This document shows, in pieces, positions 1 to 64,000 of a stretch of 64,000 bases of DNA. The stretch's first letter is position 1. Each line of letters opens with the position of its first letter. The translations under genes were made by a program, and so were the position numbers. The notes below the pieces were generated by a model. The model searched no databases and was not told where the DNA came from. It was given only the letters and a program-made list of their open reading frames with translations. This DNA is from Ranitomeya imitator (Eukaryota). Location: contig NC_091289.1 of assembly GCF_032444005.1 (NCBI RefSeq), forward strand, positions 13,392,001 through 13,456,000, in the 5' to 3' direction.

Positions 1-880
1 ATGCTGGACACGGGCAGAATGCTACAAAGGGGCAGAATGCTGGACACACTGGGGCAGAGATGCTGGACAAAGGGGCAGAAAGCTGGACACAGGGGCATTA
101 TGCTGACACAGGGGCATTATGCTGGACAAAGGGGCATTATGCTGGACACGGGCAGAATGCTGGACACGCTGGGGCAGAGATGCTGGACACAGGGGCATTA
201 TGGTGGACAAAGGGGCAGTATTCTGGACACGGGCAGAATGCTACACGGGCAGAATGCTGGACACGCTGGGGCAGAGATGCTAGACAAAGGGGCAGAAAAC
301 TGGACACAGGGGCATTATGCTGGACACAGGGGGATTATGCTGGACAAAGGGGCAGTATTCTGGACACGGGCAGAATGCTACACGGGCAGAATGCTGGACA
401 CAGGGGCATTATGCTTGACACAGGGGCAGTATGCTGGACAAAGGGGCAGTATGCTGGACAGGGGCAGAATGCTGGACACACTGGGGCAGAGATGCTGGAC
501 AGGGGCATTATGCTGGACACAGGGGCATTATGCTGGACAAAGGGGCAGTATTCTGGACACGGGCAGAATGCTACAAAGGGGCAGAATGCTGGACGCACTG
601 GGGCAGAATGCTGGACGCACTGGGGCAGAATGCTGGACGCACTGGGGCAGAATGCTGGACACACTGGGGCAGAATGCTGGACACACTGGGGCAGAATGCT
701 GGACACACTGGGGCAGTATGCTGGACAAAGGGGCAGTATGCTGGACAAAGGGGCAGTATGCTGGACAAAGGGGCAGTATGCTGGACAAAGGGGCAGTATG
801 CTGGACACAGGGGCAGAATGCTGGACACAGGGGCAGTATGCTGGACACAGGGGCAGTATGCTGGACACGGGCAGAATGGA
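1..880. repeat. 20-bp minisatellite (consensus ATGCTGGACA(C/A)AGGGGCAG(T/A)), degenerating to about 1200
   Basis: Exact 20-nt periodicity, e.g. 721-780. Truncated by the window start. Confidence 0.95.
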
Positions 881-2071
881 GATATGGGGTATGATGAAAG
901 ACATGGGGGCATGACTGGAGACAGATGGGGAAGGATTGGAGACAGATGGGGCAGAAGAATGGAGACACAGGAGGCATGATTGGAGACAAGTGGCAGGATT
1001 GCAGACATGGGGGCATGGTTGGAGACACTGGGGGCAGAATTGGAGACAGATCTTGCAGGATCATGGGGCAGGATGGATATGATGGAGACAAATGGGTCAG
1101 GATGGGGAGATCATATGGGGCAGAATGGATACTCATGAGGGCAGGATGGGAGAACATATGGCTGACGCCAGGAATGAGACTCACGTTGGCCAGGATGGGG
1201 AATATTATTACCATAGGGACTAATTTAGGGATATTATTACTGCAGTGATGTATTTATTTTATGTTTTGAGGATACTGTTTTAAATGAGGGGGCGGTCCTG
1301 TTACTGTGTAGAGTGATACTATGTCGCCTCTTTTTCTTCATACGGTGTAATGTAGAAGTTGTGAAAATTAAGTAATGTATTCTACAAGCGGAGCTCGAGA
1401 TAACTGTGTTATTTCCTGCAGAAACGAGTCCTGCTGGATGAAATGATGGCGGTCTGTGCTGGATGAAAGATGAAGGACTTCACCTAGAGACGTCACTGGT
1501 GAGTCAGTGTTACCTATACACTGACACTATACACTGTATACTATATACAGAGCTCCTGTGTACAATGTCACCAGTGATCACTGTATTACCTATACATTAT
1601 ATACAGAGCTCCTGTGTTCTTTGTATGTGATATTATTCGATCACTGTGGTGGTAATATGTCATCTGGTCATAGTGCTGTGGTATTTGTTCTTTGAATGCG
1701 ATATTATTGGTCATTTAAAAAATTGAAAAATAAATTAAAATATACCTAAATTGTATTGCATATTTTAACAAATATTTAATAGGTTACAGTAGAGTAGGGC
1801 CCTGCCAAAAGTGTCTACCGTGTTATGGTGGTGGCTTAAAAAATCTTTTGGCCAAAACATTAGCTGCCGGCTATATGTGTGATCTGGTGATGGGAACTAT
1901 TAATGTGTGATAGGTGAGAAGTGGAGATTTTCCAAGAGAGAGCGGTGGGTCTGTGGACAGTTCGAGGGGTGGAGCCTGGAGGCGGGGCTGGGGTGGAGCC
2001 TGGGCGGAGTTTCAAGGGGGCCCCGAAAATTTTGCCAGTATGGGGCCCCGAAATTTCTAGTGGCAGCCCTG
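1..2071. mobile_element. Right part of a probable non-autonomous hAT-like element carrying the 20-bp array
   Basis: Ends in GGGCCCC subterminal repeats and CTAGTGGCAGCCCTG (a CAGGG-type TIR in reverse) at 2057-2071. The left end is outside the window, so the TSD cannot be checked. Confidence 0.45.
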
Positions 2072-2104
2072 TCCCTGTTCTATAGAGTCATTACAGAGTG
2101 ATCT

Positions 2105-2797
2105 ATTTTACGTGTTTATTTCTGTTAATGTTGATGATTATGGCTTACAGCTAGTGATGAGCGAGCATACTCATTGCTCGGATTTTCTCAAGCACGCTCA
2201 GGTGGTCTCCGAGTATTTATGACTACTTGGAGATTTAGTTTTCCTTGCCTCAGCTGAATGATTTACGGCTACTAGCCAGGCTGAGTACATGTGGGGGTTG
2301 CCTGGTTGCTAGGGAACCCCCACATGTAATCAAGCTGTCTAGTAGCCGCAAATCATCCAGCTGAGGCAAGGAAAACTAAATCTCCGAGCAGTCACAAATA
2401 CTTGGAGACCACCTGAGCGTGCTCTGGAAAACCCGAGCAACGAGTACATCGCTCATCACTACTTACAGCCAATGAAAACCCAAAAGTCATTATCTCAGTA
2501 AATTAGAATACTTTATAACATCAGCTTGAAAAATGATTTTAAAATCCAAAATGTTGACCTACTGAAATGTATGATCAGTAAAGGCACTCAATACTTGGTC
2601 GGGGCTCCTGCATCAATGCGGCGTGGCATGGAGGTGATCAGCATGTGGCATTGCTGAGGGGTTATGGAAGCCCAGGTTGCTTTGATAGCAGTCTTCAGCT
2701 CGTCTGCAATGTTGGGTCTGGTGTCTCATCTTCCTCTTGACAATACTTCATAGAATCTCTATGGGGTTAAGGTCAGTCAAGTTTGCTGCCAATCAAT
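2105..2797 (-). mobile_element. Decayed Tc1-like transposon, 3' fragment
   Basis: Minus strand at about 2600-2795 gives a degenerate DW..N..DLNPIE..VKRKMRD Tc1 transposase C-terminus. Interrupted by the hAT MITE at 2152. Confidence 0.75.
2152..2461. mobile_element. Palindromic hAT-type MITE
   Basis: TIRs TAGTGATGAGCGA...TCGCTCATCACTA, near-palindromic body, and 8-bp TSD CTTACAGC at 2144-2151 and 2462-2469. Confidence 0.9.
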
Positions 2798-3009
2798 CAA
2801 TAGCGTAGGCACTGCCACACCACTGACATATGGCTCTTCAAATAACTTCTTTAAGAGAGTGGTGAGGGGCACAACGACGTAAAATCAAAATTCACTGATC
2901 AGGCTGATGGGTGTTTTAGTATGTGGGATGGTGGAGTTTGTATTGCAAGGCTACTTTTTTATCCCAGGCCTCATGACCTCCTCCCATTCCTCCTGTGGAT
3001 CATCCAGAT

Positions 3010-4128
3010 GGTCATTGGTGAACTTCAAGCGGCCTGGACATGTGCTGGGTGATCAGGGGGACCTTGTGTGTCCTGCAGGATTGTAATCCATGATGGTGTA
3101 GTAGTGTGTTACTAATGGTAAAATTTAAGACTGTGGTCCCAGCTCTCTTCAGGTCATTGACCAGCTCCTCCCATATAGTTCTGGGCCGGTTCCTGACCTT
3201 TCTCAGAATCATCCTTACCCCACAAGGTGAGATCTCGCATGGAGCCCCGACCAAGGAAGGTTGACAGTCGTCTTGTGTTTCTTCCATTTTCTAATAATTG
3301 TGCCAACAGTTGTCTTCACACCAACCTGCTGCCTATTGTCCTGTAGCCCATCCCAGCCTTGTTCAGGTCTACAGTTTTATCCCCGGTGTCCTTAGACAGC
3401 TCTTTGGTCTTGGCCATGGTGGAGAGGTTGGAGCGTGATTGAGAGTGTGGACAGGTGTCTTTTATACAGGTAACGACGTCAGACAGGTGCAATTAATACA
3501 GGTAATGAGTGCAGAGGAGGAGGCTCCTTACACAAAAACGAAGGGTATGTGCACACGTAGATGGAACCTCTGCGGATTTTTCCGCACCTGTTTTGAGAAA
3601 TCCGCAGGTAAAAAGCACTGTGTTTTACCTGCGGATTTACCGCAGATTTTATGTGGTTTTTGTGCGGATTTACACCTGTGGATTCCTATTATGGAGCAGG
3701 TGTAAATCGCTACGGAATCCGCACAAAGAATTGACATGCTGCGGAATAAACAATGCAGCGTTTCCACGCGTTTTTTTCCGCAACATGTGCACTGCGGATT
3801 TTGTTTTCCATAGGTTTACATGGTACTGTAAACGCAGGGAAAACCGCAGCGGATCCACAGCAAAATCCGCAATGTGTGCACATAGCCTAACAGGTCTGTG
3901 AGAGCAGAATTCCTGCTGGTTGGTCAGTGATCAAATACTTATTTCATGCAATAAAATGCAATTTAATAATGTAAAAATCCTACAATGCGATTTTCTTTTT
4001 TTTTATTCTTAGATTCTGTCTCTCACAGGTGAAGTGTACCTACGATAATAATTACAGCCCTCTCCATTCTTTGTAGGTGGCAAAACTTGCAAAATCAGCA
4101 GAATATCAAATACTTATTTTCTCCACTG
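3010..4128 (-). mobile_element. Decayed Tc1-like transposon (5' half)
   Basis: Minus strand [11 protein letters not shown] start near 3417. ORF 3012..3287 resembles a Tc1 N-terminal domain ([23 protein letters not shown]). Terminus CACTG+TA at 4124-4130. Confidence 0.8.
3543..3887. mobile_element. PIF/Harbinger-like MITE inserted in the Tc1 remnant
   Basis: Imperfect TIR GGGTATGTGCACAC / GTGTGCACATAGCC followed by TAA. The Tc1 sequence resumes after it. Confidence 0.65.
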
Positions 4129-5849
4129 TATATGGGTAAAAAAATATATTTTTGCAGTTGGGCTTCATTAAAAAATGTTGTACGGTTTGGCTAATTTTTT
4201 TTCTGCACATTCAACTTTGATGAGGCTTGTGGTCACAAAACACCTGAGAGGAGCTCAGAAAAAGACAAAGACAAGAGTTATCTACCCCTGGAGCTCACTG
4301 CTGGATCCTCAGTTAACTCAGTCTGCAGCCAGCAATAGACAATGCAAGGCAGAGGCTGCAGAAGACAAATGCAAAAAAGAACAACAACAGCTCTACTGAC
4401 AAAAAATGAAAAAGATACGGGTCTCGGAAAACGGCATCACAAACTAAATTCCTTTTTACAATCTTCTATAATTTTTTTCACCTCTTAAAATAGCAAGTTT
4501 GATATTAATGTAATCGTACTGACCTGAAAAAATCATGATTCTACGGCACTTTTACCATACAATGAATATTGCAAAAATTCTATTTTTTTCACCATTTCAT
4601 CTTACTTGGAATGGCGACGCTTAAATCTAAAAAAAAAACCAAGACCTCGTCCGGCTATAATCATTATGGCTCCTGGATGAAGGATGGGGGGGTCCAAATG
4701 TAAAAACGAAATAAGCTGCGGAGGCAACGGGTTAAGAATGTGACCAATGTAGCACAACAAGAAAGATCGGCAGCACGCCCAAAATGGAGCAAAAAAAAAC
4801 CCACAGCACCAAGTTGTCACCAATCAGCGGCGCTCAGCGCGGAAGACTACGGGTCACCGTCTGCAAATCCGTTTTTATTTTCCGTGGCGGTTTCCTAATT
4901 TTTGAGACTCCCTGTATAACATAAAGTTCGCCTCTAGGGGGAGCCCTAATTATATGGAACAAATGGAGGAAATATGTCCATTTATTCCTATCAAGGGACC
5001 AGTAGGTAGAAGATCCCTGCCAGTCAGCGACCGATCTGAGAATCAGCAGATCAGCCTCTCCGCCATGCTTTACACTGCAGCTCTCTATGATCACATGGTT
5101 TAAAAGCGCAGACCTCATCAGAGTCAGAATTTAACAATCATACAGCAGGAAGTCTGACCTTGTGCTTTAAGGGGTGATGTGCCATTTTTGGGGGGCATGC
5201 TATCACTTTAGTGCTTGGTCCTGACTCCCAGTTAGGTCATCTTTTTATCCCATTTTTCCTTTGAAAAATACACAATTACAATCTGCTTTGATTATTGCCT
5301 TTTTGTTTTGTTTTCGCCGCATTTTTCCATTTTTTTATGCATTTTTTCAAGCAAGCAAATTTTTAGCGCAAAACCGCTGGGATTCTGCACTGCAAAACAT
5401 AACTACATTTCACTTTGCTGGTACTAGGAAAAACTTCAGTTTTTGCAACAAAACCGCACAGAAAAAAAGTGCATCAAAAATGCAACGTGTGCACTGGCCC
5501 TTACATAGATAAAAAAATAATAAAATAATTTTAAAAAAATCACATTTTTTGCCATCACCGCTTGCGGAACTCTCTGAATACGAATATTTGGTGTCAGAGT
5601 CAAGGGCAAAATAAATACTGAAAGAATCAGTAAAAAAAAAAGTGATGACAACTCAGTAGTCGGATTCTTCCCATTATTTCTGGAGCAGCCAAACAAATGG
5701 GCGATGGGCTATAATAATATGGAAGGGATCGGTTTTACTCCATGCTCCCGATCCAGGGAAGTCCATAATACGCGCGGATCCGCTGAACAATGGGTGCACG
5801 AAATTAATGTTTCGGTTTCGAGAACGAGAAAACATGCGTCCACTATGGA

Positions 5850-6400
5850 AATGCAAAACCTGCACCCCCCACGGTGTAAGTGGACTGAACTTAGAGACCA
5901 TAGAACCCTATGGAAATGTAGGTTGGTCTCACTTGCACAATGGGGGTGTCCACGTTCTGAGCCCCCAAATAGAGAATCACCACTATTTAACTGGGCTTAA
6001 CTTAGCGATCATAGAATCTAATGGTGATCTAGGCTTATCTTTCTAGCACAAGGGGGGTGTCCAGGATCTGTGCCCATAACAGAATCCCCCACGATTCAAG
6101 TGGACTGACCTTAGCTCCCATATAACACTATGGCTATCTAGGTTGTTCCCACTTGTACAATGGGGGGTTCCATGTTCTGAGCCCCTATACAGAACCAGCA
6201 CTATTCCGATAGACTGAACTTAGAGCTCATAGAATTCAACGATAATCTATGGTCGTCTCACTTGCATAATGGGTGGGGGTCAGGTATCAAATCCAAGACA
6301 GCCCCGCCCCCATAATTCAAGTGGACTGTGCTTACACACAATAATAATCTATGGCAACCTAGGTTCATCCCACTTGCATAATGGGGGTGTCCAGGAGCGG
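5850..6400. repeat. Diverged ~110-bp tandem repeat, about 5 units, with dimeric (~220-bp) structure
   Basis: AAGTGGACTGA-like motif recurs at about 5878, 5989, 6098, 6208 and 6319, each followed by CACTTG..AATGGGGG-like sequence. Confidence 0.7.
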
Positions 6401-6499
6401 CGCCCCTAATGCAGAATATTATCTCTCAGTGGCTAATGGTGAGTGATACCAGCTCGTCATCCTACATAACGGCAGACTCCGATCACAGCGTAGTTCTAT

Positions 6500-6700
6500 C
6501 CATCCGCAGACACACAAGACCCCCGCCCTCTCCTCATCTATAAATCCGCACCTCGCCTCAGGTAACATGGCGGAGCGAAAGTGACACAGCACATCATGTG
6601 ACCTGCCATTATCCCGCCTCCTTCTCAACATCTACCAATGGACGTGAGGGAATAGCTGGTGACGTCAGCAGTCCCATGACTGGTTATCACTTCCGCTGGG
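6500..6700 (+). promoter_or_regulatory. RAB7A: Putative RAB7A CpG-island promoter
   Basis: GC box at about 6521, YY1-like AACATGGCG 6564-6572, M-box/CLEAR-like TCATGTGAC 6594-6602, CRE TGACGTCA 6660-6667, ETS-like CACTTCCGC 6688-6696. CpG-rich to about 7150. Confidence 0.7.
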
Positions 6701-6828
6701 AAGAGCAGGGTTGGCAGGGAGGAAGCTGAGAGGAGCAGCGGCAACAGCAGCAGCAGTAGCGGGCCCGGCGGAGAACAGGAGCGGCCCGGCACACGAGCGG
6801 ACACCCAGCAGCCATCCACTCACCGCGG
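6697..6828 (+). other. RAB7A: Putative non-coding exon 1 of RAB7A (5' end approximate)
   Basis: GC-rich leader ending at donor CGG|GTAAGG (6828/6829). Vertebrate RAB7A has a non-coding first exon and a long intron 1. Assignment is an inference. Confidence 0.6.
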
Positions 6829-7172
6829 GTAAGGCGAGCGGCTCCTCCCGGGAGGGGGACACAGAGCAGCGGGAAGGAGGGGAGGCCTCATCCTGGAGGA
6901 CGACCCCCGGGGAGGCCCAGGGCGGGGAGACCCCGGTACAGAGCGAAGTGGCCGCTCCCGGCCCTGTTATCCCCGGACCCTTCACTGAGCTCCGCCCGGT
7001 GCCCCCGACACCATGTCCGCCCGGGACCGAGAGTGTCCGTGTACCCTGCCCCACACCGACCACTGAGGAGCGGGGGAGGGGCCGACAATGCCCGGCTGTA
7101 CCGCAGCAATGGTGGTCGGTGCGGCTCCACGTCCAGCCCCGTGTGCGGTAATGTGTACAACAATAGTATGTC

Positions 7173-9067
7173 TACAATAATACTGCCCCTATATACAGGA
7201 ATATAACTGCTATAATACTGCTCCTATGTACAGGAATATAACTGCTATAATACTGCCCCTATGTACAGGAATATAACTGCAATAATACTGCCCCTATATA
7301 CAGGAATATAACTGCTATAATACTGCCCCTATATACAGGAATATAACTACTATAATACTGCCCCTATATACAGGAATATAACTGCAATAATACTGCCCCT
7401 ATATACAAGAATATAACTGCAATAATACTGCCCCTATATACAGGAATATATCTACAATAATACTGCCCCTATATACAGGAATATATCTACAATAATACTG
7501 CCCCTATGTACAGGAATATAACTGCAATAATACTGCCACTATATACAGGAATATAACTACAATAATACTGCCCCTATATACAGGAATATATCTACAATAA
7601 TACTGCCCCTATATACAGGAATATATCTACAATAATACTGCCCCTATATACAGGAATATATCTACAATAATACTGCCCCTATGTACAGGAATATAACTGC
7701 AATAATACTGCCACTATATACAGGAATATAACTACAATAATACTGCCCCTATATACAGGAATATAACTGCAATAATACTGCCACTATATACAGGAATATA
7801 ACTACAATAATACTGCCCCTATGTACAAGAATATAACTACAATAATACTGCCCCTATGTACAAGAATATAACTGCTATAATACTGCCCCTATATACAGGG
7901 ATATAACTACTATAATACTGCTCCTATATACAGGAATATAACTACTATAATACTGCTCCTATATACAAGAATATGACTACTATAATACTGCCCCCTATAT
8001 ACAAGAATATAACTACTATAATACTGCTCCTATATACAGGGATATAACTACTATAATACTGCTCCTATATACAGGGATATAACTACTATAATACTGCCCC
8101 TATATACAGGGATATAACTACTATAATACTGCCCCTATATACAGGAATATAACTGCTATAATACTGCTCCTATATACAGGAATATAACTGCTATAATACT
8201 GCCCCTATATACAGGAATATAACTGCTATAATACTGCCCCTATATACAGGAATATAACTCCTATAATACTGCTCCTATATACAGGAATATAACTCCTATA
8301 ATACTGCTCCTATATACGGGAATATAACTCCTATAATACTGCTCCTATATACGGGAATATAACTGCTATAATACTGCCCCTATATACGGGAATATAACTG
8401 CTATAATACTGCTCCTATATACAGGAATATAACTGCTATAATACTGCTCCTATGTACAAGAATATAACTCCTATAATACTGCCCCTATATACAGGAATAT
8501 AACTCCTATAATACTGCTCCTATATACAGGAATATAACTACTATAATACTGCCCCATGTACAAGAATATAACTACTATAATACTGCTCCTATGTACAAGA
8601 ATATAACTACTATAATACTGCTCCTATGTACAAGAATATATCTACTATAATACTGCTCCTATGTACAAGAATATAACTACTATAATACTGCTCCTATGTA
8701 CAGGAATATAACTACTATAATACTGCTTCTATGTACAGGAATATAACTACTATAATACTGCCCCTATGTACAAGAATATAACTACTATAATACTGCCCCT
8801 CTGTACAAGAATATAACTACTATAATACTGCCCCTCTGTACAAGAATATAACTACTATAATACTGCTCCTATGTACAAGAATATAACTACTATAATACTG
8901 CTCCTATGTACAAGAATATAACTACTATAATACTGCTCCTATGTACAAGAATATAACTACTATAATACTGCTCCTATGTACAAGAATATAACTACTATAA
9001 TACTGCTCCTATGTACAAGAATATAACTACTATAATACTGCCCCTATGTACAAGAATATAACTACTA
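7173..9067. repeat. 35-bp minisatellite (TATAATACTGC(C/T)CCTAT(A/G)TACA(G/A)GAATATAACTAC), about 54 copies
   Basis: 35-nt period, e.g. 8581 and 8616. Confidence 0.97.
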
Positions 9068-9143
9068 CTAGATGGTAGCACGATTCTAACGCATCGGGTA
9101 TTCTAGAATATGTATGCGTAGTGTGTAGCACAGCCCACGCAGT
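9068..9143 (-). mobile_element. Truncated Helitron 3' terminus
   Basis: Reverse complement is highly similar to the 3' end of the 48505..50212 element: imperfect hairpin then CTAG followed by T. Confidence 0.7.
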
Positions 9144-9520
9144 ACTATAATACTGCCCCTATTTACTGTACACTTTGCGTTTCTCCTATGTTTGCTTTGT
9201 TTCTGCTTTTCTACAGTTCCTTGTTGCAGTTTACTTTACGGTATAATAGCAGTTACTTTCCCGCTCACTGTGAATGGTGATGGCGGCCGCTCTTCGGGCA
9301 GCGTTGCGTTGTCGTGCAGGTTGTGTGCTGGCTCCTCGCTGTCGCACTCTGTGGGTGTTTTTCCCGCTGATTTTGTGGAGGCAGAAACCCCAAACCCCTT
9401 TAATGCATATATATCTTATATTGGGAGCTCATATGAACCCTATTGGAGCGGACCCCCTCTATTAACTGCAGCCTCTGGTTATGAGGGTCCTGATGGCCTT
9501 TGTTACACGGGGACCAGTTA

Positions 9521-9935
9521 GGGTACTTTCACACTAGCGTTTTTTGTAAATCCGTCACAATGCGTCGTTTTGCAGAAAAAACGCATCCTGCAAAAGTGCT
9601 TGCAGGATGCGTTTTTTCCCCATAGACTTCTATTGGCGACGCATTTGCGACGGATTTGCACACTTCGCATCCGTCTTGCGACGAATGCGTCGTGCCTTGG
9701 CGGACCGTCGGGGGGGAAAAAAACCCTACATGTAACGTTTTTTTTCTCCCGACGGACCGCTTTTTCCGACCGCGCATGCGCGGCCGGAGCTCCGCCCCCA
9801 CCTCCCCGCACCTTACAATGGGGCGCTGGAAAAATGCATCCGCTGCACCCATTGTGCAAAGCGTTAAACGCTAGCGTCGGAATCTCTCCCGACGCATTGC
9901 GACAGGGAGATTCCGACGCTAGTGTGAAAGAAGCC
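9521..9935. mobile_element. PIF/Harbinger (Tourist-like) MITE
   Basis: TIR GGGTACTTTCACACTAGCGT / ACGCTAGTGTGAAAGAAGCC, with TTA on both sides (9518-9520, 9936-9938). Confidence 0.85.
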
Positions 9936-10049
9936 TTACCTGGATGGTCTTCTGTGTTGGGCGCACTTAGTCTTTGCTCCTATTGTCTGGTCTTATTATG
10001 CAGCATATGGCGCCCGTTGTTTCCCATGAATGCTGTCCGTCCTGTAAAC

Positions 10050-10244
10050 CAGGGGTGTCAAACTGCATTCCTGGAGGGCTGCAAACAGGTCATGTTTTCA
10101 GGATTTCCTTGTACTGCACAGGTGATAATTTAATGACATACACAAATAATGAGTTGGTGATTAAATTATCACCTGTGCAGTACAAGGAAATCCTGAAAAC
10201 ATGACCTGTTTGCAGCCCTCCAGGAATGCAGTTTGACACCCCTG
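10050..10244. mobile_element. 195-bp hAT (Charlie-like) MITE forming a perfect hairpin
   Basis: About 85-bp perfect inverted arms starting CAGGGGTGTC, and 8-bp TSD CTGTAAAC at 10042-10049 and 10245-10252. Confidence 0.93.
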
Positions 10245-11122
10245 CTGTAAACCTTTACTGCAGGGGGAGGGTCTCCTGACTATGTCCCACGTTTAATTCC
10301 TCCTGTACTGTATGGATTTATTTCTTTCATATTTTACCATTTTTTTCAGTGTTTTTTTTTTTTTCTTCACATTTTGCTTTGACTTGTAATGTGTGTTTTT
10401 TTTTTTTTTTTTTGCAGTCGTATTTTGCTCTGCCATTGTTAGTTGTGTTCCGCTTGTTTCTTTTTGTCGGCGTGATTGTCTAGCAGAGTAATAAATCCAT
10501 ACTGGCAGCCATACTCCTCACCTTGTCCTTCCTCTTCCTCACTTCCCTCTTGTCGCCGTTGCATGGTTACAGGGGTTCTCCGCTTTGGGCTGTCCTTATC
10601 AGGCAGGAGCGCTGCAGATCAGTGTTGTGCAGTGAGACCTCGGCGATCAGCTGCAGACAATCTGGCTGTGTTCAGTTTCGCTGCAGTGCCCCTGCAGGGG
10701 GAATGGAGCGTTACACTTGCCATTTGACTATCTGTGCTGCGGTTTGTCCTGATCCGTTTGGTGTCTCCTGTTGTAGTCCTGGAGGGTCTTATTTCTTGGC
10801 TGACATCATTACGACCCCCTTGAGCTCTGGGCTTTCTGTTTGGCTTTCAGTGGCTGAAGTCCAGGATTCAGTTTGTGTAAAGGGACCTGGAGAAACGTGA
10901 CCCGGGTGGTTGGTACATGACACACATCCTGGCGTTGTGCAATGCTGCGGAGTGTCCGCGCCGGCTGTTTATTCCTCAGTGATTGGTGAGCTGTGAGGAT
11001 TTTCCTGATGACGGACGCAGGTTTGTTTTTCTGTTCTTCAAAAAGTCACGAAGGACGGAGCTCATTGATTTATGGTGGAAACTGTCAGTTATAGTCACAG
11101 CAAGGTTAGTGCTGCATGCTGA

Positions 11123-12543
11123 GGGAGTCCCTGAGGCTGGACTGTAGCTATGGGGACAGGGGGACCCTGAGGCTGGACTCTAGCTATGGGGAAGGGGTTA
11201 TCCCCGAGGCTGGACTCTAGCTATGGGGAAGGGGGGACCCCGAGGCTGGACTCTAGCTATGGGGAAGGGGGGACCCCGAGGCTGGACTCTAGCTATGGAG
11301 AAGGGGGGACCCCGAGGCTGGACTCTAGCTATGGGGAAGGGGTTATCCCCGAGGCTGGACTCTAGCTATGGGGAAGGGGGGTCCCTGAGGCTGGACTCTA
11401 GCTATGGGGAAGGGGGGACCCCGAGGCTGGACTCTAGCTATGGGGAAGGGGGGACCCCGAGGCTGGACTCTAGCTATGGGGAAGGGGGGACCCCGAGGCT
11501 GCCCTCCCTAGCTATGGGGAAGGGGGGACCCCGAGGCTGCCCTCCCTAGCTATGGGGAAGGGGGGACCCCGAGGCTGCCCTCCCTAGCTATGGGGAAGGG
11601 GGGACCCCGAGGCTGCCCTCCCTAGCTATGGGGAAGGGGGGACCCCGAGGCTGCCCTCCCTAGCTATGGGGAAGGGGTTATCCCCGAGGCTGCCCTCCCT
11701 AGCTATGGGGAAGGGGTTATCCCCGAGGCTGCCCTCCCTAGCTATGGGGAAGGGGTTATCCCCGAGGCTGCCCTCCCTAGCTATGGGGAAGGGGTTATCC
11801 CCGAGGCTGGACTCTAGCTATGGGGAAGGGGTTATCCCCGAGGCTGGACTCTAGCTATGGGGAAGGGGTTATCCCCGAGGCTGGACTCTAGCTATGGGGA
11901 AGGGGTTATCCCCGAGGCTGGACTCTAGCTATGGGGAAGGGGTTATCCCCGAGGCTGGACTCTAGCTATGGGGAAGGGGTTATCCCCGAGGCTGGACTCT
12001 AGCTATGGGGAAGGGGTTATCCCCGAGGCTGGACTCTAGCTATGGGGAAGGGGTTATCCCCGAGGCTGGACTCTAGCTATGGGGAAGGGGTTATCCCCGA
12101 GGCTGGACTCTAGCTATGGGGAAGGGGTTATCCCCGAGGCTGGACTCTAGCTATGGGGAAGGGGTTATCCCCGAGGCTGGACTCTAGCTATGGGGAAGGG
12201 GTTATCCCCGAGGCTGGACTCTAGCTATGGGGAAGGGGTTATCCCCGAGGCTGGACTCTAGCTATGGGGAAGGGGTTATCCCCGAGGCTGGACTCTAGCT
12301 ATGGGGAAGGGGTTATCCCCGAGGCTGGACTCTAGCTATGGGGAAGGGGTTATCCCCGAGGCTGGACTCTAGCTATGGGGAAGGGGTTATCCCCGAGGCT
12401 GGACTCTAGCTATGGGGAAGGGGTTATCCCCGAGGCTGGACTCTAGCTATGGGGAAGGGGTTATCCCCGAGGCTGGACTCTAGCTATGGGGAAGGGGTTA
12501 TCCCCGAGGCTGGACTCTAGCTATGGGGAAGGGGTTATCCCTG
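11123..12543. repeat. 37-bp G-rich minisatellite (GAGGCTGGACTCTAGCTATGGGGAAGGGGTTATCCCC), about 38 copies
   Basis: 37-nt period with block-ordered variants. Confidence 0.97.
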
Positions 12544-13496
12544 CTGTTATGACATCTTGATAGTCTGGCACCGCTGCCACATCGCCTCCTGTCTGGTCAC
12601 ATAGTTGGTCGCTGTCTATAATGGGGCAGCCATGTTTCCTAAAGTACAAAGTTATAGCAATGTCTATCTTGAGAAGCCTCCTTTTAAGATGAAACTTTGA
12701 TGGGGATGTCTGTGTTTCTGGGACCCCATCCCCGGTCCAACGTCTTTAGGGGAAGAGACGTCTGCACGTGACGCCGGCTTCTTACTATGAGTCTGACCCA
12801 TCGATGGCGAACAAATAAACCAATCACAGCGCGACGCTTGGCATTCCAGAACTGTGACAAATGTGAATTGCGCTGAATGGTTGCTATAGGTAACGACCTG
12901 TCAATGTGATCGTATTGGTTTCAGACATATCACGTTTTGGATGTTTCCAGAATAACGTGTCGGATAAGTGGTACACGGGCAACTTTGTGCAAAATTTACA
13001 GCTGAGTCCCAAACTGATGGCTTCGATAAAGCCGTGATCGGGCCTGGATTGTTCATGCTTCATCTAGGTCTTGCCTGAGACCAACCCTAAGTGGAGAGTC
13101 TACCCCAGTGACTGATAATGTGAGGGGTTAATGCGTCTTCTTATTCGGTTGCTGACTATTTTGTGCTATCTGCAATGAAACATGATTTGTCAGCTACTAA
13201 GAGTGCATGCTGGGAGTTGTAGTTTTGCAACATCTGGAGATCCTCCGATTACTCGGGCCATACAGTGGGTACGGAAGTATTCAGACCCCTTTAAATTTTT
13301 CACTTTGTTTCATTGCAGCCATTTGGTAAATTCACAAAGTTCATTCTTTTTTCTCATTAATGTACACAATGCACCCCATCTTGTCTGAAAAAAAAAAACA
13401 GAAATGTAGAATTTTTTGCAAATTAAATAAAAAAGAGAAACTGAAATATCACATAACATAAGTCTTCAGATCCTTTGCTCAGACTGTCATATTTAA

Positions 13497-14727
13497 CCCC
13501 TTCATGACCGGGGGATTTTTCGTTTTTCCATGTTCGTTTTTCGCTCCCCTCCTTCCCAGAGCCATAACTTTTTTATTTTTCTGTCAATTTGGCCATGTGA
13601 GGGCTAATTTTTTGCGCGACGAGTTGTACTTTTGAACGACATCATTGGTTTTAGCATGTCGTGTACTAGAAAACGGGAAAAAAATTCCAAGTGCGGTGAA
13701 ATTGCAAAAAAAGTGCAATCCCACATTGGTTTTTTGTTTGGCTTTTTTGCTAGGTTCACTAAATGCTAAAACTGACTTGCCATTATGATTCTCCAGGTCA
13801 GTACGAGTTCATAGACACCTAACATGACTAGGTTATTTTTTATCTAAGTGGTGAAGAAAAATTCCAAACTTTGCTAAAAAAAAAAATATTGCGCCATTTT
13901 CCGATATTCGTAACGTCTCCATTTTTCATGATCTGGGGTCGGTTGAGGGCTTATTTTTTGCGTGCCGAGATGACGTTTTTAATGATAGCATTTCGGTGCA
14001 GATACGTTCTTTTGATCACCCGTTATTGCATTTTAATGCAATGTCGCGGCGACCAAAAAAAAAAAACGTAATTCTGGCGTTTCGAATTTTTTTCCCGCTA
14101 CGCTGTTTAGCGATCAGGTTAATACTTTTTTTTTAATTGATAGATCGGGCGATTTTGAGCGCGGCGATACCAAATATGCGTAGATTTGATTTTTTTTATT
14201 GATTTATTTTGATTGGGGCGAAAGGGGGGTGATTTAAACTTTTGTTATTTTTTTCACATTTTTTTTTAAACTTTTTTTTTTTTTTTTACACTCCTGCCAT
14301 GCTTCAATGGCCTCCATGGGAGGCTAGAAGCAGGCACAACTCGATCGGCTCTGCTACATAGCAGCAATCTGCTGATCGCTGCTATGTAGCAGAAATGCAC
14401 GTGTGCTGTGAGCGCCGACCACAGGGTGGCGCTCACAGCCACCGGCAATCAGTAACCATAGAGGTCTCTGGGACCTCTATGGTTACAATATACAAGCCGC
14501 CCGGCCGGAAGCGGTAGTTAAATGCCGCTGCCTGCGTTTGACAGCGGCATTTAACTAGTTAATAGGTGCGGGCAGATCGCGATTCTGCCCGCGCCTATTA
14601 CGGGCACATGTCAGTCGTTCAAAACAGCTGACATGTCCCGGCTTTGATGCAGGCTCACCGCGGAGCCCTGCATCAAAGCAGGGGAGCCGGCATCGGACGG
14701 TATAGTACGTCCGATGCCGGTAAGGGG
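13497..14727. mobile_element. TTAA-flanked non-autonomous element (piggyBac-like) nested in the Tc1
   Basis: TTAA 13493-13496 + CCCCTT...AAGGGG + TTAA 14728-14731. No transposase ORF. Confidence 0.85.
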
Positions 14728-14890
14728 TTAAGTCCCATGCTGTCCAGTTCCTTGTGATCCTCCTTGAGATGGTTCTACTCCTTCATTGGAGCTGTGTGTA
14801 ATTACACTGATAGGACTTGATTTGTAAAGGCGCACACCTGTCTATATAAGACCTCACAGCTCACTGTGCATGTCAGAGCAAATGAGAATC

Positions 14891-15901
14891 ATGAGGTCAA
14901 AGCAACTGGCCAAGGAGCTCAGAGACAGAATTGTGGCAAGGCACAGATCTGGCCAAGGTTACAACAACATTTCTGAAGTACTCAAGGTTCCTAAGAGCAC
15001 AGTGGCCTCCATAATCCTTTAATGGAAGAAGTTTGGGACCACCAGAAGTCTTCCTAGACCTGGCCGTCCAGCCAAACTGAGCAATCGTGGGAGGAAAGCA
15101 TTGGGAGAGAGGTAACGAAGAACCCCAAGATCACTGTAGCTGAGCTCCAGAGATGCAGTAGGGAGATGGGAGAAAGTTCCACAAAGTCACCTATCACTGC
15201 AGCCTCCACCAGTCAGGCCTTTATGGAAGAGTGGCCCAAAGGAAGCCTCTCCTCAGTGCAAGACATATGAAAGCTACATAGTTTGCTAAAAAAACACATG
15301 AAGGACTCCCAGACTATGAGAAATAAGATTCTCTGGTCTGATGAGATGAAGATGTACCGCTTAGAATTATCACCAAAAAGATCTGTGTGGAGAAAACCAG
15401 GCACTGCTCATCACCTGCCCAATACAATCCCAACAGTGAAGCATGGTGGAGGCAGCATCATGCTATGGGGGTGTTTTTCAGCTGCAGGGACAGGACGACT
15501 GGTTGTCACTGAAGGAAACATGAATCCGGCCAAGTACAGAGATATCCTGGATGAAAACCTCTTCCAGAGTGCTCTGGACCTCAGACTTGGCCGAAGGTTC
15601 ACCTTCCAACAAGACAATGACCCTGAGCACACAGATAAAATAAGACAGGAGTGGCTTCAGAACAACTCTGTGACCATTCCTGACCGGCCCAGCTAGAGCC
15701 CTGACCTAAACCCAACTGAGCATCTCTGGAGAGACCTGAAAATGGCGTCCACCAACGTTCACCATCCAACCTGACGGAACTGGAGAGGATCTGCAAGGAA
15801 GAATGGCCGAGGATCCCCAAATCCAGGTGTGAAAAACTTGTATCATTCCCAAGAAGACTCATGGCTGTACGAGCTCAAAAGGGGCTTCTCCTCAATACTG
15901 A
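14891..15901 (+). pseudogene. Tc1 transposase pseudogene
   Basis: MRSKQLAKELRDRIV start, in-frame TAA near 15019, frameshifts. LWSDE, HGGGSIMLWGCF and FQQDND motifs occur in ORF 15283..15696. Confidence 0.9.
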
Positions 15902-18663
15902 GCAAAGGGGCTGAAGACTTATGACCATGGGAGATTTCAGATTTTCATTTTTAATAAATTGACAAAAATTTCTACATTTCTGTGTTTTTTTTTTTTTTTT
16001 TTTTTTTTTCCCCTCAGTCAAGATGGGGGAGCAGAGTGCACATTAATGAGAAGAAATGAACTTTTTTGAATTTACCAAATGGCTGCAATGAAACAGAGTG
16101 AAAAATGTGAAGGGGTCTGAATACTTTGTGTACCTGCTGTAAATCGAGCTGCCGCAGCGGGGAGCCTGCCGGTCCTTTCGGTCTCTCCCCGCAGGGTTCT
16201 CCTGCCCATGTGCTGCGGGTTTTCTCGCTGGATCATTCGGCCTCTTTGTTCACACGTGCGGTCCCCTCCCTTGTGACTCAAGCAGCTGATGAACCACATG
16301 ATCCTCCATACAATAATTAAGTCTGGTGCTGCAGCCGTCTGTGCGGTTAACCCATCGAGAGCCACTGCATGAGTCGTCACATCCTTGTATAAATATATGT
16401 ATTTATTTTCTATTTAAATTTATGGACCACATTTCCAAAATTTCTGCGCACGGTGCACAAAGTTTGCTATTAGGACTAGGATTTTCCTAGTGCCCCCCCC
16501 CCCCATCAGGGCTCATCAGAATACCTGCTCATTATATTATATGGCTACTCTTGCCCCTGGACATGCTCTTCCGTCCTGCTAATTGACCTGCATGGGGATC
16601 ATCTGGTGCATTGGAGAGCACTCCGGACCCTGGAAAGCCTAGTGTGCATGCAGACCCTCTTATAATAAGGCTGACTGGGGGATTCTGCTCCTGTAATGTA
16701 ACTACTGCAGCACCTCCTGTGGAGAAACATAGTATTACATGCTCCCATTAATATCCATGGCTGGGCCGCTCCCTCTGCAGCAGGAGACCTCTCCCTGGTT
16801 GAACGGTTGGAGTTGTTGGTTTCCACAAGGCTCAGCTGTATGTTTCTGGGGGGCCGCCCTGTGCGCCTCACCGACCCCAGAATGCACATTAGCGCTGCCG
16901 GACTTGTGCATGTGCAGTGAACTACAGCTGGTGCTTCCCTTACATGGGGCTGCCCGCTCACTGTTTGTCCGAGAGTCCATCACCAACACTGCCTCAGCCC
17001 CTTTATTCTTGCTATTGTTGGTGTCCTACAAGCCAAAGTCTAGATAAACCAACAGACATCAGCTTACAGTGCTATATCCTAGTCCTGATGAGGCTGGTGG
17101 ACTTGCTTTGAAAATCCCCATCCGAATGACTATCATCTGTGGGTGTCTGTTTATTTATTTTTTACATTTTCCCACTGTATACTAAAATTCTCATCCTAAT
17201 ATTGAGCTATTCTGCCGGAATTTTACAGTAACTGCACCTGCCTCATCAGGTCTAAGATTTATTTAATCATTCAGCTTTCATCTTGTGATCTGCTGACAGG
17301 ATCCTTTTACAGAGATCCTGACTAATTGGCCAAGGCTTGTTCTGCTGCCAAGCTGGCACCGCTGAGGATGGTCTAGCAACCTGTTGTCACACTACAGCTC
17401 CCAGCATGCCCTGTCACATGTGGGGGTCTTTATGTGGTGCTCTGAGACCCCCGGAGCACAAGCATATCATTAACACAAAACTGAAAATAAAGATTAAAAG
17501 CTACGAGACGGATTTCATCACCGGTTATCGGTGTAATCAGTATAACTGCTCCGACCTGACACTGTCTGTAGGTTACTGGGCACAATCCTGCTGACAGGTT
17601 CCCTTTAAAGGGCAGCACCGGGTTTGTCTGTCTGTACATAAGGTGAAGCCCTGCTGATAAGTGCCCCCTCTGCTGTAATATCCCATGCGGGGGGATCACT
17701 TTATACACTGATGCTTGTGATGTGCACGCTCTGTATGGATGAGCGTGCATGTGTGGAGAAAAGGGGTAACGGCCACACATTGCCTTAGACGTGTGCTTTT
17801 ATTCTGCATATGATGGGCTTTATTTCTCACATGAGCCTTTGATCGGCGCTGGTTCTGCTGCTCTTCTTCTAGGTTAGGGGCTTCTACTTTTCACCCGTGA
17901 TTAGTGCTGTGTGTGTGGAGGGGGCTGGCTGATTTCATTACTTATGCCATCTGCAACTATACTGTAACAAAGGGGGCTGGCTTGGCTATTGAAATCAGCA
18001 GTCAGCCCCCGAAGCACACTGCCCCAGGCACGATCAAGCCTTTTCCTGTATTGAACCCAAACTCCAACTGAAGCTTTGGGCCACATTGGTTAAAAGGCCG
18101 CAGTCAGCAAGTGACTCATATTATTGCTCTGCTGCCCCCGCCCCTTTAAGCTTAATTGACACAAGTGGAAGCCCCCTTTAACTCTTGCAGGGTTCTGCTG
18201 TCCATAGATATAAATAGACCTCGGGGATCTGCATTCCTGGAGGGAGATTGATGAGCAAGTAAATAATGGAGGAAGTGATTCTGGTGACGCAGCGGCTCCT
18301 GGGCCCTGACTGTGTACCATGGCGGGGGATGGGCCAGACCCTTCCTTTATCAAACCGGAGCGCTACGTCCAGCACGTCGCCATCACTGGCAGCAGAATCG
18401 CACAGTACTGACGTATCGTGGTGACAGGCGCCAACCTCATGGCGAGGAATTCCTGCCCCTCTATAGACTGGGATGAGCAGCTCCTCAGTGGGGCTTGTAG
18501 GAGGCCGCCTGACACTGGGCACTCGTGATCTGTGGCCGATAAAACTGCTAATATGCCGTACAATGGAGGCAGCAGTGATCATCCGCAGCGGGCGGCCACG
18601 GCTGAGTATAACCAGGTCTGTGCAACACTATATAGTGATGGTCAATACTGAGGACACTGGGTA

Positions 18664-20228
18664 AGAATGGTGAGCGCAGCTCTGGGGTATAATACAGGAT
18701 GTAACTCAGGATCAGTAATGTATGTACACAGTGACTGCACCAGCAGAATAGTGAGTGCAGCTCTGGAGTATAATACAGGATGTAACTCCGGATCAGTAAT
18801 GTATGTACACAGTGACTGCACCAGCAGAATAGTGAGTGCAGCTCTGGAGTATAATACAGGATGTAACTCAGGATCAGTAATGTAATGTATGTACATAGTG
18901 ACTGCACCAGCAGAATAGTGAGTGCAGCTCTGGAGTATAATACAGGATGTAACTCAGGATCAGTAATGTAATGTATGTGCACAGTGACTGCACCAGCAGA
19001 ATAGTGAGTGCAGCTCTGGGGTATAATACAGGATGTAACTCAGGATCAGTAATGTAATGTATGTACACAGTGACTGCACCAGCAGAATAGTGAGTGCAGC
19101 TCTGGGGTATAATACAGGATGTAACTCAGGATCAGTAATGTAATGTATGTACATAGTGACTGCACCAGCAGAATAGTGAGTGCAGCTCTGGAGTATAATA
19201 CAGGATGTAACTCAGGATCAGTAATGTAATGTATGTACATAGTGACTGCACCAGCAGAATAGTGAGTGCAGCTCTGGAGTATAATACAGGATGTAACTCA
19301 GGATCAGTAATGTAATGTATGTGCACAGTGACTGCACCAGCAGAATAGTGAGTGCAGCTCTGGGGTATAATACAGGATGTAACTCAGGATCAGTAATGTA
19401 ATGTAATGTATGTACACAGTGACTGCACCAGCAGAATAGTGAGTGCAGCTCTGGGGTATAATACAGGATGTAACTCAGGATCAGTAATGTAATGTATGTA
19501 CACAGTGACTGCTCCAGCAGAATAGTGAGTGCAGCTCTGGGGTATAATACAGGATGTAACTCAGGATCAGTAATGTAATGTATGTGCACAGTGACCGCAC
19601 CAGCAGAATAGTGAGTGCAGCTCTGGGGTATAATGCAGGATGTAACTCAGGATCAGTAATGTAATGTATGTACACAGTGACTGCTCCAGCAGAATAGTGA
19701 GTGCAGCTCTGGGGTATACTACAGGATGTAACTCAGGATCAGTAATGTAATGTATGTACACAGTGACTGCACCAGCAGAATAGTGAGTGCAGCTCTGGGG
19801 TATAATACAGGAGGTAACTCAGGATCAGTAATGTAATGTATGTGCACAGTGACTGCACCAGCAGAATAGTGAGTGCAGCTCTGGGGTATAATGCAGGATG
19901 TAACTCAGGATCAGTAATGTAATGTATGTACACAGTGACTGCTCCAGCAGAATAGTGAGTGCAGCTCTGGGGTATACTACAGGATGTAACTCAGGATCAG
20001 TAATGTAATGTATGTACACAGTGACTGCACCAGCAGAATAGTGAGTGCAGCTCTGGGGTATAATACAGGAGGTAACTCAGGATCAGTAATGTAATGTATG
20101 TGCACAGTGACTGCACCAGCAGAATAGTGAGTGCAGCTCTGGAGTATAATACAGGATGTAACTCCGGATCAGTAATGTAATGTATGTACACAGTGACTGC
20201 ACCAGCAGAATAGAGTGCAGCTCTGGGG
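18664..20228. repeat. 86-bp satellite, about 18 copies
   Basis: Unit CAGAATAGTGAGTGCAGCTCTGGAGTATAATACAGGATGTAACTCAGGATCAGTAATGTAATGTATGTACACAGTGACTGCACCAG. ORF starts recur every 86 nt. Confidence 0.97.
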
Positions 20229-21583
20229 GATAATATCTTCTGTATATCCCTCTACATTCGGTTTCTTCAGTTTCCTGTATCTGACGTAGACGTTTGTTGC
20301 CTTTTCCCCGTATTTCTGGCTGTATTCGGTGACTCAGCCGCACGTGCGGTGACGCGGTTGGACAGGACATGATCCGCTTTCTCACATTCCTCCCACTACT
20401 TATGGTCAGGTGTGTATTCGGCTCTGCTGCATCGTCCGCTTGTATAACCTGCAGCCATTACTGTGACGTCGGCCTCCTGGTATTTCTGCCGCCTCTCTGG
20501 CTTTTCACTCCATTACTCATGTAAATCTCTGTTTTGCGAGTGACGCTTACGTTATTTCCACTCGTCCTCACAGCTGACGGCTCGGATCGGTGTACAGATC
20601 TTCTTCTTCGCCCTCCTGTGCCTGACTGAGGTTTGTTCTGCTGCTTTACTCGTCGTGCAGGGGATTGCCAAGTCAGGGGGTCAGCAAGCTGTGAAACTAC
20701 AACTCCCAGGATGCCCTGAAGGCCTTAGTAGAAGTTTTCTTGAAACCTTTCCAGGACTTCTATGAAGTGTAGAGCTGGAGCTGAGCGTGTGGTTAGAAGG
20801 TTGCCCTGACCCTGCTGCAGATGGTCGGGTGGTCCCGTGGGTTGGGGGTCTCGGTTCATCATTGGTTGGCAGATCTCCGTCAGTACCTGTGGGACTTGTC
20901 TCTAACTTACAGGCGTCACATTACTCGTCATCAGGTCCTTAGTCCCAGTTCCTCGAGCGCTCGTGGTATTGACCCCACGTCATCTTATGTCCAGGAGGAG
21001 GGTGGGGGTTGTTTACTCGGCCGGAGTCCTATTCCTCCCTCCATGCTGACAAGGACGCAATCTCCATTTATAAAACCTGCCGACGGTGCAGAATAATGGT
21101 GCAACCTTCCTCCTCTTGTATTGTTGCAATCCAGGGTCCAAATGGTGGTGGTCTGTGCGATGGTGGTGGTCTGTGCGATGCCAGGCTCTGCCTGTGAACA
21201 GGAGAGGCGCTGTTCACCAGTGTAGGCCTCGGTTTATGGCAGTGTATCGACCCCCTGAACAGAGGCGCCGGTGTGTGCAGCCATCAAGTAAATGGCCGAT
21301 AACAGGGAACAATAGATTATAATGACCTAGACACAATATTTGGAGACCTGAATGACAAGAAAATGGTGCATTCATTCCAAACGTCCTATAGATGTCCACA
21401 GCGATGGTGTCAGTGACCCCATGGTGCGTCCGGGGGTATGGTATCGGTGGCAGCTGTGGGGGTCGGCCGGGCATCAAACATTGTGGAAACTCCTTTTTAT
21501 GCATTTTGTGACTAATTTTCAGCGGGTCTCGTTCCCCCTCGGTAATCGCTTTTCCTTCTCTTCACAGATTATTTTCTTGAAAG

Positions 21584-24469
<2,886 letters not shown>

Positions 24470-24927
24470 GAGGGGAGAAGGTGAACCCGGAGTCCTTCAC
24501 TAACAGATATCACACTTAGGCCTTCGAACATGAGACCCCTCTCCCCTCCCTGCCCAGAGTGTAAAGGATAAATATTAATCTCCTGCACCTTCTCCAGCTC
24601 CCAGGCACCGGTCCAGACGGAAACGGACACCTGTATAATAAGCAGATCACCACCACCATCATCATCCTCATCACCCCCACCCTCCCTGTGGACTACGCGC
24701 CCATGCTGGTTTAACCTTGTCTCGCCAGGCGGCCTGCAACCATCAGCGTTGCAGACCTCTTCGGGGCGCACGGCGGTTAACGAGAGATACATTTAGGGTC
24801 TTGTTTGAACATAAGTTAATTTTTGTGTCTTGTGGAGAGACGGGATTTTGTTCGTTTTTCTTTTTGTTTGTTTTTTGTTCATTCTTTTTACAGTTTGTGT
24901 ATAATTAACATATATGACATAAAGACA

Positions 24928-24933
24928 AATAAA
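24928..24933 (+). terminator. RAB7A: Candidate proximal polyadenylation signal of RAB7A
   Basis: AATAAA followed by T/GT-rich sequence. Confidence 0.45.
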
Positions 24934-26005
24934 CCTTTTAATTGTTCCGTGTCCCCCCGAAGGCGCCCGCCGGGGCGGCTGCATACCCTCCTCTCTTTAC
25001 AAGCTCGGCACCCGGTGTCCACTGCTCGGCTCTTTGAGTTTTTGTATCCTTCCCGTTAATTGCTTATTACTTTTAACTAATCAGAACTTTTTACAAGAAT
25101 CCATTTATGATGTCATGCTTCCTTTAGAGCAGAAACCAGTCAGAATCTTATAGTACATGTTAATATATGCAACCAAGTAAATGTATAAATTAGTGTTAAG
25201 AATAATATTATTTCTTTCTGTTCTTTTGTTTTGTTTTTTTCTTGATTAAGTAATGAAGCACACGTAAAAATATAAGGCCGCCTCCTTACAATTTGCGTGC
25301 TTCGAAGACGCAGCTTACGGCTTTGTCGGAGCGATTCTGCCCATCCGCCTAGTCATAGGGCAGCCGCATCAATATTCAACCAATCGCTTTCAGTGGGAGC
25401 TAGTGACCGCCCCTGAGGAGCCAGGCATGCAGCTGATAGGCTGAAATGTTAACTCCGCCTCCAACGGGTAGAGTTTGAACAGGCTGCTACTCGTTCACCT
25501 CACTATCCCGGCTGTCAGTGGCCCCGTGACTGCAGTTGGGTCTGTAACCATGATGTGAATATCGGACACTATTTGTATGGTTCAGTACAGGTATTATATC
25601 GCCGCCATCTTCTCCTCTTTTTATATAATCTTACCATGTCTGCAGGGGAACCTTGCTATGCTCAGATTTGGGGAGTAGATTTCCCCAAATTTATCTTGTA
25701 GAGTTTCAGTGCTATTCCCAATCTGGGGTGTAATATGTTTCATTCCCTCCACCGGCAGGTAACATGTAGTATTAGAAGCCCCGCCCCCTTTTCCTAGTCC
25801 CTCCCCCGCAGATCAGGCTCTTGTTATAAAAAGACCCTCCTTGGCCGTTCAGCTTTCCCCTAATGTCTGGTATTTCAGTTTGTAGCTTGCGCCCATATTC
25901 CCATACAGCACTTCTACGCTTTTTTGTTTTGTTTTTGATTTTTTTTTTTTTTTCTCTTCCATTCAGTCTACATTGTAGACCTTCTGTAAAGATGAAAATG
26001 ATGCC

Positions 26006-26011
26006 AATAAA
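26006..26011 (+). terminator. RAB7A: Candidate distal polyadenylation signal of RAB7A
   Basis: AATAAA followed by GT-rich TGTAGTGTTTGATTTGT. Confidence 0.6.
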
Positions 26012-28231
26012 CTTAACAAGAAAAGTCTGTAGTGTTTGATTTGTCTTAAGTTGTAATTTAAATATGCAAATGAGCACTTCAGGAGGAAGGCGGAGTCTTG
26101 TGCCTCCTATCAGAGTCCTACAGGCAATGCTCCATGGGAGAAGACATGCAAATTGGGTCTCCTCCCCCCCAAACTGTCTGCAGTGCCACCTACTGGAGGT
26201 GAATGAGCACAGCACTCGTTTTTCATTCTGCACAATCAAAGCTCCAGCTCCAAAGCCTCCCAGCATTCATCTGTAGGAGCGATGTCGTTCTTGGGGGACC
26301 ACTGGGTGCACAAAAAAAACCCTTAAGTGCTGCCTAGTTTGTAGCCCCCCACAATATGAGAAGCTGAACCTCTGATGGAAAATATGGATGTCCTGCTGCC
26401 TGGAGGAGTAATCACTTTAGAGCAGCCTGTTATCTGGTCACTGGGGTACCCGACAGTGCGCACCCCTTTAAGTGCCGCGGGAAGCTGAGCCGCACACGTT
26501 ACAGTGCCACCTTGTGGTAGTGCACTATATAACTCCAAACTCTCTGTGACATCTGTTGGGTCAGACTCTTGACGTATGGGACATGCAGAATAGACATCAA
26601 AGTAACAATGTGACCTTCCTGGGTACTAGATTATCGCTGCATGAATTTACATAATAAAAAAAAATAATTGTGAACCCCCCCCCCCAAAATCTTCATTTAA
26701 TATGGTCCCTCCAGAAGCCAATAGTCTTGTGGTTAGAGGGGGCTCTGCGGCTGAACAGCCTCAGGACCCTACATAATGGCTCCCTGCAGCGGCCACTAGG
26801 TGGCGCTCACTGCACTTTATAGATGTGTAAATCCCTATACAGTGAGCTCCCCCTAGTGGAGGCTGCAGTTAGGTTCAGGGGGACGCTGACTTTGATACAA
26901 TTCTGACGATCTCATTGCCCCAATTTCCAAATCGTTTCTTCACCTTATTAATGGAACGTCTAATATTAATCTGGTGGCATATCGTCATTCAGCCACAATA
27001 CGACGCTTCTCTGGTTTTCCCTTGGCATGGGACCTCCGGGAGCAGCTCATCTCCACTGAGAAAACGATCCCTTCTGATCAACGTCTGTCGGCAGAGCTTG
27101 CACTCAAGGGCGACGTAGCCCCCCACAATGCGGACATCCTGCAGGTATTGCACAATGCTGAGGGTATGTGATACAGTAGACGACATAGTAAGGAATAACA
27201 TCCACATTAAATTGTCCTCACCGTTCAGCCTATCACACAGAATCGCCCTTAAAGGGGTATCCCTGCTTGGTGCCGAAACACCAACCGAAAGCCAGAGTGG
27301 GGAATTGTCCAGAAACTCGACCAAGTGTTGGTGCCCACTGCATTCATAGAGCTGGGGAAGAGAAATTATAGCTGGGATGTGAGAACTGACCCTTCTCCAT
27401 CCATTGTAGTAGGGACGTCCTGCAACGACCAGGTAACTAAAACAGATGAGAGAAAGACACCAAGATTGTGATCCTTTTAGTCAGAGGTGGAGAAGTACAG
27501 GGGCTTCCTCTGTTCAAAAGATTTTTAGCCCTTTTGGAGCCAGTGGTTAGTCATGAATATTGGAGTTTGCATGAATCTGATATTTAAAGGAGAAGAATTT
27601 TTGGCGAAGGGACCCACAACACCTTCACTCACATCACTATAAGACTATTCTATCCCCTCCAACATAATATCGGTCTCATGGATGATGCTATCCATGCAAT
27701 GTTTCGTCTATATTAGTAAAATTGCAATAAAAAAAACATGATGACGATATCTACCAACTGAGAACTCCAGCAGTGAAAAATTCCTGAAAGTTAGGGATCT
27801 CTTTAAATTCTAAAGACCTAGCACTTGCCACGACCAGCCCTCATATGAGCCCACCACGGAGCGGTATGTGTGGGTAACCTTGATCTAATAAAAAAAAAAA
27901 AAATAGGTCATTGTTCATTCTGGAAGATAGTTTGCTGTGTGTCCCGTTTTCCTAATCTGAGTGCTGCCTTTCATAAAAATTAGAGCCATTCCTGCAACAT
28001 CAGGTTTAGTACTTCTCTTTTGTTATTCCTTTTTATCTTACGTGATTGTACATATCGTATTGCTTTCTTCCCATTTTGTAATATCTTTTTAGATCTCTTA
28101 TAAACACTCCCTATCTTTCCGGATTAAATATAAAATGTAATATCTGTTCCTTTTGCTCTGTAAACCGCACCCCTGAAGACATACGCTACCTGTAACAAGT
28201 ATCCAATAGGTCTGTATAAATGATTGGTGTT

Positions 28232-28443
28232 GGCAGCACGGTGGCTCAGTCCTGGACAACATCTGCAAGGGGTTTGTATGTTCTCTGTGTTTGCGTGGGT
28301 TTCCTCCGTGTTCTCCGGTTTCCTCCCACATTCCAAAGACATACTGATACGGAATTTAGATTGTGAGCCCCATCGGGGACAGTGATGATAATGTGTGCAA
28401 AACTGTAAAGCGCTGCGGAATATGTTGGCGCTATATAAAAATA
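28232..28443 (+). mobile_element. tRNA-derived SINE (V-SINE-like) with internal deletion
   Basis: GGCAGCACGGTGGCTCAGT head, GTTTGTATGTTCTC..GTGTTTGCGTGGGTTTCCTCC core, and LINE-like tail TGTAAAGCGCTGCGGAATATGTTGGCGCTATATAAA. Confidence 0.8.
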
Positions 28444-28594
28444 TATTATTTTTTCTCCTCCATGTGTTGGAATTGGAGGTGTATATACCATACGCTCACT
28501 GTGAGTTCCCCAATAACTGGCCTTGTAGTGGAAGCAGACGCGGCCTCGTCCATCACTCGTCAGTCAATTGTCCTGGTGAATGGAGGCAGAAACT

Positions 28595-28737
28595 GGTGAC
28601 AGTGGTGGGATCTAAGTGACCCCCTGGATGTCATCCACACATATTGGTGACAGTGGTGGGATCTAAGTGACCCCCTGGATGTCATCCACACATATTGGTG
28701 ACAGTGGTGGGATCTAAGTGACCCCCTGGATGTCATC
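28595..28737. repeat. 51-bp tandem repeat, about 2.8 copies
   Basis: Unit starts at 28595, 28646 and 28697. Confidence 0.9.
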
Positions 28738-28939
28738 CGTGACATTGATGGCAGAAGTGGAATCTGCATGACCCCGCCAGCTGTCATCCGTGGCATAACA
28801 CTTTAAAGAAAACCTGTAATTTTAATCTTTCTGGAGACACTATGCCAAAATAGATCACCCAGAATAATTACCACATAACCCTGTAGGACTTTCCAGATGC
28901 TGTAAAATCAATGGCACCTGCTATATTCTAATTAGAACT

Positions 28940-29380
28940 AGAGTCAGGTAGGCGGTGCTGCATGCGGGAGAGTCAGGTAGGCGGTGCTGCATGTGGGAGA
29001 GTCAGGTAGGCGGTGATGCATGCAGGAGAGTCAGGTGGGCGGTGCTGCATGTGGTAGAGTCAGGTAGGCGGTGATGCATGCGGGAGAGTCAGGTGGCGGT
29101 GCTGCATGTGGGAGAGTCAGGTAGGCGGTGATGCATGCGGGAGAGTCAGGTAGGCGGTGCTGCATGTGGGAGAGTCAGGTAGGCGGTGATGCATGCGGGA
29201 GAGTCAGGTGGCGGTGCTGCATGTGGGAGAGTCAGGTAGGCGGTGATGCATGCGGGAGAGTCAGGTAGGCGGTGATGCATGCGGGAGAGTCAGGTAGGCG
29301 GTGATGCATGTGGGAGAGTCAGGTAGGCGGTGATGCATGCGGGAGAGTCAGGTGGGCGGTGCTGCATGCGGGAGAGTCAG
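28940..29380. repeat. 29-bp minisatellite (GAGAGTCAGGTAGGCGGTG(A/C)TGCATG(C/T)GG), about 15 copies
   Basis: 29-nt period. Confidence 0.95.
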
Positions 29381-29642
29381 TCCAATGTCTATTCCCGCCT
29401 TTCCAGTGTTGATTGGCGTTATGATGTCACTCTGTATCACTACCAGCCTCCTCCATATCGTGGGCATGCGTGCTGCTGCCAGGCGTACTGTGCCCAGCTC
29501 CATCACTACGCTCTACTTCTAGCTAATGCCCAATCCCACTGTCAGCATGAATAGCAGCGTCCCAGTGTGAATGAGGCTCTCAGACACCTCCATAGTCCTC
29601 AATAGCACAAGATGCCAGCACATGCGTAGTACAAATATGTTA

Positions 29643-30257
29643 GGGTGGTTTCACATTTGCGGTTTTTTTTTACGTTTTTGCGGTAAAAAACGCAAAAAAA
29701 GCATGCGTTTTTCCCCCTATATTTAACATTAAAAACGCATGCGTTTTTTTTTGTATGCGTTTTGACGCGTTTTTGCATCGCATGCGTTTTTTCTGCATGC
29801 GTTGTGTTGCAGAAATGCAACATGTAGTATTTTTAGCTGCGTTTTTTTTGCCGCAAAAAAATGCATTGCTATGTAAACGCATGCGTTTTTAACCACATGC
29901 GTTTGCATGCATTTTTAAAAAAACAAAAAAACACACTGATAAACCACCCCACACCATAAAATTGATAAAGGGATCCTACCCCTAACCCCTTTAAGGGTAG
30001 GGGTAGGGTTAGGATCCCTACCCCTAGCTCTTTCTGTTTATAGTGGGTTTTTTTACTTTATTTTGATGATTGGCAGCTGTCACACATTTATCTGCATGCG
30101 TTTAAAAAACGCAAACGCATGTAAACGCGTCAAAACACCGCGTTTTTTTCACCACATACAAAAACGCAGCGTTTGCACGCATTTACATGCGTTTTTTCAC
30201 CATGCTTTTTTTTTTTTTTAAACGCATGCGTTTTGAAACGCAAGTGTGAAACCAGCC
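29643..30257. mobile_element. PIF/Harbinger-like MITE
   Basis: TIR GGGTGGTTTCACA / TGTGAAACCAGCC, TWA flanks (TTA left, TAA right), internal AAACGCATGCGTTT palindromes. Confidence 0.7.
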
Positions 30258-30269
30258 TAACTGGGTTAA

Positions 30270-30760
30270 CAACTCACTTACTGATTGGAACCAAAGAGTG
30301 GATGGAAGACACTTGGGTGACAGCAGTGGGCTGCCTCAGGGGTCAGTATTGGGCCCTCTTCTTTTTACTATTTATTAATGACCTTGTAGGGGACGTACAG
30401 AGTAGAATTTCAATATTTGCAGATGATAATAAATTCACAGGGTAATCATCACAGAGGAAGACAATTTAAAGTTACAGACTTGGGTGTATGGGTGGACGGT
30501 AAACTCTCCTTTAGTAACCAGGGTCAGGCAGCGGCTGCCAAGGCAAATAAAATAATGGGATGCATTAAACGAGGCAGAGACGCTCGAGTGACGAGAATTT
30601 AGTTTGGCCTCTATACGAGTCACTAGTGCGGCCACACCGAATACTGGGTACAATCTGTGTCTCTGGAATATAAGGACACGGGTGAACCAGAGCGGGTGCA
30701 GAGAAGAGCCACCACGGTTATTAAGGGAATGGGTGGTCCGGAATATCAAGACAGGTTATT
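30270..30760 (+). mobile_element. CR1-type LINE reverse-transcriptase fragment
   Basis: Degenerate ..PQGSVLGP.. region, FINDLVGDVQSRISIFADDNK, DLGVWVDGKLSFSNQ.QAAAAKANKIMGCIKRG and RVQRRAT motifs across frames. Confidence 0.85.
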
Positions 30761-31260
30761 ATTAATCTTCAATGTTCACTTCATTGATTTTGTTGCATCT
30801 GAAAAATCATAGATGGACACTGTCTGGTCATCATTGTGGCTTTGGAGGCTTGCAATAATGTGTCTGCTCCATATCAGTACCCTTATAATTCACAGACCGC
30901 CCCAGTGAGATCCACCATGGGGGATGTGCGTGGGTCGTGTGACCGAGGTCATGGCCACTAATGGCCCAAAAAATCAGGACACTTGGGAGCAATAGGAAAA
31001 ATGGCTCCAAGTGATCTGGTACCAGGGCCCTTGTCAGATCTCAGGAGGGTGCACACAGAGCCATTGTGCTGCTTGTGTGGAGATATTAGGGGCACCCTCC
31101 TCCGCACAATCCATAAGAGCAATGGGGGGCATGTGAGTCCCTGGACCCGCTCTCTTGCAGGGATACATCACAATTCTGGGGCTCAGCAGATCAGGATGAG
31201 GCGGGTCCTTCTGTTAAATTTAGATTTTTATTTTTCATGATGTGCGCTTCCTCCATTCCT

Positions 31261-31274
31261 CCACCAGAGGGCGC
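31261..31274 (+). promoter_or_regulatory. CTCF-consensus motif upstream of H1-10
   Basis: CCACCAGAGGGCGC. Motif match only. Confidence 0.5.
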
Positions 31275-31633
31275 AAACTGTGTTAGTTCCGAGAAATTAA
31301 ACCCTTTAATTTAAATGTCCCAATTTAACGACCCCCCCGTGATGGGATCCGGCGGCATCTGTGGGGGGTTCTCTCTACACCCCTGGTTTTAATCATAATA
31401 AAAACATTGGGGAGACTGAGAAATAGAGGGGTAAAGTACAGCCCCCTAACCCTGGCTGAGCCACTGACATAGGGAGCACCTTTTATTTTCTGCCTAGTGG
31501 TGATTTCTGGGGGGATTCTGCAGGGGGGTCGTGGTGGGTTGCAACAAGAAGCGTCCGGACTGCAGGAATTGGGGGTCATCGGCAGTGGGGGGGTGTCGGA
31601 TGAGGGGATACAGGGCGGCAAAGGTGACGGAAG

Positions 31634-31704
31634 AAACACAAGTTCCTGCAGAGACAGGCTGAGGCTGTTGTTGTTCTCAACGTGGTCCGCTCTGTCAGTA
31701 CAAG
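31634..31704 (+). promoter_or_regulatory. H1-10: H1-type promoter of H1-10 copy 1 (AC box, H4 site II-like box, degenerate TATA)
   Basis: AAACACA 31634-31640, TCAACGTGGTCC 31677-31688, TACAAG 31699-31704. Spacing matches the copy 2 promoter. Confidence 0.7.
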
Positions 31705-31740
31705 AGCCGCGGTGCAGAGGCAGGAGCGGCACATCGGGAG

Positions 31741-32520
31741 CGATCCACACAAAGCAGAGCGATCTGCAGAGCATCCACAGAGCAGAGCCATCTGCAGAGC
31801 AATCCACAGAGCAGAGCCATCTGCAGAGCAATCCACAGAGCAGAGCCATCTGCAGAGCAATCCACAGAGCAGAGCCATCTGCAGAGCAGAGCCATCTGCA
31901 GAGCATCCACAGAGCAGAGCCATCTGCAGAGCATCCACAGAGCAGAGCCATCTGCAGAGCATCCACAGAGCAGAGCCATCTGCAGAGCATCCACAGAGCA
32001 GAGCCATCTGCAGAGCATCCACAGAGCAGAGCCATCTGCAGAGCATCCACAGAGCAGAGCCATCTGCAGAGCATCCACAGAGCAGAGCCATCTGCAGAGC
32101 ATCCACAGAGCAGAGCCATCTGCAGAGCAATCCACAGAGCAGAGCCATCTGCAGAGCATCCACAGAGCAGAGCCATCTGCAGAGCATCCACAGAGCAGAG
32201 CCATCTGCAGAGCAATCCACAGAGCAGAGCCATCTGCAGAGCACCCACAGAGCAGAGCCATCTGCAGAGCATCCACAGAGCAGAGCCATCTGCAGAGCAT
32301 CCACAGAGCAGAGCGATCTGCAGAGCAATCCACACAGAGCAGAGCCATCTGCAGAGCATCCACAGAGCAGAGCATTCACAGAGCAGAGCCATCTGCAGAG
32401 CATTCACAGAGCAGAGCCATCTGCAGAGCAATCCACAGAGCAGAGAATCTGCAGAGCAATCCACAGAGCAGAGCCATCTGCAGAGCATCCACAGAGCAGA
32501 GCCATCTGCAGAGCACCCAG
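31741..32520. repeat. 28-bp minisatellite (AGAGCATCCACAGAGCAGAGCCATCTGC), about 28 copies, between promoter and ATG of H1-10
   Basis: 28-nt period, e.g. 31921 and 31949. Confidence 0.95.
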
Positions 32521-32550
32521 TGAGCAGCAGCGCAATTTGCAGAGCAGGAG

Positions 32551-33159
32551 ATGGCGCTGGAGCTGGAGGAGAACGTGCCCACCACTGAGGAGGAGGATGA
32601 GGGCGATGATGGGGAGGATGAGACCCCCGCAGGGAAGAGAAGCTCCAGGAGGAAGAAGGCGGCTGCAGCCTCATCGGGGGCCTCTAAGAAGAAGGGAAAG
32701 AAGAAGAACCAGCCCGGCAGGTACAGCCAACTGGTGGTGGACACCATCCGCAAACTGGGCGAGAGGAACGGCTCCTCCCTGGCCAAGATCTACGGCGAGG
32801 CCAAGAACGTGTCCTGGTTCGACCAGCAGAACGGCCGCACCTACCTGAAGTACTCGGTGAAGGCGCTGGTGCAGAACGACACCCTGCTGCAGGTGAAGGG
32901 GGTCGGGGCCAACGGCTCCTTCCGCCTCAACAAGAAGAAGCTGGAGGGCGGGGGGACCCCGGAGAGGAAGGCGGCCCCCAAACCGGCGGCGGCGGCCAGG
33001 AGGACTACAAGTGCCAGCAGCAGCGCCGCGAAGAAGAGCCACAAGAAAGCCAAGAAGGAGAAGCCCAAGAAGAGCAGCAAGAAGAAGGCGGCGGCGGCGG
33101 CGAGTGCGGGGGGCAGGAAGGTGAAGAAGACGGCGAAGCCCAAATCCAGGAAGGCGTGA
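32551..33159 (+). CDS. H1-10: Linker histone H1.10 (H1x), 202 aa, intronless
   Basis: MALELEEN start, diagnostic [32 protein letters not shown]...[33 protein letters not shown] globular domain, SHKK and GGRKVKK..KP C-tail. Good Kozak context; in-frame TGA 30 nt upstream fixes the start. Confidence 0.97.
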
Positions 33160-33439
33160 GGGGGGGGGGGGCGACCGCCGACCGGACCGCTCGTGTTCGT
33201 GCAATGATGTGATCGTGTCCCCCCGAGAGGCGGAGCCCGGACACGGCGGCCCAAGGCCGGACACAACAGCCCGGACACAATGTATCCACTCATTCTGCTC
33301 GGAACTTTCACACAATCGGCGCCACTTGATTGGCCCGAGAGAAGCTGTCACCCTAGCGACGGCGTTCCATGGGCGTGGCCTCGGTGACAGCTGTGAAGTG
33401 GCAGGAGGAGGCGCAGGACAGTGAGGCCTCTCGGGGGTT

Positions 33440-34270
33440 CTTCTCCTTCTCTTCTCCTCCGCTTTCTTCCTCTACTCCTCTGCTTTCTCCTCTTTCCTCT
33501 TCTACTCTTTCTTCATCTCCTTCTCTTCCTCTTCTCCTTTTTTCCTCCTTTCTTCATCTCCTCCTCCTTCTGTCCTTTCCTCTCCTCCTTTTCCTCTTTA
33601 CTCTTCTTCCTCTTCTCCATCTCCTCTTCTTATCTCCTCCTTCTCTTCCCCATCTTTTTCCTCTTCTCCTTTTCTTATTCTTCATCTCCTCCTCCTTCTA
33701 TCTTCTTTCCTCTCCTCCTTCTATTTACTCTTCCCCTCCTCCACTTTCTTCCTCTTCCTCCTCTGCTTTTTCGTCTTCTTATTCTTCATCTCCTCCTTCT
33801 GTCCTTTCCTCTCCTCCTTTTCCTCTTTACTCTTCTTCCTCTTCTCCATCTCCTCTTTCCTCCTTCTTCTCTTCCCCATCTTTTTCCTCTTCTCCTTTTC
33901 TTATTCTTCATCTCCTCCTCCTTCTATCTTCTTTCCTCTCCTCCTTCTATTTACTCTTCCCCTCCTCCACTTTCTTCCTCTTCCTCCTCTGGTTTTTCGT
34001 CTTCTTATTCTTCATCTCCTCCTTCTGTCCTTTCCTCTCCTCCTTTTCCTCTTTACTCTTCTTCCTCTTCTCCATCTCCTCTTTCCTCCTTCTTCTCTTC
34101 CCCATCCTTTTCCTCTTCTCCTTTTCTTATTCTTCATCTCCTCCTCCTTCTATCTTCTTTCCTCTTCTCTTTTTTCTCTCATACTTTCTTGTTATTCTTC
34201 ATCTCCTTCTCCCCTTTCCTATCCTCCTCCTATTTACTCTCCTCCTTCTCCTCTTTACACTTCTTTCGCT
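33440..34270. repeat. Polypyrimidine low-complexity tract with a 226-bp higher-order repeat
   Basis: Almost only C/T. The TTATTCTTCATCTCCTCCTCCTTCTATC block recurs at 33675, 33901 and 34127. Confidence 0.9.
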
Positions 34271-34378
34271 CCTCGGGACCTTTCATTCCTTTTGTAGATT
34301 TTCTGTTGCTCTTTATTTTGCACTTTATAATTTTATCTTTTATGTATTTTATGTTCGGTTATTTTTTATGCTGAATTA

Positions 34379-34384
34379 AATAAA
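34379..34384 (+). terminator. H1-10: Candidate polyadenylation signal of H1-10 copy 1
   Basis: Overlapping ATTAAA/AATAAA followed by a T/GT-rich region. No histone stem-loop after the stop. Confidence 0.6.
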
Positions 34385-35320
34385 AAAGACTTGTTTAAAC
34401 CGTTGTGATTTTTGTTATTAATAATTGTATCACTATATAAGGCGGAGATAATAAGTGCCGACAATGAGGGTGTCTGGGCTAAAAGTACTTAAAGGGGTTG
34501 TCAGGTGAAAAAGAAGTTCTGACCCATCCACAGGGTAGGTGATCAGTAGCTGTTGGGTGGGGGGCGCCGACCCCTGGGACCCTCCCTGAGGAGCAGAACA
34601 GGCACTTTGATCCCTCGTTCGTTCATTCAACCTCACACTCCATTTTGTAACTCGTACAGATGTAGGGTTCTCGCACACAAGTGGTCTCCATGTTTGCGGC
34701 GCACTCGTACCTGTGAGTCTATGGGACCAGTCACATGTCCGTGATTTCCCACAGAACGAGTGATGAGTGCAAAAAAGCAGAGACATGTCTGATTTCAATC
34801 CGAGTGTCGGCTCAGAATCGGAAATGCAAGTGTATGAGTCCATGAAAAACATCATACAGCGATCAGATGGCGTCCGAGTGCAGTCCAATATCTATGTCAC
34901 ATAGGAGAAAGTGCAAAAACTTTTCCTTTTATTTTTTCTTCATGTACGAGAAAAACTGATGACATTTGGACCAAACTGTGATCAAAACAATCACTGGTTT
35001 TTTTGCCGATGAGGAAAACAGACGTCTGAATGAGGCCAAACACTGAGCGTCCTATAGATATTCTTATTAAAGGGGTCTGTCTGATCACCCAATTCCTTTA
35101 AAATAAACTAGTTGGAGACAAAAATGTAAAAAGCTCTATTAAATTATTGTAGACATTAGCGTTGAGTAAAAAGATTCTGAGGGCCCTGGTTTGGCACCTA
35201 TGTGGGTGGTCCACGGAAGTCAGACAAGGGTGGTGCGGACCGAATTCTGGCAATCTGGACATCTCTTGTCTAAAAGTAATTGGTCCAAGGGATTGAAACT
35301 TTAAAGAACAGCGGCAGAAC

Positions 35321-36724
35321 GGGGGAACATATATACCAGGATGGAGGATATATACACCAGGATGGAAGACATATATACCAGGATGGGGACATATATACCG
35401 GGATGGGGACATATATACCGGGATGGGAGACATATACCGGGATGGGGGACATATATACCAGGAAGAGGGACATATATACCAGGATGGAAGACATATATAC
35501 CGGGATGGGAGACATATATACTGGGATGGGAGACATATATACCGGGATGGGGGACATATATACCGGGATGGGAGACATATATACCGGGATGGGAGACATA
35601 TATACCGGGATGGAAGACATATATACCGGGATGGAAGACATATATACCGGGATGGGGGACATATATACCGGGATGGGGGACATATATACCGGGATGGTGG
35701 ACATATATACCGGGATGGAAGACATATATACCGGGATGGAAGACATGTATACCGGGATGGGGGACATGTATACCGGGATGGGGGACATATATACCGGGAT
35801 GGAAGACATATATACCGGGATGGAAGACATATATACCGGGATGGAAGACATATATATCAGGATGGGGACATATATACCAGAATGGGGACATATATACCAG
35901 GATGGGAGACATATATACCGGGATGGGGACATATATACCAGGAAGAGGGACATATATACCAGGATGGGGGACATATACACCAGGATGGAAGACATATACA
36001 CCAGGATGGAAGACATATACACCAGGATGGAAGACATATACCAGGATGGGGGACATATATCAGGATGGGGACATATATCAGGATGGGGACATATATACCG
36101 GGATGGAAGACATATATACTGGGATGGGGGACATATATACCGGGATGGGAGACATATATACCGGGATGGGGGACATATATACCGGGATGGAAGACATATA
36201 TACTGGGATGGGGAACATATATATCAGGATGGGACATATACCGGGATGGAAGACATATATACCGGGATGGAAGACATATATGAGGATGGGGAACATATAT
36301 ACCAGGATGGGAGACATATATACCAGGAAGAGGGACATATATACCAGGATGGGGGACATGTACACCAGGATGGAAGACATATACACCAGGATGGAAGACA
36401 TATACACCAGGATGGAAGACATATACCAGGATGGGGGACATATATCAGGATGGGGGACATATATCAGGATGGGGACATATATACCGGGATGGAAGACATA
36501 TATACTGGGATGGGGGACATATATACCGGGATGGGAGACATATATACCGGGATGGGGGACATATATACCGGGATGGAAGACATATATACTGGGATGGGGA
36601 ACATATATATCAGGATGGGACATATACCGGGATGGAAGACATATATGAGGATGGGGAACATATATACCAGGATGGGAGACATATATACCGGGATGGGGAC
36701 ATATATACAGGGACGGGAGACATA
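35321..36724. repeat. 21-bp minisatellite (GACATATATACCGGGATGG(G/A)(G/A)); continues at 38331..38835, 40440..40502 and 41163..41590
   Basis: 7-aa periodicity (MGDIYTG) in the ORF track. The array is split by transposon insertions. Confidence 0.95.
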
Positions 36725-38330
36725 CAGTGGGGCAAAAAAGTATTTAGTCAGTCAGCAATAGTGCAAGTTCCACCACTTAAAAAGATGAGAGGCGTCTGTA
36801 ATTTACATCATAGGTAGACCTCAACTATGGGAGACAAACTGAGAAAAAAAAATCCAGAAAATCACATTGTCTGTTTTTTTAACATTTTATTTGCATATTA
36901 TGGTGGAAAATAAGTATTTGGTCAGAAACAAACAATCAAGATTTCTGGCTCTCACAGACCTGTAACTTCTTCTTTAAGAGTCTCCTCTTTCCTCCACTCA
37001 TTACCTGTAGTAATATCACCTGTTTAAACTTGTTATCAGTATAAAAAGACACCTGTGCACACCCTCAAACAGTCTGACTCCAAACTCCACTATGGTGAAG
37101 ACCAAAGAGCTGTCAAAGGACACCAGAAACAAAATTGTAGCCCTGCACCAGGCTGGGAAGACTGAATCTGCAATAGCCAACCAGCTTGGAGTGAAGAAAT
37201 CAACAGTGGGAGCAATAATTAGAAAATGGAAGACATACAAGACCACTGATAATCTCCCTCGATCTGGGGCTCCACGCAAAATCCCACCCCGTGGGGTCAG
37301 AATGATCACAAGAACGGTGAGCAAAAATCCCAGAACCACGCGGGGGGAACTTGTGAATGAACTGCAGAGAGCTGGGACCAATGTAACAAGGCCTACCATA
37401 AGTAACACACTACGCCACCATGGACTCAGATCCTGCAGTGCCAGACGTGTCCCACTGCTTAAGCCAGTACATGTCCGAGCCCGTCTGAAGTTTGCTAGAG
37501 AGCATTTGGATGATCCGGAGGAGTTTTGGGAGAATGTCCTATGGTCTGATGAAACCAAACTGGAACTGTTTGGTAGAAACACAACTTGTCGTGTTTGGAG
37601 GAAAAAGAATACTGAGTTGCATCCATCAAACACCATACCTACTATAAAGCATGGTGGTGGAAACATCATGCTTTGGGGCTGTTTCTCTGCAAAGGGGCCA
37701 GGACGACTGATCCGGGTACATGAAAGAATGAATGGGGCCATGTATCGTGAGATTTTGAGTGCAAACCTCCTTCCATCAGCAAGGGCATTGAAGATGAAAC
37801 GTGGCTGGGTCTTTCAACATGACAATGATCCAAAGCACACCCCCAGGGCAACGAAGGAGTGGCTTCGTAAGAAGCATTTCAAGGTCCTGGAGTGGCCTAG
37901 CCAGTCTCCAGATCTCAACCCTATAGAAAACCTTTGGAGGGAGTTGAAAGTCCGTGTTGCCAAGCGAAAAGCCAAAAACATCACTGCTCTAGAGGAGATC
38001 TGCATGGAGGAATGGGCCAACATACCAACAACAGTGTGTGGCAACCTTGTGAAGACTTACAGAAAACGTTTGACCTCTGTCATTGCCAACAAAGGATATA
38101 TTACAAAGTATTGAGATGAAATTTTGTTTCTGACCAAATACTTATTTTCCACCATAATATGCAAATAAAATGTTAAAAAAACAGACAATGTGATTTTCTG
38201 GATTTTTTTTTCTCAGTTTGTCTCCCATAGTTGAGGTCTACCTATGATGTAAATTACAGACGCCTCTCATCTTTTTAAGTGGTGGAACTTGCACTATTGC
38301 TGACTGACTAAATACTTTTTTGCCCCACTG
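36725..38330 (+). mobile_element. Intact 1606-bp Tc1 element (copy A)
   Basis: TA-CAGTGGGGCAAAAAAG...CTTTTTTGCCCCACTG-TA, about 205-bp TIRs, complete ORF. Confidence 0.98.
37092..38114 (+). CDS. Tc1 transposase, 340 aa, DD34E
   Basis: Paired-like HTH N-terminus, LWSDETK, FQHDND and PDLNPIE motifs; 34 residues between the second D and E; no stops. Confidence 0.96.
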
Positions 38331-38835
38331 TATATACCGGGACGGGAGACATGTATACCGGGACGGGGGACATGTATACCGGGACGGGGGACATGTATAC
38401 CGGGATGGGAGACATGTATACCGGGATGGGGGACATGTATACCGGGATGGGGGACATGTATACCGGGATGGGGGACATGTATACCGGGATGGGGGACATG
38501 TATACCGGGATGGGAGACATATATACCGGGATGGGAGACATATATACCGGGATGGGGGACATATATACCGGGATGGGAGACATATATACCGGGATGGGAG
38601 ACATATATACCGGGATGGGGACATGTATACCGGGATGGGGGACATGTATACCGGGATGGGGGACATGTATACCGGGATGGGGGACATGTATACCGGGATG
38701 GGGGACATGTATACCGGGATGGGAGACATGTATACCGGGATGGGAGACATGTATACCGGGATCGGGGACATGTATACCGGGATGGGGGACATATATATCA
38801 GGAGGGGAGACATATATACCAGGATGGGAGACATA

Positions 38836-40439
38836 CAGTGGGGCAAAAAAGTATTTAGTCAGTCAGCAATAGTGCAAGTTCCACCACTTAAAAAGATGAG
38901 AGGCGTCTGTAATTTACATCATAGGTAGACCTCAACTATGGGAGACAAACTGAGAAAAAAAAATCCAGAAAATCACATTGTCTGTTTTTTTAACATTTTA
39001 TTTGCATATTATGGTGGAAAATAAGTATTTGGTCAGAAACAAAATTTCATCTCAATACTTTGTAATATATCCTTTGTTGGCAATGACAGAGGTCAAACGT
39101 TTTCTGTAAGTCTTCACAAGGTTGCCACACACTGTTGTTGGTATGTTGGCCCATTCCTCCATGCAGATCTCCTCTAGAGCAGTGATGTTTTTGGCTTTTC
39201 GCTTGGCAACACGGACTTTCAACTCCCTCCAAAGGTTTTCTATAGGGTTGAGATCTGGAGACTGGCTAGGCCACTCCAGGACCTTGAAATGCTTCTTACG
39301 AAGCCACTCCTTCGTTGCCCTGGCGGTGTGCTTTGGATCATTGTCATGTTGAAAGACCCAGCCACGTTTCATCTTCAATGTCCTTGCTGATGGAAGGAGG
39401 TTTGCACTCAAAATCTCACGATACATGGCCCCATTCATTCTTTCATGTACCCGGATCAGTCGTCCTGGCCCCTTTGCAGAGAATCAGCCCCAAAGCATGA
39501 TGTTTCCACCACCATGCTTTACAGTAGGTATGGTGTTTGATGGATGCAACTCAGTATTCTTTTTCCTCCAAACACAAGTTGTGTTTCTACCAAACAGTTC
39601 CAGTTTGGTTTCATCAGACCATAGGACATTCTCCCAAAACTCCTCTGGATCATCCAAATGCTCTCTAGCAAACTTCAGACGGGCCCGGACATGTACTGGC
39701 TTAAGCAGTGGGACACGTCTGGCACTGCAGGATCTGAGTCCATGGTGGCGTAGTGTGTTACTTATGGTAGGCCTTGTTACATTGGTCCCAGCTCTCTGCA
39801 GTTCATTCACTAGGTCCCCCCGCGTGGTTCTGGGATTTTTGCTCACCGTTCTTGTGATCATTCTGACCCCACGGGGTGGGATTTTGCGTGGAGCCCCAGA
39901 TCGAGGGAGATTATCAGTGGTCTTGTATGTCTTCCATTTTCTAATTATTGCTCCCACTGTTGATTTCTTCACTCCAAGCTGGTTGGCTATTGCAGATTCA
40001 GTCTTCCCAGCCTGGTGCAGGGCTACAATTTTGTTTCTGGTGTCCTTTGACAGCTCTTTTATCTTCACCATAGTGGAGTTTGGAGTCAGACTGTTTGAGG
40101 GTGTGCACAGGTGTCTTTTTATACTGATAACAAGTTTAAACAGGTGCCATTACTACAGGTAATGAGTGGAGGAAAAAGGAGACTCTTTAAGAAGAAGTTA
40201 CATGTCTGTGAGAGAAAGAAATCTTGATTGTTTGTTTCTGACCAAATACTTATTTTCCACCATAATATGCAAATAAAATGTTAAAAAAACAGACAATGTG
40301 ATTTTCTGGATTTTTTTTTTCTCAGTTTGTCTCCCATAGTTGAGGTCTACCTATGATGTAAATTACAGACGCCTCTCATCTTTTTAAGTGGTGGAACTTG
40401 CACTATTGCTGACTGACTAAATACTTTTTTGCCCCACTG
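38836..40439 (-). mobile_element. 1604-bp Tc1 element (copy B), same family, inverted relative to copy A
   Basis: Same TIRs, TA flanks, transposase on the minus strand. Confidence 0.98.
39052..40071 (-). pseudogene. Tc1 transposase with a nonsense mutation
   Basis: TGT>TGA at 39484-39486 (LWGC>LWG*), a 3-bp in-frame deletion (TCRV>TCV), and several substitutions relative to copy A. The downstream frame is unchanged. Confidence 0.93.
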
Positions 40440-40502
40440 TATATACCAGGATTGGAAACATATATATCAGGATGGGGATATATATATCAGGATGGGAGAC
40501 AT

Positions 40503-41162
40503 ATTCTCCCTGCTGGGAGAAGAAGAGAGAGCAGTGGAGATAGCAGCGCGGTATGTGAGCGAATGTCATAGACTGCGAGAAAGAGAACTATGATGCCATG
40601 GGCTATAGCCCCCACCCTGGATCTGCCCCCATCCACCTCCCCTATGCCATGGACTATAGCCCCCACCCTGGATCTGCCCCCATCCACCTCCCCTATGCCA
40701 TGGACTTTAGCCCCTACCCTGGATCTGCCCCCATCCACCTCCCCTATGCCATGGACTATAGCCCCCACCCTGGATCTGCCCCCATCCACCTCCCCTATGC
40801 CATGGACTATAGCCCCTACCCTGGATCTGCCCCCATCCACCTCCCCTATGCCATGGACTTTAGCCCCCACCCTGGATCTGCCCCCATCCACCTCCCCTAT
40901 GCCATGGACTATAGCCCCTACCCTGGATCTGCCCCCATCCACCTCCCCTATGCCATGGACTATAGCCCCCACCCTGGATCTGCCCCCATCCACCTCCCCT
41001 ATGCCATGGACTATAGCCCCTACACTGGATCTGCCCCCATCCACCTTCCCTACAGCTCCTACCCAACATCCCCACAGTCCCTATCCCTATTGCCTTTATA
41101 CACTTGCTTTGGCAAAACTGATGTGTATCTGGTCCTGCCAATAAAGCTTCTTTGAATTTTAA
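40503..41162 (+). mobile_element. 5'-truncated non-LTR retrotransposon 3' end containing a 51-bp VNTR (about 40596..41050, about 9 copies)
   Basis: Reads ..SLLGEEERAVEIAARYVSECHRLREREL* (like an ORF2 C-terminus), then 3'UTR, GCCAATAAAGC and a TTTGAATTT tail. Clade not determined. Confidence 0.6.
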
Positions 41163-41590
41163 ATCATATATACCAGGATTGGAAACATATATATCAGGAT
41201 GGGCATATATATATATATATATATATCAGGATGGGAGACATATATCAGCATGGGAGACATATATATCAGGATGGGGGACATATGTATCGGGGTGGGAGAC
41301 ATATATACCAGGATGGGGGACATATATATCAGGATGGGAGACATGTATACCAGGATGGGGGACATATATATCAGGATGGGAGACATATATATCAGGATGG
41401 GGGACATATATACCAGGAAGGGGGACATATATATCAGGATGGGGGACATATATATCAGGATGGGAGACATATATACCAGGATGGGGGACATATATACCAG
41501 GAAGGGGGACATATATACCAGGATGGGGGACATATATACCAGGAAGGGGGACATATATATCAGAATGGGAGACATATATTAGGATGGGAG

Positions 41591-42114
41591 TGTGTCAGCA
41601 GTTCCTGCAAGATGAAGGCATTGAAGCTATGGACTGGCCCGCCCGTTCCCCAGACCTAAATCCGATTGAGCACATCTGGGACATCATGTCTCGCACCATC
41701 CACAAGCGTCACGTTGCACCACAGACTGTCCAGGAGTCGGCGGATGCTTTAGTCCAGGTCTGGTAGGAGATCCCTCAGGAGACCATCCACCGCCTCATCA
41801 GGAGCATGCTCAGGCGTTGTACAGTAGGGAGGTCATACAGGCACGTGGAGGCCACACACACTACTGAGCATCTTTTCATGAGGCATTTCCACTGAAGTTG
41901 GATCGGCCTGTAATTTGATTTTCCACTTTGATTTTGAGCATCATTCCAAATCCAGACCTTCGTGGGATTTTCATTTTGAATTACATAATTGTTATGTTTT
42001 ATTGTTCTGAACACATTCCACTATGCAATGAATAAAAATTTGCAACTGGAATATTTCATTCAGAGATATCTAGGATGAGGGATTTTAATGTTCCCTTTAT
42101 TTTTTTGAGCAGTG
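41591..42114 (+). mobile_element. Tc1 3' fragment of a different family
   Basis: [30 protein letters not shown], right end TTTTTTGAGCAGTG-TA. Confidence 0.88.
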
Positions 42115-42559
42115 TATATATCAGGATGGGAGACATATATAATATATGTCATTTAAGCAGCGATTAGGGGAAGGCAGCTGCCTAGGGCCCCCACTCACCC
42201 AGGGGCCCTCAGCTAGTGGAACATCATGCAGCCGCTATGGGGCCCCTGTGAGGCAGGGGGCCTACCTGCCTCCAGTGCTGACTCCCCCGCCGCCGCATTG
42301 AACTATACCGGCGTCTGCCGCTACAGTTCAAAGCAATGATGGAGGAGAGAACATCAGCTGACGCTCCCTCTCCCATCATTCCCCGCTCTACCTCTGACAA
42401 TGCGGGTGCGCGATGACATCATCGCACACTGTGTGCCAGGCAGTGCAGCTGCCAAGACAGGAGCAGGGAGCAGCACGGCGTGGACACGAGGAGAGGTGAG
42501 GAGTTGTTTTTTTTTACTATAACAGTGAATACTGGACTGTGGGGCCACTCTCGGGGGGA

Positions 42560-45500
42560 TGCGGGCTGTGTTATATACTACGTGGTTGCTATATACTACA
42601 TGGCTGTGTTATATACTACGTGGCTGTGTTATATACTACATGGCTGTGCTATATGCTACGTGGGCTGTGCTATATGCTACATGGGCTGTGCTATATGCTA
42701 CATGGGCTGTGCTATATACTATGTGGGCTGTGCTATATACTACGTGGTTGTGCTATATGCTACATGGGCTGTGCTATATACTACTTGGCTGTGCTATATA
42801 CAACTTGTCTATGCTATATACTACGTGGCCTTGCTATATACTATGTGGCTGTTCTATATACTACGTGGCTGTGCTATATACTATGTGGCTGTGCTATATA
42901 CTATGTGGCTGTGCTATATACTACATGGCTGGGCTATATACTATGTGGCTGTGCTATACACTACGTGGGCTGTGGTATATGCTACGTGGGCTATGCTATA
43001 TGCTACATGGGCTGTGCTATATACTACTAGGCTGTGCTATATACTACTTTGCTGTGCTATATATGATGTTGTTGTGCTATATACTATGTGGTTGTGCTAT
43101 ATGCTGCATGGGCTGTGCTATATACTACTTGGCTGTGCTCTATACTTGGCTGTGCTATACACTATGTGGGCTGTGCAATATGCTACGTGGGCTGTTATAT
43201 ACTACATGGCTATGCTATATGCTACGTGGATGTGCTATATGCTATGTGGCTGTGTTATGTACTACTTGGCTGTGCTATATACTATGTGGGCTATGCTATA
43301 TACGATGTGGTTGTGCTATATACTACGTGGCTGTGCTATATACTACGTGGCTGTGCTATATACTACGTGGCTGTGATATACATTATGTGGGCTGTTATGT
43401 GCCATGTGGGCTATGCTATATACTAATTGGCTGTGCTATATACTACGTGGGCTGTGCTATATACTATGTGGCTGTGCTATATGCTACATGGGCGGTGCTA
43501 TATACTGCTTGGCTGTGCTATATACTACTTGGCTGTGCTATATACTACTTGGCTGTGCTATATACTATGTGGCTGTGCTATATACTACGTGACTGTGCTA
43601 TACACTATGTGGCTGTGCTATATACTATGTGGCAGTGCTATATACTATGTGGCAGTGCTATATACTATGTGGCTGTGCTATACACTACGTGGCTGTGCTA
43701 TACACTATGTGGGCTGTGCTATACACTACGTGGGCTGTGCTATATACTACATGGCTATGCTATATGCTACGTGGGCTGTGCTATATGCTACATGGGCTGT
43801 GCTATATACTACTTGGCTGTGCTATATACTACGTGGGCTGTGCTACATACTACGTGGCTGTGCTATATGCTACATGGGCTGTGCTATATACTACTTGGCT
43901 ATGCTATATACTACGTGGGCTGTGCTATATACTACATGGCTGTGCTATATGCTGCATGGACTGTGCTATATACTATTTGGCTGTACTATATACTATCTGG
44001 GCTGTGCTATATACTACGTGGCTGTGCTATATGCTACATGGGCTGTGCTATATACTTGGCTGTGCTACATACAACGTGGTTGTGCTATATACTTCATGGC
44101 TGTGCTACATACTATGTGGCTGTGCTATATACAACCTGGCTGTGCTATATACTATGTGGCTGTGCTATATACTACGTGGCTGTGCTATATACTACATGGC
44201 TGTGCTATATACTATGTGGCTGTGCTATACACTACATGGGCTGTGTTATATGCTACATGGGCTGTGCTATATACTACATGGCTGTGCTATATGCTACATG
44301 GGCTGTGCTATATACTACTTGGCTGTGCTACATACTACTTGGCTGTGCTATATACGATGTGGTTGTGCTATATACGATGTGGCTGTGCTATATGCTACAT
44401 GGGCTGTGCTATATACTACTTGGCTGTGCTATATATGACGTGGTTGTGCTATATGCTACGTGGCTGTGCTATATACTACGTGGCTGTGCTGTACACTACG
44501 TGGGCTGTGCTATATGCTATGTGGGCTGTTATATGCTACGTGGGCTGTTATATTCTACATGACTGTGCTATATGCTACGTGTATGTGCTATATGCTGCGT
44601 GGCTGTGTTATATACTATGTGGCTGTATTATATACTACTTGGCTGTGCTATATACTATGTGGGCTGTGCTATATATGACATGGTTGTGCTATATTCGACG
44701 TGGCTGTTATATATTACTTGGCTGTGCTATATACGATGTGGTTGTGCTATATACTACGTGGCTGTGCTATATACTACTTGGCTGTGCTATATACTACGTG
44801 GCTGTGCTATATGCTACATGGGCTGTGCTATATGCTACATGGGCTGTGCTATATACTACTTGGCTGTGCTATATACTACGTGGCTGTGCTATATACTACG
44901 TGGCTGTGCTATAAGCTACATGGGCTGTGCTATATACTACTTGGCTGTGCTATATACAACTTGGCTGTGCTATATACTATGTGGCTGTGCTCTATACTAC
45001 GTGGGCTGTGCTATAAACTACATGGCTGTGCTATTTACAACGTGGCTGTGCTGTATACTATGTGGCTGTGCTATATACTACGTGGCTGTGCTATACACTA
45101 TGTGGCTGTGCTATACACTATGTGGCTGTGCTATATACTATGTGGCAGTGCTATATACTATGTGCCTGTGCTATATACTACGTAGCTGTGCTTTACACTA
45201 TGTGGGCTGTGCTATATACTACATGGCTGTACTACGTGGCTGTGCTATACACTATGTGGGCTGTGCTATATACTACATGGCTGTACTACGTGGCTGTGCT
45301 ATACACTACGTGAGCTGTTATATGCTACGTGGGCTGTGCTATATACTACATGGGTGCGCTATATGCTACGTGGGCTGTGCTATATGCTACATGGGCTGTG
45401 CTATATACTACTTGGCTGTGCTACATACTACGTGGACTGTGCTATATACTACGTGTCTGTGTTATATGCTACATGGGCTGTGCTATATACTACTTGGCTG

Positions 45501-46515
45501 TGCTATATACTACTTGGCTGTGCTATATACTATGTGGCTGTGCTATATGCTACATGGGCTGTGCTATATACTACTTGGGTGTGCTACATACTACGTGGAC
45601 TGTGCTATATACTACGTGTCTGTTATATGCTACATGGGCTGTGCTATATACTACTTGGCTGTGCTATATACTACTTGGCTGTGCTCTATACAACGTGGGC
45701 TGTTATATACTACGTGAGCTGTGTTATATACTACGTGGGCTGTGTTATATACGTCGCTGTGCTGTATACTATGTGGGCTGTGCTCTATACTACATGGGCT
45801 GTGCTATATACTACGTGGCTGTGCTATTTATGACGTGGCTGTGCTATATACTATGTGGCTGTGCTATACACTACGTGGCTGTGCTATATACTATGTGGCA
45901 GTGCTATATACTACGTGGCTGTGCTATATACTACGTGGCTGCTATACACTACGTGGACTGTGCTATATAATACATGGCGGTACTACATGGCTGTGCTATA
46001 CACTACGTGGGCTGTTATATGATACTTGAGCTGTGCTATATACTACATGGCTGTGTTATATACTACATGGGCTGTGCTATATACTATGTGGCTGTGCTAT
46101 ACACTACGTGGCTGTGCTATATACTATGTGGCTGTGCTATATACTATGTGGGCTGTGCTATATACTACGTGGGCTGTGTTATATACTACGTGGGCTGAGA
46201 TATATACATGGCTGTGCTTTATTCTTCGTGGGCTGTGCTATGTATTACGTGGGCTGTGTTATATACTACGTGGCTGTGCTATTACTATGTGGGCTGTGTT
46301 ATATGCTACGTTGGCTGTGTTATATACTTTGTGGCTGTGCTATATACTATGTGGGCTGTGTTATATGCTACGTAGCTGTGCTATATACTACGTGAGCTGT
46401 TATATACTACGTGGGCTGTGCTATATACTACATCAGCTGTTATATACTAAGTGGCTGTGCTATATACCACGTTGGGTGTGCTATATACTACGTGACTGTT
46501 ATATACTACGCGGGC
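42560..46515. repeat. 20/21-bp minisatellite (GGCTGTGCTATATACTA(C/T)(G/A/T)T), about 190 copies
   Basis: Continuous periodic array. A hAT-like right end (GGTTCCTCACCCCT) follows at about 46631-46644. Confidence 0.95.
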
Positions 46516-46644
46516 TACATCCATACACCAGTGCCGGAGACAGGCCATACTTTGTGGGTGGAGTTAGTGCACAATTTGTATGGCCCCCGAAGGATGGTAT
46601 AAATAACCAAACGGCCCTTGGCAGAAAGAAGGTTCCTCACCCCT

Positions 46645-48280
46645 ACTGTATATAGTGGGCTATGTGGGGGCTCACACTGTATATAGTGGGCTATGTGGGG
46701 GCTCATACTGTATATAGTGGTCTATGTGGGGGCTCACACTGTATATAGTGGTCTATGTGGGGGCTCACACTGTATATAGTGGTCTATGTGGGGGCTCATA
46801 CTGTATATAGTGGGCTATGTGGGGGCTCATACTGTATATAGTGGGCTATGTGGGGGCTCATACTGTATATAGTGGGCTATGTGGGGGCTTACACTGTATA
46901 TAGTGGGCTATGTGGGGGCTCACACTGTATATAGTGGGCTATGTGGGGGCTCACACTGTATATAGTGGGCTATGTGGGGGCTCACACTGTATATAGTGGG
47001 CTATGTGGGGGCTCATACTGTATATAGTGGGCTATGTGGGGGCTCATACTGTATATAGTGGGCTATGTGGGGGCTCACACTATATATAGTGGGCTATGTG
47101 GGGACTCATACTGTATAGTGGGCTATGTGGGGGCTCATACTGTATATAGTGGGCTGTGTGGGGGCTCATACTGTATATAGTGGGCTATGTGGGGGCTCAT
47201 ACTGTATATAGTGGGCTATGTGGGGGCTCACACTGTATATAGTGGGCTATGTGGGTCTCACACTGTATATAGTGGGCTATGTGGGGACTCACACTGTATA
47301 TAGTGGGCTATGTGGGGGCTCATACTGTATACAGTGGGCTATGTGGGGGCTCATACTGTATATAGTGGGCTATGTGGGGGCTCACACTGTATATAGAGGG
47401 GCTATGTGGGGGCTCATACTGTATATAGGGGGCTATGCAGGGGTTTCACTGTATATAGAGGCTATGTGGGGTTCCCTCTGTACCAGTCTGTCATTGTTAG
47501 TCTTGTTTACTGTAAGTGATATTTGTATTTTGATGTAACCCCTTCTCATGTACAGCACCATGGAATTAATGGTGCTATATAAATAAATAATAATAATAAT
47601 ATGTGGGGTTAATACTGTACATAGGAGGCTATGTGGGGGCTCATACTGTATTTAGTGGGATGTGTAGGGGCCCACACTGTAAATAGGGGGCTATGTGGGA
47701 CTCATACTTTATAAAGAAGGGCTATGTGGGGGCTTGTACTGTATATAGTGGGCTATGTGGGGGCTCATACTGTATATAGTGGTCTATGTGGGGGCTCATA
47801 CTGTATACAGGAGGGTATAGGGGGCTCATACTGTATACAGGAGGGTATATGGGGCTCATACTGTATATAGGGGGCTACGTAGGGGCTTCACTGTATATAG
47901 AGGCTATATGGGGTTAATACTGTATATAGGAGGCTATGTAGGATCTCATACTGTATTTAGCAGGATATGTGGGGGCCCACACTGTAAATAGGGGACTATG
48001 TGGGACTCATACTGCTTATAGGATATTTGGGGGCTCATACTGTACATAGTGGCTGTGTGGGGGCTAATGTATACAGTGAGGCAATGTGGGGATCATACTG
48101 TATTTAGGGAGGCTATGTGGAGGCTTACACTGTATATAGGGGCTCATACTATATATTTGAAGCTACAGTATGTGGGGGCTCATATTGCATATAGGAGGCT
48201 CATACTGTATACAGAAGGCTATGTGGGGGTTCATACGATATATAGGGGACTAGGTGAGTCCCATACTGTATATAGGACTT
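46645..48280. repeat. 31-bp minisatellite (TATAGTGGGCTATGTGGGGGCTCA(T/C)ACTGTA), degenerate after 47600
   Basis: 31-nt period, e.g. 46801 and 46832. Confidence 0.93.
47478..47598 (+). mobile_element. LINE (L2-like) 3' tail
   Basis: TGTACAGCACCATGGAATTAATGGTGCTATATAAATAAATAATAATAAT: stem-loop plus simple-repeat tail. Confidence 0.6.
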
Positions 48281-48299
48281 ATGCTGCACGACCAGCTCT

Positions 48300-48485
48300 A
48301 TCCTCACCTACTGTATCCTCACCCATCCCTTGTAGATTGTGAGCCCTCGCGGGCAGGGTCCTCTCTCCTCCTGTACCAGTTATTACTTGTATTGTTCAAG
48401 ATTATTGTACTTGTTTTAAGTAAAGCTCCATGGAATAAATGGTGCTATAATAATAGTAATATGATATTATTATTATTATTAATAA
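48300..48485 (+). mobile_element. LINE (L2-like) 3' tail
   Basis: TTGTAGATTGTGAGCCCTCGCGGGCAGGG...CCATGGAATAAATGGTGCTATAATAAT, same family as 47478. Confidence 0.6.
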
Positions 48486-48504
48486 TTTCCACCTAGCTTT
48501 AAAA

Positions 48505-50212
48505 TCTATATATAATCGTCTAAGGGGTACTTCCGTCTTTCTGTCTGTCCTTCTGTCTGTCCTGGATATTCATTGGTCGCGGCCTCTGTCTGTCAAGGAA
48601 TCCAAGTCGCTGATTGGTCTCGCCAGCTGCCTGTCATGGCTGCCGCGACCAATCAGCGACGGCCACAGTCCGATTAGTCCTTCCCTAGTCTCCTGCAATC
48701 AGCGCCCGGCGCCCGCTCCATATTCCCCGCAGTCACTGCTCACACAGGGTTAATGCCAACGGTAACGGAACGCGTTATGCCGAGGGTAACTCACTCCGTT
48801 ACCGCCGCTATTAACCCTGTGTGACCAAGTTTTTACTATTGATGCTGCCTATTCAGCGTCAACAGTAAAAATATCTAATGTTAAAAATAATTTAAAAAAT
48901 AAAAAATCATCATATACTCACCGTCCACCGCCTTTCCCGCTCCTGGCTACGCTCCGGTGACCGCTCCATGTAAGCGGCAGCTTCCGGTGGCAAGAATGGT
49001 ATGGGAGAAGGACCTGCCATGACGTCACGGTCATGTGACCGAACTACAAGGGGCCCTCGGAAGGTGAGTATATGTTTATCTTTTAACCTGTGACATACGT
49101 AACTGGGCAATATACTATGTGGCTGGGCAATATACTACGTGGCTGGGCAATATACTACGTGACTGGGCAATATACTACGTGACTGGGCAATATACTACAT
49201 GACTGGGCAATATACTACGTGGCTGGGCAATATACTACATGACTGGGCAATATACTACGTGGCTGGGCAATATACTACGTGGCTGGGCAATATACTACGT
49301 GGCTGGGCAATATACTACATGACTGGGCAATATACTACGTGACTGGGCAATATACTACGTGGCTGGGCAATATACTACATGACTGGGCAATATACTACAT
49401 GACTGGGCAATATACTACGTGGCTGGGCAATATACTACATGGCTGGGCAATATACTACGTGGCTGGGCAATATACTACGTGGCTGGGCAATATACTACGT
49501 GGCTGGGCAATAAACTACGTGGCTGGGCAATATACTACGTGACTGTGCAATATACTATGTCACTGGGCAATATACTACGTGACTGGGCAATATACTACGT
49601 GGCTGGGCAATATACTACGTGGCTGGGCAATATACTACGTGGCTGGGCAATATACTACGTGACTGGGCAATATACTACGTGGCTGGGCAATATACTACGT
49701 GGCTGGGCAATATACTACGTGGCTGGGCAATATACTACGTGGCTGGGCAATAAACTACGTGACTGGGCAATATACTACGTGGCTGGGCAATATACTACGT
49801 GGCTGGGCAATATACTACATGACTGGGCAATATACTACGTGACTGTGCAATATACTTCGTGACTGGGCAATATACTACGTGGCTGGGCAATATACTACGT
49901 GGCTGGGCAATATACTACGTGGCTGGGCAATATACTACATGACTGGGCAATATACTACGTGACTGTGCAATATACTTCGTGACTGGGCAATATACTACGT
50001 GACTGTGCAATATACTTCGTGGCTGGGCAATATACTTCGTGACTGGGCAATATACTATGTGGCTGGGCAATATACTACGTGGCTGGGCAATATACTACGT
50101 GGCTGGGCAATAAACTACGTGGCTGGGCAATATACTATGTGGCAGGGCGATATACTACGTGGACATGCATATTCTAGAATACCCAATGTGTTAGAATCGG
50201 GCCACCATCTAG
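48505..50212 (+). mobile_element. Non-autonomous Helitron, 1708 bp
   Basis: Sits between A and T with no TSD. 5' TC(TATATATA), 3' imperfect hairpin CCCAAT..ATCGGG then CCACCAT-CTAG. Confidence 0.85.
49100..50160. repeat. 20-bp minisatellite inside the Helitron (GGCTGGGCAATATACTACGT), about 53 copies
   Basis: Exact 20-nt period. Confidence 0.97.
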
Positions 50213-51082
50213 TAATATATATATATATATATGTAACTTGTAATAGAAAATGCATTTTGCAGCAGGTAGCTCCGCTCAGTCACCTGTCATTATCACAGAT
50301 GTAGCAGAGGTGAGTTTGGCATTTGTTTCATCTCATAGTGATTCTAGAACATATTATCTGTGGTTTTACATAGGACTGCAGGTAAATCTGCTACATTATA
50401 TCAGTAAGTTACTGTCGTGTCCAAAACAAACTAATAAACGACAAATTCATACAAGAACAATTTGCACATCTCAGGATTTTACATAGGACTGCAAGAAATC
50501 TACACTGAAAGCCTTAGTGACTATACACAGCGATGGGTGACACACTCGGCTCTGCTACATCTGTGTTCCCAGCTCATTCCTGTAGTTTGGTAATTTCCCC
50601 CAGATCCTTCTCCCCAGACAGGGTGGGTGTGTGCCAGGACCCCCCACATATAAAGTGCCAGCATGTGATCGTCGGTGCCAAGTTCAGGACCCCCCTCCAG
50701 CTGCAGATCACGTGGGGGGCGCTCTGTGTTACTTGCACCAAATTACCCCCCCTCTATCTCCAGCCCGGCTGAGCGCAGACCCCCCGAATAAATCTCCATC
50801 TGTCCCCTGAAACCTCCTCTTCTTGTCCAGACTCTGACCCCTCCGGATCGCCCCCGGTAAATCCCCGTAAATCGCCCCCCAGTAGCATGCCTCCCCACCG
50901 CTAGGGCTCCGGCGGGCCGGGGATGCACTGATCAATCCGGGGATTTCAGGGTTAATAAAGCCGAAATCGGCGTCGGTTTCCGTGCAGGTCGGCAGAGGGG
51001 GGTCCTGGGTGCAGGATGCACCGGAGATCCCGGTCCTGGACGGTCCCGGTTTGCAGAAAATGGCGCAGAATTGAGCGGGAAG

Positions 51083-51154
51083 AAACACAAGTTGTGGGGA
51101 AGTGGCGCTGGGAGCTGTTGTTGTTCTCAACGTGGTCCGCTCCCTACGTATAAA
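51083..51154 (+). promoter_or_regulatory. H1-type promoter of H1-10 copy 2
   Basis: AAACACA 51083-51089, TCAACGTGGTCC 51127-51138, TATAAA 51149-51154, Inr-like TCAGT at 51180. Confidence 0.8.
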
Positions 51155-51216
51155 GGAGGCGGGGAAGGGGGGCCGGGGATCAGTGTGATCGGCAGCAGCG
51201 GAGAGATCGCAGAATA

Positions 51217-51768
51217 ATGGCGCAGCAAGAAGTCGCACCGGCAACCCCCAGCAAAAAAGCCAAAGCGGCAGCCGGGGGCAGCGCCAAGAAGTCCGGCGGC
51301 AAAAAGAAGAACCAGCCGGGCAGGTACAGCCAACTGGTGGTGGACACCATCCGCAAACTGGGCGAGAGGAACGGCTCCTCCCTGGCCAAGATCTACGGCG
51401 AGGCCAAGAACGTGTCCTGGTTCGACCAGCAGAACGGCCGCACCTACCTGAAGTACTCGGTGAAGGCGCTGGTGCAGAACGACACCCTGCTGCAGGTGAA
51501 GGGGGTCGGGGCCAACGGCTCCTTCCGCCTCAACAAGAAGAAGCTGGAGGTGCTGGCGGTGCCCCGGAGGAAGACCCCCAAACCGGCAGCGGCGGCCAAG
51601 AAGCCGGCGGCTGCCGCCAAGAAGCCGGCGGCTCCGAAGAAGAGCCCCAAGAAGGCGAAGCCGGCCCCCAAAAAGAGCAGCAAGAGCCCCAAAAAGGCGA
51701 CCGGCAGCCGGGCCGGCAAGGCGAAGAAGGCGAGCAAGCCCAAAGGGCTGAAGGCCAAGAAATCCTAG
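51217..51768 (+). CDS. H1.10-like linker histone paralogue, 183 aa, with basic tails resembling canonical H1
   Basis: Globular domain identical to H1-10 copy 1, N-tail [15 protein letters not shown]-tail with KPAAAAK repeats and two SPKK motifs. Intact ORF and promoter. Confidence 0.95.
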
Positions 51769-52069
51769 ACTTTCCGAGGAAGGCGAGAAACCCCAGAATG
51801 TCCGGACCCCTCCCTCCTTCCCCCGCGTTCTATTTGTTTATCTTTCCGGATGAACTTGATACTTTGTTGCTATTTTTTTTTTCCTCTTGACGCTTTCGGT
51901 CCAGAGACTGAGACCTAGCGCTTCTTCTCCTGTGCAGGGTGTAAAGGGTTAACCCTGCTGACACTTTATTTTTCTTTTAAGAGTTTGACTTATTATCGTT
52001 TGCATGTGACACAACTTTTTGTTCTACGGTTTGTAGAATGTTTGCTTATTATTTTTTATATAATTTTTT

Positions 52070-52075
52070 AATAAA
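52070..52075 (+). terminator. Candidate polyadenylation signal of H1-10 copy 2
   Basis: AATAAA about 300 nt after the stop, followed by TTTGTTTGTTTTTT. No stem-loop. Confidence 0.7.
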
Positions 52076-52127
52076 ACCACAAATGATGAGGATTTTGGGT
52101 TTGTTTGTTTTTTTGCTGGTTTCTTAT

Positions 52128-52332
52128 GGGTATGTGTTCACGTTCAGGATTGCATCAGTATTTGGTCAGTATTGTACATCATTATTTGTAAGCCAAAATC
52201 GGGAGTGGAACAATTAGAGGAAAAGTATAATAGAAACATATGCACCACTTCTGTATTTATCACCCACTCCTGGTTTTGGCTACAAATACTGATGGAAAAT
52301 CCTGATGCAATCCTGAACGTGGACACATACCC
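52128..52332. mobile_element. PIF/Harbinger-like MITE
   Basis: TIR GGGTATGTGTTCACGTTCAGGATTGCATCAG / CTGATGCAATCCTGAACGTGGACACATACCC. Interior related to 53845..54059. Confidence 0.75.
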
Positions 52333-53057
52333 TTATTATAGTTGGGTAGGGGGTAGTTGAGACACGTTTAAAGCCAGGTCCGTATTGAATCCGTACTTTA
52401 CATCAGTATTTGTAAGCAAAAATCAGGAGTAGAACAATCTGGAAAAGTATAATAGAAGCATATCAGCACTTAAGTATTTATCACCCACTCCTGGCTTACA
52501 AATTCTGATTATAAAATACAGAAGGTTCTAATCTTACCAGATTTGGGAAAACTACAACTCCCAGCATTTCCTTTGCAGTGTGGGAGTTGGTGTTTTATCC
52601 CAGGTCTTGTGTTCTGGTCAATAAATGTGCAGGTTTCCTCATGTTGGGGAGTGCAGAATATCCGGAAATTACTGGGTGTAGCATTGGGACAATTAATGTA
52701 TTTTCAAGGGTTTGTGTTGTATAACACAATTCTGCAGTAACCGTTATTGCAGCTTCTGAATATTCCCCTTCCCCCTTCAGCAGGGCTGGCACTGAGCACA
52801 GGGAGGATTTGCCTTGTGAATCCTTATAAAGCACAAATCCTGCACTGGGGGATTCAGAAGTCTACAGTCAGTGACTGCAAACTTCTCACTTTAGACCAAA
52901 CAACCCTTTTAAGTTCTTTTAGTTTCATCTCTTTGTAACCATTATATTGGAGGAAACAGTATTTATTTTTTTTTAAAATGAGGTTTTCACTTTTTTAAAA
53001 ACAAATGGAGATAAATCCTTTCCCATAAGGTTAAAAAAAAAGTCTCCAGTTCTCTAA

Positions 53058-53354
53058 AGCTGTGTGCACGTTCTGGATTTTTTTTGTGCTAAAAATGCTT
53101 AAAATACACATACATACGCATTCCGCAATTTTTGTACATATGTTGTGTTTTATTCTGTGAAAATGGCACAGCATGTTCATTAATTTTGCGGATTTCCCAC
53201 TATATTATTGCATCCCAAAACATCCTAAAAAAAAAAAAAACAAAACGTGAGAAATACGCAAAAAAAAACAAAAAACGCATGCGGACTTCTCGCAGAAAAT
53301 GTCCAGTTTTGTTCAGGAAATTTCTGCACGAAATCCTGACGTGTGCACGTAGCC
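53058..53354. mobile_element. PIF/Harbinger-like MITE (decayed)
   Basis: TAA flanks, imperfect TIR around GTGCAC. Confidence 0.55.
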
Positions 53355-53844
53355 TAAGTGTGAAGTCACGTCTTGCACACGGCTGCAGCCAATCGCTTTG
53401 CTGATGTAGAGGGCATGAACTCTTGTGCTCAGTGACTAGCTGCAGCGGTGGAAGATCCCAGAGATGACAGAGGGTGAGAACTTCTTGGCATTGTGTACAC
53501 AAAGTATTTTTTTGTTTTCAGGCAGATTGCAATAATAATGCTGAAAGTGCACCATTAAAAAAAAAAAATTATTGCACAGTAATGTCAAATCCAATTTGCT
53601 GGTGCAAGTTCTATTTTGTGTCATTTCTTTTAACCACTTACGGTATGGAATCCATGACGTGGTTAACAGAAGAGACACATTCGTCTTAGAGGAAGCCGCC
53701 CTCTCGCTGTAAGTGACCGTATACTGTATGCATGGAAGTCTGCTTCATCTGGCATCTTCAAAAGTGTGTTTTACATGGACCCCCCCACCCGATTAGTTGC
53801 AGCGCCCCACACATGTGAGGTCGCTTCATACAAGTTAACTGTAA

Positions 53845-54059
53845 GGCCGGGGTCACACTATCAGTATTTCGTCAGTATTTGGTCTGTATTTTACATCAGT
53901 ATTTGTAGCCAAAACCTGGAGTGGGTGATAAATACAGAAGTGGGGCATATGTTCCTATTATACTTTTCCTCTGATTGTTCCACTCCTGGTTTTGACTACA
54001 AATACTGATGTAAAATACTGACCGAATACTTAACAAATACTGATAGTGTGACCCCAGCC
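53845..54059. mobile_element. PIF/Harbinger-like MITE
   Basis: TAA TSD on both sides, TIR GGCCGGGGTCACACTATCAGTATTT / AAATACTGATAGTGTGACCCCAGCC. Confidence 0.85.
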
Positions 54060-54284
54060 TAAGAGGTGGGCTCCAGTCCAGGTGTCACCGATTACTGACG
54101 TCACCAATGGATCAGGTCCTGTGAATTGATTTGGACCAACTAGTTGGCACTTTGCTAAAAGTTGAAAACCCCTTTAACTACAATCTACGGGGCTGTGGTG
54201 CCCCTGTGCATTGTATACACACCTGGTCCCCAATCTAAATGCAATGAGCTGCAGTATAGGGCACATGTATTGTAGGGGTCTCTT

Positions 54285-54463
54285 CAGTGGCGTAACTTCA
54301 AACTCATAGGCCCTGATGCGAAAGCTCCAACCGGGCCCCCAAATATTTTAAATCTTTAATAGCAATAGTCTTTTTCTATAGGCCAAAGGGACTTTTGGGG
54401 CCCCCTAGGCTCCAGGGCCCGGGGGCGATTGCAACCCCTGCACCTGTTGTAGTTATGCCCCTG
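54285..54463. mobile_element. 179-bp hAT MITE
   Basis: TIR CAGTGGCGTAAC / GTTATGCCCCTG, 8-bp TSD GGTCTCTT at 54277-54284 and 54464-54471. Confidence 0.9.
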
Positions 54464-55454
54464 GGTCTCTTGCTGTGCTGGTACAGTAAAAGGCCATGTG
54501 CTGGGCATCAATGTTTAGTTAGATGGTGTCTGATCCTCCAAACCTCCCAGTGATCAAGATAATGATGGGGGTGATAGTACTTCTCGCTAACGATTCAGTA
54601 TCTACTACATCTGATGCAGGGTCTGAGAGTGAGGGGACAGGAGCCAAGAGGATCCCTTTATCGTGCCCCCTGATCTGGAGTGATGGAAACCCACCATGAT
54701 CTTCTACTACTTTATGACCCGCAGGGGTCTGGCCTCTGGACCCCCACTAATTCTTTCAGCTTATTTACTGCAGAGCAGCACTCATAGTTCTGCAGGAGAC
54801 GGCTTCACACACTGTGATTGCAACGTCGGGCACCATAACGGGGGCTACAGCGCAAAACGAGGTCTCTTGAACCAGAAAACGCATAACCGTTGTTTTAGTT
54901 CGTTAGCAGGTGCTACAAACGGCCTCTTTTTTGGAGCCTTCCTTCCCTGGCACGCTGCCTGATTCGTGGCGTCATCAAGCAAGAAAATAGAAAAACACAA
55001 GACGGTTAAATGTCGGTTTTTGGTTTCTTTGTAAACATGAATTGTGACGTAGAGCAGAACTATAAGGACGCCATGACAGCCGCCCAGTGGGAGTAGTAGT
55101 CGTGCAGTGGCTGGAGAGCACTAATCCAGGGGGATCATGTCCCCAGACACCTCAGGGGCTGTAGACGACACATTGTATTTTGTGGACCCTTCATCCTCCT
55201 TCTGGTGCACAGTCGTTACATTGGGGCACAGCTGAGTTTTCTATTTATAATGGGGGCCCCAAAGTGTCATAAATGCCAATCAAGTCCTGAGGGAACGGTG
55301 TCACAGCGCGGCGGTTTCATGCTACGTGACACACGGCACAGCTGTGCGCGGGGTGTCAGCCTGTCATGGTGAACCCTAAACAATGCCCTGTCCCGGTTGT
55401 TGGCAGCAGCTGTTACATCCTATGATGACAGCTGCTACAGCCCAAAACTACAGG

Positions 55455-56155
55455 GCACCACCATGGGCTCCGTGTATGCCAGGTCCATCCCAGGCTCGTA
55501 CAGACGAGTACTGACCACCACCATGGCCTCTGTGTATGGACCGGTCTATCCCAGGCTCATATAGATGAGTACTGACCAACACCATGGCCTCCGTGTATGG
55601 ACCGGTCTATCCCAGGCTCATACAGACAAGTACTGACCACCACCATGGGCTCCGTGTATGGACCGGTCCATCCCAGGCTCATACAGACGAGTACTGACCA
55701 CCACCATGGGCTGTGTATGGACCGGTCTATCCCAGGATCGGACAGACGAGTACTGACCACCACCATGGGCTCCGTGTATGCCAGGTCCATCCCAGGCTCG
55801 TACAGACGAGTACTGACCACCACCATGGGCTGTGTATGGACCGGTCTATCCCAGGCTCGGACAGACGAGTACTGACCACCACCATGGGCTGTGTATGGAC
55901 CGGTCTATCCCAGGCTCGGACAGACGAGTACTGACCACCACCATGGGCTGTGTATGGACCGGTCTATCCCAGGCTCGGACAGACGAGTACTGACCACCAC
56001 CATGGGCTGTGTATGGACCGGTCTATCCCAGGCTCGGACAGACGAGTACTGACCACCACCATGGGCTGTGTATGGACCGGTCTATCCCAGGCTCGGACAG
56101 ACGAGTACTGACCACCACCATGGGCTGTGTATGGACCGGTCTATCCCAGGATCGG
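55455..56155. repeat. 59/61-bp minisatellite, about 11.5 copies
   Basis: Unit CACCACCATGGGCTGTGTATGGACCGGTCTATCCCAGGCTCGGACAGACGAGTACTGAC. Confidence 0.95.
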
Positions 56156-57167
56156 ACAGACACGAGCTCTGAGCACCACCACGGGGTCAAAATCAAGGTG
56201 GCTGCATACATCAGCCGCAGTATCCAGCACAGCCATTATATGCAATGGAAAACAACAAAGACGGTCGGACCCCCCTATACCTCGGCCCCGTGGTGGGCGC
56301 AGGACACAGTGACGCAGACTGGACACGTTTCCATTAAAACTGGGGGAAGTTTATTGACACATTAAATAGAAAAAGACATTGTCCCATTTATAAAGAAACA
56401 ATATTGCCGCTATCCATAAAGTGCTTCTAGAAACGACTCGGGACGATCGCACAGGAGAGGACGGACACTCACGGCAATCAGAGTCGTCATTGTCCACCAA
56501 GTCATCGGGCCCCGAACAAGACGCCGCGGGAGCACCAGAAGATGGCCGGGGGTGATGGGCCGCTGGGGGTGATGGGCCGCCGGGCCGGGCTTACAATGTG
56601 GCCACTCGCCCCGCTGGGGTCAGAGCTCACTGTGCTGGTGATGAAAAGGGGCGATATCCAAGACAACGTACCCCCGAATAATACACACAACCCCGGGTCA
56701 GAGGGGGCCGGGGGGCCGCTGCTGTTGTGCCGTTATATAGTAAGGACCAGAAGGTGTGGAGATCTGAGGCATTTCTGGATGTGATGATCGGACCCCTCAT
56801 GTTCTTGTGCGAGGCCCAGCTGACCACCTGAAGACCCCCGGCCTCGTCCAACAGCCTCCAAGTGTAAACTCGACCCCAGCGAAAATGAGAGGTTAACCCT
56901 TACCTGACCAGAAATGTTACAACCTAATAAAGGCCTGGATACAAGACCAGACACGACGGATCCTGAAAGCCAAATGTGCTGCAGCTTTATGTAACAGGTG
57001 TAATACAAGAGCGGAACTTCAGGGGGACACAATGTAACACACCAGTGGTCTCCAACTTCTTACAAACTTTCTCCTGCAGCAGTAGTTGTGCATCTGCCGG
57101 ATGGTGACAGGTTGGGGGTCACTGCTGTGGACTTCAGGAGCTGGAACATAAGAACTTCCATAGACTT

Positions 57168-57535
57168 CAGAGCTGCACTCACTATTCTGCTGGTGCAGTC
57201 ACTGTGTACATACATTACATTACTGATCCTGAGTTACATCCTGTATTATACTCCAGAGCAGCACTCACTATTCTGCTGGTGCAGTCACTGTGTACATACA
57301 TTACTGATCCTGAGTTACATCCTGTATTATACTCCAGAGCTGCACTCACTATTCTGCTGGTGCAGTCACTGTGTACATACATTACATTACTGATCCTGAG
57401 TTACATCCTGTATTATACCCCAGAGCTGCACTCACTATTCTGCTGGTGCAGTCACTGTGTACATACATTACATTACTGATCCTGAGTTACATCCTGTATT
57501 ATACTCCAGAGCTGCACTCACTATTCTCTTGGTGC
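57168..57535 (-). repeat. 86-bp satellite in inverted orientation, about 4 copies
   Basis: Reverse complement of the 18664 unit. Confidence 0.95.
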
Positions 57536-57537
57536 AG

Positions 57538-57765
57538 AATGATGGCTCAGTGGTTAGCACTGCAACCTTGCAGTGCTGGGGTCCTGGGTTCAAATTCCTC
57601 CAAGGACTACAACAGCAAGGAGTTTGTATGTTCTCCCCGTGTTTGTGTGGGTTTCCTCACACAGTCAAAAGACATACTGGTAGGGAATATAGTGAAAATA
57701 TTTTATGTAAAACGCTGCGGAATAGGATAGAGCTATATAAGCAAAGTATAATAAATAAATAATGC
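57538..57765 (+). mobile_element. tRNA-derived SINE (V-SINE-like)
   Basis: A box TGGCTCAGTGG, B box GGTTCAAATTCC, core GTTTGTATGTTCTCCCCGTGTTTG, A-rich tail. Same family as 28232. Confidence 0.8.
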
Positions 57766-59198
57766 AGTAATGTATGTACACAGTGACTGCACCAGCAGAA
57801 TAGTGAGTGCAGCTCTGGAGTATAACACAGGATGTAACTCAGGATCAGTAATGTAATGTATGTACACAGTGACTGCACCAGCAGAATAGTGAGTGCAGCT
57901 CTGGGGTATAATACATGATGTAACTCAGGATCAGTAATGCAATGTATGTACACAGTGACTGCACCAGCAGAATAGTGAGTGCAGCTCTGGAGTATAATAC
58001 AGGATGTAACTCAGGATCAGTAATGTAATGTATGTACACAGTGACTGCACCAGCAGAATAGTGAGTGCAGCTCTGGGGTATAATACAGGATGTAACTCAG
58101 GATCAGTAATGTAATGTATGTACACAGTGACTGCACCAGAATAGTAAGTGCAGCTCTGGAGTATAATACAGGATGTAACTCAGGATCAGTAATGTAATGT
58201 ATGTACACAGTGACTGCACCAGCAGAATAGTGAGTGCAGCTCTGGAGTATAATACAGGATGTAACTCAGGATCAGTAATGTAATGTATGTACACAGTGAC
58301 TGCACCAGCAGAATAGTAAGTGCAGCTCTGGAGTATAATACAGGATGTAACTCAGGATCAGTAATGTAATGTATGTACACAGTGACTGCACCAGCAGAAT
58401 AGTGAGTGCAGCTCTGGAGTATAATACAGGATGTAACTAAGGATCAGTAATGTAATGTATGTACACAGTGACTGCACCAGCAGAATAGTGAGTGCAGCTC
58501 TGGGGTATAATACAGGATGTAACTCAGCATCAGTAATGTAATGTATGTACACAGTGACTGCACCAGCAGAATGGTGAGTGCAGCTCTGGAGTATAATACA
58601 GGATGTAACTCAGGATCAGTAATGTAATGTATGTACAGAGTGACTGCACCAGCAGGATAGTAAGTGCAGCTCTGGAGTATAATACAGGATGTAACTCAGG
58701 ATCAGTAATGTAATGTATGTACACAGTGAATGCACCAGCAGGATAGTAAGTGCAGCTCTGGAGTATAATAGAGGATGTAACTCAGGATCAGTAATGTAAT
58801 GTATGTACACAGTGACTGCACCAGCAGAATAGTGAGTGCAGCTCTGGAGTATAATACAGGATGTAACTCAGGATCAGTAATGTAATGTATGTACACAGTG
58901 ACTGCACCAGCAGAATAGTGAGTGCAGCTCTGGGGTATAATACAGGATGTAACTCAGCATCAGTAATGTAATGTATGTACACAGTGACTGCACCAGCAGA
59001 ATGGTGAGTGCAGCTCTGGAGTATAATACAGGATGTAACTCAGGATCAGTAATGTAATGTATGTACACAGTGACTGCACCAGCAGAATAGTGAGTGCAGC
59101 TCTGGAGTATAATACAGGATGTAACTCAGGATCAGTAATGTAATGTATGTACACAGTGACTGCACCAGCAGAGTAGTGAGTGCAGCTCTGCAGTATAA
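57766..59198 (+). repeat. 86-bp satellite, about 16.5 copies
   Basis: Same unit and orientation as 18664..20228. Confidence 0.97.
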
Positions 59199-59625
59199 GA
59201 GTAAGTTCACACACGGAGTTTTTGCTCCGTTTTTTATGCTCATTTTCAGCTGCTTTTTACAATACTAGCAAAGCCTATGAGATTTCAGAAATCTCACGCA
59301 CACACATTGTTTTTTGTGTGATCAGTATTTTGTGCTTTGCTGCGTTTTTTGGACATAGAGCAGGTCACTCAGCGTTTTTGCTGTGTTTTTTCACCCATTG
59401 ACTTGAATGGGTGTTGAAAAAAAACACAGGTATCATTATTTGCTGCGTTTTTGCTGCTGAAAATCCAAGGACATTAGCATGGACAAAGAGAAAAAAAAGG
59501 CACCAAAAACGCAACAGATAAGCAACCTAAACCTGCGTTTTTGACGCAGCTTCTTTCCTGCCAAGATCATCAGGTTTTGCTGCAGAAAAAAAAAAGCAGC
59601 AAAAACGCCCTGTGTGAACTTACCC
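59199..59625. mobile_element. PIF/Harbinger-like MITE inserted into the last satellite unit
   Basis: TAA TSD, TIR GAGTAAGTTCACACA / TGTGTGAACTTACCC. The satellite resumes as TAATACAG. Confidence 0.85.
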
Positions 59626-60409
59626 TAATACAGCTAAGCGCTGCCCCCGCACATTAGTACAGTTCCTCGGGATCGGTCCATCATTCTTCATCTCTAAGGT
59701 GCTGACACTTTGTATCGGGGATGTCGGTGCTGTGGGACATCGCAGTAGACCATCCCCCCCATACAGTACAGTATTGGGGGGATTATAGAGACCCCCGTCT
59801 CCGCTTCTGGACCACACTGCAGAGAGATGAATATCATCCCGATAGAGAACACAAAAAAGAAAATAAATAGATTTCACATTTTTCGAGCTCCTGCAGCGTC
59901 ACCAGTACACAGAGCCGCGGCCCCTCCACACCAGCTCCGATAGGATCTGCCCCCAATAATGACATGATGCCCCACCCCAATATAAAAGCAGTTCTGACAA
60001 TACATTTAGCGTAGAAAGGGTTAAGCAGCGATGTCCGGGACAACCGACAACTTGTGCAGGTTCCTTCCTGACAACCTGGGGAAACATCACAATACAGCAC
60101 AACATGTGGACCCCTAAAAACACCACGAGCGACCACAACCGGAACTAAGGGGGAACCAGTGTAAAAGGAAAAACCGGGAGAACCATTAACCCCTCGTGAG
60201 CACAGCAGGGGGCGGAGCCGAGCACTTACCACCCCCATGCCAGCACAAGAACTCGCCCCAAAGGGGCCGATCCGGGTATTGGGGTCACAAAGAACCACGG
60301 GGACAAATGTAGAGCGTAAAATATAGGGGCCCCCCATGGGCATCTATAGTACTGGGGTCCATAAGGAGAGGGGCGTCCACTGCACTCCGAGAAGCCCACT
60401 GGAAAAGAG

Positions 60410-62290
60410 GGGTAGACAGGAGTAACCCCTGCAGGACCGTACGAGAAAGGGGGGGGGGGGGGGGGAGGGGCAGGAATTAACCCCTGCAGGACTGTATGGG
60501 AAGGAAGGACAGGAGTTAACCCCTACAGGGCTGTACGGGGAGAGGGGACAGGAGTTAACCCCTGCAGGACTGTACAGGGAGGAAGAACAGGAGTTAACCC
60601 CTGCAGGACTGTACGGGGAGAGAGGACAGAAGTTAACCCCTGCAGGACCGTACAGGGAGGAAGAACAGGAGTTAACCCCTGCAGGACTGTACAGGGAGGA
60701 AGGACAGGAGTTAACCCCTGCAGGACTGTGTGGGGAGGAAGGACAGGAGTTAACCCCTACAGGGCTGTACGGGGAGAGGGGACAGGAGTTAACCCCTGCA
60801 GGACTGTACAGGGAGGAAGAACAGGAGTTAACCCCTGCAGGACTGTGTGGGGAGGAAGGACAGGAGTTAACCCCTACAGGGCTGTACGGGGAGAGGGGAC
60901 AGGAGTTAACCCCTGCAGGACTGTACAGGGAGGAAGAACAGGAGTTAACCCCTGCAGGACTGTGTGGGGAGGAAGGACAGGAGTTAACCCCTACAGGGCT
61001 GTACGGGGAGAGGGGACAGGAGTTAACCCCTGCAGGACTGTACAGGGAGGAAGGACAGGAATTAACCCCTGCAGGACTGTACGGGGAGGAAGGACAGGAG
61101 TTAACCCCTGCAGGACTGTACGAGGAGGAAGGACAGGAGTTAACCCCTGCAGGACTGTATGGGGAGGAAGGACAGGAGTTAACCCCTGCAGGACTGTACG
61201 GGGGGGGGGGGAAGAAGTTAACCCCTGCAAAACTGTACAGGGAGGAAGGACAGGAGTTAACCCCTGCAGATCTGTAAAGGGAGGGAGAACAGGAGTTAAC
61301 CCCTGCAGGACTGTATGGGGAGGAAGGACAGGAATTAACTGCTGCAGGACTGTACGAGGAGGAAGAACAGGAGTTAACCCCTGCAGGACTGTACGGGGGG
61401 GGGGGGGGGGGGGGGAGAGAACAGAAGTTAACCCCTGCAAGACTGTACAGGGAGGAAGGACAGGAGTTAACCCCTGCAGGTCTGTACAGGGAGGAAGAAC
61501 AGGAGTTAACCCCTGCAGGACTGTATGGGGAGGAAGAACAGGAGTTAACCCCTGCAGGACTGTATGGGGAGGAAGAACAGGAGTTAACCCCTGCAGGACT
61601 GCATGGGGAGGAAGGACAGGAGTTAACCCCTGCAGGACTGATGGGGGGGCAGGACAAGAGTTAACCCCTGCAGGACTGCATGGGGTGGCAGGACAGGAAT
61701 TAACCCCTGCAGGACTGATGGGGGGGGGGGGGGCAGGACAGGAGTTAACCCCTGCAGGACTGATGGGGGGGGCAGGACAGGAGTTAACCCCTGCAGGACT
61801 GAATGGGGTGGCAGGACAGGAAATAACCCCTGCAGGACTGATGGGGGGGGGCAGGACAGGAGTTAACCCCTGCAGGACTGTACGAGGAGGAAGGACAGGA
61901 GTTGACCCCTGCAGGACTGCATGGGGTGCCAGGACAGGAGTTAACCCCTGCAGGACTGATGGGGGGGGGGGGGGCAGGACAGGAGTTAACCCCTGCAGGA
62001 CTGATGGGGGGGGGGGGGGGGGGGGCAGGACAGGAGTTAACCCCTGCAGGACTGAATGGGGTTGCAGGACAGGAATTAACCCCTGCAGGACTGATGGGGG
62101 GGGGGGGCAGGACAGGAGTTAACCCCTGCAGGACTGTACGGGGAGGAAGGACAGGAGTTAACCCCTGCAGGACTGTACGGGGAGGAAGGACAGGAGTTGA
62201 CCCCTGCAGGACTGCATGGGGTGCCAGGACAGGAGTTAACCCCTGCAGGACTGATGGGGGAGCAGGACAGGAGTTAACCCCTGCAGGCCT
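60410..62290. repeat. ~39-bp minisatellite (GGACAGGAGTTAACCCCTGCAGGACTGTACGGGGAGGAA), about 47 copies, with a local 117-bp trimer
   Basis: 13-aa periodicity in the ORF track; variable poly-G runs. Confidence 0.95.
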
Positions 62291-62556
62291 GCGCTGTGTA
62301 CCCCTTTCTATAGAGGATTGTGGCGGTAATATCTCCAATACTGGATATTAATCCTTGAAGGGTTTCGGACCGTACCACCAGTAGGGGGGATGGGGGTAAT
62401 ACTGGACGCAGCATTGGTCGGATAGATAGTTGGAGCTTCCGATAGACTCCCGATTAATCGCTGCGTTCATTGATGGCGGCCGCTCACATCTCCCGGGCGG
62501 TCTCCGCTTTGGGGGCTTCTGGGTGCTGGTATGGGGGTCCCTCCGCTCCCGGGGTC

Positions 62557-63052
<496 letters not shown>

Positions 63053-63089
63053 CTGCGGGAGCTCTGCCCTCCGCCACAGCCAGCGCCGC

Positions 63090-63290
63090 ACTGACGCCAA
63101 GCCCCGCCCACTCCGGCCTAGTGTACAGCGCTGAAGATTCTGATTGGCTAGTATCTGAGCGCTCCCTCCTCAATGGACACTCAGTCATCCTCGATTTGCA
63201 TGGACACGCCCCCCGAGTCTCCGCGTTCTGTTGTCTGATGGAACGTTCCAATAAAGAAACATCGAGCGCGGATCTGAGCGATCTGATTGG
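63090..63290 (-). promoter_or_regulatory. Putative H2A promoter
   Basis: Inr-like TCAGT at about 63092, GC box at about 63102, CCAAT boxes at 63143, 63248 and 63286. Confidence 0.6.
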
Positions 63291-63644
63291 TGGAAAAGAT
63301 TCTAAACGATGTTGTTAACTGCTTAGGCTAAAAAAAAATGTCTGCCCGTGGCTAATTATTGGTAACCAAGTGTCGTTACATCTATAGCTCTTCCTCCATG
63401 ATTAACCCTTTAATTATGAATGCAACAACCACTAGAACCCATCAGAAATGACATTCAATGAAAAGCTGTAATCAGGGTCCCCCATGGAGTGAATAAAGGT
63501 GATGGGCAGGGGTGGGGGACATCAAAAGCAGAGAGGGCCCTTAATTTCCAATATTTTACCATATTTGTCCCTGATCTTACCAGGCCGAGAACAGTCCTGA
63601 TCCTGACAGTGAGATGGAAAACCTTCCCAGACTAAAAATCAGTG

Positions 63645-64000
63645 ACGTCATAGCTGCTCAGGTGATATCACAGCTGCTCAGGTGATGTCACAGCTGCTCA
63701 GGTGATGTCACAACTGCTCAGGTGATGTCACAGCTGCTCAGGTGATGTCACAGCTGCTCAGGTGATATCACAACTGCTCAGGTGAAGTCACAACTGCTCA
63801 GGTGATATCACAACTGCTCAGGTGAAGTCATAGCTGCTCAGGTGATATCACAACTGCTCAGGTGATGTCATAGCTGCTCAGGTGATGTCACAGCTGCTCA
63901 GGTGATGTCACAGCTACTCAGGTGATGTCACAACTGCTCAGGTGATGTCACAGCTGCTCAGGTGATGTCACAGCTGCTCAGGTGATATCACAACTGCTCA
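63645..64000. repeat. 20-bp minisatellite (CA(G/A)CTGCTCAGGTGAT(G/A)TCA), truncated by the window end
   Basis: Exact 20-nt period. Confidence 0.96.

Follow-up and report, generated by a model that had tools for sequence, protein, structure and literature searches.

Probable recurrent gene conversion of the globular domain between two old tandem H1-10 linker histone genes in frogs

Two linker histone genes of Ranitomeya imitator, gene A and gene B, carry the same globular-domain core between widely different tails. We attribute this arrangement to recurrent interlocus gene conversion of the core between old tandem paralogues whose tails have diverged independently, and we give this reading a probability of about 0.9. 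The frog sequences compared in this work show a non-reciprocal homogenisation of about 250 bp between the two same-strand loci, which took place independently in at least five lineages. The window analysed is a stretch of 64,000 nucleotides, and all positions below refer to it. The two genes and the two copies of the tract are as follows.

32551..33159, plus strand: gene A, an intronless linker histone gene of H1-10 (H1X) type, 202 aa (open reading frame and Pfam)
51217..51768, plus strand: gene B, an intronless paralogue derived from H1-10, 183 aa (open reading frame and Pfam)
32701..32947, plus strand: probable conversion tract in gene A, with 232 nt exact at 32716-32947 and 247 nt with one mismatch at 32715
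51304..51550, plus strand: probable conversion tract in gene B, the partner of 32701-32947, exact at 51319-51550

Both open reading frames are intact, intronless and located on the plus strand with an offset of 18,603 nt. The Pfam family Linker_histone (PF00538) was matched by residues 57-127 of protein A (E 1.9e-15, 57.3 bits) and by residues 36-106 of protein B (E 9.2e-16, 58.3 bits), the cut-off being 22.4 in both cases. Both proteins exhibit the tripartite build of linker histones with a lysine-rich C-tail. The N-tail of protein A is of the acidic H1X type (49 aa with 13 D+E), and its C-tail is basic and rich in serine and alanine (25 K+R among 70 residues, two of the residues being acidic). 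Protein B consists of a short N-tail of 28 residues, the core, and a proline- and lysine-rich C-tail of 72 aa that contains 11 P, 27 K+R and no acidic residue. The alignment of frog proteins exhibits the same two types. A-type proteins have an acidic N-tail that starts with M-S/A-L-E-L-E-E and have LEGG after the core. B-type proteins have an N-tail that starts with MAQQEVAPA and have LEGLAVPK after the core.

The N-terminal and post-core motifs of gene A can be aligned with those of amniote H1-10. Gene A agrees with the H1-10 (H1X) group in its best matches and in both motifs, and gene B agrees with the group in its core and best match only, its tails being of a different, frog-specific type. 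In human, H1-10 is located beside RAB7A. Gene A is like the replication-independent vertebrate H1-10 (H1X) in its N-terminal M-S/A-L-E-L-E-E, its post-core LEGG, its core, its intronless structure and its position after a rab7a-like gene. The difference from vertebrate H1-10 is that pelobatoid and neobatrachian frogs have a second, tail-diverged copy B located 6-19 kb downstream. Judged by the motifs shared between A-type proteins and amniote H1-10 and by the rab7a-like and H2A neighbours, gene A is the H1-10 orthologue and gene B is an old tandem copy.

The 9-kb neighbourhoods of the two genes can be aligned only in the coding sequence and in a promoter piece of 65 nt. The whole coding sequences of A and B are 84% identical over 463 gapped columns. 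The N- and C-tails of A and B are homologous and widely diverged, with dS in R. imitator of 0.69-0.85 or saturated, these being rough values from low-complexity alignments. The core is different. Positions 32716-32947 are identical to positions 51319-51550 over 232 nt, and the maximal exact run has exactly these ends. The extension of this run to 32701 on the 5' side adds 14 matches and one mismatch at 32715, where the proline codon is CCC in A and CCG in B. The tract covers the winged-helix globular domain and about five codons on each side. Direct comparison confirmed what the earlier note had reported, namely 232 identical bases and 247 bases with one synonymous CCC/CCG difference, and the Pfam match in both open reading frames agrees with its placement of the tract over the winged-helix domain.

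The same note had drawn attention to identity at silent sites over about 77 codons and to shared CAA, AAA and TCG codons. Synonymous differences between A and B are indeed absent from the exact run (77 codons), and the three codons were found in both copies. When the core is extended to 83 codons, 2 of 58 silent sites differ, both at the 5' edge, and there is no replacement difference. The permutation of polymorphic sites, which was performed with our own script on the principle of Sawyer's test and not with GENECONV, gave P < 5e-5 for the run in R. imitator. The absence of differences at about 54 silent sites of the exact run bounds the age of the last event only loosely. The tract joins the tails in frame with homologous sequence replaced, and there are no target-site or junction scars.

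The sole mismatch of the 247-nt tract, position 32715, is polymorphic. It is C in gene A of the assembly, and it is G, which is the state of gene B, in the A contig of run X1 and in the related organism E.

Contigs of public runs were aligned to positions 32500-33420. The material consists of contigs only, none of which spans a whole gene. One contig of run X1 (451 nt) leads from the 5' region and N-tail of A into the core as far as 32937, and its sole difference from the assembly is the G at 32715. Contigs of runs X1 and X4 connect the final 30 bases of the core with the C-tail and 3'UTR of A. Further contigs of both runs leave the core into the C-tail of B, and the fork in run X4 lies exactly at 32947/32948. 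The core exhibits no bubble in the RNA-derived contigs. Private variants were found elsewhere in the contig runs, comprising 33147 C>T, the length of the G-run after the A stop, and a B allele that is one AAG shorter. Because of these private SNPs and indels, the contig runs represent molecules that are different from those of the assembly. Independent RNA-derived contigs reproduce the junctions, so A and B are both transcribed and the mosaic structure of each is real. An artefact of polishing or assembly, by which the earlier note had said its claim could fail, is contradicted by these contigs, which carry both mosaic genes. The contigs from DNA runs of R. imitator have holes over the core and are noisy on the GAG-rich N-tail of A.

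Several other features of these contigs were recorded. The run X1 contig that enters the C-tail of B forks at 32937 and continues directly with CTGGAG, so the B allele in that run seems to lack an AAG lysine codon (32938-32940 / 51541-51543), of which the 3' edge of the tract otherwise has three. Run X4 has the reference form at these three codons. The G-run at 33160-33172 after the stop of gene A differs among runs by one additional G, two additional G or a deletion of 8 nt. Organism E diverges from gene A by 4.5% over 222 nt (32503-32724), which comprise the end of the 5'UTR, the N-tail and the first bases of the core. Gene A is present in about 19 probably RNA-derived runs. The protein of gene A was absent from the matches of the protein search with protein A, and that of gene B was returned (P0009). 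Gene A may be unannotated in the R. imitator genome.

The search with protein A identified two kinds of protein named 'H1.10-like' in many frogs. DNA of both genes was compared in six species (R. imitator, Engystomops, Leptodactylus, Spea, Nanorana and Pyxicephalus), and single genes (A of Mantella and B of Dendropsophus) were added to the codon alignment. The A/B pair of Hyperolius, Rana temporaria and Dendrobates was compared at the protein level only. No A-type gene was found within 10 kb on either side of B in Dendropsophus, which entered the trees as a single B. Gene A followed by gene B is located downstream of a rab7a-like gene in Engystomops, Leptodactylus, Spea, Nanorana and Pyxicephalus. 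Gene B lies 6-19 kb downstream of A on the same strand. Genes of A type and B type are found in the same order in pelobatoid, ranoid and hyloid frogs. This distribution accords with the old duplication proposed by the earlier note. By gene order and type, the A/B duplication of H1-10 (H1X) is judged to be older than the split of pelobatoids and neobatrachians.

Four early-branching frogs, Ascaphus (P0030), Bombina (P0110), Discoglossus (P0024) and Rhinophrynus (P0022), have a single type among the matches listed. The proteins of Ascaphus, Discoglossus and Rhinophrynus have a B-like N-tail (QEVAPATP), and that of Bombina has a very short one. The ancestral H1-10 C-terminal end KPSVPK-V/L-PK is common to all four. 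Annotated N-terminal extensions were observed in proteins of Spea and Pyxicephalus (L003:10001-10198, L008:3366-3470, L008:10001-10180) and of Pelobates (P0008), and these look like upstream non-coding sequence that has been read through. The extensions of Spea A, Pelobates A and Pyxicephalus B correspond to translated promoter region, in which the H1-box-like motif reads KKHK. In Spea, Pelobates and Pyxicephalus, conserved start codons are located downstream of the annotated ones.

The core and the tails give different trees. The tree of the tails exhibits an A clade and a B clade, each with 100/99 support and each roughly tracking the species tree. The tree of the core exhibits A paired with B inside each species with 82-100% support. 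The AU test rejected a B clade for the core (p 3.8e-11, and 6e-5 with 14 rows that included more taxa) and rejected within-species pairs of A and B for the tails (p 9.7e-9 to 0.034). These are the groupings that the earlier note had predicted under conversion before any tree was built.

Synonymous divergence agrees with the trees. The dS between the A and B cores of the same species is 0.018 in Leptodactylus, 0.035 in R. imitator, 0.096 in Nanorana, 0.133 in Engystomops and 0.194 in Spea. The dS of the core between species ranges from 0.13 to 2.2 with medians near 0.5, and the dS between the A and B tails ranges from 0.55 to saturation across species, values that are rough because of low-complexity alignments. 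The regional contrast expected by the earlier note was thus observed in five species, with core dS of 0.018-0.194 against 0.55 to saturation in the tails and 0.13-2.2 between orthologues. The outcome that it had set against conversion, a domain tree grouped by orthologue with normal dS, was not found. The permutation P values in the five species were < 5e-5 in R. imitator and Leptodactylus and 5e-5, 1e-4 and 8e-4 in the others.

Pyxicephalus is the exception. Its A and B cores have dS of 0.96 (30 of 55.5 silent sites differ) with dN of 0.02. The silent sites of the core are thus free to change. As one of the six species is without homogenisation, conversion would be episodic rather than continuous. 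The claim of recurrent conversion is supported, as five species of three superfamilies each have their own silent and replacement states shared between the copies, with the qualification that the process is not universal.

The states shared between the copies are often private to a species. Many silent states are species-specific and common to both copies, for example an AGC serine in both genes of Nanorana. A and B share the core replacement of K to N in R. imitator only, and those of S to P and V to Q in Leptodactylus fuscus only. Gene A of Hyperolius has the K of ranoid B type and gene B of Rana temporaria has the V of ranoid A type, which suggests that exchange runs in both directions. In Spea and Pelobates the stretch shared by A and B continues into the C-tail for about 20 codons, so the ends of the tract are not fixed. 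Differences within the core are patchy in Engystomops, Spea and Nanorana, and these patterns point to partial conversion tracts. The core GC3 is 0.96-0.98 in R. imitator and 0.75-0.96 in other frogs, against a GC of 0.47 for the window. The lowest values (0.75 and 0.82) are those of Pyxicephalus, the sole species without recent conversion. The core GC3 fits GC-biased conversion, which is suggestive only, the substitutions being unpolarised.

The tails of A and B are not equally constrained. The dN/dS of the B tails is 0.14-0.34, which denotes purifying selection. That of the A tails is 0.19 in ranoids and 0.3-1.0 in hyloids. Because of the latter values, gene A may be less constrained in the hyloid lineage of R. 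imitator, though it is intact and expressed.

The elements that flank the two genes in the window, and the neighbours on both sides, are as follows.

21584..24469, plus strand: exons of a rab7a-like small GTPase gene, upstream of gene A (tblastx)
31629..31692, plus strand: promoter remnant of gene A with the H1-box-like AAACACAAG at 31634, 81.5% identical to the B promoter
31748..32546, plus strand: minisatellite of about 27 units of 28 nt with no ATG in any, between the promoter remnant and the ATG of gene A
33446..34258, plus strand: CT-rich low-complexity sequence downstream of the stop of gene A, at least partly 3'UTR
51078..51156, plus strand: promoter of gene B with the H1-box-like motif at 51083 and TATAAAGG at 51149-51156
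52070..52075, plus strand: AATAAA poly(A) signal of gene B
62557..62937, minus strand: H2A-type histone gene of 126 aa that starts with MSGRGK, downstream of gene B

The promoter piece shared by A and B (65 nt, 81.5% identity) contains the H1-box-like AAACACAAG. The distance from this motif to the ATG is 134 nt in gene B, where it is followed by TATAAAGG, and 917 nt in gene A, because the 28-nt minisatellite intervenes. In other frogs, the H1-box-like motif is located 120-190 nt upstream of the ATG of both A and B. The run X1 contig begins inside the minisatellite and the contig of organism E enters the same 28-nt unit. Since RNA contigs start within the repeat, the minisatellite is probably a long, repeat-filled 5'UTR of gene A. 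The first AATAAA after gene A is at 34375, and RNA contigs reach about 160-170 nt past 33420.

The rab7a-like exons have 87-100% amino acid identity per exon by tblastx to the gene that precedes A in Spea and Leptodactylus. A rab7a-like gene is found upstream of A in R. imitator, Leptodactylus, Spea and Nanorana. A minus-strand H2A gene of 126 aa is found downstream of B in R. imitator, Dendrobates and Pyxicephalus. Since its length and orientation agree with those of the H2A gene behind B in Dendrobates and Pyxicephalus, the gene at 62557-62937 is, by this synteny, considered part of a conserved small histone cluster.

The window also contains many repeats. An inverted repeat between A and B (36844-38333 / 38833-40319) has arms of about 1.49 kb with 98-99% complementarity and a centre of 499 nt. 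In tblastx the arms match intronic sequence in the rab7a-like gene of Leptodactylus, and for this reason the inverted repeat at 36844-40319 is probably a transposable element. Arrays of an 86-nt satellite are located at 18650-20330 and 57297-59150, about 37.6 kb apart, and the 241-nt block at 57297-57537 is inverted. Arrays of 20-, 21- and 35-nt units occupy much of 7.0-8.5, 35.3-38.6 and 42.7-50 kb.

Three explanations without repeated exchange were weighed and rejected. The identity could exist in the assembly only, if one copy had been corrected with the reads of the other. The shortness of the tract (232-247 nt), the abundance of satellites in the region and the holes over the core in DNA contigs of the same species would all suit such an error. 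However, RNA-derived contigs from two other studies exhibit the passages from the A N-tail into the core and from the core into both C-tails, with a bubble-free core and private variants elsewhere. Core-only homogenisation is also found in four other frog assemblies that were made independently, and the K-to-N replacement specific to R. imitator is present in both copies. We regard an artefact as extremely improbable. Hardly any credence can likewise be given to constraint on silent sites, in which codon bias or an RNA or DNA element within the coding sequence of the globular domain would have kept the copies alike with no exchange. The extreme GC3 of the core in R. imitator and other frogs against the window GC is in its favour. 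However, orthologous cores differ freely between species (dS 0.13-2.2), and in Pyxicephalus 30 of 55.5 silent sites are different between the two cores, replacements being almost absent. Constraint also cannot yield species-specific states common to both paralogues, nor a core tree that contradicts the tail tree. The remaining explanation, young duplications in each lineage or a one-off chimera made by non-homologous pasting of the core, is very unlikely. Young duplications would also give similar cores within species, but A and B are orthologous between superfamilies in their tails, promoters and gene order, with an A clade and a B clade each supported at 100/99, a conserved order of rab7a-like gene, A, B and H2A, and the H1-box-like motif before both genes. 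Homologous sequence is moreover replaced in frame, target-site or junction scars being absent, and Engystomops, Spea and Nanorana have patchy partial tracts.

A further explanation accepts conversion and adds selection to it. Homogenised cores would suit the same nucleosome surface or chaperones, and tracts that reach into the tails would be purged. Three observations are consistent with this idea: the ends of the tract differ little in codon position among four distant species, a few residues (R/K, L/V) remain specific to the paralogue in ranoids with shared silent states around them, and the B tails are under purifying selection. On the other hand, the core protein hardly varies in any case (dN 0.02 even in Pyxicephalus, which is without conversion), so homogenisation would bring little gain to the protein. 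The shared stretch of Spea and Pelobates enters the C-tail by about 20 codons, and the loss of homology would account for the ends of the tract with no need of selection. We consider it rather unlikely that selection maintains the conversion. The wider form of the idea, in which B is an unrecognised frog-wide H1 subtype and A and B form a long-lived system of two tails and one core with selected homogenisation, is a speculation that we hold to be similarly doubtful. If it were true, A and B would track the same binding surface while their tails (an acidic N-tail versus a C-tail of canonical-like proline- and lysine-rich type) would function separately, and frogs would be a natural tail-swap experiment on H1 tail function.

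The recurrent conversion that we prefer can be described as follows. A duplication of H1-10 would have produced A and B in tandem, and their N- and C-tails and flanks would have diverged independently since then. The core of about 250 bp would have been overwritten repeatedly by non-reciprocal homologous recombination between the two loci, and the last event in R. imitator would be recent enough to leave 232 identical bases. The tract probably stops at the indel-rich, low-complexity tails that encode lysine, alanine and proline, with AAG-rich codons at both ends, because heteroduplex could presumably not extend into sequence that cannot be aligned. Purifying selection on the core protein may keep the cores similar enough for conversion to be repeated, a state that would sustain itself. 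A long gap without an event would allow the silent sites to drift apart, as in Pyxicephalus. The net effect would be two expressed linker histones that have the same nucleosome-binding module and different tails. The suggestion in the earlier note that conversion would keep one DNA-binding core coupled to two tail sets is an adaptive hypothesis, and the passive explanation suffices, the core being the only stretch similar enough to recombine.

Interlocus (ectopic) gene conversion and the concerted evolution of tandem duplicates are known, and the classic case is the human fetal gamma-globin pair. The frog pair is similar to it in having same-strand paralogues a few kb apart with sharply bounded near-identity inside older diverged sequence, and in that the paralogues group by species within the tract and by orthology beyond it. 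Unlike the gamma-globin pair, the frog tract corresponds to one protein domain of an intronless histone gene and is flanked by coding tails of low complexity, not by introns or non-coding simple repeats. The frog case also recurs across superfamilies, the duplication being older than their split.

Recombination has been reported in the same protein family, where GARD breakpoints of mammalian H1.1-H1.5 are located at about both ends of the globular domain (PMC5400378). Those breakpoints came from alignments of orthologues and were taken to reflect how the tripartite structure arose, and the promotion of exchange by low-complexity tails of H1 genes was discussed (PMC5400378). The view that H1 genes evolve by birth and death and not by concerted evolution was restated in the same work (PMC5400378). 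The findings in this work are similar in that the breakpoints flank the globular domain. However, the exchange in frogs involves two named paralogues, can be demonstrated to be recent and is identified by identity at silent sites. Public annotation names B 'H1.10-like', and neither the frog H1-10 pair nor conversion in H1-10 was found described in the literature searched. The mechanism is known, and the case is new and clean in a family that is usually said to be without concerted evolution.

The A/B pair is a clear counter-example, with proof from silent sites, to the view that linker histones evolve by birth and death only (PMC5400378). The pattern is repeated in five frog species of three superfamilies, and Pyxicephalus serves as a built-in negative control. 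Trees of H1 that are based on the globular domain would mis-date the A/B duplication as several young, lineage-specific events. Gene A is transcribed yet missing from the protein set that was searched. Many frogs have two expressed genes derived from H1-10 with the same globular domain and very different tails, and the A/B pair is a natural experiment that separates the functions of the H1 tails from those of the core.

Follow-up and report, generated by a model that had tools for sequence, protein, structure and literature searches.

An acid-free H1.10 (H1x) linker histone gene in Ranitomeya imitator, probably a functional amphibian paralogue

To our knowledge, H1.10 is the least understood of the somatic linker histones. 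A 64,000-nucleotide stretch of the Ranitomeya imitator genome (contig NC_091289.1, positions 13,392,001 to 13,456,000 of the forward strand; hereafter the window) contains two genes of this type, one encoding a protein with a strongly acidic N-terminal tail (copy 1) and the other a protein with basic tails that are nearly devoid of acidic residues (copy 2). The question raised by this locus is what copy 2 is: a functional H1.10 paralogue with tails of its own, a canonical H1 with a borrowed core, a specialized sperm protein or a redundant duplicate. The unified histone nomenclature recognizes a single vertebrate H1.10 (PMC3380720), and none of the papers found in our literature search distinguishes two such genes in amphibians. 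The analysis described here makes it likely that copy 2 functions as an amphibian paralogue of the replication-independent H1.10, that it was tandemly duplicated together with its promoter, and that it carries tails predicted to bind more tightly than those of copy 1.

The acid-free copy and its transcript

The features of copy 2 in the window are as follows.

51078..51156, + strand: copy 2 promoter module, with the H1-box GGAAGAAACACAAGTT (51078-51093), a conserved block GCTGTTGTTGTTCTCAACGTGGTCCGCTC (51114-51142) and TATAAA (51149)
51163..52092, + strand: copy 2 transcribed unit, an intronless polyadenylated mRNA of about 0.9 kb, from assembled contigs
51217..51768, + strand: copy 2 coding sequence, an intact open reading frame of 183 aa plus stop, from the translation
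52070..52075, + strand: copy 2 poly(A) signal AATAAA, kept in R. variabilis

The protein is composed of an N-terminal tail (residues 1-32), a globular region (residues 33-111) and a C-terminal tail (residues 112-183), and its sole Pfam domain is Linker_histone (PF00538; residues 36-106, E 9e-16). The globular domain is a winged helix of the H1.10 type, and every top-ranking database relative carries the name H1.10 or H1x. The best solved relatives are the human H1.10 entries 7k63, 6l9z and 2lso, with E-values from 1e-45 to 1e-41, compared to 1e-12 for H1.4, and the scores of H1.4 and H1.2 are both 30 orders of magnitude behind those of H1.10. In its globular region (~43% of the query), copy 2 is 87-90% identical to amniote H1.10 (H1x; human H1-10; PDB 2LSO, 6L9Z, 7K60), and its net charge of about +40 is also like that of vertebrate H1.10.

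The tails are different. The protein starts with MAQQEVAP, and E5 is the only acidic residue of the N-tail, whereas amniote H1.10 has the start MSVELEE, a longer N-tail with 4-8 acidic residues, further acidic residues scattered over the tails, and no S/TPKK motif. The C-tail of copy 2 (72 aa, with 24 K, 18 A, 11 P and 3 R) lacks D and E altogether and contains two SPKK motifs, compared to none in seven amniote sequences. In total there are three S/T-P-x-K/R sites (TPSK, SPKK, SPKK) against one in copy 1 (TPER), and the net charge of the whole protein is +42 versus +30. The translation also contains a triplicated Ala motif of the KPAAAAK type. The counts given in the preliminary description of this locus, that is, 13 acidic residues in the first 24 of copy 1, a single N-tail Glu, a triplicated motif and three versus one CDK-type sites, are all correct on the translations. 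The Ala motif is lineage-specific and variable, with shorter units in Ranitomeya variabilis and two units in Dendrobates. A contig of run X5 carries an in-frame 3-nt deletion at 51586-51588, corresponding to one Ala codon of the repeat, as well as several differences in the 3'UTR.

An acid-free, Lys/Ala/Pro-rich C-tail with S/TPxK motifs is a trait of canonical H1 proteins, and the resemblance of the copy 2 C-tail to these is one of composition, not of descent. Enrichment of Arg in the tails, as in protamine-like proteins, is not seen, considering the 3 R against 24 K in the C-tail.

The preliminary description had taken the intact TATA promoter, Kozak context and poly(A) signal as arguments for function, and had named a lack of expression as grounds for rejecting the proposal. 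The signals are indeed in place: the H1-box core AAACACA lies at 51083, the TATAAA at 51149 and the AATAAA at 52070, and the start context AATAATGG around the ATG has A at -3 and G at +4. To determine expression, assembled contigs of four runs, from four studies, were placed on 50400-53000. The contigs on copy 2 span 51163-51587, 51708-52092, 51191-52083, 51210-52208 and 51226-52077, their depth over the gene is high in the four runs, and no contig of these runs was placed on 50400-51162. Contig 5' ends lie just downstream of the TATAAA, and the contig of run X1 crosses both copy-specific tails and the 3'UTR with zero mismatches. The contig of run X9 ends at 52092, 16 nt past the AATAAA, and then continues with 23 A's. 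Thus, the RNA contigs agree with both the promoter and the poly(A) site, and the gene is expressed. Since coverage is limited to the unit from promoter to poly(A) site, and a poly(A) tail is present, the contigs represent mRNA and not genomic DNA; the RNA nature of the runs, which carry just the flag 'RNA?', was deduced from this pattern. At least part of the copy 2 stretch was found in 20 of the 22 runs listed (8 studies), and at least half of the sampled words in 15.

An Rfam search detected no histone stem-loop anywhere in the window, and the contigs run collinearly with the genomic sequence. Copy 2 therefore has the intronless, polyadenylated mRNA without 3' stem-loop that is found in the H1.10 family, and neither the stem-loop in place of poly(A) nor the globular domain of a canonical replication-dependent H1. 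This polyadenylation is compatible with replication-independent expression. Just beyond the poly(A) site, at 52140-52400, there is a repeat that draws hundreds of short contigs with a depth of up to ~25,000 and many differing loose ends. It resembles a family of repeats that is dispersed and transcribed and has features of inverted repeats.

One core and two kinds of tail

The second gene of the pair lies upstream on the same strand.

32551..33159, + strand: copy 1, the acid-capped H1.10 paralogue, 202 aa, 18.7 kb upstream of copy 2
31629..31692, + strand: copy 1 promoter module, with the H1-box and conserved block as in copy 2, and TACAAGA replacing the TATA box
51319..51550 = 32716-32947, + strand: a 232-bp stretch that is letter-identical between the copies, their longest exact match, covering nearly the whole globular domain

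A BLASTP comparison of the two proteins gave 83 identical residues out of 88 aligned, the first 81 without a difference and spanning the globular region, and no alignment outside this matched globular stretch. At the DNA level, 14 bp more match directly upstream of the 232-bp stretch, after one mismatch, and the flanks are diverged. The identical stretch is a gene-conversion tract. The GC3 of the core is 97.5%, and interspecies dS in the globular domain (51307-51552 and orthologues) is 0.08-0.21, which is 3-4x below that of the tails (0.25-0.82). Together, the low dS and the high GC3 may be signs of a GC bias in the conversion, or of selection acting on the synonymous sites of this tract.

Outside the core, the N-tail of copy 1 is 53 aa long and has 13 D/E among its first 24 residues. 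The acid-capped type in other frogs has 9-30 acidic residues in this tail. The C-tails have two motifs in common, one ending in [H/P]KKAK and the other PKKSSK, which occur in the same order in both copies. On the basis of such short motifs the preliminary description had concluded that the C-tails are homologous, and their collinearity supports this reading.

The promoter is the other shared element. The conserved module consists of AAGAAACACAAGTT, which contains the H1-box AAACACA, followed after ~20 nt by GCTGTTGTTGTTCTCAACGTGGTCCGC and after a further ~8 nt by TATAAA. Besides copy 1, it was found upstream of the orthologues in Ranitomeya variabilis, Dendrobates, Anomaloglossus and Xenopus, in the latter at both paralogues. 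It is also present in Hyla, where the aligned row begins just a few bases 5' of the H1 box, and in Ascaphus the block and TATA were seen in a fetched stretch that begins downstream of the H1 box. Because the promoter is common to both copies, copy 2 arose by tandem duplication at the DNA level, and not as a retrocopy or by fusion with a canonical H1. In its promoter module, identical core DNA and homologous C-tail, copy 2 is thus like the acid-capped amphibian H1.10 represented by copy 1 and by X. laevis 'h1fx' (NM_001086796.1), and it differs from this type in acidity and charge.

Several other elements were noticed around copy 1. A ~0.8-kb minisatellite at 31748-32546, with about 18-28 copies of the 28-bp unit GCAGAGCATCCACAGAGCAGAGCCATCT and 90-96% matches, sits between the copy 1 promoter module (31629-31692) and the ATG (32551), which would leave copy 1 with a very long, repetitive 5'UTR unless its start site is displaced. 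The spacer that separates the H1.10 genes contains an intact 340-aa open reading frame on the + strand (37092-38114), by its look a Tc1/mariner-type transposase, and on the - strand an inverted, broken second copy of it (39052-40071), with long tandem arrays around both.

Distribution, synteny and constraint in amphibians

The tails of copy 2 are not peculiar to Ranitomeya imitator. A word search found full-length relatives with this tail type in 28 anuran species, the acid-free type ranging over Ascaphus, Bombina, Discoglossus, Rhinophrynus, Xenopus, pelobatoids, ranoids and hyloids. The closest relative, that of Ranitomeya variabilis, falls in the same 90% cluster. Most of these proteins are named 'histone H1.10-like', and other names are 'histone H1.1-like' (Anomaloglossus), 'histone H1-like' (Lithobates) and 'uncharacterized protein' (Ranitomeya variabilis). 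The suspicion that automated annotation might mislabel the gene as an ordinary H1 is borne out by the Anomaloglossus and Lithobates names. The properties of the acid-free type, of the acidic type and of amniote H1.10 are compared below.

Acid-free type, 28 anurans: N-tail 12-39 aa; 1-2 acidic residues in the N-tail and almost always none in the C-tail; net charge +34 to +50; 1-5 S/TPKK
Acidic type, 11 anurans: N-tail 38-72 aa; 9-30 acidic residues in the N-tail; net charge +15 to +37; 0-4 S/TPKK
Amniote H1.10, seven species: N-tail 42-51 aa; 4-8 acidic residues in the N-tail and 3-4 in the C-tail; net charge +32 to +41; no S/TPKK

S/TPKK motifs are not restricted to the copy 2 type, with 3-4 present in the acidic paralogues of Rana, Nanorana and Spea, and the consistent difference between the paralogues across Anura is acidity, not these motifs. 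As the figures show, the two paralogues have moved to either side of the amniote state. The overall basicity of copy 2 does not exceed that of human H1.10, and copy 1, with its expanded acidic tail, is at least as far removed from the amniote charge.

Gene order provides a second line of evidence, for which the H2A gene downstream of the pair served as marker.

62557..62937, - strand: H2A gene flanking the H1.10 pair, 126 aa, synteny marker

In Xenopus tropicalis, the acid-capped H1.10 (234 aa) is followed after 8.9 kb by NP_001016699.1 (211 aa; h1-10, formerly h1fx) and after a further 9.2 kb by H2A on the opposite strand; in the fetched locus, the acid-capped gene occupies positions 399-1103 and the gene for NP_001016699.1 positions 10001-10636. 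The window has the same order and orientations, with the acidic H1.10(+), the acid-free H1.10(+) and H2A(-), so NP_001016699.1 has the position and orientation of copy 2 between the acid-capped H1.10 and H2A. It begins with MAPQPETAPEAP, and like copy 2 has a non-acidic N-tail, in Xenopus with an ETAP motif, and SPKK motifs, with five motifs of the S/TPKK type. The two differ in that the Xenopus core has diverged from that of its neighbour (84% versus 95% identity to the window core) and that its C-tail is Arg-rich and repetitive, whereas copy 2 is Lys-rich and has a core identical to that of its neighbour. The caecilian Microcaecilia has an acid-capped H1.10 and, 16.3 kb downstream on the same strand, a less acidic one, with H2A(-) a further 7.7 kb on. 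R. variabilis, D. tinctorius and Ascaphus likewise have H2A(-) downstream of the gene of the copy 2 type, and in Pleurodeles both N-tail types are located on one contig. In tblastn searches, the window H2A was 98-100% identical to the H2A downstream of the gene in the copy 2 position in Xenopus, Ascaphus, Dendrobates, R. variabilis and Microcaecilia. This H2A barely varies: it is identical in Dendrobates, and there is one change in Xenopus (1/126) and one in Ascaphus.

Shared promoter and synteny thus place the descent of copy 2 in the H1.10 locus, as the second, H2A-side gene of a pair so far found only in amphibians. The preliminary description had presented it as a candidate new subtype. 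It is not a new gene, considering its relatives in 28 anurans, in Xenopus (NP_001016699.1) and in a caecilian, and existing annotation, Xenopus RefSeq included, already lists it. What stands is that it has gone unrecognized as a subtype in the literature searched. A well-characterized orthologue in Xenopus or fish had been named as grounds for rejecting the proposal; the positional orthologue NP_001016699.1 is catalogued, but it is not well characterized.

The gene order is most simply read as a single tandem duplication, which probably preceded the separation of the living orders of amphibians. For the C-tails, a tree (51 sequences, 79 columns) was weakly resolved and did not recover a single clade for all H2A-side copies; the C-tails of basal frogs, salamander and caecilian grouped with the acidic type. 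This grouping probably reflects conversion that reached into the tails, together with low-complexity alignment. In caecilians and pelobatoids the C-tails of both genes are alike too, so conversion extends further there. Since the C-tail tree was poorly resolved, orthology rests on synteny and N-tail motifs.

The N-tail motifs may point to an older date. The H1.10 proteins of coelacanth and teleosts start with M..(D/V)QETAP, like copy 2, and those of amniotes and the acidic copy with ELEE. We also considered the N-tail of copy 2 as an N-terminally truncated tail of the sauropsid type (AEEAPLAPEKK...), and dropped this, as the coelacanth/teleost start aligns from residue 1. The QE(T/V)AP start, which comprises very few residues, lends thin support to a split older than amphibians. 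A scenario in which amphibians keep two ancient H1.10 subtypes, one acid-capped and the other acid-free with S/TPKK motifs, on one core homogenized by conversion, with a split that is pre-amphibian and possibly pre-tetrapod and a loss of the acid-free copy in amniotes, is in our view rather unlikely.

Selection on the tails was estimated with the Nei-Gojobori method for five hyloid species, using copy 2 and the fetched orthologues of Ranitomeya variabilis, Dendrobates tinctorius, Anomaloglossus and Hyla sarda, with N- and C-tails pooled. The dN/dS ratio, which the preliminary description had listed as a further check, was 0.10-0.30 at a dS of 0.09-0.82; thus, the tails of copy 2 are under purifying selection. 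Blocks of its 3'UTR are kept across dendrobatoids as well.

Predicted binding and alternative readings

What copy 2 does on chromatin can be predicted from its relatives. According to a review on Zhou et al. 2021 (PMC9764139), on-dyad binding is common to H1.0, H1.4 and H1.10, the human H1.10 chromatosome has more open linker DNA, tail swaps assign linker-DNA closure to the C-tail, through T/SPKK motifs, and closer linkers accompany longer residence times. Among solved sequences, the chimera gH1.10-ncH1.4 (PDB 7K63), which has an H1.10 globular domain and S/TPKK tails, gave copy 2 its top score. The bit scores against this chimera and against native H1.10 were 158.9 and 158.5 for copy 2, and 149.5 and 175.7 for copy 1. 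Such equal scores for copy 2 would be in keeping with stronger linker closure, although its tails differ from those of the chimera in being homologous to H1.10, not H1.4, and the likeness is one of composition and motifs. In this sense, copy 2 would be a natural counterpart of the engineered protein.

The history that we propose starts with the tandem duplication of a whole H1.10 gene with its promoter, probably before the living amphibian orders separated, after which copy 2 has stayed between the acid-capped H1.10 and the H2A gene, and gene conversion has kept the DNA of its globular domain identical to that of copy 1. Copy 2 is then expected to bind nucleosomes on the dyad via the same H1.10-type winged helix as copy 1. 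With tails that are acid-free except for E5, two SPKK and one TPSK, and 12 more net positive charges, it may neutralize and close linker DNA more strongly than copy 1 and have a longer residence on chromatin, and the TPSK/SPKK sites could subject it to CDK-type phospho-regulation or release. The pair would thus provide two binding strengths on one DNA-binding core. Tighter, CDK-regulated binding of copy 2, as the preliminary description had predicted, is a plausible proposal, and because copy 2 does not differ from amniote H1.10 in total charge, the claim is made relative to copy 1; it need not hold relative to H1.10 in general.

The pair is of wider use. It is a natural, conserved combination of one DNA-binding core with opposite tail chemistry, and as such a ready-made test of linker-histone tail function, which parallels the engineered tail swaps that link T/SPKK motifs to linker-DNA closure (PMC9764139). 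If amphibians do have two ancient H1.10 subtypes, a protamine-like offshoot of the acid-free one might represent a living intermediate on the proposed route from H1 to protamine-like proteins.

Other readings of copy 2 have to account for the same data. It might be a recent chimera, in which a canonical replication-dependent H1 received the H1.10 globular domain by gene conversion. The sharp 232-bp identity tract between diverged tails and the S/TPKK motifs in these tails are what such an event would leave, and the H1.4 score of copy 2 is slightly above that of copy 1 (51 versus 42 bits). However, the promoter module is common to copy 1 and to H1.10 genes across Anura, the motifs of the C-tail follow the order seen in copy 1, the mRNA ends in a poly(A) tail and not in a stem-loop, and position and tail type are kept in 28 anuran species, with a gene order common to a caecilian, so that we regard this origin as very improbable. 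A redundant or decaying duplicate without function of its own is hardly credible. Copy 2 is a tandem duplicate, its core has been overwritten by its neighbour or has overwritten it, and the length of its Ala repeat varies, but the reading frame is intact in 28 anuran species, the dN/dS of the tails is low, promoter and 3'UTR are conserved, the mRNA is abundant and the paralogues differ in charge in the same sense throughout Anura. These observations fit the view of copy 2 as a functional, transcribed paralogue that combines an H1.10-type core with basic tails, which are acid-free and Lys/Ala/Pro-rich and carry S/TPKK motifs.

The remaining alternative is a role in the male germline. The acid-free paralogue could be mainly a linker histone of the male germline or a protamine-like precursor, compacting sperm chromatin in spermatids as SPKK-rich sperm H1s do, which would not preclude a somatic role. 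An origin from H1 is ascribed to the protamine-like proteins of sperm, and special H1 variants occur in Rana sperm (PMC1479337). The C-tail of the X. tropicalis orthologue, with 16 R and 20 K in 99 aa and four SPKK in three repeats of the KSPKKAGRARV type, has a protamine-like look. In X. laevis, there is an odd-looking 'H1.10-like' homeologue of the acid-free gene (XP_018120176.2), and the label SNBP1 (LOC100192369) fits a diverged second H1.10 gene, so that X. laevis SNBP1 may be a diverged acid-free H1.10 gene; a protein of this name has also been listed on chromatin that was assembled on sperm nuclei in egg extract. Against a germline specialization in Ranitomeya imitator, its Lys-rich C-tail (24 K, 3 R) is conservative, its promoter module equals that of copy 1, and the mRNA is deep in four runs and present at least in part in 20 of the runs listed, from 8 studies, which are unlikely all to be testis. 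Furthermore, the unique 'H1fx' peptides from sperm belong to the acidic paralogue. Taken together, a mainly germline role is unlikely, and we favour a functional paralogue of the replication-independent H1.10.

The Xenopus names in this literature require care. 'H1fx' has been cited as a linker histone of Xenopus sperm or testis (PMC4200797, PMC7359334, PMC8097206, PMC10264595), and we had initially taken it to be the orthologue of copy 2. This assignment was withdrawn, since in the supplement of Oikawa 2020 (PMC7359334) the peptides unique to 'h1fx' NM_001086796.1, including KLEGLPYDK, match the acidic paralogue and not the acid-free one. The 'H1X' of the older Xenopus literature was considered as well and is an unrelated protein, B4/H1.8 (PMC13121930). 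Naming is inconsistent even between the two Xenopus species: by its peptides, X. laevis 'h1fx' NM_001086796.1 is the acidic paralogue, and the X. tropicalis 'H1.10 linker histone' NP_001016699.1 is the acid-free one. As the h1fx/h1-10 symbol is thus attached to different paralogues, published 'H1fx' results may concern different genes.
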